DNA from: an uncultured Actinomycetes bacterium
GTDB lineage: Bacteria > Actinomycetota > Thermoleophilia > RBG-16-64-13
Assembly: GCA_963841735.1 (NCBI GenBank)
Contig: CAWJDT010000006.1
Location: forward strand, 1 to 64,000
DNA: 64,000 bases
Reading direction: 5' to 3'
The notes below the pieces were generated by a model, which saw only the letters and a program-made list of their open reading frames with translations, was not told the origin of the DNA and did not search any database. How positions within the stretch are numbered: the first letter of the stretch is position 1; each line of letters starts with the position of its first letter. Shown in pieces: positions 1 through 64,000 of the stretch. Position numbers and translations under genes: made by a program.

Positions 1-92
1 ATCCTCATGTGCATTAGGTAGTCTAGGTGCGGGGTGTTCGGCACTTGTCACGCCGAAAGTCCGAAGACTCTCTGCCCAGGAGGAGAAGTTTG

Positions 93-788
93 GTGAGCGA
101 CTCGGCCGAAACAGAGGACAAGGTCCCCAGTTTCTCGCGAGCCAGTCGTCCGCGTGAAGCCGGTCCCCGGGGTAAGAAGCGCCGGCGCAGCGGGGCGGAG
201 CGGCGCACCCAGATCGCTGAGGCGACGTTGCGGGTCATGGCACGCGATGGACTTCAGGGCACCACGGTCTCCCGCATAGCCGACGAGGTCGGCATGGAGG
301 CCCCCTCACTCTACGAGCATTTCCCCAACCGGCACGAGATGATTCTGGCCGCCATGGACATTCTCTTCGCTAGAGTCCGCAAGCATCTGACAGTGCCCTC
401 CGAGATGAACGTGCTTGACCGTCTGCGGGCCATTGCCGAAACCCACGCCACTTTCATCACCGGCGAGTTCGACGGTTTCGTCATACCAACGTTCGAGATT
501 CTCACCGCTCCCCGCGATTCCGGCCTCGCCGAACTCGCCGCCGCGAAGCAGCTGGAGACCCTAGCCACTCTGGGCGCTATCGTGGAAGAGGGCAAGCGCC
601 AGGGGACGGTGCGACAGGACGTCGACTCGAGGATGGTGGCCTACGAGATGATGCTTCTCTTCTGGGCCGAGGACGTGACCCAACTCATGGCAATTGACGA
701 GTTCGTGTCGGCGGGCATTTCCGCGAAGATCCTTGACCTCTTCCTGCGCAAGATAGCGGCCACCCCCAGCCAGGTGGGCGAGGCGTAG
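93..788 (+). CDS. TetR/AcrR family transcriptional regulator (paralogue 1)
   Basis: N-terminal HTH (QIAEATLRVMARDGLQGTTVSRIADEVGMEAPSLYEHFPNR); AGGAGG RBS at 78-83 before GTG 93. Confidence 0.9.
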   Translation: MSDSAETEDKVPSFSRASRPREAGPRGKKRRRSGAERRTQIAEATLRVMARDGLQGTTVSRIADEVGMEAPSLYEHFPNRHEMILAAMDILFARVRKHLTVPSEMNVLDRLRAIAETHATFITGEFDGFVIPTFEILTAPRDSGLAELAAAKQLETLATLGAIVEEGKRQGTVRQDVDSRMVAYEMMLLFWAEDVTQLMAIDEFVSAGISAKILDLFLRKIAATPSQVGEA

Positions 789-823
789 GGATTCGGCCCA
801 CCGTTGGGTCGTAGCCCCCTCCG

Positions 824-1978
824 CTAGCAGGACCTCGGCTCTGGCGTGAGTCCCGGACGATCCGGGTACTTGGCCGCCACCGCCACAACCGCCGGGTCGT
901 CAAGCGCCGTCAGATAGCCCCGGTCGTGGACGAGCGTGTCTCCCACTTTGAACGTCGCGGAGCGTATGTCGCCCGTGCAGTGCATCCAATACGGGTACGA
1001 GGGGGTGGTACCCAGCGGGGCGCCGATATGCGCATGGATGTTGGACGAGTGCGAATGGTCGATCACGCGCCGATAGAGCGTGCTCGGACACTGATGAGCG
1101 CAGATCGCAGCCTGCGGATGCACACCGAAGTGCAGAGTGTCGAAGGCGTAGACTCCATCCCCCACCCGGGGTCGCATCTCCTCCAGAAAGCGCTTCAGCG
1201 CCCGGGCCTCGTCGCCCCCCTCGATAGCCGTGATCTTGCTGTCGACAATGGTAAGTCGGATAGGTTCGGTGAAGTAGGGGGCGATACCTATGTACCGCGA
1301 CCACCAGCTAAGCATGCTGTCGAACACGAACTCGCCGGACACGTCGGCCAGATTCACAGGTGGATGGACCCATTCGGGCCACGGCCTATAGTAGCCGTAC
1401 TCCTCGCGCCTGACGGCGTAGTCGGGAAAGGCCGGATTGGAGCAAGGCATGATAACGCCCTTGAGGTCGGTGCCGTTTTCGTCGGTCATCTGCCAGGGCA
1501 GCCCCGGCTTGAAGGCGGCGGAGGCACGGTAACGGATCTCGCTGACGAGCTCATAGGGAGTCAGCGCCCAATTGGAGCACAGCAGGGGAGCGGTGGTGGC
1601 GAAGTTCCGCACCAGCACCACCTCCTGCTCGTTGATCCACTCTCTGTACTCCACGTGCTCTTCGGTCACCAGATCGAAGGAGTTGCTGATGAGGATGTCG
1701 CACGCCGCTATCGCCGCCTTGGCAATAGGCGGAAGGCGCCAGGCATGGACCCTCGCCGGTTCGTCTATCCAGAGCACAGCGGCGTTTGCCCCCCGGAAGT
1801 TGACGCCCGACTCGATCCACGAGATGGCCCGCTCGTCGACCAGGTTGTCCCCTCCGTGCAGACCGTCGACATGAGCGAGTATCAGGACCTCGTCCCCCGG
1901 CTTGATGCGGGCACAACCGTCCAACATGTCGCAGATGGCAGTCGCCGCGTTCCTGGGAATGGCGTTTGTGGCGCTCAC
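824..1978 (-). CDS. M29 aminopeptidase-fold / NicX-like metalloprotein, function unknown
   Basis: IKPGDEVLIL N-terminus, PIRLTIVDSKITAIEGG, LHFGVHPQA, NIHAHIG and ATFKVGDTLVHDRG resemble the aminopeptidase T/NicX fold; RBS before GTG 1978. Confidence 0.6.
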   Translation of the reverse strand: MSATNAIPRNAATAICDMLDGCARIKPGDEVLILAHVDGLHGGDNLVDERAISWIESGVNFRGANAAVLWIDEPARVHAWRLPPIAKAAIAACDILISNSFDLVTEEHVEYREWINEQEVVLVRNFATTAPLLCSNWALTPYELVSEIRYRASAAFKPGLPWQMTDENGTDLKGVIMPCSNPAFPDYAVRREEYGYYRPWPEWVHPPVNLADVSGEFVFDSMLSWWSRYIGIAPYFTEPIRLTIVDSKITAIEGGDEARALKRFLEEMRPRVGDGVYAFDTLHFGVHPQAAICAHQCPSTLYRRVIDHSHSSNIHAHIGAPLGTTPSYPYWMHCTGDIRSATFKVGDTLVHDRGYLTALDDPAVVAVAAKYPDRPGLTPEPRSC

Positions 1979-2038
1979 CCTCGCTCTCCTTCCTCCCCGC
2001 TTGCGTCGGGCGGCCTCTTGGCGCACCCAGTTCTGTGC

Positions 2039-2683
2039 TCACAAGGTATCGATGTACTCCCCAACTGCTTTCAGCATGTAGTACACGGCCGTCGCGCCGC
2101 CGTCCTGGACGCCCACGCTCTTCTCCTGGAACGCCCTAGCCTTGCCACATTTCGCGACCATGCTCGTGGTGGCCCTCATCCCCTCCTCGGCGGCGCGCAC
2201 AGCCGCCCACACCGCCGCCCGCTCCTCGCTGCTTTTGCCCCATTCGGCCTTCAAAGCCTCTACCGCGGGAACTAGGGCATCCAGCAGCGTCTTGTCTCCC
2301 ACAGAGGCCTTGCCCCTGCTTTTGATGCTTTCAACCGCGGCCTCGCCTATGGCGACCCAGTCGGCGATGTCCACGGAGGTCTTGCCCATGACGACTTTTC
2401 CTCCGCCCATGAACCCAGAGGCGATGATGGTGCCGAAGGTGGAGGGATTGGCCCGGTTGACCGCCATGCCGCACTGCATCAGCAGCCGCCCGATGTCGGC
2501 CTCCGCTGATGATTCCGCGAACTCGATCAGGGCCTTGGCCATCAGTCCCACCGTGACTCCCAGATCACCGTCGCCCATCTTGGCGTCAAGCTCACGTATC
2601 TCCTCGGCGTGTTCCGCAAGAGCGGGAGCCACCGCGAGAAGCAGCCCGCGAAGAGCCTTACTGTCAAGCGTGAGCGCCTTCAT
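2039..2683 (-). CDS. dhaL: Dihydroxyacetone kinase subunit L (DAK2 domain)
   Basis: LDAKMGDGDLG, GKASVGDKTLLDAL, KCGKAR and QDGGA motifs; ATGA overlap with dhaK stop. Confidence 0.85.
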   Translation of the reverse strand: MKALTLDSKALRGLLLAVAPALAEHAEEIRELDAKMGDGDLGVTVGLMAKALIEFAESSAEADIGRLLMQCGMAVNRANPSTFGTIIASGFMGGGKVVMGKTSVDIADWVAIGEAAVESIKSRGKASVGDKTLLDALVPAVEALKAEWGKSSEERAAVWAAVRAAEEGMRATTSMVAKCGKARAFQEKSVGVQDGGATAVYYMLKAVGEYIDTL

Positions 2684-3693
2684 GCTCGTGGCCACTGCAG
2701 CAGGAACGGTGAATACGCCGGGGCGTCAAGCAGCGTCGTCAGCTCTTCGTCGAGTTTGAACAAGGAGATGGACGCGCCCGCCATCTCCATGGAGGTCGCG
2801 TATTCACCGACGTACGTCGCGGTGGATCGCTGATGCCTTGCTCTTGCAGAATGTCGTGCACCTTGCTGTAGAGAATGAAGAGTTCTTCAGGTGGAGTAGC
2901 ACCCAGACCGTTGACCAACACCGCCACCTTGTCACCCGACTCGAAGGGCAGGTCGGCGAGGAGCTTCTGGGTCACGATGGTGGCGACTTCGTTCGCCGTC
3001 TTGAGCTTGGTGCGCTCGATGCCCGGCTCTCCGTGGATGCCCATGCCCAGTTCCATCTCGTCGTCGGCAATGGTGAAGGTGGGTTTTCCCACCGCGGGGA
3101 TTATGCACGGACTTAGCGAGAACCCCATGGTGCAGGTGTTCTCGATGGCGCGATCGGTCACCGCCTTGACTTCGTCGAGGCTGGCCATGGTGTCGGCCTT
3201 GGCCCCGGCGATCTTGTAGGCGAAAAAGATGCCGGCCACGCCCCGCCTGTACCGGCTCTCCGCACGCGGGGCCGAGGCCACGTCGTCCGCGGCGATGCAG
3301 GTCTGCACGGTGATGCCCTCGAGTGCGGCCATCTCCGCGGCCATCTCGAAGTTCATGATGTCGCCCTGGTAGTTGCCAAACAGGTAGAGCACCCCGGCGC
3401 CGCCGTCGACCTCCTTGGTCGCCGCCAACATGTCATCGGCGCTCGGGCGAGGAGAAGACGTTGCCCACGCTCACCCCGTCGAGTAGGCCCGGGCCGACGT
3501 AGCCCAGGAACACGGGGATGTGGCCCGAACCTCCACCCGTGCAGATGCCCACTTTGCCCTTGACCGGCGCATCGGCCCGCACCAAAGCCCGGCCACTGTC
3601 TCGCGACGCTCTCAGATGGAACGGATACGCCTTAAGGATGCCCGCGAGCGTGTCCTCGACCACGGCATGCGGATCGTTGATCAGCTTCTTCAT
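2680..3693 (-). CDS. dhaK: Dihydroxyacetone kinase subunit K (DAK1); apparent frameshifts near 3445 and 2825
   Basis: MKKLINDP, GGGSGHIP, GNVFSSP, GNYQGD, RRGVAG, GMGIHGEPG; C-terminal TSMEMAGAS in a different frame. Confidence 0.85.
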
Positions 3694-3708
3694 CTCTGCC
3701 CCTCTCCC

Positions 3709-4474
3709 CTACTGGGCGGTGTAGCCCCCGTCGATCACCAGCTCAGACCCGGTGGCGAATTTGGACTCGTCGGACGCAAGATACAACACCGCATAGGCCA
3801 CATCCTCTGGCTCTCCCAGGTGACCCACCGGGTGGAGGTTGTTGATGATGGCCGCCATTTCTGGTTTCTTCAGCAGAGGCTCCAGTAGAGCGGTGCGCAC
3901 ACACCCAGGGTGGATGGAGTTGACCCGGATGTTGTAGTCGCGCCCCGTCTTCGAGCACTCCAGCGCGGCAGCCTTGGTGAGTAGCCTGACCCCGCCCTTG
4001 CTGGCGTTGTAGGCGGCGGCCCATAGCTGGCCCACGATCCCCCCGGCCGAAGAGATGTTGATGATCGAACCGCCGCCGGTCTTCTTCATGGCGCCGATGG
4101 CGTACTTGACCCCGAGGAACACGCCATCGAGGTTGATGCTCATCAGCCAGCGCCATTCCTCCAGTGTGGTCGACTCGATGTCCTTGTTCACGGTGACACC
4201 GGCGTTGTTCACGAGCACGTCCAGCCTGCCAAAGCGCTCCACCGTGCCGGCGATCACTCGCTGCCAGTCGGCCTCCCCGGCCACATCGTGTTTCATGAAG
4301 ACGCAGATGCCACCCCGCTCGAACGATCTCCTGGGCTATCCGGACACCGGCCATCTCGTTGACATCGGTCATCACTACCTTGGCGCCTTCTTCCGCCAGC
4401 AGGCGGGCCGACGCCTCCCCCATGCCGCTGGCGGCCCCGGTGATGATGGCTACCTTGTCCTTGACTCGGTTCAT
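3709..4474 (-). CDS. Short-chain dehydrogenase/reductase (classical SDR); frameshift near 4310
   Basis: TGAASGMG in ORF 3743-4474; NNAG, YNASK and VIDGG in ORF 3709-4296. Confidence 0.85.
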
Positions 4475-5463
4475 ACGTAGGCCCCCTTGTACTCGTAGGG
4501 AGCCATGCCGTTGGCCACCCGATACTCAGCCGCGGTCATGGGCTCCCGGCCAAGGAGCCTTGCTAGCGCCACGTGCTGCTCCACGGCGTCCCGGCACGAC
4601 GACGATCTTGTCGTCCTTGTGCGGCACCACGTGGATGGCGTCTTCTTTGCCCACCCGGACGTTACATCCCAGCAGGATGGCCAACGTCGACAGGTAAGAG
4701 GAGGCCCGGCCCGCCTGGCACACAGTGATGAAGGGACTGCTGGAGGGGTCGACGTCGCGGATGCGTCTGATGATGCCCACGAGCGTCTCCGCCATGCCCA
4801 GCGGATCCCACATCGGGAGCGCCGCCCGGCGTGCCTATGCAGACGCCCCAACAGAACGGGGGCTTGACGATACCGGGCTTGATGATCCACCGGTACGTGT
4901 TGTCGATATCGCCGGCGTTGTATACAGCCAACGTGACCTTCTTGCCGCAGGCCTGGATCACCTCGGCGGTCGCCCGGCAGGTCTGCGGCGGCAGGCAGAA
5001 CAGGGCATCACCGATGAAGTCGGCCATGCAGTTCACCGCGGCGTTCTCCAGGTAGTCCTCCACGAGCGGCTGCATCATGGTCTCGAAGTCCGGCCCCGTG
5101 TTGGACTCGCCCTCGATGTAGATAGTGTCCCCGAAGCGCTCGCGCAGCGCGTTGATCACCTTGAGAGTCATAGTCCGGTCGCACGGACGGGTTGCCTTCT
5201 TCGTCGCGCACGTGAATGTGGACACCGCAGGCGCCAGCTTCGACCGATTCGATGCACTCTTTGATTATCTCGTCAGGCGTGTAGGGCTGGTAGGGGTTTT
5301 GGTCCCGCTTGACGAACGCCCCCACCGGCGCCACCGTGATGCCAACCTTCTCCGGGATGTCCCATTTGTCGTGATAGGACATATCCATGATGGTGTCTTT
5401 GGCAAAGGGGATGAACATGTAGGGCGGCACGTCCCTGTATTTGGAAAAATCGATCTCGTGCAT
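4471..5463 (-). CDS. BKACE / DUF849 beta-keto acid cleavage enzyme family; several frameshifts
   Basis: ITVAPVGA..NPYQPYTPDEII..AGACGVHIHVRD and LGCNVRVGKED spread over overlapping frames. Confidence 0.8.
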
Positions 5464-5488
5464 CAGATCGTTCTCCTCTCGCTCACCT

Positions 5489-6199
5489 TCAATTCTCGCT
5501 CTGTCCCCGCCCAGAGACGCCGATGTACTCTTCAAGAACGGCGCGGTCATCAGCCAACTCGGCGCTGGCACCCTGGTAGACGATCTCCCCCTTGTGCATC
5601 ACGTATGCGTAGTCGCTGGTCCCCAGGGCCAGGGACAGGTTCTGTTCCACCAATAGGACCGAGAGCCCCATCTCTTTGAGCTTCAGGACGATCTCGCCTA
5701 CTTCTTGCACGATCCTCGGAGCCAGCCCTTCGGAGGGCTCGTCCAACAGCAGCAACTTGGGATTCGCAAGCAAGGCCCGGGCTATGGCCAGCATCTGTTG
5801 TTCGCCCCCGCTCAACTGGTTGCCTTTGTGCTTCGACCTTGCTTTCAGAACGGGGAAATACTCGTAGATGCTTTCCAGCGTGGACCCTTTCCCCCGCATG
5901 CCCATGGTTAGGTTCTCCTTGACGCTGAGCGACGCAAATATCTGACGACCCTGCGGCACTAGGGCTACCCCTTGGCGCGCGATGCGGAAATGCTTCAGAC
6001 GCGTTATGTCCTTGCCCTCGAACGTGATGGATCCGGCGCGAGGCGGCGTCAGCCCCATGATGGAGCGCACGGTGGTGGTCTTCCCCATGCCGTTGCGTCC
6101 GAGAAGAGCGACTATCTTGCCCTCCTGCACGGTCAAAGAGACGTTCCGCAAAATCTGGGTCTGGCCGTAGTACGTATCGATGCTCACAAGCTCAAGCAC
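5489..6199 (-). CDS. livF: Branched-chain amino acid-type ABC transporter ATPase (LivF-like)
   Basis: GRNGMGKT, LSGGEQQML, LLLDEPSEGLAP. Confidence 0.9.
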   Translation of the reverse strand: MLELVSIDTYYGQTQILRNVSLTVQEGKIVALLGRNGMGKTTTVRSIMGLTPPRAGSITFEGKDITRLKHFRIARQGVALVPQGRQIFASLSVKENLTMGMRGKGSTLESIYEYFPVLKARSKHKGNQLSGGEQQMLAIARALLANPKLLLLDEPSEGLAPRIVQEVGEIVLKLKEMGLSVLLVEQNLSLALGTSDYAYVMHKGEIVYQGASAELADDRAVLEEYIGVSGRGQSEN

Positions 6200-6950
6200 G
6201 GTAAGCCTCCGACCCGAAGTAGATCTCCCTGACCTTCTCGTTCGTCTGGATCTCCTGGGCAGTGCCCTCCGCAAAGATAGTGCCGTAGTAGAGCACCAGA
6301 ATTCGATCGGCCACCCCGAAGACTAGGTCCATGTCGTGGGCCACAAACAGGATCGCCACATGCTCGTAGGCCGGCAGTCGCAGCAACTTGGCGAGGGCGG
6401 TTGATTCTTCGGTCGACAGGCCGGCACTCGGTTCGTCCAACAGCAGGACCTTCGGATGGGAAGCCAAGGCCAAGGTGAGCTCTAGACGTCTTTGCTGTCC
6501 ATAGGAGATCTCAGTAGGCAGAAGAGCACGCTCATCCCACAGGTCAACCGAGTCGAGCAGCTGCTTTGCGGCGACGTTCACGGACTTGAACGAAGTGATG
6601 CTCCGCAACATGTGGTAGCTCGCCCTTTGCACCCCAAGCAAGGCCAGTAGGACGTTGTGCAAGATGCTGAGTTCCGGAAAGAGACTGGTGATCTGGAAAC
6701 TCCGGCCCATACCGAGAGCGATCCTGCGCTGCACCGGGAGCTTCGTAATGTCTTGCTCCGCTAGGTAGACACTCCCCGAAGTGGGAGCGAGCATGCCCGT
6801 GATCACGTTCAGCGCCGTTGTCTTGCCGGCCCCGTTGGGTCCGATCAGCGCCACCTTCTCCCCTGCCGCGACAGCGAAACTGATGCCTTGCAGTACCGTG
6901 AGACCGCCGTAGGCCTGGATCACATTGTCAATCTTGAGCATGGCAGTCAT
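6192..6950 (-). CDS. livG: ABC transporter ATPase (LivG-like)
   Basis: GPNGAGKT, RSFQITSLF, ISYGQQR, LLLDEPSAG. Confidence 0.9.
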   Translation of the reverse strand: MTAMLKIDNVIQAYGGLTVLQGISFAVAAGEKVALIGPNGAGKTTALNVITGMLAPTSGSVYLAEQDITKLPVQRRIALGMGRSFQITSLFPELSILHNVLLALLGVQRASYHMLRSITSFKSVNVAAKQLLDSVDLWDERALLPTEISYGQQRRLELTLALASHPKVLLLDEPSAGLSTEESTALAKLLRLPAYEHVAILFVAHDMDLVFGVADRILVLYYGTIFAEGTAQEIQTNEKVREIYFGSEAYRA

Positions 6951-6951
6951 C

Positions 6952-8028
6952 TCAGGAAGCCTCATCGCGGCAAGACACCTCATCCGGTGCCGCCTCGAGG
7001 CGATTGTCCCCGTTCTCTTGGCACCGACAGACCCGCTTCCACAACTTCGCGCAACGGGGGAAGATGCCGTCCTTGGCAAAGAACACAGCGGCGATGAAAA
7101 GGCAGCCAAGGATCAACGGCCACCGAGCCGGCGTGTACAAGCTTATTAGATACTGAAGAAACAGGATCACCGCACTGCCGATCGCCGCCCCCCAAAGCGT
7201 GCCCACGCCGCCGATGATCACCATCATGATAACCAGACCGGAGTAGTCCAGACCCACCTCGCTGGGCGTGATGTTCTGCCTGTAGTAGACGTAGAGCACC
7301 CCAGCCACGCCGGCGAAGAAGCCGCTCACTATGAAGGCCAGGAAACGCCGCCGCCAAGTGTTGTAGCCAAGAGCCTTGGCCCTCACCTCGTTATCCCGGA
7401 TGCCCATGAGGCTGTACCCGAACGGTGACTTGATGACCCGGTGGAGCAGCACGGCCCCGATGACCACCGCCGCAAGAGCGAAGTAGTAGTAGCTCCTCTC
7501 GGTGAAGTGAGCGCCAACGCCCAGATCTGGGTAGGAGATGCCGGTGAGGCCGTTGGACCCTCCGGTGTACTTGGAGGTGGTATACACGGCCACATAGATC
7601 AGTTGGCCAAACGCAAACGTGATCAGCATGAAGTAGATCTCTTTGGAACGCAGACCAAACACGCCGAACAGCGCGGCCGTGACAACCGCAACCGCTACTC
7701 CGCAGGGAGCCACCACCCAGAAGTTGGTGATACCTACCTTCACCACAAGGATGGCTACAGTGTAAGCGGCGACTCCGAACAGGCCCGCATGCCCAAAACA
7801 CCACAGGCCCGAGTACCCGAAGACCAGATCAAGACTCATCGCCAGGAGAGCGAAGATGATGATCTTGGTGAACAGACTGACCCAGTCCGCACGCATGAAA
7901 AGGGGGAGCGTCAGCAGAAACACGAGAATGACGGCCGTCGGACTGAAATATGCCAGCCGTCTACCGAGATGCGACGGCAGCGCCCGGCCGGCAGCGGAAG
8001 AGCCATCTGTGGGACGCCTCTCGCTCAC
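6952..8028 (-). CDS. livM: ABC transporter permease (LivM-like)
   Basis: Hydrophobic helices; YFMLITFAF, TGGSNG, SPFGYSLMGIRDNE, GGVGTLWG. Confidence 0.9.
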   Translation of the reverse strand: MSERRPTDGSSAAGRALPSHLGRRLAYFSPTAVILVFLLTLPLFMRADWVSLFTKIIIFALLAMSLDLVFGYSGLWCFGHAGLFGVAAYTVAILVVKVGITNFWVVAPCGVAVAVVTAALFGVFGLRSKEIYFMLITFAFGQLIYVAVYTTSKYTGGSNGLTGISYPDLGVGAHFTERSYYYFALAAVVIGAVLLHRVIKSPFGYSLMGIRDNEVRAKALGYNTWRRRFLAFIVSGFFAGVAGVLYVYYRQNITPSEVGLDYSGLVIMMVIIGGVGTLWGAAIGSAVILFLQYLISLYTPARWPLILGCLFIAAVFFAKDGIFPRCAKLWKRVCRCQENGDNRLEAAPDEVSCRDEAS

Positions 8029-8879
8029 TTCTTGCCAAGCAATCCGGTGGGCCGGAACATGATCACCAGCGCCATCAGAAGGTACATGATGTACAAGGCC
8101 AACGGGGGATAGAACGTCTTCGCGAGGGACTCACACACGCCTATGATCAGCGCGCCTGCCAAAGCTCCCTGCACCGAGCCCACACCGCCGATGATGCACA
8201 CGGCGATCGCCAGGAAAGTGTAATTTCCCCCGGTGAAGTAAGAAATCCCGCCGATGACCCCTGTTCCGAGAACGCCCGCCAGACCCGACAGGCAAGAGGC
8301 CACAAAGAAAGCTCCGATGTTCACCGCCATCAGGTTGATACCCATGGCGTTCACCATCTCGGGCTTCTCCATGCCCGCCCGTACGATCGCCCCCACTCTG
8401 GTGCGCTCCTGGGCCCAGTAGAGAGCCCCGCATAGGAGCAGGCCGACGCCGATGATCATGATGCGGTAGTAGCTGAAGTTGTACGGTCCTATGGGGACTG
8501 AGTTCATCAACAATTTGGGAATGGGCAGTGCCTTCGGAATAGGCCCATAGAACCAGAGGTGCAGATTGGTGATGACGTAGATGAAGCCGAAACAAACGAG
8601 TATTTGAGACAGTTGCTTGGCGTAGAGCGTGCGGAGGAACCCCCGCTCTATGATCAATCCCGCGACTCCACCGGCGAGGACACCCACCACCAAGCCAAGC
8701 CAGAAACTCCCGCTGGACTTAGCGACCTCTATGCCGGCATACGCGGCCAGCATGAAGAGCATTCCGTGTGCCAGGTTCACGACGTTCATGAGCCCGAACA
8801 CTATGGAAACACCCGCGGCCAAGAGGAACAGGACCATCCCGTAGGAGATCCCGGATAGGATCGAGTAGGCTGCACTCAT
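8025..8879 (-). CDS. livH: ABC transporter permease (LivH-like)
   Basis: GLMNVVNLAHG, TRVGAIVRA, IIGGVGS, FRPTGLLG. Confidence 0.9.
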   Translation of the reverse strand: MSAAYSILSGISYGMVLFLLAAGVSIVFGLMNVVNLAHGMLFMLAAYAGIEVAKSSGSFWLGLVVGVLAGGVAGLIIERGFLRTLYAKQLSQILVCFGFIYVITNLHLWFYGPIPKALPIPKLLMNSVPIGPYNFSYYRIMIIGVGLLLCGALYWAQERTRVGAIVRAGMEKPEMVNAMGINLMAVNIGAFFVASCLSGLAGVLGTGVIGGISYFTGGNYTFLAIAVCIIGGVGSVQGALAGALIIGVCESLAKTFYPPLALYIMYLLMALVIMFRPTGLLGKK

Positions 8880-8950
8880 TCTGAGGTCAGGCCCTCTCGG
8901 GGCTTGTGCCCCCTCCGAGAGAAACGGCCAGGACCTTCGGCGAATACCGC

Positions 8951-9021
8951 GTGCCACGGGTCTCGCCCTGAGCCACCTCGCCGAGGCGGTGGAATGGACT
9001 CTGGGTGAAGACCCGTGGCAC
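8951..9021. terminator. Intercistronic stem-loop between binding-protein gene and permease (partial terminator or mRNA stabiliser)
   Basis: GTGCCACGGGTCT ... AGACCCGTGGCAC inverted repeat. Confidence 0.55.
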
Positions 9022-9077
9022 TCTATCTCCCGTTCCTAGACAGTCAGCAGTTGCTTTTGGCTTTCGGCGTGATCAGG

Positions 9078-10364
9078 CTACTTGAGTATCGAGAGTACCG
9101 GGGCGCCCGCAGCGTCGTGCGACTCCTGGACCTCGATGATCTTGACCGTCGCCGGCTCCAACTGGGCGTCCACCTTCATTATGACAATGTTGCCCGCTGC
9201 GATGTTGTTCTCTGCGACCGGGAAGATGACCGGACCGCAGACGGTATCGACGTTGCCCGCCTTGAGGGCAGCCTTGAGCGCCGCCGGCGTCGTATCACCG
9301 TTGGTGGCCTCCAGGGCCGCCAGGATGTACTGCATCGACGCGTAGCCGCAGCCGGCGAAGACGCCCGGCTTCATGCCGTATTTGGCTTCATAGGCGGCGA
9401 CGAACTCGGCGTTGCCCGGCGTATCCATGAGATAGGTATAGAGAGTACCGGCCACGCAACCCTCGGCGGCGGGCAGGTCTTTCAGGGCCTTCGGATCGGC
9501 CGTGAGGCCACCGTCTTCAGGCTGGATCATCGGCATGGTCAAACCGGATTCTTTGTACTGCGGGAACCCGGAGAGCCCGTCGGTGCCCGGCCACCACGTA
9601 GCCACGGCGTCAACCTGCGGCATGCTGGCGAAGAACGGCAGGAAGTCGGTCGTGCCGGGGGCGTAGTAGGTCTCGTAGGGCACCGTTCCACCCAGGTTCT
9701 TGAAGGCCGTGAGGAAGCCGCCCAGGAAGGTCCTGCCGGCATCCATGTCGGCACCCAAGCCGGCAAACGACTTGTATCCCAGGTCGTTGTACGCATAGTC
9801 GGCCACGGCATAGCCGTACATCATGCCGGAGCCGTGTGGCATGAAGTTCCACTCAGCCCCTGATCCCGCGACCACTTCTTCAGTAGGCGCCAGCTCGACA
9901 CGGGGCCTCTGCTTTTCGTCCATGTACCCGGTGATCGCCGCATCGCCCATGCCGTTGACGGGACCTAGCACCATGCACACATTGTCGGTCTCGACCAGCT
10001 TCTTCGCCTTGTCCATGGCAACGGCTCCGTCAGTGGCGGCGTCCTCGACTAGGAGCTCGATGGGATGTCCGGCTACCTGGTTACCGGCCAGTTCGAGGCA
10101 CAATTCCATGCCCTTCTGGTTGTCTGTCCCCGTCCAGGCGAGGAATCCGGTCAGGTCCAGGAGTGCGCCGATCTTGATCGGCTCACCTACCGCGGCGGTC
10201 GTCTCGGTGGAGACCGCCGTGGTCCCGGTGGAGATCGCCGTGGTCCCTGAGGTCGTCGCCGCGGTAGTCGTGGTTGTGTCCCCACCACATGCAACTACGG
10301 TTACTACAAGAAGTGATGCGACAATCGCGAGTACCAGCAGCATTAGTGGTTTGCACATCTTCAT
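9078..10364 (-). CDS. ABC transporter substrate-binding lipoprotein (LivJ/K, Peripla_BP_6)
   Basis: Lipobox VVAC, Thr-rich linker, PIKIGALLDLTG, PIELLVED. Confidence 0.9.
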   Translation of the reverse strand: MKMCKPLMLLVLAIVASLLVVTVVACGGDTTTTTAATTSGTTAISTGTTAVSTETTAAVGEPIKIGALLDLTGFLAWTGTDNQKGMELCLELAGNQVAGHPIELLVEDAATDGAVAMDKAKKLVETDNVCMVLGPVNGMGDAAITGYMDEKQRPRVELAPTEEVVAGSGAEWNFMPHGSGMMYGYAVADYAYNDLGYKSFAGLGADMDAGRTFLGGFLTAFKNLGGTVPYETYYAPGTTDFLPFFASMPQVDAVATWWPGTDGLSGFPQYKESGLTMPMIQPEDGGLTADPKALKDLPAAEGCVAGTLYTYLMDTPGNAEFVAAYEAKYGMKPGVFAGCGYASMQYILAALEATNGDTTPAALKAALKAGNVDTVCGPVIFPVAENNIAAGNIVIMKVDAQLEPATVKIIEVQESHDAAGAPVLSILK

Positions 10365-10406
10365 CTCTCACCTCTCCCTGATCGCTCTGTCCAGCCCATT
10401 TGGTTC

Positions 10407-10464
10407 CTAACGCACGTTAGTTAGGTCCCGAACACATGTTAGGGGCTGCCATGGGTCTTGTCAA
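10407..10464 (-). promoter_or_regulatory. Sigma70-type promoter plus palindromic operator for the ABC/BKACE/dha operon
   Basis: TTGACA-17-TAACAT (10464-10436); CTAACGCACGTTAG at 10407-10420. Confidence 0.7.
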
Positions 10465-10501
10465 GAACGTTTTTCGGCACAAGCGGAGAACCATGGCGCG
10501 G

Positions 10502-11962
10502 TCACTCAGCCAAGAACTTCCCCAGGTCTACATCCACGAACTGCGCACGCTCAAAGCGCTCCTTCATACCGAAGGGAACGGTGCAGTCGAAGATGGTCTT
10601 GCAGGAAATACCCCTGCCGCGCAACAGGGGGTTGTATTCCGGGTTGGCGGTCGGGTCCGCCCCGTGAAAACGCACACCCGGTATGCAGACGGTGTCTACG
10701 TCTCCCTGATACCGGGTGGTCATGGCCCACATGACATCGTTGGTGTCGTAGAGATCCACATCTTCGTCGACTATGATCACGTGCTTCAACTCCGAGAAGG
10801 CCGCAAGGGCGCAGAGCGCGGCCTGGCGTTGGCGGCCCTCGTCCATGGGGTACCGCTTCTTCACCTGGAGAACAGCCAGAAACTTGCCGCCCCCCGAAGA
10901 GTGGCAGTACACGTTCTGAAGAAGACCGGGCATCGCGTCGTGGATGAGCCGGTAGATGCTGGCCTCAGTGGGCAGGCCCGCGAGGGTGACGTGCTCTTCT
11001 CCGGGCCCTATCAACATCTGAAAGATCGGATCTATCCGGTGGGTGATGGCGGTCACGTGGAAGAGGGGCTGGTGAGCATGGGCCAAGCCCTCGTAGCCCG
11101 GAAACTCGGGCATCGCCCATCCCCCCCCGTTGAGCGCATCTTCGTCCGCGTATTCGCCCGGTCTGAACTCGCCCTCCAGCACGATCTCGGCCCAAGCCAG
11201 AGAGCGAGCGGGTTGCGACACGCAATCCACCAGCTCCACGGGGCGCTTTCGCAACGACCCGGCTACCGTCAACTCGTCGAAACCAAGGGGTGTCGTGGGA
11301 GCCTCGAAAGAGGTGGCCATGTGCACCGCTGGATCCAAGCCGATGTTTATCGAGGCGGGGAACGACTTGCCCTTGGCCTCTGCTTTCAGACGGAAGCAAT
11401 CGATGTGTCGGCCCGGGGTGAACTCCACCGTCATTGTGTCGGGTCCCTGGAGACACATGCGATGGAACGTGACGTCCGCTTGACCGTTCTCAGGATCCTC
11501 CCCGCGGACTATTCCCATGTTCAGAAAGGCCCCGGCGTCCCTCTTGGTGCTGACTACGGCTGGAAGGAACCTGCGGATGTCGAAAGGCGGCTTGATGACA
11601 ACTTCCTGGCAAGGGGCTTTCGCCCCCGCCGACAGCCGCACTGGGGGGACCGGGTTCTCCAGCGCTGCCAGAAGATCGAACATCAGTCGTTCCTTCTTGC
11701 TGCCCAAGAGGAGCGCTGTCCGCTCCCGGCTTGCCAGCATGCCTACCAGCACCGGCAAGTCATGCCCTTTGACATTCTGAAAGAGCATGGCCGGCCCGAT
11801 CTTGGTGGGCGGAGCCGTCGGTGTGCCCGATCCCACCCGTCTGTACACTCCGGCCAACTCCAGATACGGGTCGACCTCCGCCTTGGTCGAGAGCAGTTGG
11901 CCGGGTATCGCTTCGAGGAACTTGAGTGCCGACCGCAGATCGGTGATGTCGGTGGCGTCCAT
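10502..11962 (-). CDS. UbiD-family prFMN decarboxylase, AroY/LpdC (protocatechuate/gallate decarboxylase)-like
   Basis: DLRSAL..VDPYLELAGVYRRVG..PTKIGPAMLF, MPEFPGY, IGPGEEH and CKTIFDCTVP..FERA match the AroY/LpdC pattern as recalled. Confidence 0.85.
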   Translation of the reverse strand: MDATDITDLRSALKFLEAIPGQLLSTKAEVDPYLELAGVYRRVGSGTPTAPPTKIGPAMLFQNVKGHDLPVLVGMLASRERTALLLGSKKERLMFDLLAALENPVPPVRLSAGAKAPCQEVVIKPPFDIRRFLPAVVSTKRDAGAFLNMGIVRGEDPENGQADVTFHRMCLQGPDTMTVEFTPGRHIDCFRLKAEAKGKSFPASINIGLDPAVHMATSFEAPTTPLGFDELTVAGSLRKRPVELVDCVSQPARSLAWAEIVLEGEFRPGEYADEDALNGGGWAMPEFPGYEGLAHAHQPLFHVTAITHRIDPIFQMLIGPGEEHVTLAGLPTEASIYRLIHDAMPGLLQNVYCHSSGGGKFLAVLQVKKRYPMDEGRQRQAALCALAAFSELKHVIIVDEDVDLYDTNDVMWAMTTRYQGDVDTVCIPGVRFHGADPTANPEYNPLLRGRGISCKTIFDCTVPFGMKERFERAQFVDVDLGKFLAE

Positions 11963-12792
11963 CAGTACCACTCGGGAGCAGTTCGGTAGCGGAGCGAGTC
12001 AACCGGTGGATGCCCGAAGAAGATCTCGGCGCCGTGTTTGGCGGACAACGCTTTCACCCTCTCTATCGAGCGGTACCCAGCGACTGGGTCCACATGGAAC
12101 CCCGGCACGATCATCTCCTCCAGATGTCGCGGCAGGTGGCATGCATCGGCAGGAAACATCATCGGCGCGCGGTCCAGGCCGTCTACCACCAGGCTCATGT
12201 GGCCCAAGGAGTGCCCGGGCGTCTCGTACAGCCAGATGCCTTCGGCGACTTCGATGTCCTTGCCGGTGAGCTCGTACTTCGGCGACCTCGGGCTGGCCAG
12301 CTTGGCCTCGTCGGTGCCGGCCCGATGGAGAATGTCTCGTGCACCCTCAAAGTTGAGACGATGCAGCTCGGGATCGAAAGAGAGGTCCGAGTAACTCTGA
12401 TACTCGAACGGCATGGGATTCTTGGCCGCTTCATACTCTTTCTCGTGCACCACGATAGTCGCGTCCTGAAAGAACTTGTGCCCCCCCACATGGTCGATAT
12501 GGAGGTGCGAGTTCAATATGTACCGCACCTCACTCATGTCAATCCCGAGCTTGGCGAACTGAGCCGGAATGGTCTGCTCGGGGTCGTGGACCGCATTGTC
12601 TTGCGGAGTCCACTTGTCCATGAAGTCACCGTCGTATCCGCTGTCGAAGAGATACAAGCCGTCCTTGTGATCGATCAACACGCTATAACAGGCAAAACGG
12701 ATAAGCTCGGACGAACCACGACCCCAGAACAGCTTGTATCCCTCGAGAGCCAAGGTGCCGCCGTCCAAGAGACAAAGCCTCGCCTTCTTCAT
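11962..12792 (-). CDS. Metallo-beta-lactamase-fold lactonase, 4-pyridoxolactonase-like
   Basis: SHLHIDH, TPGHSLGH; LLDGGTL..GY..FW.RG, YSDLSF and FHVDPVAG segments recall Mesorhizobium 4-pyridoxolactonase. Confidence 0.75.
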   Translation of the reverse strand: MKKARLCLLDGGTLALEGYKLFWGRGSSELIRFACYSVLIDHKDGLYLFDSGYDGDFMDKWTPQDNAVHDPEQTIPAQFAKLGIDMSEVRYILNSHLHIDHVGGHKFFQDATIVVHEKEYEAAKNPMPFEYQSYSDLSFDPELHRLNFEGARDILHRAGTDEAKLASPRSPKYELTGKDIEVAEGIWLYETPGHSLGHMSLVVDGLDRAPMMFPADACHLPRHLEEMIVPGFHVDPVAGYRSIERVKALSAKHGAEIFFGHPPVDSLRYRTAPEWY

Positions 12793-12814
12793 ACTGATTC
12801 CTCCTTCTGTGTCC

Positions 12815-12873
12815 CTAACTCTTGTTAGTTAGGGATGGTGATATTCTATATCACGGTGCCACCGGCACATCAA
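12815..12873 (-). promoter_or_regulatory. Promoter and operator for lactonase-UbiD operon
   Basis: TTGATG..TATAGAAT on minus strand; CTAACTCTTGTTAG at 12815-12828. Confidence 0.6.
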
Positions 12874-12958
12874 GGCGCGGACCCAAAAGCGACCGTTTCG
12901 ACGCGAAGTTGGGCTACACTGGACACTGGCTCAGCTGATATCGGGGGGAAATACGGTC

Positions 12959-13672
12959 ATGGAAGATTCGACACACAAGAATGACACCCGTGATGAGTCC
13001 GCGCGGACCCGGCGTACAACCAGGTCGGCGGACGAGCCTCGTCGCGTCCGCCGAAGCGGTCCCGAAAGACAAGCCCAGATCGCGGCTACCACGCTGCATT
13101 TGATGGCTCGCCATGGGCTGCAGGGCACCACCGTGTCGCGCATCGCCGAAGAGGTCGGCATGGAGGCCCCCTCTCTATATGCTCACTTTCCCAGCCGACA
13201 AGATATGCTGCTGGCTGCCGTCGATGTGCTGTTCGAGAGGGTGGCCAAACACCTATCCCTCGGCAGAGACGCCAAAAACGCGCTTGAGCGTCTGCGAGCC
13301 ATAGGTGAGCATCACGCGACCTTCATCACGGGAGAATTCGACGGCTTCGTCATACCCATCTTCGAGTTCATGACCGCCCCTCGCGATTCTGGGCTGAGCG
13401 AGGCAGTCGGTCAGCGGCAACGCGAGGGCCTCGATACGCTGGCGGCCATAGTGGAAGAGGGCAAGGGGCAGGGAGTCATACGCCAAGACATAGACTCGCG
13501 AATGGCGGCCTACGAGCTGATGCTTATCTTCTGGGCAGAAGATGTGACCCAGCTCATGGGCATCGACGAGTTCGTGTCTGAGGGCATCTCCAAGAGGATC
13601 CTCGATATGTTCCTCAGCGAGATGGCGGCCCCGGAAAACTCCGCTTCTAGCGAGGTCTCGAGCCCGGAGTAG
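12959..13672 (+). CDS. TetR/AcrR family regulator (paralogue 2)
   Basis: HTH almost identical to 93-788 (GLQGTTVSRIA.EVGMEAPSLY.HFP); shared HATFITGEFDGFVIP. Confidence 0.9.
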   Translation: MEDSTHKNDTRDESARTRRTTRSADEPRRVRRSGPERQAQIAATTLHLMARHGLQGTTVSRIAEEVGMEAPSLYAHFPSRQDMLLAAVDVLFERVAKHLSLGRDAKNALERLRAIGEHHATFITGEFDGFVIPIFEFMTAPRDSGLSEAVGQRQREGLDTLAAIVEEGKGQGVIRQDIDSRMAAYELMLIFWAEDVTQLMGIDEFVSEGISKRILDMFLSEMAAPENSASSEVSSPE

Positions 13673-13742
13673 CCCCCAAGGCGTCACGACGAAAGCCACA
13701 CCGTCCGTGATCGCTTCCTCTCTTCCACTCCTTCTCACCATC

Positions 13743-13791
13743 TTGACAAGAGCACGTCTCATGGGCCAAGATGCAACCTAACGAACGTAAG
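13743..13791 (+). promoter_or_regulatory. Promoter and operator for OYE gene
   Basis: TTGACA-18-CAAGAT; CTAACGAACGTAAG at 13778-13791. Confidence 0.65.
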
Positions 13792-13841
13792 TTTGGGCAG
13801 ACAGGCCGGACTTCCCTGCTCAGCCAAGAACAAGGAGGCGC

Positions 13842-15833
13842 GTGATGGTCAAGTATCGCCGGCTGTTCGAGCCGCTCCGCATCGGTTCGCTTGAGATCAA
13901 GAACAGAGTGGCCTTTGCGCCCCTGGCCACCGGGGGTCTCCTCAACAGCGCCGGCGCGCTCACTGAGCGGGGCGTCGACTACTACGTGGAGCGGGTCAGA
14001 GGCGGCGCCGGCCTCATCATCATCGCGGTCACCAAGGTGGAGAACGAGATCGAATACGAGCCGGTCGCGAGCGGCGGGCGAATACAACTTACCGACTACG
14101 CCCTACCAGGACTTGGCGAGATCGCCGAGATAGCGCACGCTTTTGGCGCCAAGGTGTTTGTGCAATTGACGCCCGGTGACGGCCGCAACAGTCCGCAGCC
14201 CAAGATCGTGGGCCCCTCGGAGATACCGTCCAAGTTCAACCCCAACGTTACGGCCAGAGCCCTCACCGTGGAGGAGATCAGCCGCATCGTGGAGGCGTGC
14301 GGCCGGGGCGCCGCCATGCTGAGACGGGTCGGCGTCGACGGCGTCGGCATCAACGGTCACGAGGGCTATCTGGTGGACGAATTCACCATGGCTCTCTGGA
14401 ACAAGAGGACCGACCAATACGGAGGCTCCCTGGAGAACAGGCTAAGGTTCAGCAAGGAGATACTCGACAAGATCAAGGCAACGGCCGGCCCCGACTTCCC
14501 GGTGATTTACCGCTTCGGTCTCAAGCACTACATGAAGGCCCCCCACGTCGGCGGCCTCCCAGGCGAAGACTTCGTGGAAGTGGGCCGCGACATCGAGGAA
14601 GGCAAGGAAGTCGCGCGCCTGCTCGAGCAATTCGGATACGACGCTTTGGACGTCGATGCCGGCTGTTACGACGCCATGTACTGGGCGCACCCGCCCATCT
14701 ACCATCCCCATGGCTGCCTGGTCCCCTTGGCCGCCGAGGCCAAGAAGGTGGTCAGCATCCCGGTCATAGTAGCCGGACGCTTGGACGTGCCCGATTTGGC
14801 CGAAGAGGTGCTGGAGAGCGGCAAGGCGGACATGATCAGCCTGGGCCGCGCCCTCTTGGCCGACCCCTATTGGCCCAACAAGGTCCGCACCGGAGCCGCC
14901 GCGGATATCCGCCCCTGCATCGCCTGCCACAGGTGCCTGCAGCGCCACATCATAGGCAAACCTTTGAGTTGCGCCGTGAACCCTGCTTCGGGCAGAGAGG
15001 GCATCTTTGGGCTCTCGCAGGCGGTCGCCCGGAAGAAGGTGCTGGTGGTCGGCGGCGGCATCGCCGGCATGGAAGCAGCCCGGGTGCTCAAGACCAGAGG
15101 TCACGACGCGGTGATCTTCGAGAAGACCGGCGAGCTGGGAGGTCATCTGGCCGAAGCCGGCGCACCCGACTTCAAAGACGACATCAAGCGTCTGCGCGAC
15201 TGGTACGTGCGGCAGATGGAAGTCCTCGGCGTACCCATCAAGTTCAAGAAGGAAGCCACCGCCGAGGCCATCGCGGACTCAAGCTACGACGCCGTGGTAG
15301 TCGCCACAGGCTCCGCCGCGGCCACGGTGGAAATCGCCGGTGCCGCCGACTTCCCCGCCAAGGTGCTGTGCAACGCCGATGTCCTGCTGGGACGAAAGGA
15401 CCCGGGCGAGTCGGTCGTAGTCGTGGGTTGCGGCCTCGTCGGCCTCGAGACCGCGTTGTGGCTGGCAAACCAGGGCAAGAAAGTAACCGGCGTCGAGATA
15501 CTTCCCCAGATGGCGACCGACGCCTGCGTTGCCAACAGAGACATGCTCCTCGACCTGATCAAGGCCAAGAAGGTTGAGACCCTCACGAGCAGCCAGGTGT
15601 CTCGCGTCACTGCGCAAGGAGTCGAAATCACGAGCGCAAACGGTGGCGCGCCAAGGCTGATCCCCTGCGATTCGGTGGTGGTAGCTGTAGGCTCTGTGCC
15701 CAAGAACGACCTGTACCGAAGCCTCGTGGAACGAGCCCCCCAGCTAGATGTGTACAACGTCGGCGACTCCCTGCAGACCGGCGAGATCATGAACGCCATC
15801 TGGAGCGCCTACACGGTTGCCCGGGAGATCTAG
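13842..15833 (+). CDS. NADH:flavin oxidoreductase (OYE TIM barrel + 4Fe-4S + FAD/NAD domain; enoate reductase/BaiH/DCR-like)
   Basis: KNRVAFAP, HEGYL, NKRTDQYGGSLENR, CIACHRC..CAVN, GGGIAG, GCGLVG. Confidence 0.9.
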   Translation: MMVKYRRLFEPLRIGSLEIKNRVAFAPLATGGLLNSAGALTERGVDYYVERVRGGAGLIIIAVTKVENEIEYEPVASGGRIQLTDYALPGLGEIAEIAHAFGAKVFVQLTPGDGRNSPQPKIVGPSEIPSKFNPNVTARALTVEEISRIVEACGRGAAMLRRVGVDGVGINGHEGYLVDEFTMALWNKRTDQYGGSLENRLRFSKEILDKIKATAGPDFPVIYRFGLKHYMKAPHVGGLPGEDFVEVGRDIEEGKEVARLLEQFGYDALDVDAGCYDAMYWAHPPIYHPHGCLVPLAAEAKKVVSIPVIVAGRLDVPDLAEEVLESGKADMISLGRALLADPYWPNKVRTGAAADIRPCIACHRCLQRHIIGKPLSCAVNPASGREGIFGLSQAVARKKVLVVGGGIAGMEAARVLKTRGHDAVIFEKTGELGGHLAEAGAPDFKDDIKRLRDWYVRQMEVLGVPIKFKKEATAEAIADSSYDAVVVATGSAAATVEIAGAADFPAKVLCNADVLLGRKDPGESVVVVGCGLVGLETALWLANQGKKVTGVEILPQMATDACVANRDMLLDLIKAKKVETLTSSQVSRVTAQGVEITSANGGAPRLIPCDSVVVAVGSVPKNDLYRSLVERAPQLDVYNVGDSLQTGEIMNAIWSAYTVAREI

Positions 15834-15854
15834 CCCAACTCCGGTTTCAGCCGG

Positions 15855-15893
15855 ACAACGGGGCCGCGCCCCCCGGGGGCGCGGCCCCGTTGT
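15855..15893. terminator. Bidirectional terminator hairpin between convergent genes
   Basis: ACAACGGGGCCGCGCCCC-CCG-GGGGCGCGGCCCCGTTGT perfect inverted repeat. Confidence 0.8.
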
Positions 15894-15952
15894 TCATAAA
15901 CCTAGCAGCGCCTGGGGCACGCTCGGCAGACCGACCCGAAAGCCTGGGCGCG

Positions 15953-17365
15953 CTACTTGAGGTAGTCCTCGAGCCTGATGGAGCCCCACAACTCCTTCGG
16001 AGGTACTACGCGCGTGGGGAACGGGGCTCCGACAGGCAGGGTGGCGTCCACGATCACCTTGGTCACAAGGACTCCCCCTCGATTGCCGGCTTCATCCCTC
16101 GCCGTCGGATCCAGGTGCGATCCCATGGCATCGTTGATGATGGTCATGTTCCGATCGCTGCCCACTCGCGTCGCGACAGCCCACATCACTTCCTCCACAT
16201 CGTAGACGTCGATGTCCTTGTCGACGACCACCACGAACTTGGCGTTGGGCTCGGCGATGCAGCCGGCCATCCCGGCGACCTTGCCCTCACCCGACGAGCG
16301 TTTGTCAATGGAGATGAACAGATGGAAAAGGCTGCCGGCGTAGGGAGGCAGATGCACAGCCTTCAACGACGGCACCACCCGCTGAACCGCATCGTGAACG
16401 ACCGCCTCGCTGGGCAGAATGAGGGCCAACGCGTGCTCCCGATGGCCGGGGGCCAGATCCAGATAGATAGCGTCTTGGCGCATGGTCATGCTCGTCAACC
16501 GGATAAGCCAAGCCTGCTGCTTGCCACCGTAGTAGCCGGTGAACTCGCCTAGCGGACCGTCCTCCACGATCTCCTTGGGGTCGACTACCCCCTCCAGAAC
16601 GATCTCGGCATCGGCCGGCACGGGAAGATCGACGGTCTCCCCCGCTGTGACTCGCAGAGGCTCACCCAGCAGACCGCCCATGATCTCGAGTTCGTTGAGG
16701 TCCACCCCCCGGCCCTTGCTCAACGCCCCCAAGATCGCGGCCGGATGATGGCCGATGGCTACAACAACCTCCATCATGCGGCCCAATTCCGCATGCCGCC
16801 TCGCGATATGGGCGAAGTCGTGGATGGGGTTGGCCATGAGGCCCACTTGCTGTTTCCCCCGCACCTCCATGCGATACACGCCCACATTCGGTATGCCGGT
16901 ATCGGGATCCCGGCATATGGTGCAAGCCACCGTGAGGTACTTGCCCGAGTCGAGCTCGGCGTGCTGAGGCACCGGCAATAGGCCCATGTCGATGTCCTCG
17001 CCGGATAGCAACATCTGCTTCACCGGTGCCTCCTCCCTGGGCACCTCCTGCACCGGGCGAGGAGAGCTTTCCCGTCTGCGAAACTCGGGAAGTACGCCGG
17101 CCTTGGACACGGAGTGCGGATCGAGCCCCAGAGCGAGCCCAAGCAGGTCATAGCTGCCAAAGAGGTTGGTGACGAGGGGAAGGTCGCTCCCCTCCACCTG
17201 GGGGCAGTAGACCACCGGGCCGCGGCCATCCTTGGTGAGCTTCTGCTGGATGACGGTGACTTCGAGCACCGGCTTCACCGGCCGGCTGAGCTCCACATAG
17301 GAGTCGGGGCCCAAAGCCCGCACTTCTTGCAGGAAGCTTCTGAGGTCCTTCGCCACTGCGACCAC
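15953..17365 (-). CDS. UbiD-family prFMN decarboxylase (second, divergent)
   Basis: DLRSFL, NVGVYRM, AEIVLEG, DGPLGEFTGY, VVVVDKDID, VMWAVATR, LDP. Confidence 0.9.
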   Translation of the reverse strand: MVAVAKDLRSFLQEVRALGPDSYVELSRPVKPVLEVTVIQQKLTKDGRGPVVYCPQVEGSDLPLVTNLFGSYDLLGLALGLDPHSVSKAGVLPEFRRRESSPRPVQEVPREEAPVKQMLLSGEDIDMGLLPVPQHAELDSGKYLTVACTICRDPDTGIPNVGVYRMEVRGKQQVGLMANPIHDFAHIARRHAELGRMMEVVVAIGHHPAAILGALSKGRGVDLNELEIMGGLLGEPLRVTAGETVDLPVPADAEIVLEGVVDPKEIVEDGPLGEFTGYYGGKQQAWLIRLTSMTMRQDAIYLDLAPGHREHALALILPSEAVVHDAVQRVVPSLKAVHLPPYAGSLFHLFISIDKRSSGEGKVAGMAGCIAEPNAKFVVVVDKDIDVYDVEEVMWAVATRVGSDRNMTIINDAMGSHLDPTARDEAGNRGGVLVTKVIVDATLPVGAPFPTRVVPPKELWGSIRLEDYLK

Positions 17366-17382
17366 TCCCTCCGGTCAATTCG

Positions 17383-18267
17383 TCAGATAGCGTCTCTCCA
17401 GGTGAACTTCGGAGCGTAGCCGAGCTCTCGCTTGGCCTTCCCGATGTCAAACAGGGGCGCGTGGGCATACACCAGCAGGCCGGTGCTGTTGTTGATCAAG
17501 GGCACATCGGGATAGTAGCGCCTGATCAGCTCGAGGGTATCCACCGTGGCAAAAGCGTCGGGAGCGCCGATGTTGAACACATCGCACTTGATCTTGCCCG
17601 CCTCCATGGCCTCGAGCGCCAGCAGGTAGGCGTCCGGCAGATCCCTGGGGTCCACGTATTGCCACAGGAAGTCACGCAGACTCACCGACTTGCCCTCGAA
17701 CTTGTACTCTGGGTCGGAGATGTTGTCCCTGGCTTCTTGCCACATGGGGTTGGGGAAATGGACGGTGGCCAGCCGGAGCGAGATGCAGTTGATGCCGTAC
17801 CGGCTGCTGTAGGCGGCGCCGAGATGCTCACCCCAAAGCTTGCCAAGGCCGTATGGCTCGTCCGGAAGCAGAGGAAAGATTTCATCGAAGGGAAGATACG
17901 GCGGCGGGGTGCCGCCTGTCTTGAAGATCGCGCCCCAGGCGCAGATGCTACTGGTGAAGACCACATTCTTGACTCTGTTGGTCTTCGCGGCCTCAAACAC
18001 GTTGAAGGTACCGTCCACGTTCACACGCCAGACACTAACGTTGTCCCCGGTATACATGGGGATGGCGGCCAGGTGGATGATCGAATCGACTCCCTCGGTA
18101 GCCTGGACCAGATCCTCCAGCTTCGTGATGTCGCCTTGGACGAAAGGCACCGCGGTGTCTGCCGGCGGGCTGGCGTCGAAGTTGACCACGTCATAACGCG
18201 TGACAAGCTGGGGCAGTAGCACCTGACCCAGTCGCCCCGACCCTCCCGTGACCAGTAGTTTCTGCAC
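17383..18267 (-). CDS. NAD-dependent epimerase/dehydratase/dehydrogenase (extended SDR)
   Basis: TGGSGRLG, IIHLAA, FTSS, YGLGK. Confidence 0.85.
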   Translation of the reverse strand: MQKLLVTGGSGRLGQVLLPQLVTRYDVVNFDASPPADTAVPFVQGDITKLEDLVQATEGVDSIIHLAAIPMYTGDNVSVWRVNVDGTFNVFEAAKTNRVKNVVFTSSICAWGAIFKTGGTPPPYLPFDEIFPLLPDEPYGLGKLWGEHLGAAYSSRYGINCISLRLATVHFPNPMWQEARDNISDPEYKFEGKSVSLRDFLWQYVDPRDLPDAYLLALEAMEAGKIKCDVFNIGAPDAFATVDTLELIRRYYPDVPLINNSTGLLVYAHAPLFDIGKAKRELGYAPKFTWRDAI

Positions 18268-18321
18268 CTTAGATCCTCCGTTCCGTTGACTGCCTCACTG
18301 GCGATAGAGCTACCTAGCCGA

Positions 18322-19155
18322 TCAGCCCTTGGTGGTGTAGGCCTTGAAGCCCTGTACCGCCTTGGTAACGGCCTGCTCCACCGGGATGCGCTCGACGCTC
18401 GACGCCCCCACGAAACCCTGGGCCTGGGTGTTCTCATACAGGTAGGCCAGATTCTCGGGCTGGTCGAAGGGACCGCCATGAGCCAAGCAGATGATGTCCG
18501 GCCGGATCTTCCGCGCAGCCGTGATCATCTCGTTGACAACGGCGCCACAGATTTCAAAGGGCTTGGCCGCAAATCCTGTCATCCCCCCAGAAGTGCCACC
18601 GACGTGGACCACGAGCACATCCAAGCCCGCCTTGACCATCTCGAGAGCCTCGTCCACCCGGAAGGCGTAGCCCATGGTGAAGATGTCCATCTCACGCGCG
18701 ATGCGGATGAGGTCGTACTCCCTCTTCATGCCCAGGCCGATGTGGTCCTTGTTGTCACGCCAGGTGGTGCCGGGGGCGTGAAAGCCCACCGTCGGAAAGT
18801 TGATGATGCCCGAATAGCCGACTGCCGTGAACTTGCCTATCAGGTAGTCGAGGTCCCAGTATCGGGGGTCGCTGGCCTCGATCCCGCCGATCACCGGAGT
18901 GTCTTTGACTACGTTGAGAATCTCTTCGGCCATCCCGACGGTGGTGTTGTTCGCGTCGCCGAACTGGGCCGTCGGAAGACCCTTGAGCCTGGATAGCCCC
19001 GTGCTGTAGACAATGATGAGATCGGCCCCGCCCGCCTCGGCACACTTCGCGATGAGTCCGCAGCTGCTACCAGCACCGATAATGGGCTCGCGTGTCTCGA
19101 TAAGACCGCGCAGTCTCGCCAGTATTTCCGCCCGCGTGAAGATCCTACGGCCCAT
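18322..19155 (-). CDS. PEP-hydrolase-like TIM-barrel protein (TIM-br_sig_trns family)
   Basis: GLIAKCAEAGGADLIIVY, NFPTVG, CLAHGGP, GFVGASSVERIP. Confidence 0.85.
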   Translation of the reverse strand: MGRRIFTRAEILARLRGLIETREPIIGAGSSCGLIAKCAEAGGADLIIVYSTGLSRLKGLPTAQFGDANNTTVGMAEEILNVVKDTPVIGGIEASDPRYWDLDYLIGKFTAVGYSGIINFPTVGFHAPGTTWRDNKDHIGLGMKREYDLIRIAREMDIFTMGYAFRVDEALEMVKAGLDVLVVHVGGTSGGMTGFAAKPFEICGAVVNEMITAARKIRPDIICLAHGGPFDQPENLAYLYENTQAQGFVGASSVERIPVEQAVTKAVQGFKAYTTKG

Positions 19156-19198
19156 CGCACGACTCCTTTAGTACGCCCTTTGCCACGCTCCTGTGGGT

Positions 19199-20419
19199 CT
19201 ACCGAAGCTTTCTCATGAGCCACCCCACGGCTTCGTCGGCGAAGCCGGGGTCATTGATATGCAGGTCGAGCTTGCGGATCTCCGCACTACCCGGCCAAAG
19301 CGCCAAGTCAAGTGCGTCGACGAAGGCCTGGTCGGCCTTGGGATCCCAAAAAGGCCCACCCTCCACATCCAGTGCAGAGAACCCCTTGTTGGGGATCAGC
19401 ACAAGGGTTTCGCCCGCGCCCGCGTTTAGCTTCTCGGCTATCGCCCGGCCTGCCTCCGCGTTCTCCTCGGGTGTGGTCCTCATGAGGGTGATCGCGGGGT
19501 TATGCTCGTGTAGTTGCCGCCCCTTGAGCTGGTCGGGTATCCGCCCCGCCAGGAAGTTCACAAAATCCAGGGCTCCGCACGAGACCACCTGGGGAACTCC
19601 CCTCCGCGCCGCAGCCGCAAGGCGATTCGGCCCGGCGTCGCAGATGCCGCCTACCAGATGATTGACGATCTCGCCCGTAGTCATGTCGAGCACGCCATCG
19701 ACGAGCCCGTCGTCGATCATGCTCTCGAGCGCCATACCGCCGCTGCCTATGGCCGGAAAGACGACCACCTCCACCCCCGATTCCTCCAGCACGTGACGGA
19801 CCCGGCTCACGCAGGGAGTGGTGACACCCATCATGGAGGCCGCGACCAGCCTGGTCGAATCACCTCCGCCCGCGCCCCCCTCGGCGCCGGCCGCGCCACC
19901 GGTGAGCATGCCCACCATCGCACGAGCCCCGCAGCTCAAGACCTTGCGGGATATCCGGTTGAGACCTTCGATGTCTATCACCGAATTCAAGATGGTGACG
20001 TCCTTCGTCGCGACGAACGCTTCCATGGCTCTAGACGCCGCCGGCGAGATCAGTAGCTTTGGCGCCCCAAACGGGAGCGCCAGCATGGCCGCGGTGGCGA
20101 TGGCGGCCCCGGACGACCCTCCCACCGCGATCACCCCGTTTATCTCACCGCTCCTGAAAAGCTCCTTGGCGATGACCGCCGCCCCCCGGGACATGATACT
20201 GACCGCCTTGAACCTATCCTGCGACTCGCGCAGGTCGTCCAGCGACCCGCCCCCTCGCTTGGCCACCTCCTCGCGAGCTATGGAGGGCGAGAAGCTCGGC
20301 TCCCCCATGACTCCAGCATCGAGAGTCAGGACGCCGAGGCCCCCTCGCTTCAGCTCTTCAACCAGATACTGAAGCTCGAGGCCCTTCGTGTCCAAGGTCC
20401 CAATCGCCAAGACTCTCAT
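19199..20419 (-). CDS. Tm-1-like ATP-binding domain protein (UPF0261)
   Basis: IGTLDTKG, LPFGAPKL, DIEGLN, MGVTTPC, HNPAITLMRT, HINDPGFA. Confidence 0.88.
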   Translation of the reverse strand: MRVLAIGTLDTKGLELQYLVEELKRGGLGVLTLDAGVMGEPSFSPSIAREEVAKRGGGSLDDLRESQDRFKAVSIMSRGAAVIAKELFRSGEINGVIAVGGSSGAAIATAAMLALPFGAPKLLISPAASRAMEAFVATKDVTILNSVIDIEGLNRISRKVLSCGARAMVGMLTGGAAGAEGGAGGGDSTRLVAASMMGVTTPCVSRVRHVLEESGVEVVVFPAIGSGGMALESMIDDGLVDGVLDMTTGEIVNHLVGGICDAGPNRLAAAARRGVPQVVSCGALDFVNFLAGRIPDQLKGRQLHEHNPAITLMRTTPEENAEAGRAIAEKLNAGAGETLVLIPNKGFSALDVEGGPFWDPKADQAFVDALDLALWPGSAEIRKLDLHINDPGFADEAVGWLMRKLR

Positions 20420-20565
20420 CGTCGTCCATCCGTTCTCAATCGCAGCCAGCGATGCAGAGTGAGTCAGGCGGGTCACTCAGGCCATTTGCCGCCGGTCCGT
20501 CCGGTCCTGCCGGCCGGCGGCCCAAAGGCGAAGGAGGCCAAAAGAGACCGCCCAGCGTTCCCAAA

Positions 20566-20620
20566 CTTACGCTCGTTAGGTTACACATGAACTTATAAAC
20601 CACGGGACGTGCGATGTCAA
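20566..20620 (-). promoter_or_regulatory. Promoter and operator for Tm-1-like/TIM/SDR/UbiD operon
   Basis: TTGACA-17-TATAAG; operator reads CTAACGAGCGTAAG on the minus strand (20566-20579). Confidence 0.7.
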
Positions 20621-20682
20621 GCGAACTCTAGGTCAGACCTCTCGCTGCGCTCACAGAACGAGCCGTGGGAGCAGCGTCTGGG

Positions 20683-21705
20683 TCAGCCTACGCTGAACCC
20701 GCCCTCCACCGCGGCCGCCCTCACGACAAAGCGCTCGTCTATGCCCATGACCGAGACAATGGCATCGGCGATGTCCTGCGGCTTCGGCAAGACCCACCGC
20801 TCCAGGTAGCCGGCGGGAATGGGCAGGTCGGCGGCGGCGACCCTCCTGATGGGGCTGGCAAGAGGCCGGGCAGCCCCTTCCGTGATCCGCACCGCGATCT
20901 CGGCGGTCACTCCACAGCGCGAAACGTCCTCGTCAACAACGACCGCCCGCCCGGTCTTGGCGACCGAGGCAAGTATGGTTTCCAGATCGAAGGGCTCCAG
21001 AGTCCTGAGGTCTATCACTTCAACACTGATTCCCCTCTCCCCCAACTGCTCCGCCGCCTCAAGAGCCATAGTCACCATGTACGAAGTCGCGACCACAGTG
21101 ACGTCCGTTCCTTCCCGCTTGACGTGAGCCAGGCCCAGGGGGATGACGTACTCCTTCTCGGGCACGCCCCCTTTGGCATCCAGCAGCATCTTGTGGAATA
21201 GGTAGACCACCGGATTGTTGTCCCTGATGGCCGCCTTGAGCAGACCCTTCGCATCGTATGGGGTCGAGGGGAGAGCGATCTTCAACCCTGGGCGATGCCA
21301 GAGGAAGGCCTCAGGGCACTGCGAGTGCATAGGCCCGGCACTGCCGTACCCTCCGATGGCCGTCTTGATCACCAGGGGTACTCGAGTCTTGCCCCCGTTG
21401 GAGAACCGGTGCGTGGCCGCTTGATTTAGGGTCTCGTCCGCCGCGCAGAAGAGAAAGTCCGAGAACATGATGTCGGCGACAGGCCGGTAGCCTGCAAGCG
21501 CAGCTCCGACCGCGGCCCCCACGATGGCGGTCTCGCTGATCGCGGTGTCGCGTATCCTTTCCCGGCCGAACCGCTCCACCAATCCCGCGTGGGTGTCCCA
21601 CTGCTCGTGGCAGATGGACTCTCCGAGGATGAACACCGACTCGTCTCGCGCCATCTCTTCGTGCAGGGCCTCGTTGATGGCCTGTCTGTATGTGATCTCT
21701 CTCAA
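20683..21705 (-). CDS. TPP-dependent 2-oxoacid/acetoin dehydrogenase E1 beta subunit
   Basis: RIRDTAISE, GPMHSQ, DAKGLL, EVIDLRTL. Confidence 0.9.
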   Translation of the reverse strand: MREITYRQAINEALHEEMARDESVFILGESICHEQWDTHAGLVERFGRERIRDTAISETAIVGAAVGAALAGYRPVADIMFSDFLFCAADETLNQAATHRFSNGGKTRVPLVIKTAIGGYGSAGPMHSQCPEAFLWHRPGLKIALPSTPYDAKGLLKAAIRDNNPVVYLFHKMLLDAKGGVPEKEYVIPLGLAHVKREGTDVTVVATSYMVTMALEAAEQLGERGISVEVIDLRTLEPFDLETILASVAKTGRAVVVDEDVSRCGVTAEIAVRITEGAARPLASPIRRVAAADLPIPAGYLERWVLPKPQDIADAIVSVMGIDERFVVRAAAVEGGFSVG

Positions 21706-21720
21706 CGTCGTGTCCTTTGT

Positions 21721-22725
21721 TCAGTCCGCGTAGAGGGCCGTTGCAAGAAGGCTCGGGTCCGGAAGGGGGCTCGCCAAGGCATAGCGTTCAGCCGCTTCCA
21801 CTTCGGCCACCGCTTCACGCTCGATCAGATCCAAGTCCTCTCGCACAAGGATCTTCTCGTCCAGCAGACGGCGCCCGCACAGCTTGATGGGATCCCTCTG
21901 TTTCCAGCGCTCGACCTCGACCTCGTCGCGCAGGGAGTCTAGGCTGTAGTCCCCAACCCCCTCCACCTGGGCTTTATAGCGGCAGGTCTTGAACTCGAGA
22001 AAGCTCGGCCCTTGCCCCGACCGCGCCCGCTCGACCGCGGACTGAACGGCTGCGTAAACCGCGGCCACATCCTGCCCGTCCTCGATGGTGGCCGGGATGT
22101 CGTACCCACAGGCCAAGTCGGAGACGTTCTCCTTGGGATAGGCCGCGTCCGTAGGAACCCACATGCTCATCCCGTTGTTGGAGCACACCCACACAACCGG
22201 CAGCTTCCAATTGGCGCTCATGAGAAGCGCGGTGTGCACGCTCCCTTCGCCCAGGGCGCCGTCTCCCAAGAAACAGAGCGCCACCTGCCCCTTCCCCCGG
22301 AACTGAGCCGCCAAGGCCGTACCGGCCGCGAGGGTAGACTCGCCCCCCACAGTGCCCCCCATGCCGAAGATGCCGATCTCCGGAGCGCAGGTATTGATGA
22401 AGCCTATGCCGTTGCTCGAACCCGTCGCCCTGCCGAGGTGCTCCGCCACGTAGGCCCGCACAGCAAGGCCCTTGGAGATGACCTCACAGACGCCGTGGCC
22501 GCGATGCGTATACCAGATGTAGTCGTCCGGCCTCAGAAAAGTACACGCCCCCACACCGATGGCTTCTTGCCCTTGTTGACTGTGAAAGAACGGACCGGCC
22601 AACTCACCGGCGTAGTAGGCACCCACCAGGAACTCGTCGAGTTTCCGCACCCTGACCATGTTCGTGTAAAGCTGGACAAGCTGTTCGTTGGTCGGCCCTC
22701 CCATGGCGCTATCCCCGAGGTCCAT
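21721..22725 (-). CDS. TPP-dependent 2-oxoacid/acetoin dehydrogenase E1 alpha subunit
   Basis: GQEA, THRGHG, GDGA...NN TPP-binding motif. Confidence 0.9.
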   Translation of the reverse strand: MDLGDSAMGGPTNEQLVQLYTNMVRVRKLDEFLVGAYYAGELAGPFFHSQQGQEAIGVGACTFLRPDDYIWYTHRGHGVCEVISKGLAVRAYVAEHLGRATGSSNGIGFINTCAPEIGIFGMGGTVGGESTLAAGTALAAQFRGKGQVALCFLGDGALGEGSVHTALLMSANWKLPVVWVCSNNGMSMWVPTDAAYPKENVSDLACGYDIPATIEDGQDVAAVYAAVQSAVERARSGQGPSFLEFKTCRYKAQVEGVGDYSLDSLRDEVEVERWKQRDPIKLCGRRLLDEKILVREDLDLIEREAVAEVEAAERYALASPLPDPSLLATALYAD

Positions 22726-23929
22726 CGTTCAGCCTGTCCACTACGACCTTCCCGTCCGCCACCACCAGCTTGACGTTCCTGGTGTCAGAGATATTGGTGA
22801 GCGGATCACCAGAAACGGCCACGAGATCGGCAAGCTTGCCCTTCTCAACCGTTCCCAGCTCTTCCTGCCAGCCCAAGCAGGCGGCGGCCTTTCCCGTTGC
22901 CGCGAGTATCGCGTCCATGTTGCTCAAGCCCACCCCTGCCAGAAGCTCCATCTCAATATGCGCCGCCTCGCCGAACTGGATGTCCGGGGCGCCGGCGTCG
23001 GTACCGGCGACTACGTTCACCCCAGCCCGGTAGATGGCCGCAAGATTAACCTTGAACTCGGGATACTTCTTGGGGCCGGAGTGAAGATCGGTGTACAGAC
23101 TGGTGACTGCGAGCGTAGGCACTACGTAGGTGCCGTTCTTGAGCATAAGGTCCAAGAGCCCGTCGGGTAGGTCCGCCGTGTCGGAACCCACCGCCATCAG
23201 ATGCTCGATGCTATCCGCCCCCCTCATGATGGCGTCGTACGCGTCTTGGGGAGCCTCGGAATGCACGGCGACGCGGCGACCGAGCTTGTGCGCCTCGTCG
23301 ATGACCGCCTCCAGCACATCCAGAGAGAGCTTGGGCAACTTCCGCGGGTAGTTCCAGGCATCGAATGACGCCAACTGAGCCTTGATGAAGTCCACTCCCC
23401 CATCGACCACCCTGCGGACTTCTTCTCTGCCCACCCGCGGGTCGTCGGTCATCACCACCGAGTGCTCGAGAATGTACGGATCGCCCCCCATGATGGTGTA
23501 GGCGGGATGGCCACCCGGCGCTATGAACTGCACTCCCGAGACAGAAAGACGCGGACCGGGAAGACGCCCGGCATTGATATCGTCGCGGACTCCGACACAA
23601 TCCGGAAAAAAGTCTCCACAACTCCGCAGAGTGGTCACACCGTTCGCGATGGCATGCTTCCGAGCCTCGGAGTAGTCGTCGGAGGCTTTCCTATCCACGA
23701 AGTTGGGCTCGCCCTCCTCCAGGTGCACTATCCCGCCACAGTGGACATGCAGATCGATGAGTCCAGGCATGAGAACAAGGCCGTCAAGATCGATCACCGT
23801 GGCCGTCTCCCCGTACTGCGGGGCGGTGCCGGCGTATTCGATCCGATCGCCCTCGATCACGACACTCGCGCCGGCGACCGGCTCCCGGCCGGTCCCGTCG
23901 ATGAGCCGAGCGTTCCTGAGCACCAGCAT
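22709..23929 (-). CDS. Metal-dependent amidohydrolase
   Basis: PGLIDLHVH, FIK, VAVH, SIEH, AGTDAG, GKLADLV. Confidence 0.9.
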   Translation of the reverse strand: MLVLRNARLIDGTGREPVAGASVVIEGDRIEYAGTAPQYGETATVIDLDGLVLMPGLIDLHVHCGGIVHLEEGEPNFVDRKASDDYSEARKHAIANGVTTLRSCGDFFPDCVGVRDDINAGRLPGPRLSVSGVQFIAPGGHPAYTIMGGDPYILEHSVVMTDDPRVGREEVRRVVDGGVDFIKAQLASFDAWNYPRKLPKLSLDVLEAVIDEAHKLGRRVAVHSEAPQDAYDAIMRGADSIEHLMAVGSDTADLPDGLLDLMLKNGTYVVPTLAVTSLYTDLHSGPKKYPEFKVNLAAIYRAGVNVVAGTDAGAPDIQFGEAAHIEMELLAGVGLSNMDAILAATGKAAACLGWQEELGTVEKGKLADLVAVSGDPLTNISDTRNVKLVVADGKVVVDRLNDGPRG

Positions 23930-24137
23930 CTGACTTCACCTCCGGTTGTGCGGTCCGATCCTATGCGCACAGACTAACACGCATTCGGTTACGACACAAA
24001 GCCTGCATTAACAACCTGCAAAAGGGCCTAATAGGGTGGCCGCCTACTCGCCGGCTGATGCCGCGCCCGCCCTCGCGGTCGCCGGCCCTTCTCGCCCAAT
24101 CCTTGGACCAGGCTAGAGATGCAGTAGTATCGCGGGC

Positions 24138-24899
24138 ATGAGAGTCCACTACCTTCAGCATGTGGCCTTTGAAGGCCCAGCGGCCATCGGCGGCTGGGTG
24201 AAGACACGCGGCCACAGCCTGACGGGCACGGAGTTGTTCCGAGAGCCGTCAACCGCGAACACCTCCGTGGCTCCGGAGCACCCACAGTCGTTCCCCGCCC
24301 TCGACGACATCGACGTGCTGGTAGTCTTGGGCGGCCCCATGGGTGTCTACGACTACGCCGACCATCCCTGGCTGCAGAGCGAAAAGGCCTTCATCCTGGC
24401 CGCGATCATCGGCGGCAAGGCCCTGCTGGGGATCTGCCTAGGCGCGCAACTCATCGCGGATGTATTAGGTGGGCCGGTGACCAGGAATACCCACCCCGAG
24501 ATCGGCTGGCACCCAGTGGAGCTCACCCCGGCGGGCCGAACCGACCCGCTCTTTGCCGGTTTCCCGGCCGACTTCACAGCATTGCACTGGCACGGAGACA
24601 CTTTCGCCATCCCACCGGGCGCCACCCATGCAGCCGGTTCGGCGGCCTGCACCAACCAGGCGTTTTCGCTGGACGGAGGACGGGTGGTGGGCCTGCAGTT
24701 CCATCTGGAAGAGACTTCTGCTTCGCTGGCCGTGCTAGTGGAGCACGCCTCCGCGCAACTCGATGCGGCGGGTACCGAGCCCTGGGTCGCGTCCCAGGAA
24801 GAGCTGCTGACCGCCGACGCCCCCTACGACACCTGCCGCGCGCTCCTGTTCAAGCTGCTCGATAGAATGGCGGCCCGCATAACCGCCGAGATCCGCTAG
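24138..24899 (+). CDS. Class I glutamine amidotransferase-like protein
   Basis: LQHVAFEG, GGPMG, GICLGAQ, WHGDTF, QFHLE. Confidence 0.9.
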   Translation: MRVHYLQHVAFEGPAAIGGWVKTRGHSLTGTELFREPSTANTSVAPEHPQSFPALDDIDVLVVLGGPMGVYDYADHPWLQSEKAFILAAIIGGKALLGICLGAQLIADVLGGPVTRNTHPEIGWHPVELTPAGRTDPLFAGFPADFTALHWHGDTFAIPPGATHAAGSAACTNQAFSLDGGRVVGLQFHLEETSASLAVLVEHASAQLDAAGTEPWVASQEELLTADAPYDTCRALLFKLLDRMAARITAEIR

Positions 24900-24974
24900 A
24901 GAGCGACGCGCCGAAGCCCATCACGGAGCCAAGGACGGCAACGTGTGCCCGACGCGCATTCAGGTGTCAACGCT

Positions 24975-25197
24975 TGGCACCAACGAGAACACCAACGGCC
25001 TCATCCGCCAGTACCTGCCCAAGAAGACCAGCTTCGCTCAGCCCACCCAAGCTGGCTGCGACGCTATCGCGGCCAAGCTCAACTCACGGCCAAGGAAGCG
25101 GCTGGGCTACCGAACACCGAAGGACTGCTATGCCTAAGCCAGGCAGACGCGAGTGCCCGAATCAGAGGAGGTGTTGCGATTCAAACTTGAAGTCAGA
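24975..25197 (+). mobile_element. IS30-family remnant (transposase C-terminus plus right end)
   Basis: GTNENTNGLIRQYLPK..LNSRPRKRLGYRTP; IR-like TGTTGCGATTCAAACTTGAAGTCAGA at 25172-25197. Confidence 0.85.
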
Positions 25198-25510
25198 CGT
25201 TTCTCGCAAGACCCGAATCCATCAAACGCTCGCTGCGCCACACACGCACGACGGTGACAACGGTCTCATCCCGCCGATAGACGATCCGAAACGGCGGCTG
25301 CTCGAGTTCGCGAAGCCACGGCGTGTCCAGTTCTGGCACGACCTTGCCACTGTCGGGAAACACGGCGAGCTTTCGTACGCGGGCCACGATCTCTAGCACC
25401 ATGTGCTTGCCGACTTCCGGGACTCCTTGAGACTCATACCAATCGAGGATATCGCGTAAGTCGTCACGCGCCGACTGCGCGAACTCGACGCGGCACCGCG
25501 TATCGCTCAT
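25193..25510 (-). CDS. RelE/ParE-family toxin (cassette 6)
   Basis: VEFAQSARDDL, FPDSGKVVPE, RIVYR. Confidence 0.85.
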   Translation of the reverse strand: MSDTRCRVEFAQSARDDLRDILDWYESQGVPEVGKHMVLEIVARVRKLAVFPDSGKVVPELDTPWLRELEQPPFRIVYRRDETVVTVVRVWRSERLMDSGLARNV

Positions 25511-25785
25511 TCCAGACCGAGAGAGCTCACGACCTCGTCAAGCGACATGACCCGTCCGGCCTCGATATCCGCAAGACCCGCCACCACTGCTCGCATGAAG
25601 TCGCGTTCTTCTTGGGCTGCTTCATACTCACCAAGCGCCTGTAGCACCGCTACCCCACGGCCGTGACTTGTGAGAAGCACAGGCCGGCCGGTCTCATCAA
25701 CACGACGGACTATCTTGCCGGGATTCACCTTCAAATCGCCCAGCGGGACGACATCCTCCGAGAACTTCACCGGGGCGCTCCGCAT
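25507..25785 (-). CDS. Phd/YefM-family antitoxin (cassette 6)
   Basis: DVVPLGDLK, RPVLLTSHGRGVAVL; overlaps toxin start; TATAAT upstream at 25821-25826. Confidence 0.85.
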   Translation of the reverse strand: MRSAPVKFSEDVVPLGDLKVNPGKIVRRVDETGRPVLLTSHGRGVAVLQALGEYEAAQEERDFMRAVVAGLADIEAGRVMSLDEVVSSLGLE

Positions 25786-25854
25786 GACAGACCTCCAACC
25801 GCATCGACATTCTGGTGCCGATTATAGCACCGGCCTCGGACGACTCCCGAATAC

Positions 25855-25948
25855 ACCTAACGTCTCATCCGGTCAGCCGCGACCGTTGGCCATGGTACTC
25901 CATACAATAGACAACGCAGACAAGTCGGTCTGCACGCGCTCGTTCGAC
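25855..25948 (-). mobile_element. attC site of cassette 5
   Basis: Minus strand GTCGAAC-GAGCG-CGTGCAG ... GCTGACC-N9-GTTAGGT. Confidence 0.75.
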
Positions 25949-25961
25949 GGGGGGCCCACGC

Positions 25962-26951
25962 TCAAACGACGGGCTCGGGCCGCCCAACGCCGTGATCCAC
26001 ACGCACGCGCCTAGCCTCCTCGTCTCTGCCTTGCCGGCTGAGTTCGTAGGCAAGCGTGAGCGCGGTCTCGCCAACCCGTTCCGGCGGGGCCCCAAGATCA
26101 ACCAGCATTTCGAGAGCGTCGGTCAGGAGCTTCTCCGCCCGCTCGCCCTCACCCAGGCGGCTCAGACATAGCCCCAGACTTGACATGGTCTGCGCTACGT
26201 ATATGGAGTACTCATCGCCTTCACGGCGTGTAGTGGCTAGCGCCTCTTCATAGTACGGAAGGGCATCGTTCCACCGGTCGTGGATTGCATACAGGTACCC
26301 CAGTTCGTGCGGAAACTTGAACGACCAAGAGGAGCTGCCATGGAACTTCCGCGCCATCGAAAGAGCAGATGAGAGTAGTTCCTCGGCCTCATCCCAACGC
26401 TCCTGCTCGACCCTAGCCAAGCCAAGGTGGTAGATGGTATCGGCCAGATAGGGGTCATCTTTCCTCGTGACGGCTTTGCTCACCTTGAGGCAGCGCTCCA
26501 GGAGCGAGACATACTCATCAAAGCGTCCGGAGTGGCGGACCGCATGCGCGAGGTTGTACAAGGCGATGCCGTAGCTGTCGTTGATCACGTGGTGGGAGTC
26601 CATGATGGCCAAGGAACGATGCAGCGTGGCTTTCTGCGCCTCAAGGTCTCCGGCGCTCCCGTACATCAAAGATAGGTTGTTTAGTGCGGGCACAAGCTCC
26701 AATGACTCCGGCCCGTACTCTTCGGCCTGCAGGTCCAGAAGACGTTGGCTGAGTCGAATAGCTGTTGCCGAGTCGCCGTCGCTGTGCGCGCGCTCGGCAA
26801 GGAACGTCAGAGCCTCTACAATCCCGCGCCGATCGCCGCCGCTCTCGGCTTCGCTCAATGCCTGCTCAGCTAGACGCCGAGCTTCTACCTCGTCCCCCTC
26901 GCGCCATGCCCTGCGTCCAGCTTCGATGGCATCACTCAAGCCCGCCCCCAA
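25962..26951 (-). CDS. Tetratricopeptide-repeat protein (cassette 5)
   Basis: Repeated LNNL/LYNLA..Y...G...EA...AL helices of TPR_10/12 type. Confidence 0.8.
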   Translation of the reverse strand: MGAGLSDAIEAGRRAWREGDEVEARRLAEQALSEAESGGDRRGIVEALTFLAERAHSDGDSATAIRLSQRLLDLQAEEYGPESLELVPALNNLSLMYGSAGDLEAQKATLHRSLAIMDSHHVINDSYGIALYNLAHAVRHSGRFDEYVSLLERCLKVSKAVTRKDDPYLADTIYHLGLARVEQERWDEAEELLSSALSMARKFHGSSSWSFKFPHELGYLYAIHDRWNDALPYYEEALATTRREGDEYSIYVAQTMSSLGLCLSRLGEGERAEKLLTDALEMLVDLGAPPERVGETALTLAYELSRQGRDEEARRVRVDHGVGRPEPVV

Positions 26952-26979
26952 TCACACGGCTTTGGCAGAACCACGGTCT

Positions 26980-27044
26980 GTCGAACGACTCAGCCTGTCA
27001 GCAGAAGCTCTGCCGTCATGCTGCACTTCTAAGTTGAAGTCACA
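26980..27044 (-). mobile_element. Degenerate or chimeric attC of cassette 4, fused to an IS30-like end
   Basis: GTCGAACGACTCAGCCTGTCAGCAG matches the attC half at 28406; TGCTGCACTTCTAAGTTGAAGTCACA (27019-27044) resembles the IS30 end at 25172. Confidence 0.55.
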
Positions 27045-27049
27045 CTTGG

Positions 27050-27283
27050 CTATCTGTCCCCTTCATCGGGCTCGACGTCGGGCACCTTGCCCATCGCACG
27101 CTCGAACCGCCCACGGTCCCCACGCGCGGCACGCTCCACAAGATAGTCGACGGTCATAAGGGCCGACATCTTCTCGGCGAGCGCCGTGGTGATGAGCTGG
27201 TTGATGGAGACGTCCTCTGACTTGGCGAGTTCGCGCGCCTTCTTGTGGAGCGACTCTGGCAAACGTAGGCTGATGGTACTCAT
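27050..27283 (-). CDS. Ribbon-helix-helix antitoxin (cassette 4)
   Basis: MSTISLRLPESLH..VSINQLI; lies downstream of and overlaps the PIN gene. Confidence 0.8.
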   Translation of the reverse strand: MSTISLRLPESLHKKARELAKSEDVSINQLITTALAEKMSALMTVDYLVERAARGDRGRFERAMGKVPDVEPDEGDR

Positions 27284-27705
27284 GACTTGCCTCCGATCCT
27301 CCTCAAGTACTCGCCCGGCCTGACTGCTTCGATCCCGAAGCGCTCAGCTCCCGTGAAGTCCTTGATGTTGTGAGTGACGATAATCCCGCATCCCGCCTCG
27401 ACAGCCAGTTCGAGCACGTGGTCGTCCCGAGGATCTCGCAAGACCGGCCGCCACAGGAAGTGGATCTCTTGTAGATGGGCTACGCTGCACAAGTAGTCGA
27501 TGACATCGTCGACCTCCTCGGGCTTCAACCCCGTCGCCTCGGGCATGCGCTTCGCGGCATCTTCGTACTCGACCACCAACGGGACCGAGAGGGCGATCTC
27601 AAACCGCGTCCCACCGATCAGCATCAGCAGCCGATGTGATGCGCCGCGGCGCGAACGCAGAGCCGAGATGAACACGCTAGTATCGATGACGACGCATGGA
27701 CCCAT
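27280..27705 (-). CDS. PIN-domain toxin (cassette 4)
   Basis: VIDTSV, EYE, DPRDDHVLE, THNIKDF acidic PIN residues. Confidence 0.88.
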   Translation of the reverse strand: MGPCVVIDTSVFISALRSRRGASHRLLMLIGGTRFEIALSVPLVVEYEDAAKRMPEATGLKPEEVDDVIDYLCSVAHLQEIHFLWRPVLRDPRDDHVLELAVEAGCGIIVTHNIKDFTGAERFGIEAVRPGEYLRRIGGKS

Positions 27706-27708
27706 AGC

Positions 27709-27740
27709 GGTATCGTATACGATACCAGACCGTGAGTCAA
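27709..27740 (-). promoter_or_regulatory. Cassette 4 promoter with palindromic operator, probably leaderless
   Basis: TTGACT-17-TACGAT 6 nt before ATG; GGTATCGTATACGATACC perfect palindrome 27709-27726. Confidence 0.7.
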
Positions 27741-27759
27741 CCGCGGCTAGTCCCCGTAT

Positions 27760-27849
27760 GCCTAACGTTCTAGCGCGTCAGCAGCGCCCGCCGGCCATGG
27801 TACTCCATGCGATATAAGCCAACGCCGGAGTCGGACCGGCGTGTTAGCC
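27760..27849 (-). mobile_element. attC site of cassette 3
   Basis: Minus strand GGCTAAC (contains toxin stop) ... GCTGACG-N9-GTTAGGC. Confidence 0.78.
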
Positions 27850-28143
27850 ACGCAGACGCCGTATTCGACATTCCGGACCACGTGCCACGTGCAGACACGC
27901 GACGACCAGGACGCCTGCGTCATCCGCCCGATAGTACAGAACATAGGGAAAGCGCGCCATGAGCTGGCGTCTAAGACCCGGGAGCACAAGAGATCCAGCG
28001 CTCGGGAACGACCGGATGCGACTCACGGTAGTCTCGACTAAATCAACGAACTGCTCACCGAGGCCCGCGCATTCGCCCTCGTACCAGTCACGGGCGAAGG
28101 TGACATCGACGATTGCGGCGGCGTCGAACCTGACGTCGGCCAC
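27844..28143 (-). CDS. ParE/RelE-family toxin (cassette 3)
   Basis: WYE..GLGEQF, RFPYVLYY, VVACLH..R.P. Confidence 0.82.
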   Translation of the reverse strand: MADVRFDAAAIVDVTFARDWYEGECAGLGEQFVDLVETTVSRIRSFPSAGSLVLPGLRRQLMARFPYVLYYRADDAGVLVVACLHVARGPECRIRRLRG

Positions 28144-28355
28144 TACTTCCGCATTCTGCGAAGGGCCTCATCCCACTCGACCAATTCGGCTTCGCCCCTG
28201 TCTATGGCGTCGAGCCGGGCGTCGAGTTCCTTGTGGTGAGCATCTGGAAAAGGAATCGACTCAGGCGTGTGCTGCAAACTGTCCCAAAGCTCACCGATGA
28301 GCTCAAGCCGGTCTTCAGGCGCCATGCTGTCTATGTCGATCGCAGGATGTCCCAT
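28143..28355 (-). CDS. Addiction-module antitoxin, TIGR02574-like (cassette 3)
   Basis: EDRLELIGELWDSL..ELDARL..WDE; promoter TTCACG-17-TATCAT 6 nt before ATG. Confidence 0.85.
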   Translation of the reverse strand: MGHPAIDIDSMAPEDRLELIGELWDSLQHTPESIPFPDAHHKELDARLDAIDRGEAELVEWDEALRRMRK

Positions 28356-28405
28356 GAGGCGATGATACCCCTCCGCGCAACTTTCGTGAACCGTATCGCT
28401 GATGA

Positions 28406-28466
28406 AGCTAACGATTCAGCCGGTCAGCAGCGACCGCAGGTCGTCTGCTGCACCGGCGTGTTAGCC
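28406..28466 (-). mobile_element. attC site of cassette 2
   Basis: Minus strand GGCTAAC-ACGCC-GGTGCAGC ... GCTGACC-N9-GTTAGCT, with the extrahelical G in L''. Confidence 0.85.
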
Positions 28467-28471
28467 AGCAT

Positions 28472-28807
28472 TCAGTAAACACAGGCGTCCAGAATCGACA
28501 GCACTTCTTCGAGCACCGGCTCAGGAGCTGGACCGATGCGCTTGACACCTCGAGCTTGGAAGTCGAGTGACTTCACTTGTTCTACCATCACAACGCCGGT
28601 CACCCCCGAGCCCTCGGGAATCTCCACGTGGAAAGGGTAGTCGCGGCGGGTGTTCGTCACTGGACAGACGATGCAAAGACCCGTCGACTTGTTGAACAGA
28701 TCGTTACTGATGACTAGCGCCGGACGCCACCCCTTCTGCTCGTGCCCCGACTGCGGGTCGAAGTCCACGGCGATGAATTCTCCCCTACGGGGAACGTAGG
28801 CCGCCAA
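28472..28807 (-). CDS. mazF: MazF/PemK endoribonuclease toxin (cassette 2)
   Basis: YVPRRG, FDPQSGHEQKGWRPALVIS, EQVKSLD. Confidence 0.9.
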   Translation of the reverse strand: MAAYVPRRGEFIAVDFDPQSGHEQKGWRPALVISNDLFNKSTGLCIVCPVTNTRRDYPFHVEIPEGSGVTGVVMVEQVKSLDFQARGVKRIGPAPEPVLEEVLSILDACVY

Positions 28808-29056
28808 CTACCAAACCTCGCGACCTGCCGGCGGACCCCAATCGAGCTCACCCGGCCTGTAGTCCTTAGGCACACGTGCCACGAGATCCTCCAGGCTGCG
28901 ACCACCGCGTACACGATGGGCAGGCGTGATGATGAGCGAACCGTCCTGGACACTAACCTGGACCGAGTCGCCGACCTCCACGTGGACATCCGCAAGGAGT
29001 TCCTTGCTCAGCCGCAGCCCTTGGCTGTTGCCCCACTTCTGAACCTTCGTGATCAT
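28808..29056 (-). CDS. mazE: MazE/AbrB antitoxin (cassette 2)
   Basis: VQKWGNSQGLRL, LEDLV, DWGPPAGREVW; promoter TTGACC-17-TATACT at 29111-29083. Confidence 0.9.
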   Translation of the reverse strand: MITKVQKWGNSQGLRLSKELLADVHVEVGDSVQVSVQDGSLIITPAHRVRGGRSLEDLVARVPKDYRPGELDWGPPAGREVW

Positions 29057-29124
29057 ACGCTACCCCTCGTTTGGATAGCCCAAGTATAGCCCTCGCGCGA
29101 GCACCGGTCAACGCGACGCTGTGG

Positions 29125-29184
29125 CGCTAACGTTGAGTCGGTCAGCTGCCAGCTCTGCTGGTCTGCTGCACCGACTTGTTAGGC
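29125..29184 (-). mobile_element. attC site of cassette 1
   Basis: Minus strand GCCTAAC (contains higA stop)-AAGTC-GGTGCAGC ... GCTGACC-N8-GTTAGCG. Confidence 0.85.
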
Positions 29185-29496
29185 AACACGGAGTTGCTTG
29201 ATACGCCGAATGTCGTCCTTGAGAACAACCTGAGCGTCCCACAGATCGACCGCGCGCTGCAGATTCAGCCAGAACTCCGGCGAGTTGCCGAAGAGGCCCG
29301 ACAGACGAAGCGCCATCTCGGGAGACAAAGCGCGCCGCTCGCGCAGAAGCTCGTTCACGGTCTGGCGCGAGACGCCCAGCGACTCAGCAAGACCACTGAC
29401 CGTAAGCCCATAGTCGGGCAGGAAGTCCTCACGCAGGATCTCGCCCGGATGGGTGGGCCGACGCTTCAGCGGTATGTCATTCGGGATACTCATCAC
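29179..29496 (-). CDS. higA: HigA antitoxin (cassette 1)
   Basis: PTHPGEILREDFL, SPEMALRL, FWLNLQ. Confidence 0.92.
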   Translation of the reverse strand: MMSIPNDIPLKRRPTHPGEILREDFLPDYGLTVSGLAESLGVSRQTVNELLRERRALSPEMALRLSGLFGNSPEFWLNLQRAVDLWDAQVVLKDDIRRIKQLRVA

Positions 29497-29505
29497 TTCT
29501 CACCT

Positions 29506-29787
29506 CTAGTGGTAGTCACAGAACTCGACCTCATAGGCATCGCCGTCTTCGAACCGGAAGCAGATGCGCCACTGGTCATTTACCGAGATAGAGTGCTGTC
29601 CGCGACGGTCGCCTTCGAGCGGATGCAGCCGATTACCGGGCGGGACCTTCAGGTCATCGAGCTGAGCGGCGGCGTTGACCTGCTCCAGCTTGCGCACGGC
29701 TCGTGAGGCCACGTCGGGCGGCACACGTCGCGCTTTGCCGGTCAGGTACAACTCCTGCGTCTGCGCATCGGCGAACGTCTTGATCAT
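29506..29787 (-). CDS. higB: HigB toxin (cassette 1)
   Basis: MIKTF, PPGNRLHPLEGDRRGQHSISVNDQWRICFRF..DYH; promoter TTGACG-17-TACGCT at 29823-29795. Confidence 0.92.
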   Translation of the reverse strand: MIKTFADAQTQELYLTGKARRVPPDVASRAVRKLEQVNAAAQLDDLKVPPGNRLHPLEGDRRGQHSISVNDQWRICFRFEDGDAYEVEFCDYH

Positions 29788-29847
29788 GGCGGATAGCGTA
29801 ACGCGTCACGTGACACACGTCAAGCCCAGAACGAACTCCGGTTGTTT

Positions 29848-29913
29848 GCCTAACAATACTTATCTGGTCTGTGTAACTCCACCGACACGACATCGGAGTG
29901 TCGGCATAACTCC
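29848..29913 (-). mobile_element. Candidate attI site
   Basis: Minus-strand GTTAGGC core at 29854-29848 with no upstream attC stem; preceded by repeated GGAGTTA (GTTACAC, GTTATGC) boxes. Confidence 0.6.
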
Positions 29914-30018
29914 GCGTCCGTCGCGGCCGGGGAGGTCGGGGAAAGGCTCGTAGAGCGGAAAGCGCGCGTCCCCCCCGGCGACTGTGGCGGTGTTATACAG
30001 ACTTCCATGAGAAGCCGG

Positions 30019-30371
30019 CCGGTGTCAAGAGCGATTCTTGGGTTGCTTCTTCCTCCTCTGCTCGGTTTCTATCATCCCTCTTCCGCCGCGAAGAGCCAAG
30101 ACCACGGCCACGCTTCCATTCGCACTTTTTGTCGGGAACCTATGGCGGGACCCGGTGCACGTTGGGGTCCGGCCGGGGGGAAGCGCTGCTATCTGTATAG
30201 CGGCCTTGGGGACGGCACCGGGTTGGTGTCGTTCTGTACGGCCGAGTCTGTGTGCGCAGTCGCTTTCACCCTGGGCGGTTGGTCTTTTTGCTGGTCTCCT
30301 GCGATGGGTTCACCCGCCGGTCTTCCTTGGTTATCGATCCTTCCCGTCGGCATCTCTCATCTTCACCGCTC
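30019..30371 (-). ncRNA. Putative bridge/seek RNA region of the IS1111-type element
   Basis: Non-coding region 3' of the transposase carrying TATACAGA (target match) and ATGGAAG (donor match) among hairpins. Confidence 0.55.
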
Positions 30372-31454
30372 CTAGGTGGTGGGCGCAGTCTCGCCGCGGA
30401 GCCGGACGTTGCGCAGTGGCTCGTAGACCTCACCGGTCCTCCAGAGGTGCAGGAGGAGCACCGAGAGCTTGCGGGCCACCGCCACTACCGCTCGCTTCTT
30501 GCCCCGCTTGCCGCCCTGCGCGGCCAAGGCAAGACCCCAACGCCTGAGATCCGAGTCCGGGCCGAAGGGCCCGAGGATGTAGTGGGCGGCGCTCACGAGG
30601 AGCCAGCGCAGGTGCTCGTCCCCGGCTTTGGTGATGCGCAGCTGAGGCTCCAGGGAACCGGAGCTTGCCTGCCGGGGCCTGAGGCCGAGATACGAGCCCA
30701 CCGAGCGGCACTTGGGGAAGCGCTCGGGATCTTCCACGGTAAGGACATAGACTGTGGCCGTAAGCGTGCCCACGCCGGGCACCTGGGAGAGAAGCGCGGT
30801 CTCTGGGTAGCGCTCCTTGGCCATGTCTTCGATCTTCTGATCGAGAGCGCGGATCTCATCGGAGATGTTCTGGATGACGGTGAGGACCGGAGCCAGGGCG
30901 GGAGCAAGCTCCTCGGGGACACACGGCCCGGCCTTTTGGGCAAAGACGTCGCTCGCGCAGGTGGGCAGGCGGCTGCCCAAGGACTTCGTGCAGCCGCGGG
31001 CATGACTGATCAGACGGGTGCGAGCCCTGACCAGGGCATTGCGACTGCGCACAAGCGCGAGGTCGGACTGGGTCTCGGCTCTCCGATGGGTGAGGGGGGC
31101 CAGCAGCTCCGGGTCCAGACGACCGACCCGGGCCAGGTACTCGGCGTCCACCCGGTCTGACTTCGAGTCGTTCTGGTAGATGAAGCGGAGCTTGCGGGGA
31201 TTGGCCACGACAACGTCGTGTCCAAGTTCGGAAAGCAGACGGCTAACCCAGGGGGAGTGGGTGCCGGCCTCGATCACGATGCGTAGCGGATCCGCCCCGG
31301 AGAAGCGGCGACGCAAGGCTTCCGGCTTGGTCGTCACCCGGCCCTCCTCGGTCACCTCGCCCGCTTCGTCGAGCACACAGATCTGACAACAACGGTCGCT
31401 CAGATCGAGACCCACGGTCACCTTCGCTTGCTCGGTGGTGCTAGCATCGCACAT
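30372..31454 (-). CDS. IS110-family DEDD transposase/recombinase
   Basis: VGLDLS, IEAG, KSDRVDA, VPGVG, YLGLRP..SSG, RITKAG, AVARKL. Confidence 0.95.
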   Translation of the reverse strand: MCDASTTEQAKVTVGLDLSDRCCQICVLDEAGEVTEEGRVTTKPEALRRRFSGADPLRIVIEAGTHSPWVSRLLSELGHDVVVANPRKLRFIYQNDSKSDRVDAEYLARVGRLDPELLAPLTHRRAETQSDLALVRSRNALVRARTRLISHARGCTKSLGSRLPTCASDVFAQKAGPCVPEELAPALAPVLTVIQNISDEIRALDQKIEDMAKERYPETALLSQVPGVGTLTATVYVLTVEDPERFPKCRSVGSYLGLRPRQASSGSLEPQLRITKAGDEHLRWLLVSAAHYILGPFGPDSDLRRWGLALAAQGGKRGKKRAVVAVARKLSVLLLHLWRTGEVYEPLRNVRLRGETAPTT

Positions 31455-31555
31455 GGCTGGCCTCCTTCATTTGGGCCCACGAGCCCGACTCTGATTGGGG
31501 ACCTCACGGTACTCCGGGGGAGGTCGGCCTTCTCATCCCATCTGTATATGCAGCA

Positions 31556-32518
31556 CTACAAAGCGTCAAGCGGGCTGCGCACGCCTCGGCCGCCCCGGTT
31601 GAGCACATGGGTGTAGATCATGGTGGTGCGCACATCTTTGTGGCCCAGAAGTTCTTGGATGGTGCGGATGTCGTACCCGGCCTCAAGGAGATGGGTCGCG
31701 AACGAATGCCGGAACGTGTGGCAGCCGACGTGCTTGACCACGCCGGCCCGGCTCACCGCCTCCTTCACCGCCCTTTGCACGAGACTCTCATGGACATGGT
31801 GGCGTCCCTCTTCCCCGGTCTTCGAGTTCTTCCAGCGCGTAGCCTGAGGTAACACCCACTGCCACCGCCAGTCGGTGGGAGCGGAGGGGTACTTGCGGTC
31901 CAAGGCCTCAGGCAGCATCACCCGGCCCCAGCCATCGACCAGGTCGTGGTCACGGATTATCTTCGCCCGCTGGAGATGTCCCTCCAGAGGAGAAACGATG
32001 GTGGCCGGCAGCATGGTCACTCGGTCTCTGCCGCCCTTGCCGTCGTGCACTGTGATCTCTCTGCGGGAGAAGTCCAGGTCCTTGACGCGGAGACAAAGGC
32101 ACTCCATGAGACGCAGACCGGAGCCGTAGAGGATGGAGGCGATCAGCCACTTGTCGCCCGCGAGCTCGGCAAGGACGGCCTGGGCCTCCGCGCGGGTCAT
32201 CACCACCGGTACGATGACGGTACGCCGGGCCCTGACGATCCCTTCGAGATCTCCCGCACTCTTCTGAAGGACGTGTCGATACAGAAAGAGGAGCGCCGCC
32301 AAGGCCTGATTCTGCGTGGAGGCGCTCACGTTCTCACGTACCGCGAGGTGGGTGAGGAAGGCGTTGATCTCGTCTTCGCCCATCTCGGCCGGATGCCGTA
32401 TGTGATGGAAGTAGATGAAGCGCCTTACCCAGAGCAGGTACGCGCGCTCAGTGCACGGACTGTAGTGAGGGCTGCGGAGCGCGTCGTGCATCTGTTCGAG
32501 GAGTCGAGGCTTGTCCAT
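31556..32518 (-). CDS. intI: Integron integrase IntI
   Basis: HPAEMG..FLTHLA..VSASTQNQALAALLFLY; catalytic R-K-HxxR-H-Y intact; IntI-specific patch ALDRKYP..WRWQW..RHH. Confidence 0.95.
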   Translation of the reverse strand: MDKPRLLEQMHDALRSPHYSPCTERAYLLWVRRFIYFHHIRHPAEMGEDEINAFLTHLAVRENVSASTQNQALAALLFLYRHVLQKSAGDLEGIVRARRTVIVPVVMTRAEAQAVLAELAGDKWLIASILYGSGLRLMECLCLRVKDLDFSRREITVHDGKGGRDRVTMLPATIVSPLEGHLQRAKIIRDHDLVDGWGRVMLPEALDRKYPSAPTDWRWQWVLPQATRWKNSKTGEEGRHHVHESLVQRAVKEAVSRAGVVKHVGCHTFRHSFATHLLEAGYDIRTIQELLGHKDVRTTMIYTHVLNRGGRGVRSPLDAL

Positions 32519-32592
32519 CGGCCCCAGGATGACACCAGGCGCGTGGAGACAGACTAGGACTCTAGACCGATACTGGTCGCCGCATCATCTCG

Positions 32593-32707
32593 GAAGCGAC
32601 CCGAGCCACCTCAACTGAGTGAGGCTCGGAAGCGAAGCGACCCGAGCCACCTCGTGTGAGTGAGGCTCGGAAGCGAAGCGACCCGAGCCACCTCAACTGA
32701 GTGAGGC
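32593..32707. repeat. Tandem 41-bp palindromic (REP-like) repeat, ~2.8 copies
   Basis: GAAGCGACCCGAGCCACCTC-NNNN-GAGTGAGGCTCGGAAGC starting at 32593, 32634 and 32675. Confidence 0.85.
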
Positions 32708-32762
32708 CCCCAGGCCACCACATGACGATGAGGCCGGCAGGCCAAGCCCGAGCGGGGAGGTC

Positions 32763-32849
32763 CCCCAAGGGGTCGCATAGGTGTCCTGGAACGGTTCGCG
32801 GGACCTTCCGCGTTCAAAGTTGGAAGGGCACCTATGCGGCCCCTTGGGG
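32763..32849. terminator. Long hairpin directly after purH stop
   Basis: CCCCAAGGGGTCGCATAGGTGTCCT ... AGGGCACCTATGCGGCCCCTTGGGG. Confidence 0.55.
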
Positions 32850-32858
32850 CCACTGCGG

Positions 32859-34397
32859 TTAGTGCTTGAAGTGTCGGCGGCCCGTCACAACCATGGCAAG
32901 ACCCCGCTCCTCGGCCAGCGCCAGCGACTCGTCATCCCTCTTGGAACCCCCGGGATGGATCACGCAGGTCGCCCCCGCGTCGGCGCAAACCTGCAGCGCG
33001 TCTGGGAAGGGGAAGAAGGCATCTGAGGCCACGGCGGTTCCCATCAGCGGGAACCTCGACCGACTGACCGCCAGATTGGCCGAGTCCACCCGGCTCATCT
33101 GCCCGGCGCCCACGCCCACGGTCATCAGCTCTTTGGTCAAGATGATGGCGTTCGACTTGGTGTGTTTTGCCACCCGCCAGCCGAACAGCAGATCGCCCCA
33201 CTCGGCTTCGGTAGGATGACGCGTGCTCACCACCTGCATGTTCTCGCGCTGGTCGACCTCGCAGTCCCAATCCTGCACCAACATGCCGCCCATGACCCGC
33301 TTCATGTCAAAGGTTCCGCAGGTGTCGCGGTTGAGCTGGCCGGTGAGAAGGCGGATGTCCTTCTTCCGAGTCAGGATCTCAAGAGCGTCGTCCGCGTATG
33401 CGGGAGCCCACAGCACTTCCACGAAGATGGCCGACAGCCCCAGGGCAAGTGCTTCGTCCACTGTCCGGTTGACCACGATCACTCCGCCGAACGCCGAGAC
33501 CGGGTCGCACGAGAAAGCCTTGTCGTATGCAGCGGCCACCGTCTCGGCCACCGCCACCCCGCAGGGATTGTTGTGCTTGACGATGACACAGGCCGGCAGG
33601 GCGAACTCGTCCAGTACCCGCCGGGCCGAATCCAAATCGAGCAGGTTGTTGAACGAGAGCTTCTGCCCGTGGAGCTGCTCCAGCGACGCCGGCAGGGAGC
33701 CACCCGCGCCCACCTCGGAGTACCACGAGGCACGCTGGTGCGGGTTCTCGCCGTAACGCAGATCGTCGAGCTTGACCAGATCGATCATAAAATGCTCTGG
33801 AAAATCCGCTTCCTGTTCCCCAAACCAGTTGGCGATGGCCGAGTCGTAGTGAGCGGTGTGATGGAAGGCCTTGGCGGCCAGATGGCGGCGCGTCTCGCGC
33901 AACAGCTCGCCCTTGTTCTCCTTGAGCTCCGCCAACACGGTGTCGTAGTCGCCCGGGTCGGTGACAATGCCCACCGCCGAGAAGTTCTTTGCGGCCGAGC
34001 GCACCATGCTGGGACCGCCGATATCGATGTTTTCCACGGCGTCGGCCTCGGTCACGCCGCGTTCAGCCACCGTCGCCTCAAAGGGATAAAGATTCACCAC
34101 CACCAGATCGATGGGCGCGATGCCCAGATCGGCGATGGCCTTCATGTGAGAGGCACGCTGCCTGTCGGCCAGAATGCCCCCGTGGATAGCGGGGTGCAGC
34201 GTCTTGACCCGTCCGTCCATGATCTCGGGAAACCCGGTCACCTCGGAGATGCCGGTAACCGGCAGTCCCTCTTCCTTCAGGTAGCGGGCCGTCCCTCCGG
34301 TGGAGATGACCTCCACGCCCAACTCCACTAAGCCCCGCACAAACGGGGCGAGATCCTTCTTGTCCGACACCGACACCAGTGCCCGTTTGACCTTCAC
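32859..34397 (-). CDS. purH: Bifunctional AICAR transformylase/IMP cyclohydrolase
   Basis: RALVSVSDK, GRVKTLHP, IDIGGP, LRYGENPHQ, ASDAFFPF, RHFKH. Confidence 0.97.
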   Translation of the reverse strand: MKVKRALVSVSDKKDLAPFVRGLVELGVEVISTGGTARYLKEEGLPVTGISEVTGFPEIMDGRVKTLHPAIHGGILADRQRASHMKAIADLGIAPIDLVVVNLYPFEATVAERGVTEADAVENIDIGGPSMVRSAAKNFSAVGIVTDPGDYDTVLAELKENKGELLRETRRHLAAKAFHHTAHYDSAIANWFGEQEADFPEHFMIDLVKLDDLRYGENPHQRASWYSEVGAGGSLPASLEQLHGQKLSFNNLLDLDSARRVLDEFALPACVIVKHNNPCGVAVAETVAAAYDKAFSCDPVSAFGGVIVVNRTVDEALALGLSAIFVEVLWAPAYADDALEILTRKKDIRLLTGQLNRDTCGTFDMKRVMGGMLVQDWDCEVDQRENMQVVSTRHPTEAEWGDLLFGWRVAKHTKSNAIILTKELMTVGVGAGQMSRVDSANLAVSRSRFPLMGTAVASDAFFPFPDALQVCADAGATCVIHPGGSKRDDESLALAEERGLAMVVTGRRHFKH

Positions 34398-34407
34398 TAT
34401 ATCCTCC

Positions 34408-35196
34408 TCAGTCCTTTTTATTATCCCAGTCTACCTGCACCTGCCGGGTTCCCGAATGAGGGGTTTGCACCCTCCCCTCCGCGATCATGCGGATGGTGGC
34501 CGGCAACAACTCATGCTCCACGGCATGTATTCGAGCCGCTAGGCTCTCGACCGTGTCGCCCTCTTTCACCCGTACCGCCTCCTGGGCGATGACCTCCCCG
34601 GTATCCAAGCCCTCGTCGACGAAATGCACCGTCACTCCGGTGACCTTCACCCCGTAGCGCACCGCGTCGCCGATGGACGTGGTGCCCGGGAACGCAGGCA
34701 GCAACGCCGGGTGAAGGTTGATCACCCGCCAAGGGAAGGCCCGCACGAACTCAGAAGCCACAAGACGCATGTAACCGGCCAGCACCACCAGATCGGGCCG
34801 GGCTTCAGCGACGGCGGCGATAAGGGCCCTGTCGTGCTCAGCCCGCGTGGCAAAGTCACCGGCCGGAAGTACGGCCGTGGCTATGCCTGCCGCCCGCGCC
34901 CGCCCCAGCGCTCCGGCGCCGGGCTGATCGCTCACCACAAGGGCCACCTCAATAAGAGGGCTCCCGACTGAGGGCGCCGTGGCCGCGGTCACTGCCGGCG
35001 CGCCGCCAGGCTCGGCTCGGCCCGCGCCAGGCTCCGCGATAGGCTGTGGGTGCAGGCTATCGATGATCGCCTGCAGGTTGGTGCCGCTCCCTGAAGCCAG
35101 CACCACCAGCCGAAAAGCCGGGGAGCCGCTCCCGGCTTCCGCGCCCACCGCGGCGCCGCAGGCGCCGCCGGGCCCCGAGGGCCCCTCGTGACTCAC
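34408..35196 (-). CDS. purN: Phosphoribosylglycinamide formyltransferase
   Basis: ASGSGTNLQA, LAGYMR, NLHPALLP, GVTVHFVD. Confidence 0.95.
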   Translation of the reverse strand: MSHEGPSGPGGACGAAVGAEAGSGSPAFRLVVLASGSGTNLQAIIDSLHPQPIAEPGAGRAEPGGAPAVTAATAPSVGSPLIEVALVVSDQPGAGALGRARAAGIATAVLPAGDFATRAEHDRALIAAVAEARPDLVVLAGYMRLVASEFVRAFPWRVINLHPALLPAFPGTTSIGDAVRYGVKVTGVTVHFVDEGLDTGEVIAQEAVRVKEGDTVESLAARIHAVEHELLPATIRMIAEGRVQTPHSGTRQVQVDWDNKKD

Positions 35197-36242
35197 TCCA
35201 GCCCCTCCAAGACCACCCGCTCAGAGCCGGCCGCTATCTCGCCCAAACGGAACACCCGCTCACCGACGGCGGCCAACAGCTCCGTCGCCTGCGCCTCGGC
35301 CTCTGGGGGCACCACCAACGCAAAGCCCACCCCCATGTTGAAGGTCCGGAACATCTCACTTTGGGCGACGCCGCCCAACTCCTGAAGAGCCCGGAAGACC
35401 GGCGGCACCGTCCAGGCGTCGACGCTCAACCTGGCCGACAGTCCCTCGGGGATCACACGGCCCAGGTTGCCGGCTATGCCTCCGCCGGTGATGTGGGCCA
35501 TGCCCCGCACGGGCACTCCCTGTTCCAGCAGCCCGAGCACGCTCCTCACGTAGATGCGGGTGGGCTTCAATAACGTATCGGACACGCTCTCCTCAAAGCC
35601 CCGAAGACACTGGTCGAGCCTCAGTCCGCCCGCCTCAAGGATCTTGCGTACCAGCGTGAACCCGTTGGAATGCACGCCGTCGGAGCCAAGGCCAATAACG
35701 ATGTCGCCCGCCAGGACGCCCGAGCCGTCGAGCAGCCTGTCACGCTCCCCCACGCCCACGCAGAAGCCGGCCAGATCGAACTCGCCGGGAGCGTAGAGCC
35801 CGGACATCTCTGCCATCTCGCCGCCGACAAGGGCGCATCCCGCCCGGCAACAACCCTCGGCCACACCGGAGACCAGCTGGGCCATATCCGCGGGCACCAG
35901 TTTGCCCACAGCTACATAGTCGAGAAACAGGAGGGGACGAGCTCCCACCGTGAGAACATCGTTCACCGACATAGCCACCAGGTCGATGCCCACGGTGTCC
36001 AGACGGCCCGTCTCCATGGCCAGCAGGATCTTGGTACCCACTCCGTCGGTGCCGGTGACCAACACGGGGTTCTCCATGCCCTTGGGGAGTGCGAAGAGAC
36101 CGGCGAAACCACCCAACGAGCCCATCACACCAGGGATGTAGGTCCTTTCGACGTCCTTCTTGATCAACCTTACAGCTTCATCGCCGGCGTCGATGTCCAC
36201 CCCGGCCGAGCGGTAGGTCAGATCGCCGTCAGTATCTCCCAT
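35193..36242 (-). CDS. purM: AIR synthase
   Basis: YRSAGVDI, TDGVGTK, GVHSNG, HITGGG, TFNMG. Confidence 0.97.
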   Translation of the reverse strand: MGDTDGDLTYRSAGVDIDAGDEAVRLIKKDVERTYIPGVMGSLGGFAGLFALPKGMENPVLVTGTDGVGTKILLAMETGRLDTVGIDLVAMSVNDVLTVGARPLLFLDYVAVGKLVPADMAQLVSGVAEGCCRAGCALVGGEMAEMSGLYAPGEFDLAGFCVGVGERDRLLDGSGVLAGDIVIGLGSDGVHSNGFTLVRKILEAGGLRLDQCLRGFEESVSDTLLKPTRIYVRSVLGLLEQGVPVRGMAHITGGGIAGNLGRVIPEGLSARLSVDAWTVPPVFRALQELGGVAQSEMFRTFNMGVGFALVVPPEAEAQATELLAAVGERVFRLGEIAAGSERVVLEGLE

Positions 36243-36606
36243 CGATGGGTCCCCCTGTGGTCACAGTGCTGTCAAAGGTAGTGTCGGTGAACCTCTGGAT
36301 GAAGATCGGGACACCAACTATGGTGGTGGGAGTAGAAGTGACCGTCGAGATGGTCACAGGAGCGGCCGGCAAAGTAGTGGTAGAAGCGGCAGCGGCCTCC
36401 GAGCCTTGTCCGTCATCGTCGCCGAACAACCCCCCCAGTTTGGGCAGTTGCACCGGCGTCAAGATCACGATTACGCAGACCACCGCCGCCAGACAGGCCC
36501 CGGCGATAGCCAGGAGCTTGCGGCTGTGCTCGATGGCTCCCAACAAGAGCGACAAGAACAAGCCGCTCAAGAGAAGGAACAGGACTATGCTGACAGAGCT
36601 TCTCAT
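36229..36606 (-). CDS. Hypothetical membrane protein (2 TM + Thr-rich tail)
   Basis: Two hydrophobic helices; overlaps purM start. Confidence 0.6.
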   Translation of the reverse strand: MRSSVSIVLFLLLSGLFLSLLLGAIEHSRKLLAIAGACLAAVVCVIVILTPVQLPKLGGLFGDDDGQGSEAAAASTTTLPAAPVTISTVTSTPTTIVGVPIFIQRFTDTTFDSTVTTGGPIDGRY

Positions 36607-36864
36607 TCCTTCAGGGTATCAAAACCGCAGAAGCCTGTCCCCAAAAAGCTCCGGCCTCCAGAGGGTCAACGCGGACGTAAGTATGATGGACGTTCTTCAA
36701 GCCCAGCGGAGCCTGACCGCAACCGGAGAGATCCACTGCGGCCTGATGACTAGGGTTTCGGCGCCGGTTCGAAAGACGGACTCCGTGACTTCTGAGTCGT
36801 CATGCGAACTTTAGACGACGCCGCCGAGGGCATACCGTCCGGGTTAGTAGGCGATATTGACGCT

Positions 36865-37029
36865 CTAGCCCTGGGACAAGGGCGAGCTACCCGCTGTAGC
36901 CTTCTGCTCCAAGCGACTCGCACGGCGGTGATCTGCTTTCACGTCTGCCCTTGTGAGCGCGATGATTATGAATGCCCATACTATCAATGCTGCGACAGCG
37001 ATGGCTGCCTGGACCAGAGGACTTAACAT
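36865..37029 (-). CDS. Small single-TM hypothetical protein (54 aa, not in ORF track)
   Basis: MLSPLVQAAIAVAALIVWAFIIIALTR...; AGGGAG RBS and TTGACA upstream. Confidence 0.5.
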   Translation of the reverse strand: MLSPLVQAAIAVAALIVWAFIIIALTRADVKADHRRASRLEQKATAGSSPLSQG

Positions 37030-37343
37030 GTCTTGTACCGTCTCCCTTTGCCGTCAATCATTGCTTCCTTGGGAGCGTATCCACACAATCTGTGTAATAC
37101 GCGCGTATGACCACAATGGCCCATACAGCGCCTGTTTGTCAAGGTATTCGTTGTTTTGCGTATTACCACACTGCGACCGACCCGTCCCATCTCGGTTCGG
37201 ATTCCCCCGAACAAACGGCGTCCAGCGAACGAGGCTTCAGCCTGCGGGGGAAGGAAGCTGGCGGGGCTACGGCACCACATTCGCGTCTGATAGACTCATT
37301 AGGCAAGTTTGCTGTTTACAACACCTCGGTTCGAAGGAAAGCC

Positions 37344-37595
37344 ATGGCAATGGGCCCACGTGAGATCCAACGCCTCTCGATAAGTCTTCCGCGGGAAGAT
37401 GTTGAGACACTTCGCGAGCTTGCGGCCCTAACCGGACGCCCGATTTCGCATATTGTTGGGCAATTCTGCAAGCCGGAACTCGACGTCGCACGCCATATCC
37501 TTTCACTGGGGCGAGCGCACGATCCCCTCCTGTGGGACACAGTGGGGCGACTGATGGCAGAGCCCAAAATCGGGGACCCCCCGACACCGGAATAG
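37344..37595 (+). CDS. Small ribbon-helix-helix (CopG-like) DNA-binding protein
   Basis: QRLSISLPREDVETLRELAALTGRPISHIV; AAGGA RBS. Confidence 0.6.
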   Translation: MAMGPREIQRLSISLPREDVETLRELAALTGRPISHIVGQFCKPELDVARHILSLGRAHDPLLWDTVGRLMAEPKIGDPPTPE

Positions 37596-37780
37596 CGTCC
37601 TCGGTGGTCCACGCCACAGACACCTAGCGCAAAGGATCCCTCCGACGCGTGCCTTCAAGCTCACGCGGTCTTCGGGGCCGCGGCGTTTTGGCTACTCCTC
37701 TCTGCCAGCCAGGGAGATACTGCATTTGAACACCCCTCCTCCAAAGTGCTACCCTTCCCACCAGCAAGCATGGTGCCTCC

Positions 37781-37904
37781 ACAGTTAGGCTCCGAGCAAC
37801 AGAGGAGCCGAGAGGGAAGCCGGTGAGAAGCCGGCATGGTCCCGCCACTGTAACCGGGTCGAGTGACAAAACACGCGAAAGCCCGGGAGTCAGATACCTG
37901 CTGT
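37781..37904 (+). ncRNA. Cobalamin riboswitch
   Basis: AGGGAAGCCGGTGAGAAGCCGGC..CCCGCCACTGTAA..GAGTCAGATACCTGC B12-box features upstream of btuFCD. Confidence 0.9.
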
Positions 37905-38064
37905 AGAGGAGGAGCATCAGCTCTCCGTGGTAGAGAGCTCACTCCGTCCCGACGCGCGCGGGACGCCACTCGGTTCGACCGTCACTGGTCCGGCCGGGGA
38001 GTAGCCAACCTGCTCTCCACCATCTTGCGGGCCTTGACCATAGGTTGAACCGAAAGGAGTCCGC

Positions 38065-39060
38065 ATGATCGGACACCCAACGCCACGCCGCAAAGCGGTG
38101 TGGTCACACTTGCTGCCCTGTGGGCAGCGCGAGAATTCCCGCACCCCCCTACTCGCCGTGCTGCTAATGGCAGTGCTGCTGGTCGCCTCGCTTGCCGTAG
38201 GTGGCTGCGCTTCGGACAAGACCGGCGCCGGCGAAGCATTCGCGACAGTGACCGACGACAACGGCACCATGGTGACCATCAATGCCGAGCCCATGCGCAT
38301 CGTGTCTACGGCCCCAGCCAACACGGAGACGCTGTTTTCCCTCGGTCTGGGCGACCGGGTCGTTGGGGTCACCTCGCTCGACGAATACCCGGCTGAAGTG
38401 GCCAGCATAACCAAGGTGGGCGACTACCAGGCCAACGCTGAGGCCATCGTCGCCCTCAGCCCCGACCTCGTGGTGGGCTACTCCGGCAACGAGGAGGCGC
38501 TCGCGCCCATCGCGACAGCCGGAACGCCGGTCTTGATCCTCAACCCCAAGAACCTGGACGAGATCTACGCCAATATCGCCATGGTCGGAGAAGCGACCGG
38601 AGCCAGGACCGAAGCCACCGACCTGGTTGCGTCGATCAAGGCCCAGATCACCGCGATCACCGAGGCAGCGGCCGCTGCCGGGGAAACACCGTCCGTGTTC
38701 TACGCCCTTGACGACACTCTCTACACCAGTGGCCCAGGTTCGTTTGTGGACGAGCTGCTTGGCCTTGCCAACGCCACCAATGTGGCGGCGCAACCCAAAG
38801 CCGACGGCACGCCTGCCGACGCCTATCCACAATTCTCAGCCGAGCAACTGGTGGCAAGTGATCCAGACATCATCCTGCTGTCTAAACTTGCCTTTACCAG
38901 CGTGGATAAGTTCACCACCGACCCCCGCTTCTCGGGGCTCAAGGCAGTGCAGGCAGGCCATGTCTACCTCATAGACGACAAGATCCTCACTATCCCCGGG
39001 CCGCGCATCGCCCAGGGCCTACAGATCCTGATGGAAGCCGTACATCCCGGGCTGCTGTAG
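38065..39060 (+). CDS. btuF: Cobalamin ABC transporter substrate-binding lipoprotein
   Basis: Lipobox VGGC, RIVSTAPANTE, EAIVALSPDLV, PGPR; downstream of B12 riboswitch. Confidence 0.85.
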   Translation: MIGHPTPRRKAVWSHLLPCGQRENSRTPLLAVLLMAVLLVASLAVGGCASDKTGAGEAFATVTDDNGTMVTINAEPMRIVSTAPANTETLFSLGLGDRVVGVTSLDEYPAEVASITKVGDYQANAEAIVALSPDLVVGYSGNEEALAPIATAGTPVLILNPKNLDEIYANIAMVGEATGARTEATDLVASIKAQITAITEAAAAAGETPSVFYALDDTLYTSGPGSFVDELLGLANATNVAAQPKADGTPADAYPQFSAEQLVASDPDIILLSKLAFTSVDKFTTDPRFSGLKAVQAGHVYLIDDKILTIPGPRIAQGLQILMEAVHPGLL

Positions 39061-39172
39061 CCCCCGGCAGCACCGGCGGCCGCACCCCACCCACTCTGCG
39101 CGCGTTGGAGCGGGTGGGGTGCGGCGACAGAGAATCGCATCGCGGTCACGACGAGGAGCCGCGTAGGTGGAC

Positions 39173-40208
39173 ATGACTAGAAATCGACACAAGGTGTACC
39201 GCCTGGTTATGGCGGTGCTGGCCGCCGGCCTAGTGGCTGCCGTGCTCACCGCCATGGTCGTGGGCGCGGCGGGTCTCTCACTGGGCGAGGCGCTCAGAGC
39301 TTTCGCCGGGCTCATACGCCACGGCGCCCGCGCCACCGGCGACTATCCCGATTGGGCACCCGGTCTGCTTCTAAACCTCCGCCTACCCCGCATCGTCTTG
39401 GCACTTATCGTGGGGGCGGCCCTGTCGACCGCCGGCGCCTCTTTCCAGGGCATCTTCCGCAACCCCCTGGCCGAGCCCTACCTTCTGGGGGTATCGGCCG
39501 GTGCCGGCCTGGGTGCCACCATTGCCATAGTCATGAAGCCGCTGGCCTCCCTGGGCATCTACACCTTGCCTTTGCTGGCCTTCGTCGGAGCGACACTCGC
39601 GGCCTTCTTGGTCTACCGGCTGGCCACGTTCGGCGGGCAGACCGGCGGCGCGTCTCTGCTGCTCTCGGGCGTGGCCGTAGGCTCCACCCTCACAGCCATC
39701 ATGTCGTTCATGATGGTGGCCACCGAGAACGACCTCCACACCGTAGTGGTGTGGCTGATGGGCGGGCTGACCACGGCTACCTGGGTGAAGATCTACATCA
39801 CCCTGCCGGTGGTGGGCGGGGGCTTCATCTACATGATGCTCTCGGCGCGCCGCATGAACCTGTTGCTTATGGGCGAGGAAAGGGCCAGGGAGCTGGGCAT
39901 CAACAGCCAGCGCACCCGGCGGAACCTCATGGTCGTCGCCGCCCTTACCACCGCCGCGGCAGTGTCATTTTCGGGGTTGATAGGCTTTGTCGGGCTGATG
40001 GTGCCGCACATCATGCGTCTTTTGGTGGGACCCGATCATCGCCGCCTGCTGCCCGGCCGCTGCCCTGTTCGGCGCGCTTCTCCTGCTTGTGGCCGACACG
40101 GTAGCGCGCACCGTCATTGCGCCGTCGGAGATCCCGGTGGGCATCATCACGGCCGCGACCGGAGGACCCTTCTTCCTCTACCTCCTCCGAGCCAGGAAAG
40201 GGGTCTGA
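39173..40208 (+). CDS. btuC: Cobalamin ABC permease (FecCD family); frameshift near 40055
   Basis: [28 protein letters not shown]; EIPVG..GGPFF in the shifted frame. Confidence 0.85.
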
Positions 40209-40209
40209 G

Positions 40210-41479
40210 GTGAAACCCCAGGAGTCGCCGCCCTTGGTCTACGACGTGCGAGCCCTCGAGGTGACTCTCGGCGGTCGCAAAGTGCTCGGCCCTCTCGACC
40301 TGGAGGTGCCCGTCGGCTCCTTCGTCGGCATCCTCGGACCAAACGGCTCGGGCAAGACCACCCTGCTCCGAGCACTCTCCGGTGGACTTCGGCCCACAGC
40401 CGGCGAGGTCTTGCTGGAAGGAAAAACCGGTGGGACGCTACGACGCCCCGGGACTGGCACGCACCATCGGCGTGGTGCCCCAGCATTTCACTCTCGACTT
40501 CAACTTCACTGTTGAGGAGATGGTGGCCATGGGCCGCTACGCGCACGGAAACGCGGCGACAGGCGAGCGGGCGGCCGACGGCGAAGCCGTGGCCGCCGCG
40601 CTCAAATCCACCGGCACCACCGACCTTGCCGGGCGCCTGATCACCCAGCTCTCGGGGGGAGAGCGCCAGCGAGCCCTCATCGCTCAAACTCTTGCCCAAG
40701 AAACGCCCGTGCTGCTGCTGGACGAACCGCTCAACAACCTCGACCTCAACCATCAATTGGAGACCATGCAACTGCTCAGCCGTCTCCACTCGGCAGGCAG
40801 GACCATCATCGCGGTGCTGCACGACCTCAACATGGCCGCTCAGTACTGCGAGGAGTTGGTGTTGCTCGACCAGGGACAGTTGGCGGCACGGGGTAAAGCA
40901 GCGGACATTCTTGACCCAAGGCTGATCCTGGAAGTGTTCAAGGTCAGGGTGGCCGCCCACCGCCAGGGCCGGCGGCCGTACCTCACCCCCTTATGGTCGG
41001 GAGTGTCGGTGCGGTCGCCCGCGGCGGACCAACCCCGCGTGCACGTGATCGGAGGCGGGGGCGCGGCCTCCGGACTGGTGGAAGAACTGGTGGCCCGCGG
41101 CTTCACCCCGTCCGTGGGCATTGTGAGTGTGTTTGACACCGACTTCGCCACAGCCCAGAGATACGAGTTGGAAGTGGTTTCGGCACCCCCATTCGAGCCG
41201 TTTCCGGAGGAAGCCGTACAAGAACTTGATTCGTTGATCGAACGTGCGGAGGTGATCATCATCGCCCCCGTGTTCTTCGGACGAGGAAACCTCGCTCCCC
41301 TTGAGACTGCGCTCCAGGCGGCACGAAGCGGCAAGAAGGTCATCGTGGTAGCGCAACCACCCTTCAACGAGCGCGATTTAAGCGACGGTAGGGCGACAAC
41401 GCTGCTGGGGCAACTGCTGGCGGAGGGCGCCATCGCAGTTTCCGACTCTGCCCAGGCAGCGGAAGAGATCGCCTCCTAG
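40210..41479 (+). CDS. btuD: Cobalamin ABC ATPase with C-terminal extension; frameshift near 40420
   Basis: GPNGSGKT then [20 protein letters not shown]. Confidence 0.85.
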
Positions 41480-41519
41480 CCCCAGACATGCTCCGAGCGG
41501 CTAGGCCTTCGCCGACGCC

Positions 41520-41666
41520 CTACTCCTCGGTGCCGGGTCCATGCGCCTCCAACTCGTCGAGCCTCCGGCGCAGCACCACCTGCTTGCGGCCCAGCCAGAG
41601 CAGGTACACAGCAAGCAAGAGCCAAATGGCTCCGTAGCCCACGGCGAGATAGCCCATGCCGCTCAT
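41520..41666 (-). CDS. ccmD: CcmD-like small membrane protein (48 aa, not in ORF track)
   Basis: MSGMGYLAVGYGAIWLLLAVYLLWLGRKQVVLRRRLDEL; overlaps ccmC stop. Confidence 0.75.
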   Translation of the reverse strand: MSGMGYLAVGYGAIWLLLAVYLLWLGRKQVVLRRRLDELEAHGPGTEE

Positions 41667-42373
41667 AAGTCACCTCCCCACTCGTCACCTTGAGAAGCCA
41701 TGCGATCCACCCGGTCTTTCATTCCCTCGATGCCCACACGCAACAGCAGCAGATAGACGAACAGCAGGGTGAAGGCCGCCAGGCAGATCGCCAGCACCCA
41801 GACCATGGTGGTATCCATGGCGAAACCTCCCTTACCGAGGAGGCGAGGATGCACCGTACGCCACCACCAGATGGACAGAAACACGATGGGCACGTCTATC
41901 CACCCCACGATGCCGTACACGGCGGAAAGCCGCGCCCGTTTGACCCCCGGCAGAGCGACCGACCGGAGCAGCAGATAGCCCACGTAGATGAACCAGAGGA
42001 TCAGCGTGGTGGTCAGGCGGGGTTCCCACGTCCAAAAGACGCCCCACGCCGGCTTGGCCCACAAGGGGCCGGTCACCAGGGTGATGGTGGTGAAGACCAC
42101 GCCTATCTCGGCCGCCGCCCCGGCGACCCGGTCGTAGCACAGCTTGCCGGTGACCAGGTAGGCGATGCTGAAACCAAAGACGCAGGTGAAGGCCGGGCCC
42201 AGAGCGATCCAGGCGCTGGGCATGTGGAAGTAGAAGAGCCGCTGCACGTCGCCCATCTCGGCCTCGCGCGGGGCCAACACCAGCGCAGCCAGGGTGGCGA
42301 ACACCATGGCTGCTCCGGCGACCGCACCCCACACGGTGGTCGATCTGCAGATTGTCGCGGGCTTGACCTTCAT
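41663..42373 (-). CDS. ccmC: Heme exporter CcmC
   Basis: YFHMP, WAKPAWGVFWTWEPRLT (WWD domain), WWRTVHP. Confidence 0.93.
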   Translation of the reverse strand: MKVKPATICRSTTVWGAVAGAAMVFATLAALVLAPREAEMGDVQRLFYFHMPSAWIALGPAFTCVFGFSIAYLVTGKLCYDRVAGAAAEIGVVFTTITLVTGPLWAKPAWGVFWTWEPRLTTTLILWFIYVGYLLLRSVALPGVKRARLSAVYGIVGWIDVPIVFLSIWWWRTVHPRLLGKGGFAMDTTMVWVLAICLAAFTLLFVYLLLLRVGIEGMKDRVDRMASQGDEWGGDL

Positions 42374-43050
42374 CCCTCCACCACGTAGTCAAAAAGGACG
42401 AATCCCACGGCCACGAACACCACATCGTATATCGCCATGAACGCCGCCCACAAGCCGGGGATGCTCCAGGGCTCCTCACCCAGCAGCGCGACCGAGCAAC
42501 GAGCGGCGGCGATGAGCAGCGGCACGAGCAGCGGCAACACCAGCACGGTGAGCAACGCCCCCCGGGCGCGCACACCGGCCGTCATCGCGGCGGCCAGGGT
42601 GCCGATGGCCGCCAGGCCCACCGCGGCCAGGAGCATGACACCCAGCAGCGCCAGCCAGGCAAGGCCAAGCCCCACGTCGTAGAGCACGGTAAAGAACAGC
42701 AGCACCAACAGACCCGCCGCGAACGACAGGATGAGACTGGTAAGCAGCTTGCCTAGGTAGATGGCCCCCCTATCCACCGGGGAGAGCAGCAGCCCGTCCA
42801 GGCATTGCGCCTCCTTCTCCCCGTCAAAGGACCGTCCGACGGCCAGCAACCCAGGGAAGAGAAAGGCCGCCCACAGCACTCCAGAGCGGGCCATCTCGGA
42901 GTCACTCGACCCCGGCTCCATGCTGAAGCTGAACACCAAGACCACCAGGAAGCCCAGCAGAACCATGGTGATCACGGCGCTGGCCGAGCGTAGCTCGCAG
43001 CGCAGGTCCTTCTTGGTGATAAGCCAAGCGTGCGCCAGCGCCGCCCTCAT
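42370..43050 (-). CDS. ccmB: Heme exporter CcmB
   Basis: KDLRCELRS, LDGLLLSP, YLGK, LVLPLLVP. Confidence 0.9.
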   Translation of the reverse strand: MRAALAHAWLITKKDLRCELRSASAVITMVLLGFLVVLVFSFSMEPGSSDSEMARSGVLWAAFLFPGLLAVGRSFDGEKEAQCLDGLLLSPVDRGAIYLGKLLTSLILSFAAGLLVLLFFTVLYDVGLGLAWLALLGVMLLAAVGLAAIGTLAAAMTAGVRARGALLTVLVLPLLVPLLIAAARCSVALLGEEPWSIPGLWAAFMAIYDVVFVAVGFVLFDYVVEG

Positions 43051-43685
43051 GAGGCTATCCTCCCCCCGGCCAGCACCGCCACCCGGTCGACGAAACCTCG
43101 GCACGCGTCCACGTCGTGGGTGGTCATAAACACGGCCCTCTCCCCATCTCGGAGTGCGCCAAGCAGCGTTTCCAACTTCTCCCGCGCCTGCTGGTCGAGT
43201 CCGGAGAAAGGCTCGTCCAAGAGCAAGACCCGGGGGCCGTGAAGCAGCGCGCGCCCGATGGCCAGCCTTTGCAGCATGCCTCGCGAGTAGGTGGACGCCT
43301 CCCTCTCTTTGGCGGCGGAGAGTCCCATCTCGTCCAGCATACGGGCGGCGTCGGCCTTGGGGTGCTCGAGCCCGTAAAGGCGCGCGTAGAACTCCAGGTT
43401 CTCGCGTCCGCTCAGGCTGGGATACACGTAGGGCTGATGGGATATCACTCCGATGAGCCGGCGGTACCCCACCGGGTCTTGCGCCAACTCGACGCCATCG
43501 AGGCGCACCCGGCCTGTCCCGGGCCGGAGCAGCCCGGCGAGGATCTTGAGAAGAGTGGTCTTGCCCGCGCCGTTGGGCCCCACGACGGCGAGCACCTCGC
43601 CGCGCTCCACCCGCACGGTCGCCTCACGGAGGACACTCAGCGGACCGTAGGAGAAGGCGATTCGCTCTGCCTCGATCGCCGGCAC
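43047..43685 (-). CDS. ccmA: Heme export ATPase CcmA
   Basis: GPNGAGKT, YSRGMLQR, LLLDEP; operon context. Confidence 0.9.
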   Translation of the reverse strand: MPAIEAERIAFSYGPLSVLREATVRVERGEVLAVVGPNGAGKTTLLKILAGLLRPGTGRVRLDGVELAQDPVGYRRLIGVISHQPYVYPSLSGRENLEFYARLYGLEHPKADAARMLDEMGLSAAKEREASTYSRGMLQRLAIGRALLHGPRVLLLDEPFSGLDQQAREKLETLLGALRDGERAVFMTTHDVDACRGFVDRVAVLAGGRIAS

Positions 43686-43689
43686 GACC

Positions 43690-45689
43690 CTACGCTCCCG
43701 CGACAGGGGCGTCCGTGGTAGCCGGCGGGTCGCCCGCGGCCGATGGGTCGTCGCCGGCCGGCCCGCCGGCTACATCGAGCGTCGCCCCCCGGGGGCGACG
43801 CCGCGGTGGCCGAAGCGCCACGATCGCGCCCAGACTCATGATGCCGCCCCCGATCCACAGCCAGACGATCAAAGGATGGTACTCGATCTCCAGGTCGATG
43901 GTCGTCCCGTCGTCGCCCACCCCGAGCAGCAGCACGTAGACATCTCCCGCCGCCGAGGTGCGCTGGGCCACGCGTTTCCACACCTCGTTGTTCGCCGGAT
44001 AGTACTCGATCAAGGGCACCAGTTCGCCGGCACGCTTGCCGTCTATGCTGAGGGAGAGCGTGGCGCGGGTGACCTCCTTGTCGGTGGCACCGGCCGGTTG
44101 CACATTCAGGTCCTGGTAGACCACCTCTACTTTGCCCAAGGTGAGCGACTCTCCCAGGGCCAACTCGCCCTCGACCGAATCCTTAAAAGACCAAGAACCG
44201 GCCAGACCGATAACCAGGATCAGCAGGCCAAGATGCACCAGCAGGGCGCCGTAACGGCGCCGGCTGCGCCCCCCGCGGACCAGCATCATTGCCACCGAGG
44301 CGACGGCGGCGCCTGTCAGCGCGAAGGCCGCCACCGGATAACCCTTGCGCACCCCGGTCGCCAGTAACACCACCAGCACCACCAGACCCACACCACCGGC
44401 CACGCACGCGCCGATGGTCAGCTTGCGCCGGGAACCACGCGACGAGGAGACCAGCGAACACACGACCATCAGAAGGAGCAGGAGAAGCCCGAGCGGAGCC
44501 GCCACCGCGTCAAAGAAACCTGTGCCCAGCAGAAACTCACCCCCGTAAAGCGACTGAGCGATGGGCGGGAAGATCACGCCCCACAGGATCAGGAAGGTAA
44601 GGACAGAGAGTAGAACCACAGTGCTGAAGACGTTGGAGCTCTCTCCAAATAAGGCGGCGGCGCCGTCCGGCCCCCGCAGCGCAGCCCGGCGCATGACGAT
44701 GAGCGTCACCGACAGCGCCAGCATCACAACCATAAAGACGACGAACCAGGCGATCAGACCGGGTTCGGTGAAAGCGTGCACCGAGGCCGCCACCCCCGTG
44801 CGGGTAAGAAAGGTGCCAAAGATGGTGAGTAGAAAGGTCGCCGAGACCAGAGAGACCATCCATATCTGCTGCCGCTGGCGCCGCTGCGCCATGAGCGCCG
44901 CGTGCAACAAGGCGGTGACTGTAAGCCAGGGGATGAGCGAGGCGTTCTCCACCGGGTCCCAGGCCCAATAGCCGCCCCAGCCCAGCGTGACGTAGGCCCA
45001 CCAGCCGCCCACCACGTTGCCGATGGTGAGGAACAACCACCCTATGAGCGCCCACCTGCGCACCCCCGTGATCCAGCCGGCCAGCGGACTGCGGTTGGCC
45101 AGACCGGCCACCATCAGGGCAAACGGGATGGCCATGGCCACGTAGCCGAGGTAGAGCGCGACCGGGTGGACGACCATGCCCGGGTTCAGCAGCATGGGAT
45201 TGAGTCCCAGCCCGTCGGCGGGCGCCGACGAAACGTGATTGGCGACGAAGGGGTTGCACTGCGGCCCGAACAGCACGAGCAGCGAGAAGAACAGGTTCAT
45301 CAACGACAGCACGGCCACCAGGTAGGAGACCGACCCAGCATCGCGCCTGCGGCCTCCCCGGGCGGCGATGACCGCGAACAGCGCCATCAGCAGTAGCCAC
45401 AGCAGGAGCGACCCGGAGTTGCCGGCCCACAGGGCCGAGATCGTGTAGATCCAGGATAGGGCGCGCGAGCTGTGCTCGTAGACGTAGAGATTGCCGAAGT
45501 CCCGGGTCAGGAACCCGCCCAGCAGCACCAGCATGTCGGCCACCACCACCACCAGGACCGCGTAGAGCGCCCACATCCCGGCGCGGACCAGACGGGCCGC
45601 CCCAAGGTACGCCCCAGCAGCGGCAGGAGCAGCCCGGCTAGGCTCGCTATGGCGGCGACGACCAGTAGAGCGTTGCCGGCGCCGTTCAC
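43690..45689 (-). CDS. ccmF: Cytochrome c heme lyase CcmF; frameshift near 45580
   Basis: GSLLLW, GLNPML, LGWGGYWAWDPVEN, SVHAF. Confidence 0.93.
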
Positions 45690-46110
45690 GGAGCGGCCTC
45701 GTACTTGCTGGGACACTTGGTGATCAGGCTGTTGGCCAGGAAGGTGTCGCTGCCGTCGTAGTCGCCCTCCGCCACCACTTCCGCGCCCGCTTGGTCCTTG
45801 AAGGCGTCGGGGAGTGCCCCGTCCAGCACGATGGTGAGCTTCGCGGCAGGTATCGTCGCGATCATAGATGGTGAAGGTGTGCTCTGCCGGCCCCTCGCTC
45901 ACCAACGAACCGCCCTCCAGTCTCCCCCGAGACCCGCACGTTCTGGGCGCTACCCAGGGCTCTCAGTTCGGAGACGGAGTAGTAGTAGACAGTCCCGCGA
46001 CCGATGGCCAGCCACAGGAGCACCCCCGCGGCCACCACCACGACCGCTACTCCGACCAGCAGCCTGGTCCTGCGGGGATTCCTCGTCTTGCGGGGGCCGT
46101 CAGACTCCAT
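45686..46110 (-). CDS. ccmE: Heme chaperone CcmE, CxxxY variant; frameshifted
   Basis: TM + VYYYSVSE..VRVSG; C-terminal PDAF..VVAEG..LITKCPSKY. Confidence 0.85.
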
Positions 46111-46276
46111 GGTTGACCGGCGCACTCTAGCAGGGACAAGAGGATAGAGAAAAGGGTAGCGGGTAATAGAGGCAGTAGAAGGGTCCAGATCGCAGCGTCA
46201 CTTGCGAGCCGCGCCATGACGGCTATGGTGAATCCAGTGGTCTTGCAGACAGCCGTGACCGGCGAAGGGGACCAAG

Positions 46277-47278
46277 GTGAGCGCGAACGAACCTATCTCC
46301 GAGCAGCCCAAGCCGCGCAAGCCGCGGCGGCTGCGGCGCCGCTGGATAGCGCTCATCGTCGTGGCGGCGGTGATCGTGGCGCTGGTCATCGCGGCCTTCA
46401 TCACGGCCCACTACACCAGTCGTAGCTCCTTCTGTGACTCTTGCCACGAGATGGAACCCTACTATGCCAGCTGGCAGGCCTCTTCACACATGACGGCGGA
46501 ATGCAGGGATTGCCACATCCCACCTGGGTTCGTCGCCTACGTGGAGACCAAGTTGTTCTCGTTCCGTGAGATCTGGGTGCACATCACCAACGGGGCGGAG
46601 GCTCCTCTCGCGGTGACCCGTGAGATCCCCAATGCAAGCTGCTTCCGGTGCCACAACAACGGTCCCGGGCCCACGCCTGCGGAGGTCAACCTGGCCAATG
46701 TCACGTTCTCGCACGAGATCCACCAGGGTCGGTTCTGCATCACCTGTCACGTACGCCTCGTCCATCGGGACGTGAACCCGCCCTACTACAAGTCACCCGC
46801 GGCTATGTCGTCCTGCCTGGAGTGCCATGACGGCACCACCGCCCCCAGCGAATGTTCCGCCTGCCACACCCCAGGGCATGAACCCCGCGGCGAGTGTAGC
46901 ACCTGCCACAACACTGACAGTTGGAGAGGCGGCGCGACGGAACACCCCTTCCCCCGCACCGGTGGTCATGCCGGTCTGGCGTGCACCGACTGCCACGTGA
47001 ATAAGCCTGGGTCTGAGATCATCCCGGGCACCGACCTGCCGAGGCCGGATCCCGCCTGCATCTCGTGCCACGGCGACCAGCACAACGGCTTGACCGACTG
47101 CGCGAGTTGCCACGCCATCGCCGGCTGGATACCGGCCGACTTCGTCCATGAGCGAGTGGGTGAGCACATGCCTTCCGGCGAAGTACACGTGGACTGCGCC
47201 AGTTGCCATCCCAACGGCTTCGGAAGCTACTCTTGTCTCAAGTGCCACGACACCAACGCAGGCGGTGGGGGCGACTGA
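46277..47278 (+). CDS. Membrane-anchored multiheme cytochrome c (12 CxxCH; NapC/NirT-like N-terminus)
   Basis: N-terminal TM, FCDSCHEM, WQASSH..CRDCH; 12 CxxCH motifs counted. Confidence 0.9.
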   Translation: MSANEPISEQPKPRKPRRLRRRWIALIVVAAVIVALVIAAFITAHYTSRSSFCDSCHEMEPYYASWQASSHMTAECRDCHIPPGFVAYVETKLFSFREIWVHITNGAEAPLAVTREIPNASCFRCHNNGPGPTPAEVNLANVTFSHEIHQGRFCITCHVRLVHRDVNPPYYKSPAAMSSCLECHDGTTAPSECSACHTPGHEPRGECSTCHNTDSWRGGATEHPFPRTGGHAGLACTDCHVNKPGSEIIPGTDLPRPDPACISCHGDQHNGLTDCASCHAIAGWIPADFVHERVGEHMPSGEVHVDCASCHPNGFGSYSCLKCHDTNAGGGGD

Positions 47279-47347
47279 CCCGGTGGGGTGAGAGACGGAC
47301 CGTGAGATTGCTCGTCAGGTAGGGCGAGCGGCAGGCCTGGAAGGCTA

Positions 47348-48817
47348 CTAGCCTTCCGGAGAGCCGCAGGCAGTCTCCTCGTAGCGGAACTTCGAGCAGC
47401 GCAGCTGCTCCGGCACCTCGCACGGGTACTCGCCCGTGAAGCAGGCGGCACAGAAACTCTGTTGGCCCCGCTCGACGCCGGTGGCGTTCATCAACCCCTC
47501 CAAAGAAAGGTAGGCCACCGAGGTGGCCCCCAGCTCCCGGCTGATGTCTTCGATGCTCTTGCCAAAGGCGATGAACTCATCCTGGTCGGCCATGTCGATG
47601 CCGTAGAAGCAAGGAAAGACGATGGGCGGTGAGCTGATGCGCAGGTGCACTTCCTTGGCCCCCGCCTCGAAAAGCACCCGCACAAGCGCCCGAGTGGTAT
47701 TGCCGCGGACGACGGAATCATCAACCACCACCAGCCGCTTGCCCTTGATGGCCGAGCTCAGGGGGTTGAACTTCATGCGGATGCCCAGCTTGCGCACGCG
47801 GTCTTCGGGGTTGATGAACGTGCGGCCGATATACCGGTTCTTGATGAGAGCCTCGCCGTAGGTGATACCGCTGCCGGCCGCATACCCGATGGCGGCCGAG
47901 TTGCCCGTGTCGGGCACCGGTATGACCAAATCGGCATCCACCGGCGATTCGTGGGCCAGTTCCTCGCCCATCCGGCTGCGCGCCGCATAGAGGGTCTGCC
48001 CCTTCATGACCGAATCTGGACGCGCGAAGTAGATGAACTCAAAGACGCAGAGCGCCTCGCGTTCACGATCCACCACCTGTTCGATGTGGTAGCCCTCTTC
48101 GTCGATGAGGCAGATCTCTCCCGGCTCGATCTCGCGGATAGCCCGGGCGCCTATGATGTCCAGTCCGCAAGACTCGCTGGCCAGACAGTAGCGGTCTTCT
48201 ATCTGACCCAGCACCAAGGGCCGGACGCCATAGGGATCGCGGAAGCCGACGACCTCGTCCTTGGTCAGCAGCACTGCACTGAAGGCCCCCCGCAGCCGGG
48301 GGATCACGTCCCGCAAGGCCACCCGGATATCGCGAGACGGGTGCTCCGCCAAAAGAGCGGCGATGACCTCAGTGTCGGAGGTGCTCTCGAAGACGTGGCC
48401 GTTCTGCAGCAGATTGGCCCGAAGATCGTCGGTGTTGACCAGATTGCCATTGTGGGCCAGAGCGATGAATGAACCGTCGCGGGTGCGGGCGAAGGGCTGG
48501 GCGTTGCGTCGCTCGCTCGAACCGGTGGTGGAGTAACGGACGTGCCCAATAGCGAGCTTGCCGGGAAGCGCCTGCAGAGTCTTCTCTTCGAACACCTGCG
48601 AGACCAAACCCATGTCCTTGTGGACGATCAGTCGCGCGCCGTCGGTGACCGCTATACCGGCCGACTCCTGTCCCCGATGCTGCAGGGCGAACAGGGCGAA
48701 GAAGGTGAGCCGAGCGACGTCCATCTCGGGGGCGTAAATGGCGAATACCCCACATTCGTCATGGGGCGAGTCATCCTGCCACCAGGATAAGTCTTCGCAC
48801 CGGCCCTCGGACATCAT
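47348..48817 (-). CDS. purF: Amidophosphoribosyltransferase
   Basis: ECGVF, LQHRGQESAG, FEFIYFARPD, VVVDDSVVRG. Confidence 0.97.
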   Translation of the reverse strand: MMSEGRCEDLSWWQDDSPHDECGVFAIYAPEMDVARLTFFALFALQHRGQESAGIAVTDGARLIVHKDMGLVSQVFEEKTLQALPGKLAIGHVRYSTTGSSERRNAQPFARTRDGSFIALAHNGNLVNTDDLRANLLQNGHVFESTSDTEVIAALLAEHPSRDIRVALRDVIPRLRGAFSAVLLTKDEVVGFRDPYGVRPLVLGQIEDRYCLASESCGLDIIGARAIREIEPGEICLIDEEGYHIEQVVDREREALCVFEFIYFARPDSVMKGQTLYAARSRMGEELAHESPVDADLVIPVPDTGNSAAIGYAAGSGITYGEALIKNRYIGRTFINPEDRVRKLGIRMKFNPLSSAIKGKRLVVVDDSVVRGNTTRALVRVLFEAGAKEVHLRISSPPIVFPCFYGIDMADQDEFIAFGKSIEDISRELGATSVAYLSLEGLMNATGVERGQQSFCAACFTGEYPCEVPEQLRCSKFRYEETACGSPEG

Positions 48818-51297
48818 TCCCCCAGGGCGCGGCGCAGAGCCGATTCGTAGACCTCGTCAAGAGCGGCCACCAAAGCCCGAAAACCAACGTGGCCGCGCTC
48901 GCCGCCGGAACCAGCGCCGGCACTCACAGAGGCCGAAGTGCTTGTGCCCTCGGCGCCCTCCAATTCCGCGTGGCTTAGAGCCATGACCAGCTCATCTCCC
49001 CCCACAGTGCCGAGGCGCGTGCACGGTACTCCCGCCGTCTCACACAGATCCTCGAAGTGGTCGGCGGTCTCTGGGGCTACGGATACCACCGCCAGGGTGG
49101 GCGTTTCGCCAAAAAAGGCCAGGTCGGGACGGCGCGCCAAGACACCCACCAAACTGGTGCGGACCTCCGCGCCCCCGGCCGCCGCAGCGCAGCCCGGGCT
49201 GCCGAACACCCAGGGCACAGCGTCCAGCGACAGCCTGGCCCCGATCTTGCCGGCCATGCAGCTTTCGGCCGCGGCCACAGCCAAGCCTCCGTCAGAGACA
49301 TCGTGAGCCGAACGCAGCAGCCGGGAGGCGATAGCCTGCCGCAGCGCCGCCTGCAGAGCCACTTCGGCCCCTAGATCGACGTCGGGGATCCGCCCAGCCG
49401 GCCGGCCCTTCGCGCCACCGAACCAGCGCTTCTGATACTCCGAGCCATCGAGCGCGGGAGTCGCGTCGCCCATCAAGTACACCAAGTCACCGGGGGTCTT
49501 GAAGCCCACGGTGCAGTTGGCGGTGACGTCGTCCATGACGCCCAACATCCCCACCACCGCGGTCGGATAGATGGGCTGCTCGAAACTCTCGTTGTAGAGC
49601 GACACGTTGCCCGAGATCACCGGCGTGCCCAGAGCCTCGCAGGCCTGGGACATCCCCTCGATGGCCTGAGCGAGTTGGTAGGCAATGGGACCGTTATCCG
49701 GATTGCCGAAGTTAAGGCAGTTGGTGATGGCGATGGGCTTCGCGCCTACGCACGATACGTTGCGCGCCGCTTCGCACACGGCCGCCTTGCCGCCCCGGTA
49801 GGGATCGAGATAGGTCTGACGGCCGTTGCCGTCGGTGCAGACCGCGATGCCGGCCCCCGTCTTCTTGATGCGAATAAGGGCGGCGTCACCACCCGGTACG
49901 ATGACGGTGTTGAGCTGCACCTGATGATCGTACTGCTGCCAGATCCAGCGGCGACTAGCTATGTTGGGCGAACCGGCGAGGTCGAACAGAATGTCGGCGA
50001 GCGACGCCTCCGGCGCGGGATACGCGGCCGGGTCGATAGGACTATCCACCTCGTGCGCTGGGCGCTCTTGAGGGATGTCGTAGGTGGGCGGTTCGGCCAA
50101 GGCGACGGCGTCCATGTCGCCGACCATCTGCCCACCATAGAACACGCGCAGATGCTTGGTGTCGGTGACCTCGCCCACGATGGTTGCGTCGAGATCCCAG
50201 CGGTCGCAGACGGCCTTGAGGCCCTCCCACTTCTCGGGAGCCACTATGCAGAGCATGCGCTCCTGGCTCTCGCTGATCATGATCTCCCAGGCCTCCATGT
50301 CGGCCTCGCGCAGAGGCACGCGGTCGGCGTGCAGGTCGATGCCCACCTCGCCCTTAGCCGCCATCTCGCTGGACGAGGAGGTGATGCCGGCCGCGCCCAA
50401 GTCCTGCAGCGCCACCAGCAAATCGCCCCGCAGGAGTTCCAGACAGGCCTCGAGCAGCTTCTTCTCCATGAAGGGGTCGCCCACTTGCACCGACGGGCGC
50501 TTCTCTTCCAGGGTCTCGTCGAACACTTGGCTTGCAAGCACGCTCGCCCCGCCGATGCCGTCGCGGCCCGTCCTCGAACCAAAGAGCACCACGTGGTTGC
50601 CCACGCCGGCAGCGCTGCTCAAGATGATGTCGTCCTGACTCACCAAGCCGACCGTCATGGCGTTCACCAGACAATTGCCGGCATAGGGATCTTCGAAGTA
50701 GACCTCACCGGCCACCGTGGGTATGCCCATGCAGTTGCCGTAGCCACCGACTCCCGCCACCACTTGCTCGAACAAGTAGCGCTGTCGGTTGGTGGTGGCC
50801 TCCGAGGGGGGCTCGTCATCAGGGATGAGCGCCGGAGCGACGGCAGAGCCGTCCGCGGCGCCGGCAACAGCCGGGGCCGCGCCGCGCGCGGAGCGCGCCG
50901 GCAGCGGCGTGATCTCGCCGAACCGCAGAGAGTCAAGTCCACAGATGGGGCGCGCGCCCATGGCGAAGATGTCGCGGATGATGCCACCCACTCCGGTAGC
51001 CGCCCCCTGGTAGGGCTCCACCGCCGAGGGATGATTGTGGCTCTCGATCTTCATGGCCACAGCTACTCCGCCGCCGATGTCCACGATGCCGGCATTCTCA
51101 CCCGGACCTTGCAGCACATAGTCGGCCTTGGTGGGAAAGCGCTTCAGCAGCGGCTTGGAGTGCTTGTAGCCGCAATGCTCGCTCCACATGAGCGAGAAGA
51201 CGGCCAACTCCACGTGGGTGGGCTCGCGCTCCTGTATGGCACAGATGCGCTCGTACTCCCAACGGCTCAGACCCAGTTTCTCAAAAAGCTCGGCCAT
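48814..51297 (-). CDS. purL: FGAM synthase subunit PurL
   Basis: WSEHCGYK, ESHNHPS, QDLGAAG, SESQERM, GNVSLYN. Confidence 0.97.
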   Translation of the reverse strand: MAELFEKLGLSRWEYERICAIQEREPTHVELAVFSLMWSEHCGYKHSKPLLKRFPTKADYVLQGPGENAGIVDIGGGVAVAMKIESHNHPSAVEPYQGAATGVGGIIRDIFAMGARPICGLDSLRFGEITPLPARSARGAAPAVAGAADGSAVAPALIPDDEPPSEATTNRQRYLFEQVVAGVGGYGNCMGIPTVAGEVYFEDPYAGNCLVNAMTVGLVSQDDIILSSAAGVGNHVVLFGSRTGRDGIGGASVLASQVFDETLEEKRPSVQVGDPFMEKKLLEACLELLRGDLLVALQDLGAAGITSSSSEMAAKGEVGIDLHADRVPLREADMEAWEIMISESQERMLCIVAPEKWEGLKAVCDRWDLDATIVGEVTDTKHLRVFYGGQMVGDMDAVALAEPPTYDIPQERPAHEVDSPIDPAAYPAPEASLADILFDLAGSPNIASRRWIWQQYDHQVQLNTVIVPGGDAALIRIKKTGAGIAVCTDGNGRQTYLDPYRGGKAAVCEAARNVSCVGAKPIAITNCLNFGNPDNGPIAYQLAQAIEGMSQACEALGTPVISGNVSLYNESFEQPIYPTAVVGMLGVMDDVTANCTVGFKTPGDLVYLMGDATPALDGSEYQKRWFGGAKGRPAGRIPDVDLGAEVALQAALRQAIASRLLRSAHDVSDGGLAVAAAESCMAGKIGARLSLDAVPWVFGSPGCAAAAGGAEVRTSLVGVLARRPDLAFFGETPTLAVVSVAPETADHFEDLCETAGVPCTRLGTVGGDELVMALSHAELEGAEGTSTSASVSAGAGSGGERGHVGFRALVAALDEVYESALRRALGE

Positions 51298-51302
51298 GCC
51301 CG

Positions 51303-52016
51303 TCACCGCCTCGCCAGAACGTAGTCAATCATAGACTGGAAGATGCCCCGGCCATCGACCCCACCAAGAATGTCCTCGCACACCCGCTCGGGATGCGGCA
51401 TCATGCCCAGGACGTTGCCGCTCTCGCTCACGATGCCGGCCACGTTGTCGGTGGCCCCGTTGGGATTGGCGGAATCGGTCACATTGCCGTTGACGTCGCA
51501 GTAACGGAACAGCACCAGATTTTGCTCCTCGATCTCCTGAAGCCGATCGGCGCCCGCTGTCCAGTTACCCTCGTTGTGGTTCACCGGGATCTGGAGCACC
51601 TGACCCACGCTAAGGCAGCTGGTGAAAGGAGTGTCGGTGCGCTCAACCCGCAGGTAGACCGGGTGACAGATAAACCGCAGACCCCGGTTGCGACGCAGAG
51701 CCCCGTGCAGCAGATGGGCCTCGGCGAGAATCTGAAAGCCGTTGCAGATGCCCAGCACCAGCCCACCCGCGGCGGCAAAAGCTGCCACTTCCTGCATGAT
51801 GGGGCTGAAACGGGCCACCGCACCGGTGCGCAGATAGTCGCCGTACGAGAACCCGCCGGGGAGTATGACGCAGTCGGCGTCTTTGAGATCGTGGTCCTTG
51901 TGCCAGAGGTAGTACGGGTTGGCCTCGGGGAAGCCGGAGAGTACGTGAGAGGCGTCGTAGTCACAGTTGGAGCCGGGGAACACCACGACGCCGAAACGCA
52001 CGGTCTCTGCCGTCAC
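51303..52016 (-). CDS. purQ: FGAM synthase glutaminase PurQ
   Basis: FPGSNC, GGFSYGD, GICNGFQ, GMMPHPER. Confidence 0.97.
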   Translation of the reverse strand: MTAETVRFGVVVFPGSNCDYDASHVLSGFPEANPYYLWHKDHDLKDADCVILPGGFSYGDYLRTGAVARFSPIMQEVAAFAAAGGLVLGICNGFQILAEAHLLHGALRRNRGLRFICHPVYLRVERTDTPFTSCLSVGQVLQIPVNHNEGNWTAGADRLQEIEEQNLVLFRYCDVNGNVTDSANPNGATDNVAGIVSESGNVLGMMPHPERVCEDILGGVDGRGIFQSMIDYVLARR

Positions 52017-52017
52017 T

Positions 52018-52290
52018 TCAGGCCCCCTCCCCCGCTTTGTCTTCGTCCGCGAGAATCTCGAATCGGTAGTCCTCGATGATGGGATTGGCCAGAAGCCGGC
52101 GGCACATGTCGTCGACGGCGGCCTTCGCTTTGGTGGGATCGCCACCCTCCACTTCGAGGGTGATGTAGCGGCCCACGCGGATGTTACGCGCGCCCGTATG
52201 GCCCAGAGCAGGCAGAGCCCTTTCGACCACCGCGCCCTGCGGGTCGACTACTCCGGCCTTGGGTGTCACATAGACCGAGACTTTGTACAC
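52018..52290 (-). CDS. purS: FGAM synthase subunit PurS
   Basis: DPQG, LLANPIIEDY; extended -10 TGGTAGAAT at 52380-52372. Confidence 0.95.
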   Translation of the reverse strand: MYKVSVYVTPKAGVVDPQGAVVERALPALGHTGARNIRVGRYITLEVEGGDPTKAKAAVDDMCRRLLANPIIEDYRFEILADEDKAGEGA

Positions 52291-52456
52291 GTCTTCGCCC
52301 CTTCAGATCCTGGTGGCACGAACAAGCGGCACCTTCGAAAGGCGCCCCAATGAGTAACAGACTACATCTGGATTCTACCAGCTTCGCCCGACGCGGCGAC
52401 GGACTAATGGGCCACCTCTGCGATGCCGGACGCGATCCAGCCGGTCCTATGCAGCA

Positions 52457-52486
52457 TTGACAAGACCCCCGATATGGCCCTACTGT
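52457..52486 (+). promoter_or_regulatory. Promoter for two small membrane genes
   Basis: TTGACA-18-TACTGT. Confidence 0.55.
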
Positions 52487-52547
52487 CCTAGGAGACCGCG
52501 AACACCGCGGTGACCGCAGCCACGACGACCGGGCACAGGAGCAGACC

Positions 52548-52742
52548 GTGACGAATGAACGCAGGATGGCCATCGCCGGAGCGGTTCTCATCGTGCTGGC
52601 CGCCGCGGCGTTGAGCGGGGTCAACTACGTCGAAGGAGCGGCCTTCTGGGCGCTGGTAGGAGCAGGGATAGCGTGCTTCGTCGTGGGCATATGCCTCTAC
52701 GGCTACACCATCCGAGTCCAGTTTAAGCGGAGGCAAAAGTGA
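52548..52742 (+). CDS. Small 2-TM membrane protein (64 aa)
   Basis: AGGAG RBS, two hydrophobic helices, basic tail. Confidence 0.7.
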   Translation: MTNERRMAIAGAVLIVLAAAALSGVNYVEGAAFWALVGAGIACFVVGICLYGYTIRVQFKRRQK

Positions 52743-52933
52743 CCCGGGAGCGCAGGTATCACGTCATAGGAATCTCGCTGATCGTGCTGGGCATAGCTGC
52801 CGGCGGCGTGTCCTGGAAACTCGAAGGCACGCCGTTCTGGGTGGCAGTCGGAATATCGCTCTTTCTCGTGATAGTCGGCCTCGTCTTTGGCGGCAAAGCC
52901 GGCGCCGAGGAGCGCAAGCGCAAAGAGCGGTAG
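52739..52933 (+). CDS. Small 2-TM membrane protein (64 aa), paralogue of upstream gene
   Basis: GTGA overlap, GGAGG RBS; shared ERR..G..LIVL..EG..FW..VG pattern. Confidence 0.7.
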   Translation: MTRERRYHVIGISLIVLGIAAGGVSWKLEGTPFWVAVGISLFLVIVGLVFGGKAGAEERKRKER

Positions 52934-53684
52934 AAGCAGCGCCGGCTTAGAACCGGCACGGAACCGCGCGGGTGAGCAGCCGCCCTAGCGCCGGCGAATC
53001 TGCTCTCATTCCCCAGCACTCTGCGCCATAGCGTCCTTGCCGTGGCCCAACATCAAGATCACTTACATGCGGCGGAGCCGGTGTTGGAGCTCTTCGGCGA
53101 GAGTCTGCCCCCTTTCGAAGCCGCCCTCTCCAGTCGCTCGCTATCCACCCTTCGCCTAGTTGATGCCCGACAAGGGGCATTTTGTGCCGAATATCGCTGG
53201 TCCACGCGAGATGGGCCTAGGACGCCCTATGACGCGTTGACTCACCGTAGTCACAAGAGCGTCGCTGCCGGACATATACTATTAGAGAGGGTTAGGAGAG
53301 ACGCGAGGAGATTCCAAAGGTGAGACAGAGACTCGCTACAGTGCTGTTGCCGACTCTGGGGTCTGTCATTGATGATCGAGCTGCACTCCCTGGTGAACCG
53401 GCTGAACAGCGACGAACGCGCGTAGATCGCGCCGGTGCGGGCCGACATGGTCGACAAGGCCGGGGAGCCGCTACATCAAGTGGCTCTATGGCGTCCAGCG
53501 TGGCTCCGAGGACTGGTGGCAGGCACCGGGCATGACCACCGACTGGTTCGAGTCGCCTTCTCCCGAAGATGTCGTCGAGACCGCGATCGACGCCGAGTGG
53601 GAGAGAAGCGCCATATCTGAAGATAGTGCTGTGTCCGCCTGACCAGCCGGGCACGGCGTCTGTCGATAGCGGGAAAGCAGGGGG

Positions 53685-53720
53685 GAAAGCCCACGTCCGA
53701 GCAATCGGGCGTGGGCTTTC
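53685..53720. terminator. GC-rich hairpin with GCAA loop
   Basis: GAAAGCCCACGTCCGA-GCAA-TCGGGCGTGGGCTTTC. Confidence 0.6.
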
Positions 53721-54103
53721 GATTCTAGGGAGAGACCCCGTCCACAACGGTCAAAGTGGCCTCGCGCATCGGAGCAAGACGGCTGCCCAAGCCTCGCCAC
53801 ACCCACACCGCGGGCCACAGGGCCGGGCGTGATGACTGTCTCACGCTCACTCCCGGTGATGATGCCCATTGACTCAGCAGCCCCCAACATCCTGGCGGGT
53901 TCCGCCGCGTCCGGGGACATCTCGACGCTGGCCGAGCCCTGAGTCCCTTCAGCGATCATGACCACGCTATCCAGCGCCGCCAATCGCTCGACGTTCTCAG
54001 ACGCCCCGACCGGGTCGTGCGCTTTGAGAGACTACAGACTTTCGAATAGGCTCTCTCGCTCGCTATGCTCCACGGTCACCCGCAGAGCCCACTCAAGCGG
54101 ACG

Positions 54104-55405
54104 CTACCACTCAAGGGCGTTCACCCGCTCGAAGATCACGCCCATGTTGCGCAGTTGATGGCCAGCATCGAACAGCCCCTCGATCTCGGCGTCGCCCAGC
54201 CGAGCGGTCACTTCTGAGTCGGCCTTGAGAAGCTCCTTGAATGGGGTCTTCTGCTCCCAAGCCTTCATGGCGCTGCGCTGGACGACCGCGTAAGCGTCGT
54301 CCCGGAGCATCCCAGCTTCCACGAGGGCAAGCAGCACCCGCTGGCTGTAAAGCAGGCCAAAGCTCTTGTCCAGGTTGGCGGCCATGTTCTCGGGGTAGAC
54401 ATTCAGCTTGTCCACCAGCCAGCAGGCCTTCTTCAGCATGTAATGCAGCAGAATGGTGCTGTCGGGCAAGATGATCCGCTCGGCGCTGGAGTGGCTGATG
54501 TCGCGCTCGTGCCACAGCGCGACGTTCTCGAAGGCCACCAGCATGTTGCCACGGATAATGCGAGCTTGGCCGCAGAGACGCTCGGAGATGATGGGGTTGC
54601 GCTTGTGCGGCATGGCCGACGAGCCCTTCTGCCCAGGGGCGAAGTACTCCTCGGCTTCCAAAACCTCGGTGCGCTGGTAATGGCGCACCTGCAGGGCGAT
54701 CTTCTCGATGGTGGTGGCGAGGAGGGCCAGCGAAGACATGAACTCGGCGTGCCGGTCGCGCTGCACGATCTGAGTGGAGATAGGCGCCGACCCCAAATCG
54801 AGCATCGACATGGTCATCTGCTCCACCTGTGGGTCCACGTTGGCGTAGCTGCCCACGGCACCCGAGATCTTGCCCACCGCTACTTGGTGCGCCGCCCGCC
54901 GCAGCCGCTCCAGGTCGCGCTGCACCTCGAAGGCCCATAGCCCCAGCACCATGCCAAAAGTGATGGGCTCGGCGTGCACCCCGTGCGTGCGGCCCATCAT
55001 GACCGTGTCACGGTGCTCCAGCGCCCGGCGTTGAAGAATGTGCCCCAGCCTCTTGGTCTCTTCTTCCAGAAGCGCCGCGGCTGCCCGCAATTGCAGAGCC
55101 AGCCCGGTGTCCAGAACATCCGAAGAAGTCAGCCCGTAGTGGATGTACTTTGAGCTTTCGCCCACGTTCTCGGCCAGGCAGCTCACAAACGCGATCACGT
55201 CATGATGCGTGGTCTCTTCGATCTCGCACACCCGGTCGACGTCGAAGGCGGCCTTGGCCTTGATATCGGCCATGGCTTCCTCGGGAATCCTGCCCAAGCG
55301 GGTCCACGCTTCGCATACGGCAAGCTCCACCTGCAGCCAGGCCGCCATGCGGGCCTCATCGGTCCAGACAGCCGTCATCTCGGGCGTGGAGTAGCGCTCG
55401 ATCAT
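54104..55405 (-). CDS. purB: Adenylosuccinate lyase
   Basis: [36 protein letters not shown]. Confidence 0.97.
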
Positions 55406-55899
55406 TGGGTGCCGCCTTCGGCCCCGGCTGTTCCCGCGGGCGCCCCGGCCACCTCAGCCGTCGCCTCTCGCGCCGGCGCCGCAACCGTCAGCCCGGCCAC
55501 CCGCAGGATCTTCGCCGCCAGGATGCCGGCGTTGCGGGCCCCGTTTATGGCCACGGTAGCCACCGGCACGCCCGACGGCATCTGCACCATGGAGAGTAAC
55601 GAGTCGAGTCCACCCAGGTCCGAGGTGCGGATGGGCACTCCGATCACCGGCAGGTCGGTCAAAGCCGCCACCACTCCCGGTAGAGCCGCCGCCTTCCCCG
55701 CCCCGGCGATGATCACCTTGAGCCCCCGCGCCTCGGCGCTGAGCCCATATTGCCGCACCGCTTCCGGATCGCGGTGCGCGGAAAGCACGTTGACCTCATG
55801 CGCGATACCGCGCGCCTCCAACTCCTCGGCCGCCCCGCCCATGACCTCGGAGTCGGACTGCGAACCCATCAAGATCCCGACTAACGGCTGATCCGCCAT
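55402..55899 (-). CDS. purE: (N5-)CAIR mutase/carboxylase PurE
   Basis: [32 protein letters not shown]. Confidence 0.95.
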
Positions 55900-55931
55900 G
55901 TAATCCCCTTTCGACTCACGCCTCGCCGCTC

Positions 55932-57230
55932 TTAGTGGCGCTTCTCCCACTCCTCCGCCCGCAGGGCGATATCCGAACGATGTTGCTCACCGGCAAAGGC
56001 GATCTTCGCCACGCCCTCGTAGGCCCGCGCCCGCGCCTCAGCGAAGGTGTCGCCCAGGCCCGTCACGGTCAGCACCCGGCCGCCACTGGTGACCAGCCTG
56101 CCGTCGACACGTCCGGTGGCGGCATGAAGCACCTGCGCCCCATCCACGCCCCGGACCTCCTCGGCCCCAGTGATGACGTCCCCTTTGGAACTCGAAGCCG
56201 GGTAGCCCCGCGAAGCCAGAACCACTCCCACAGCCGCCCCCGGGCGCCACTGAGCGGTCGCCGGCAACGCCTCCCCCAAAGCCGCCGCCCACAGCAGCTC
56301 GAGCAGATCGGATTCCAGCCGGGGCAACAATGCCTGCGTCTCCGGATCGCCGAAGCGGCAGTTGAACTCGAGTACCTTGGGCCCTGCTGCGGTAAGCATG
56401 ACTCCCGCGTAAAGGACCCCCCGGAAGTCGATACCCCTCCGCTTGAGCTCGGCCACCGTGGGCCGCACCACTTCCGCAACCAGCCTCTCATAGAGCGCGT
56501 CATCCACCGCCGGTACCGGCGAGTACGAGCCCATGCCTCCCGTATTCGGGCCCTTGTCCCCATCCAAAGCCCGCTTGTAGTCTTGAGCAGGGGCAAGGGG
56601 CAAAATCTGGTCGCCGCTTACGATGGAGAGCAGCGACACCTCTTCTCCCTGCAAGAACTCCTCGATGAGGACCAGGCTCGCCGCGTCTCCAAAGCGCCGC
56701 TCCACGAAGCACTCAGCGAGGGCGGCCTCCGCTTCTTCCAAAGTCTCGGCCACGATGACCCCTTTGCCGGCGGCCAAACCGTCGGCCTTGACCACCACCG
56801 GCGCTCCATGCCTACGCACATAGGCCAAAGCCGAGTCGTAATCGGAGAAGCTATCCGCGCGCCCCGTAGGCACCCCGGCCGCCTGCATCACTTCTTTAGC
56901 AAAGACCTTGGAGCCTTCCATGCGCGCGCCGTCGGCCCCGGGACCAAAAACCGCGAAACCCTTGACCCGCAGTTGATCGGCCAACCCGGCCACCAGCGGG
57001 GCCTCCGGCCCCACCACTGTGAGGTCTATCTGCTCCCGCTCGACAAAGGCGACCAGGGCGGGCACGTCTTCGGCACTTATCGCTACCGTTTCGGCGTCGC
57101 CTTCGATGCCCGCGTTGCCGGGAGCCGCGATCACCCTGCCGATGCGGGAGCTTCTGGCCAGACTGTGCACAAGTGCGTGTTCCCGGGCACCTCCGCCCAC
57201 CACCAGAACATCCAGCCGGTCAGGAGTCAC
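55932..57230 (-). CDS. purD: Phosphoribosylamine-glycine ligase
   Basis: [37 protein letters not shown]. Confidence 0.97.
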
Positions 57231-57246
57231 GCCCCCTCCCTCACCC

Positions 57247-58725
<1,479 letters not shown>

Positions 58726-58764
58726 TTACACCAGGCCAGTGACGGAGCCGCCACGATCGATGAT

Positions 58765-60254
58765 CTACCGGCCGCTACGGAGCGCTCGGGGAGCAGTTGC
58801 GGAGGCCCCCATACCCACAACGGCCCTGGCCGCCACCAAACCCGAAGCCGACGCCTGCACAAGACCGCGAGTGACCCCGGCTCCGTCTCCCACCGCGTAG
58901 AGCCCGGCCACCGGAGTCTGCAGACTCGAGTCCAGCGCGAGCCGGGACGAGTAGAACTTGACCTCCGCCCCATAGAGCAGGGTGTCCCGGCCGCCGACGC
59001 CGGGCAAGAGCGCATCCAGGGCGTCCAGCATGTCAATAAGGTCCTGCAAGTGACGATACGGCAGGGCAAAGGACAAGTCGCCCGGGGTAGCGGCACGGAG
59101 CGTGGGTAGCACCGCGCCACGCCGCATCCTCTCAGGAGTGGTGCGATGCCCTGCCCTCAGGTCGCCCAGCCGTTGCACCAAGATGTCTTTGCCCAACATG
59201 TTGGCCAGCCGGGCGATCGACTTGCCGTACTCGATAGGCTCCTTGAAGGGCTCAGTGAAGCGCGTGGAAACAAGCAGGGCGAAGTTGGTGTTCGCGGTCT
59301 TCTGTTCGGGGTCGGCGTAGCTGTGGCCGTTGACGGTCACGGCGTCACCCCAGCATTCCGTACACACCACCCCGCGAGGATTCATGCAGAACGTGCGCAC
59401 TTGGTCCTCGAAGTGACGCGAGGTGTAGAGCAGCTTGGGCTCGTACAGCTCGTCGGTAATGACGTCGGTGACCACGGCCGGCACTTCCACCCGCACTCCG
59501 ATGTCCACGGCGTTGCTTACCAGAGGGATCCCGAGACGTCTGGCTTCATCGCTGAGCCAGGCGGATCCCTCCCGCCCCGGAGCGACGACAACCACCGGGC
59601 TCCGGCAGATCTCTCCGGTCTCGGTCTCGACGCCGGTGACCCGAGCCACGCCCGGCCCCGCCGACGGCCGCGTCGACCGCCCGACGCGCCGGCTTCAGCG
59701 TCGCCGGCCGTCAGGATGCGCGCTACCGCCGTGTCTGTGCAGATATCGACCTTGTTCTCAAGCTCGGCCCTCATAGCCGCAAGCACCGCGGCCGCTCGCT
59801 CGGTGCCCAGATGCCGAACCGGCGAACGCACCAGCCGTAGACCCTGCAGCGCCGCCGCGTCCACCCACCGGTCGAGGCTCTCCTGGTCGTCGCCGTACAG
59901 CCTATCCGGCGCCCCGAAGTCCCGATACACTCGGTCGACTTCGGCGATCAGGACCTGCAGCGTGGCTGCATCCACATATTCCCCCAGCCATCCACCCACT
60001 TCGGAGGTCAGGGTCAGCTTGCCGTCGGAGAAAGCCCCCGCTCCCCCCCAACCTGTGGTGATGTCACAAGAAGAGCAGTGAGCGCAAGAACCGGCTGTCC
60101 GCGCCGGGCAACGGCGCTCGGAGATATCGGCCCCCTTCTCGAGCAGCAGAACCCGCAGCTTCGAACCTCGGGAGAACTCGAGCGCGGCGAAGATGCCGGC
60201 CGGTCCGCCGCCGACGATGATGACGTCGTACTCTCTGTCTTTGCGAGAGGTCAT
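58765..60254 (-). CDS. FAD/NAD-dependent oxidoreductase (uncharacterised family); frameshift near 59670
   Basis: GGGPAG, GWGGAGAFSDGKL; VRTFCMNP, GAEVKFYS and GDGAG in the second frame. Confidence 0.85.
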
Positions 60255-60323
60255 CGCTCCTCCGCGTTCCTGCGAGCCCTGGACCATGCCCGGCCCCACG
60301 CAGGCGAGACTGCCCCATAAGGT

Positions 60324-61695
60324 CTACGTACCCAGACGCCTGTCGGCCAGGTCGGCGAAGCGCGTGTAGTCCTGCATGAAGGCCACCTTACAGTCGCCGA
60401 TTGGGCCGTTCCGCTGTTTGCCCACGATGATCTCCGCCGTACCCTTGTCAGGGCTGTCCCGGTTGTAGACTTCATCGCGGTAGATAAAGAGCACTACGTC
60501 CGCGTCCTGCTCGAGCGCTCCAGATTCCCTAAGGTCCGACAGCACCGGCTTGTTACCCGCGCGTTGCTCCACCTGCCGGGAAAGCTGCGAAAGAGCAAGC
60601 ACCGGGACTTCCAGTTCACGAGCGAGGATCTTGAGCCCCCTGGAGATGCGCGATATCTCCTGCTGACGGTTCTCGGTGCTGGCGTCGCCCACCATCAACT
60701 GGAGGTAGTCCACCACGATGAGTCCTAGGTTCTTCTCCTTGGCCTTGAGCCGACGGGCTTTGGCCCGCATCTCCATGAGGTTGAGCGAGGCAGTGTCGTC
60801 GATGAAGATGGACGCGGCGTGCAGTGCCGTGCAACCGGCCGCCAACTGACTCCACTCCTTGGGCTGCATGACGCTCCGGCGCACTCGCCAGAGATCCACC
60901 CGGGCCTCGGAGCACATCATACGGGTGACTACTTCCATCTTGGACATCTCAAGACTGAAGAAGGCCACGCCCTTTCGCTGATCCACCGCGACATTACGAG
61001 CGATGTTGAGGGCAAATGCCGTCTTGCCCATGGAAGGCCGAGCGGCCAGGATTACCAGGTTGGACGGCTGGAAAGCGCCGATTTTTTCGTCAACGTCTCG
61101 GAAACCGGTCTGGCAGCCCACCGTGTGGTGTCCCACGGTGGCCGCCCTGCTCAAGCTCCGCGTAGTTCTCGGTGATGAGGTCTGCAATGGGCTCGAACTC
61201 TCCGGTCACCCGAGACTGCGAGATGTCGAACACCATCTGCTCAGCCCGGTCGATCAGGTCGATCGGGGTTTGTTCCCGCCGGTAGCCCATCTCCGCGATG
61301 TCGCTTCCCACCCTTATCAACGAGCGGAGCAAGTAGTTCTCGCGCACGATCTCGGCGTAGTGCCTGGCGTTCACGGCCGCGGGTACAGCTGTGACCAAGC
61401 TGTGCACGAAGGCCTTCCCTCCTACCGCTTCCAGGCCGGCCCGGTTGGCCAGCTCCTCGCTAACGGTGATTGGGTCGACCGGTTCTCCGCGAGAGAAGAG
61501 GTCTTCGATGGCCTCGAAGATACGTTGGTGAGCCTGCCGGTAGAAATGGACCGGCCGGATGATCTCACTGACGCCCGGGATGACGTTGGGAGTGAGCATG
61601 CTGGCGCCGAGGACCGATATCTCGGCATCCAGATTCTGCGGTACCACATGGTCGATCGCCCCGGAACTACCGGCGCCGCCCGCCCTCATCTCCAC
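60324..61695 (-). CDS. dnaB: Replicative DNA helicase; frameshift near 61140
   Basis: PQNLDAEISVLG N-domain; AARPSMGKT, VDYLQL, SDLRESG, KQRNGP. Confidence 0.95.
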
Positions 61696-61732
61696 GCGCG
61701 CCCCTCCCTCCTAGGGAAGACCGTCTCCGCCC

Positions 61733-62194
61733 CTAGCTCTTGTTCTCCTCAGGAGCCACTATGACCTTGACCTCGGCGGGTTCCACGCTATTGTGCACAT
61801 CGACCTTGACCATGTACGTGCCCACCGTCTTGATAGGCTCTTCGAGGTCCACCTTGCGCTTGTCGACACGGAGTTTGCGGGCCGCGAAGATGGCGTCGGC
61901 GATGTCCTGATTGGTGACCGACCCGAAAAGACGGTCTCCAGAGCCCACTGGGGCCGTGATAGTGAGCACTGTCTTGGAGAGCATCTCCCGGGTCTCGTCC
62001 GCCCGGTCGGCTTCACGTTGGGCGTGAGCAGCGCGCTCTTCCATGATCTGGCGCACCTTGGCTATACGTCCCGGGGTAGCCATTTCGGCCAGTTTGCGAG
62101 GCAGCAGGAAATTGCGGGCGTAGCCCTCGGCCACGTTCGCCAATTCGCCCTTCTTGCCCAGCTTGTCCACGTCCTGCAGAAGGATTATCTCCAT
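61733..62194 (-). CDS. rplI: 50S ribosomal protein L9
   Basis: MEIILLQDV, GYARNFL, LFGSVT. Confidence 0.97.
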   Translation of the reverse strand: MEIILLQDVDKLGKKGELANVAEGYARNFLLPRKLAEMATPGRIAKVRQIMEERAAHAQREADRADETREMLSKTVLTITAPVGSGDRLFGSVTNQDIADAIFAARKLRVDKRKVDLEEPIKTVGTYMVKVDVHNSVEPAEVKVIVAPEENKS

Positions 62195-62213
62195 GGGTCA
62201 CTCCTTGTGAATG

Positions 62214-63209
62214 TCACTTCGCCGGGCCTGCGCCCGGGATCTTGAGGGCGAACCGCTTACGGTAGTCCACCCAGGTGTCAAATAGCCCGAATATGCCGGT
62301 GAGTTGCAGAAGAAACTGGCCGAGTCCCGCCGCGATGTACAGCGCCACGCGCTGACCAGGCCGCATCCGCCTGTGAACGGCCAGCCAATGCGCAACCGCC
62401 AGACCCTGCAGAAAGAACAATGTCTGTGATACCAGAAGCACGTTGATGCCCGCGTGGAGCAACACCTCAGCCAACCGGCCGTCCATCCTCGAAAAGAGCA
62501 CCATGGCCAGTCCGGCTATGGTCGCGTAGGCAGTGCCCCAGTGCATCCGGAACTCCGCAAAGGACAGATCGACCGCCACCCGCTGGCGTAGTCTCGGGAA
62601 GATACGGCCGGCCAATCCAAGCGAGCATGCGGCCAGAAGTATGGCGCCCATGACCAACACACCGGGAGCCAGATACGGCCCGATGTCCATGAAACTGCGT
62701 AGTTGCTCGGCCACAGCCCCGGCGTTATCGGCGGTCACTCCCGGCCCACCGCCGTTGGCTACATAGTCGTCGATCCAACTCCCAAAAACCTCTCGTATCC
62801 GGGTTAGAGTGACTCCTAGGGCCAGCCACGCGAACACGCCCCACAAGACCAAGGCGCCGACTGTTGCAGCCGTAGTGAGCGCGAAGCTCCGGTCGAACCT
62901 CCAGCCTCTGCGAAGAACCCAACCAATAGCGCCGCCCATCCCCGCCACCAGAAGAAACACCAGCACCGCCGCCTCTGCACCCGCTCCGAGATAAACCAAC
63001 AGCCCAGTGGCCGCCGCGACGATCGCCCCATTGGCAAAGCCCCAAAGAACCACCACGTACGCCAAGGGAAGGCAAAGGAACGGAACGATAAACACAGGCA
63101 CAAACGGCAGAACCGCCACGCACATCCCCAAGATGACGCTGACAGCGGCCGCCTTGGCCACTCGTAGCGCAAGGGGCGCAGACGTGGCGTTCACGGACCC
63201 AGCTTGCAT
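62214..63209 (-). CDS. DUF2232/YybS-like membrane protein
   Basis: Multi-TM, FFLQGLAV, GLFDTWVDYRKR; conserved position between rpsR and rplI. Confidence 0.85.
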   Translation of the reverse strand: MQAGSVNATSAPLALRVAKAAAVSVILGMCVAVLPFVPVFIVPFLCLPLAYVVVLWGFANGAIVAAATGLLVYLGAGAEAAVLVFLLVAGMGGAIGWVLRRGWRFDRSFALTTAATVGALVLWGVFAWLALGVTLTRIREVFGSWIDDYVANGGGPGVTADNAGAVAEQLRSFMDIGPYLAPGVLVMGAILLAACSLGLAGRIFPRLRQRVAVDLSFAEFRMHWGTAYATIAGLAMVLFSRMDGRLAEVLLHAGINVLLVSQTLFFLQGLAVAHWLAVHRRMRPGQRVALYIAAGLGQFLLQLTGIFGLFDTWVDYRKRFALKIPGAGPAK

Positions 63210-63225
63210 GGATGCAGACAGTCCT

Positions 63226-63483
63226 CTACCGGCTGCTGTAAGGAAGCAGCGCGACCTCGCGGGCCCGCTTGATAGCCACGGCCACCTGCCTCTGATGGCG
63301 ACGGCACGCACCCGTGGTGCGGCGGGATTTGATCTTGCCCCGCTCGGACATGAACCGGCGGAGAGTGCCAAAGTCTTTGTAGTCCACCGTCTCGACGTCT
63401 TCCTTGCAGAAGAAGCAGTACTTCCGCCGGCGGTTGCCTGTCACAGGCCTAGTGCGCCTTTGCGGCTTCTTGGGATTCGCCAC
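63226..63483 (-). CDS. rpsR: 30S ribosomal protein S18
   Basis: [31 protein letters not shown]. Confidence 0.97.
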
Positions 63484-63516
63484 TTTCTTAACCTCTTTCT
63501 CGTTCCGTAGAGACGA

Positions 63517-63960
63517 CTAGAAAGGTATGTCGTCGCCCCCGAAATCAATGTCACGGAAATCGTCCCGCGCGGCCGCCCCTGACGCGGGTTCTGCCCCGCC
63601 TCGAGAAACCGGCTCACGCGTCTCATTCTGGCCGCCGATGAACATAACCACATCGGCGATAATCTCGACCTTGCTGCGCTTACCACCGTCCTGTGCTTCC
63701 CAGCTCCGCTGATCGAGTCTGCCGTCAACGGCCACCTGGCGGCCCTTGCTCAAGTACTTGGCGCAGTTCTCGCCCTGGGCACCCCAAACCACCACATCGA
63801 AAAAGTTGGGCTTCTCGACCCACTGCCCGGAACCGTCTTTGTACGACGAATTGACCGCGACTCCCAACTGGCACACCGAGGTGCCGCTGGGGGTCTGACG
63901 CAGTTCGGGGTCCCGGGTCAGATTGCCCACCAAGGTCACATGCGCGATGCCGCGAGCCAT
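63517..63960 (-). CDS. ssb: Single-stranded DNA-binding protein
   Basis: LVGNLTRDPELR, C-terminal DDIPF. Confidence 0.97.
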   Translation of the reverse strand: MARGIAHVTLVGNLTRDPELRQTPSGTSVCQLGVAVNSSYKDGSGQWVEKPNFFDVVVWGAQGENCAKYLSKGRQVAVDGRLDQRSWEAQDGGKRSKVEIIADVVMFIGGQNETREPVSRGGAEPASGAAARDDFRDIDFGGDDIPF

Positions 63961-63975
63961 CTGTGCTCCTTTGCC

Positions 63976-64000
63976 TTATTCGTCCTGTGGGCCCGCAGCA
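63976..64000 (-). CDS. 3' end of upstream gene, probably rpsF (S6)
   Basis: Only the last codons (AAGPQDE*) are visible; identity inferred from synteny. Confidence 0.35.

Follow-up and report, generated by a model that had tools for sequence, protein, structure and literature searches.

The window, i.e. the whole 64,000 nt stretch of DNA that was analysed, carries on its minus strand an intact integron integrase gene (intI), an attI-like region and a cassette array, with a 1540 bp insertion sequence located between intI and attI (Table 1). Removal of 30004–31543 leaves TATACAGACTGTATA, which on direct reading is a perfect 7-1-7 palindrome (TATACAG-N-CTGTATA). Twelve bases (31544–31555) lie between the element and the intI stop codon (TAG, minus strand, 31556–31558). 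The plus strand reads TATACAGACT at 29994–30003 and GTATAT at 31544–31549. CT (AG on the minus strand) is present at both junctions, at 30002–30003 and 31542–31543, and placement of this AG core is ambiguous: inside the element at the latter position, outside at the former. The restored palindrome, the 12 bp spacing and the shared 2 nt core had all been described in an initial annotation made from the sequence and are confirmed here; its five guide-like segments also lie where it had placed them, and its 350 nt non-coding region 3′ of the transposase gene measures 368 nt (30004–30371).

The left subterminal inverted repeat is preceded by a 7 nt extension, AGATGGG (31537–31543), and the right one is followed by a 3 nt extension, GGA (30004–30006, minus strand). 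When AGATGGG-ATGAGAAGGCCG is set against TCC-ATGAGAAGCCGG (right, reverse-complemented), the repeats agree at eight perfect positions and then by a one-base shift. Upstream of the transposase gene the element has 89 nt of non-coding DNA.

Table 1. Features of the integron platform and of the inserted element (positions in the window)
Feature	Position	Strand	Basis
First four cassettes, all toxin–antitoxin pairs	26980..29847	-	Pfam; attC-like sites read
attI-like region, crossover G↓TTAGGC at 29854–29848	29848..29988	-	Homologous in the five copies, the genome's empty site and relatives
Core and target right half AGTCTGTATAACAC (minus-strand reading)	29989..30003	-	Direct reading, copies, relatives
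IS1111-type insertion sequence, 1540 bp	30004..31543	-	Five genome copies with the same ends; uninterrupted sites set the limits
Right subterminal inverted repeat, plus strand ATGAGAAGCCGG	30007..30018	-	Right end …CTTCTCATGGA conserved in 34 aligned relatives
Predicted bridge/seek RNA scaffold, stems P1, P2 and P3 and two guide loops	30100..30275	-	RNAalifold consensus; covariation
Predicted donor guide AUGGAAG, equal to right end (CATGGA) plus core	30113..30119	-	3′ of P3, within conserved AGUGCG-N-AUGGAAGC
Candidate second donor guide ACCCCAAC, 6/8 complementary to core G plus left end ATGGGAT	30161..30168	-	5′ of P3
Predicted left-flank guide CUAUACAGAU, equal to top strand of left flank, core and the element's first two bases	30191..30200	-	3′ strand of the same P1/P2 loop
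P2 hairpin between the two target guides, includes GTACAGA (30233–30239)	30201..30244	-	Covarying stem
Predicted right-flank guide CACACAGACU, complementary to top strand of core plus right flank AGTCTGTGTG	30245..30254	-	5′ loop strand between P1 and P2
Transposase/bridge recombinase gene, 360 aa from first ATG	30372..31454	-	PF01548, PF02371, NF033542
Left subterminal inverted repeat ATGAGAAGGCCG	31525..31536	-	Conserved left end in related elements
Target left half …GCTGCATATAC (minus-strand reading)	31544..31555	-	Directly behind the intI stop; same block in 10/12 relatives' integrons
Integron integrase gene intI, 320 aa, intact	31556..32518	-	TIGR02249

Recombinase and family assignment

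The transposase ORF matches the profiles PF01548 (DEDD_Tnp_IS110; 2e-17) and PF02371 (Transposase_20; 1.5e-18) and scores 217.7 bits on NF033542 (cut-off 140), and its PDB matches include ISCro4 (9t56, E 1.4e-11) and IS621 (8wt6, E 2.7e-10). Alignment with relatives starts at about residue 10. Residues D17, E62, D100, D103, S265 and G266 are invariant across seven relatives, the consensus of which contains GLRPRQADSG, a GL-P----S(T)G motif with G257, L258, P260, S265 and G266 invariant. The protein has the N-terminal DEDD RuvC-like domain and the C-terminal Tnp domain with a catalytic Ser-Gly that place it in the IS110 superfamily. Hallmarks of the IS1111 group described in PMC11187229 are subterminal inverted repeats of about 11–13 bp, extended outward by 7 bp at the left terminus and by 3 bp at the right (section 4), a C-terminal GL-P----S(T)G (section 6) and a long non-coding region 3′ of the transposase gene. 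The profile matches, the subterminal repeats with 7/3 nt extensions, the C-terminal motif and the long non-coding region past the gene all agree with the IS1111-type assignment first proposed.

Integron platform

IntI aligns over positions 1–315 of the 315 of TIGR02249 with 455.7 bits (cut-off 265). The attI crossover lies about 150 bp past the insertion site and is followed by cassettes with attC-like sites on the same strand, which upholds the placement of the element between intI and attI. Conserved blocks of the attI-like region are GTTATGC(C/A)GACAC and GTCGGTGGAGTT…CAGAC(C/T)(A/G)GATAAG-N-ATT; homology among attI regions stops at GTT, and beyond it the cassettes differ. The first four cassettes of the window contain higBA, mazEF, an Unstab_antitox/ParE pair and a PIN/HicB-like pair, and each ends in an R′′(…YTAAC)…R′(GTTRG…) inverted pair, 55–90 bp apart as identified by eye. 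With a full-length integron-type IntI and a cassette array on the intI strand, this is a complete integron of the ‘inverted integrase’ type. The attC repeat word CGGTGCAGCAGAC occurs in two exact copies only, and at three mismatches its count equals chance and is useless for estimating array size.

The insertion divides a promoter-like sequence, TTGACG-N17/18-TACAGT, recognized by consensus scan alone, the TTGAC of which doubles as codons for conserved IntI residues Pro-Leu-Asp. It also puts intI and the left half of the conserved block 1.5 kb from attI. A hybrid outward promoter, reading from a conserved TTGACA at the right end of the element into attI, was considered and rejected: there is no −10-like hexamer at a fitting spacing, and the scan found no such promoter.

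Copies of the element and empty sites

Five copies of the element are present in the genome, 99.9–100 % identical and with identical ends. All are located at one motif (…TATAC-AG-TCTG…) in one orientation relative to intI, and each sits between an intI 3′ end, whole or remnant, and an attI-like region of about 150 bp. The palindrome is perfect in the window copy only, the four other sites reading TATACAG-T-CTGCATA. Identity between copies is 55–88 % over 60 bp of left flank and 45–96 % over 150 bp of right flank; with flanks only 45–96 % alike, the insertions are independent ones. The right flanks of three copies (L002, L003 and L004) are 90–96 % alike, and L003 and L004 have the first cassette in common. 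No unoccupied exact TATACAGTCTG is found in the genome, i.e. the element occupies every exact copy of the motif. One-mismatch sites number 15 (control 9) and are all unoccupied, two of them being platform remnants that differ at position −5 (variants CATAC and GATAC). Platform copies in the genome number seven in all.

Uninterrupted sites are found in the same genome, at a further platform copy (L017), and in relatives, and they confirm the limits of the element. Integrons of relatives were drawn from 13 of 60 other family genomes with intI; of the 12 that include the intI 3′ end, 10 have the platform motif uninterrupted behind the intI stop, and all 10 motifs are empty. The sequencing runs consist of contigs throughout, and the fullest holds 0.20 of the sampled words; the analysis drew on a variant at 30251 and on one bridging contig. 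That contig, from a rock metagenome (run X2) and about 94 % identical to the window, passes from 29975 straight to 31544, the element being absent.

Related copies at the same place are known in two further organisms. One, on a metagenome contig (L127), has a transposase 89 % identical to that of the window and lies at the same platform motif, the intI 3′ end before it being degenerate; the other, in genome G035 (L148), is a decayed copy at the platform motif, followed by AGTCTGACCATGT and an attI-like block. In the five copies, L127 and L148 alike, the element follows the intI stop and precedes attI, with the first crossover about 150 bp away; the attC-like sites identified in the window contain none of the five. 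The initial annotation had proposed that the element is directed at the integron platform and not at attC, a view that other copies at unrelated sequences would have contradicted; every one of these copies is at the platform motif, and the insertion site is no cassette attC.

Across the other loci L016–L111, a tblastn search with IntI returned only one IntI-like match (L099; distant, 38 % identity) and a blastn search with the attI region only L017, so that most relatives of the element are not at integrons. The next relatives by DNA (L129–L131 and L134, 79–84 % nucleotide identity) have guides for CTAGC-AG-GC…. The flanks of L050 and L033 include CCTAAC and were considered as attC-type targets; the L050 site is a 9 bp-spaced GCCTAAC…GTTAGGC palindrome and not a standard attC.

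Predicted guide RNA

Guides and flanks were compared at 93 loci; 67 of these were complete for the two ends and the two guides, and they represent 34 distinct guide pairs. In the 34 related elements, 95.5 % of scaffold stem cells are paired vs 22–46 % with partners slid. Compensatory changes on both sides occur in 8 of 17 scaffold pairs, and none of 500 shuffles was as good on four of five measures. In the P2 stem one pair (74/127) covaries as GC 18, CG 8 and AU 4, and the hairpin interior varies in length and sequence. A single-sequence fold of the window copy gives the same architecture, with both target guides in 11 nt loop strands. The stability of that fold is not above that of shuffles (z = −0.71, a stability matched by 37 of 200 shuffles), so the case for the structure rests on covariation. 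An Rfam scan of 27000–35000 (E up to 1) returned no bridge-RNA family; its sole match, a plant-virus pseudoknot inside intI, is a chance match.

The right-flank guide can pair with AGTCTGT at the window site and with AGTCTG at the four other sites, and in each of the five copies the UAUACAG of the left-flank guide is identical to the left flank and core. Homologous loop segments in relatives match their own right flanks (5′ strand) and their own left flanks (3′ strand). Beyond the core, the left guide runs on its own flank for a mean of 3.39 nt vs 0.39 in 2107 mismatched pairings, and the right guide for 4.83 vs 1.45 (n = 2111); neither mean was reached in 2000 shuffles. Past the core, the left guide continues with two bases that track those with which the element begins: the sequence is AGAU, or AGUU in L051 and L059. 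Matches between the 368 nt region and the target, both strands considered, are more than chance would give: three 7-mers are common to the two (0.17 expected; 7 of 1000 dinucleotide shuffles reach three), as are six 6-mers (1.0 expected; 3 of 1000 dinucleotide shuffles). At the level of sequence, the predicted layout is that of an IS1111-type RNA, with the top-complementary segment (30254–30245) 5′ of the bottom-complementary one (30200–30191) and an overlap at the insertion point.

L127 has the right-flank guide CAGGCAGACT and the site AGTCTGCC; the guide is changed at two positions and can pair over 8 nt with the site variant of L127. In three metagenome runs, copies have a T>C change at 30251 that fits the commoner TCTGC variant. 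The pairings are short, 7 nt on the left and 6–7 contiguous nt on the right with mismatches beyond, and imperfect cognate matches are common: a left run of at least 5 occurs in 35 % of guide pairs and a right run of at least 6 in 38 %. L032 and L132 have guides for a similar site, yet the left flank at the actual site matches only GC plus core, and one related copy in run X2 adjoins a flank that misfits its guide.

The donor guide varies with the right end of the element across three variant classes, being AUAGAAG where the end is CATAGA and AUGGCAG where it is CATGGC. The candidate second donor strand reads GCTCAAC in L104 (left end ATGAGAT) vs GCCCAAC in L068 and L099 (left end ATGGGAT), and the match is 8/8 in L043; in the window copy the fit is partial.

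Of the guide-like segments named in the initial annotation, ACACAGACT (30245–30253) and TATACAGAT (30191–30199) lie inside CACACAGACU and CUAUACAGAU. They occupy opposite strands of an internal loop that covarying stems enclose, and the corresponding strands of related elements vary with their flanks, whereas a position in stems without covariation would have told against them. Both stand as predicted guides, as does ATGGAAG, in the second loop. Two were not sustained. GTACAGA lies within the variable P2 hairpin and has a mere 6-mer match with the target. GGAAGAGGGATGA (30072–30084) falls outside the conserved scaffold and is unconserved among the 34 aligned relatives, being kept only in the close copy L127. 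For the donor role given to it, ACCCCAAC (30168–30161) would be the better candidate.

Interpretation

The locus is most readily explained by an active or recently active IS1111-family element, the predicted bridge/seek RNA of which guides homing to the integron platform rather than to attC (probability about 0.85). What the compared sequences show directly is the anatomy, the recurrence of one identical site and its conservation, the loop positions, and the covariation of guides with flanks across the family. The 3′ non-coding region would encode a bridge/seek RNA, one internal loop of which supplies two short target guides, with a second loop (ACCCCAAC and AUGGAAG) matching the joined element ends. 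The RNA is presumably made and used: bound to it, the DEDD/serine recombinase would recombine the circular form (junction …CATGGA-AG-ATGGGATG…) with …TATAC-AG-TCTG…, a scheme modelled on IS621, ISEc11 and ISKpn4. In this Thermoleophilia-like family the target site belongs to the integron platform, where it is a conserved block of non-coding DNA directly behind the intI stop, with the attI crossover about 150 bp further on, and a target of this kind indicates homing to integron platforms and not to attC sites.

The guides could be real and the link to integrons incidental, if an 11–13 bp word simply occurs only in the repeated platform of a GC-rich genome; no specialization, and no consequence for the integron, would then follow. 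Every IS110/IS1111 element has some specific target, as set out in section 13 of PMC11187229 and in PMC11208160, the nearest DNA relatives target another word, and all 10 platform motifs of relatives are empty. However, members of this lineage are present at that platform position in two other organisms, and the motif is a conserved block across the integrons of the family. The right-flank guide of L127 differs at two bases, toward its own variant of the platform motif, and the change at 30251 likewise fits the commoner variant, so that both look like guides tracking the platform. An incidental link is on balance improbable. The case for integron specialization itself rests on three organisms.

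A very improbable history is duplication of an element-bearing platform, with gene conversion keeping the copies identical while the flanks diverged. The likeness of the L002, L003 and L004 right flanks and the cassette common to two of them indicate that some platform duplication has occurred, but other pairs of flanks are only 45–65 % identical around copies that are 99.9–100 % identical, and conversion would have to be limited to exactly 1540 bp at all five places. The uninterrupted platform in the same genome (L017), the 10 of 10 empty motif-bearing relatives and the element-free contig about 94 % identical to the window speak against it as well. It is scarcely credible that protein rather than RNA chose the site, whether through a recombinase that reads the near-palindrome or through use of a secondary site by the integron integrase. 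The site is a near-palindrome, and its right half GTCTGCATAAC repeats, in inverted orientation, the attI block GTTATGCAGAC, which resembles integrase core sites. Yet the palindrome is imperfect in four of the five sites, and the element has no attC-like end, its ends being typical of IS1111 and common to relatives at unrelated sequences. The loop strands vary together with the flanks across 34 guide pairs, which protein recognition does not predict.

RNA-guided homing to the platform raises a further possibility, which is doubtful and is put forward tentatively. The lineage may be specialized on the integron platform, its guides co-evolving with a conserved block just behind intI. In same-strand actinobacterial integrons this block would act as the −10 region of the cassette promoter, as an accessory site bound by the integrase, or as both. 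Since excision of the IS110 type leaves no scar, insertion may alter integron function as a reversible RNA-programmed switch that uncouples intI and the promoter from attI and the cassettes, and the identical copies might drive rearrangement, multiplication and fragmentation of platforms.

Comparison with known systems

Bridge/seekRNA-guided transposition by IS1111 elements is an established mechanism, and what appears to be new is the class of target, namely the stretch of platform between intI and attI instead of attC. Listings and abstract openings of the literature on IS1111-attC, on IS110 with integrons or attI, and on Thermoleophilia integrons held no insertion sequence aimed at the intI–attI junction; a related case may yet be listed among the many targets tabulated with PMC11187229 and PMC11208160. 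The element provides a natural example of guide–target matching, in which five independent insertions fill the exact sites, near-miss sites are empty and the guide variants of relatives fit variant sites. Its homing also draws attention to a block of non-coding DNA, conserved in the same-strand integrons of Thermoleophilia-like Actinomycetota and not described before, that may serve as a cassette promoter or as an accessory site for the integrase. Complete integrons occur here in several copies, although the phylum was once reported to be without them (PMC4889954).

The IS1111-attC group (ISKpn4, ISPst6, ISPa25 and relatives), as described in PMC11187229, is alike in being IS1111-type, with a downstream seekRNA region, a fixed position in the integron and one orientation, but inserts at one end of the cassette attC, whereas this element lies in the block between the intI stop and attI. 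The host context also differs, the integrase reading in the same direction as the cassettes in an actinobacterial (Thermoleophilia-like) host. The element is probably no close relative of the clinical elements: its best plasmid-borne relatives have 33–37 % amino acid identity, and none exceeds about 37 %. The founding papers on the IS1111-attC group are reportedly those of Tetu & Holmes (2008) and Post & Hall (2009).

Group IIC-attC introns (PMC3001079) are likewise described as mobile elements that home to integron recombination sites by nucleic acid pairing, but they are retroelements (ribozymes) of unrelated chemistry and target attC. ISEc11 and ISPa11, in the account of PMC11187229, share with the present element the subterminal inverted repeats with 7/3 nt extensions, a (here predicted) 3′ non-coding RNA, a top-complementary segment 5′ of the bottom-matching one and an overlap at the insertion point; their targets, a linear site and REP sequences, are different. 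Compared with theirs, the scaffold predicted here, of about 175 nt and with a second, end-matching loop, would be closer to the long seekRNA or bridge RNA form. IS621, as presented in PMC11208160 and PMC11208158, is similar in its DEDD plus serine recombinase (E 2.7e-10), in two internal loops that each have one top- and one bottom-strand guide, and in a 2 nt core included in both pairings. Its RNA is upstream of the gene, with the left guide on the 5′ side of the loop, whereas the RNA predicted here is downstream and the order reversed; the core is AG in this element and CT in IS621.

Element and host integron

The 1540-bp element (minus strand, 30004–31543) is flanked on the plus strand by TATACAGACT (29994–30003) and GTATAT (31544–31549). 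Both junctions carry CT (AG on the minus strand), and without the element the junction becomes TATACAG-A-CTGTATA; every coordinate in the initial annotation agreed with the window sequence. The transposase matches NF033542 ('IS110 family RNA-guided transposase') at 217.7 bits (cut-off 140) and shows homology to two bridge recombinases of solved structure, ISCro4 (9t56, E 1.4e-11) and IS621 (8wt6, E 2.7e-10). The element is a new IS1111 family member and, judged by sequence, would work like known seek/bridge-RNA elements. Its ends, AG-ATGGGATGAGAAGG… and …TTGAC-N-CTTCTCATGGA-AG, are common to its relatives. The TTGAC word, ~17–20 nt from the right end (window 30004–30050; A2 columns ~352–358), is kept in nearly all 34 aligned relatives and would fit the −35 box of a promoter arising only at the circle junction, as PMC11187229 describes for ISEc11.

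The element lies between the attI crossover and the intI stop, 12 bases from the latter, with purH on the far side of intI. The first cassette begins at G^TTAGGC (29854–29848; ^, crossover or junction), and an inverted R''…R' pair of the kind typical of attC sites follows each of the cassettes tabulated. Since intI, same-strand cassettes and attC-type pairs are all found, the integron is complete; it is chromosomal and has the 'inverted integrase' arrangement. This arrangement is described in PMC4889954, which also states that complete integrons were absent from all Actinobacteria genomes available at the time. The host is a Thermoleophilia-like actinobacterium, and the nearest related elements come from MAGs of Thermoleophilia and Gaiellales. 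Each of the first four cassettes is a type II toxin-antitoxin pair (HigB/HigA, MazE/MazF, Unstab_antitox/ParE, PIN/HicB-like); the start of the PIN cassette also heads the cassettes behind an empty platform of the same genome (L017).

Features of the element, the integron and the platform copies of the same genome (C, contig)
Feature	Position	Strand	Match or remark
Transposase ORF, 360 aa	31454–30372	minus	DEDD_Tnp_IS110, Transposase_20, NCBIfam NF033542
intI, integron integrase	32518–31556	minus	TIGR02249, 455.7 bits (cut-off 265), full length
Cassette genes higBA, mazEF, Unstab_antitox/ParE pair, PIN/HicB-like pair	26980–29847	minus	Pfam
Block A			Element's target
Block B	~95 bp beyond block A		GTTAT(G/A)CAGACAC
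Block C	At crossover		GTCGGTGGAGTT…CAGAC(T/C)GGATAAG-N-ATTGTTAGG
Platform copy	C6 (window 31556–32518)		
Platform copy	C1:809619–810572		
Platform copy	C5:151584–151748		
Platform copy	C1:~1357600		
Platform copy	C1:~402250		
Platform copy	C1:392022–392039		L017
Platform copy	C1:441866–441883		L018
intI at two element copies			Intact genes; identities 100% and 80%
intI at one element copy			Fragment, residues 248–314
intI at two element copies			~40-bp remnants

Copies and empty sites

The element's own genome (2.82 Mb, 8 contigs, 89.7% complete) contains five copies, among which the differences are one substitution and an indel of a single base. Read in the direction of the transposase, each has the left flank …CCGCTTGAC-N(15–17)-GCATATAC, which is the 3′ end of intI, and the right flank AGTCTG(T/C)ATA…. 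Right-flank homology extends ~150 bp in every case, ends at GTT(A/G)G and is followed by divergent sequence, as expected of an attI with differing first cassettes. Because the copies are 99.9–100% identical while their flanks are only 45–96% identical (60-bp left, 55–88%; 150-bp right, 45–96%), they are, on these comparisons, separate insertions into diverged paralogous sites and not one insertion copied.

A survey of other copies and empty sites, as suggested in the initial annotation, thus places all five copies at the same motif, with uninterrupted sites in the same genome and in relatives. At L017, a platform without insertion, the intI end is degraded, the motif reads GCACATACAG^TCTGCATA and the attI-like region is full; L018, a second remnant, has ACAGATACAG^TCTGTATA. 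The occupied sites differ from both at position −5. No unoccupied exact TATACAGTCTG was found in the genome, and its 15 one-mismatch words to the target (9 in a reversed-pattern control) are all without the element.

At least seven platform copies (intI 3′ end, motif and attI-like region) are present in this 2.8-Mb genome, and only two, 80% identical, have an intact intI. Loci L003 and L004 have attI and first cassette in common and different intI remnants. A second, distant IS110-family transposase (L016, C1:814438–815406; 34% identical) is located 2.3 kb from the copy at C1:810589–812128, within or adjoining that integron.

The target as a conserved platform block

An intI match is present in 13 of 60 other genomes of the family. 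At 10 of the 12 loci that reach the intI 3′ end the motif is uninterrupted and ~25 nt or less from the stop (GCATATACAGTCTGCATAA in L113, for example); L115 and L116 deviate. Alignment of these platforms with the own-genome flanks resolves three conserved blocks with variable stretches between them. The element's target is thus a conserved integron-platform block and not attC, which upholds the main proposal of the initial annotation. Blocks A–C span the region from intI stop to crossover (relatives L112–L123; window 29848–30003). Block B (GTTATGCAGAC) recurs in inverted form as the right half of block A, GTCTGCATAAC, and both may be integrase-binding sites; ATACAGTCTG is similar to the inverse of CAGACTGGAT in block C.

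Block A could also be a promoter. TTGAC(G/A)-N17/18-TAC(A/T)GT crosses the insertion point in 9 of 11 empty sites, and in L113 a consensus promoter scan picked it out as the sole promoter-like site over 500 bp, while the interrupted window gave none. The promoter is a lead only. The same TTGAC also encodes the conserved Pro-Leu-Asp at the C-terminus of IntI, and a role as protein-binding site is equally possible for block A.

The next relatives by DNA (L129–L131, L134; 79–84%) have guides for CTAGC^AG^GC…, L032/L132 have guides similar to those of the window element at a site that fits on the right only, and platform motifs in relatives are empty in 10 of 10 cases; all three count against a general specialisation on integrons. 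Metagenome contigs with the exact left junction numbered three. In L127 the transposase is 89% identical and the element sits behind a degenerate intI 3′ end at …TTGAC-N-TTTATAC^AG…^AGTCTGCCCATGC; the left guide is unchanged, and the right guide, CAGGCAGACT, gives an 8-nt pairing with its own site variant. L126 and L128 were rejected as the same lineage, being unrelated elements (at most ~52% identical) with only the word in common. Behind a decayed copy in genome G035 (L148) come AGTCTGACCATGT… and a block C of attI type, and a metagenome contig ~94% identical to the window spans the site without the element. T>C at 30251, seen in copies from three metagenome runs, would fit the commoner TCTGC site variant.

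Further related elements have other flanks. L020 (G019:C6; 68% amino-acid identity) apparently lies within tRNA-like sequence, its left flank …GGACTCGAACC…GGATTGC^AG agreeing with its left guide UUGCAG. The attC inverse-core word, CCTAAC, occurs in the guides and flanks of L050 and L033, and the L050 site is GCCTAAC-N9-GTTAGGC; the two may be members of the same clade aimed at attC-like sites.

Predicted guide RNA

Related elements were gathered from 61 related genomes, 401 genomes of the class and genome contigs (80 loci kept of 542 relatives). Their 3′ non-coding regions have in common the scaffold GACUGCG – variable ~10 nt – hairpin – variable ~8 nt – AGAU-N-GCAGC … GGACCCCAAC-N-UGCAC – hairpin – GUGCG-N-AUGGAAGC, in which core plus right flank recurs, reverse-complemented, as the first variable segment, and left flank plus core as the second. 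All four parts of the guide–flank comparison were present in 67 of 93 loci, giving 34 distinct guide pairs. On the left, matches to the own flank ran a mean of 3.39 nt beyond the core (0.39 for mismatched pairings), and on the right 4.83 nt (1.45); none of 2000 shuffles attained the observed means.

The scaffold alignment comprised 34 of 39 distinct-guide sequences (L045, L049, L050, L073 and L097, >300 nt, excluded). RNAalifold predicts a stem P1 enclosing both variable segments and P2 between them; 95.5% of cells pair, versus 22–46% with partners slid, and 8 of 17 pairs have both-side changes. On four of five measures 0/500 shuffles attained the observed value; on the remaining one 80/500 did. 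The single-sequence fold of the window copy agrees (folding energy unremarkable, z = −0.71). In it GCACACAGACU and CUAUACAGAUA, where the initially proposed target guides lie, form opposite strands, each of 11 nt, of a single loop and not stems, and the counterparts of these guides track the flanks across the 34 guide pairs. The right-flank guide pairs with AGTCTGT at the window site and AGTCTG at the four others; the left-flank guide is TATAC-AG (5/5 copies) plus AT, the element's first two bases. GTACAGA, likewise proposed, is at the place described but falls within the P2 hairpin and has only a 6-mer in common with the target. The non-coding region and target have three 7-mers in common, versus 0.17 by chance (7/1000 shuffles attain three).

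In the donor loop at P3, AUGGAAG (30119–30113), initially likened to the circle junction, equals right end plus core and varies with the right end in relatives: AUAGAAG with CATAGA (L056, L064 group), AUGGCAG with CATGGC (L052). The opposite strand, ACCCCAAC (30168–30161), can pair with G-ATGGGAT over 6 of 8 positions and shifts with the left end in L104 (vs L068) and L043, inconsistently overall. GGAAGAGGGATGA, the other proposed donor guide, lies in a non-conserved stretch and was discarded. RNA expression, transposition and any effect on integron function are inferred. The guide order, with the top-strand complement first, is that given for IS1111 seekRNAs in PMC11187229, whereas the order in IS621, as outlined in PMC11208160, is the opposite.
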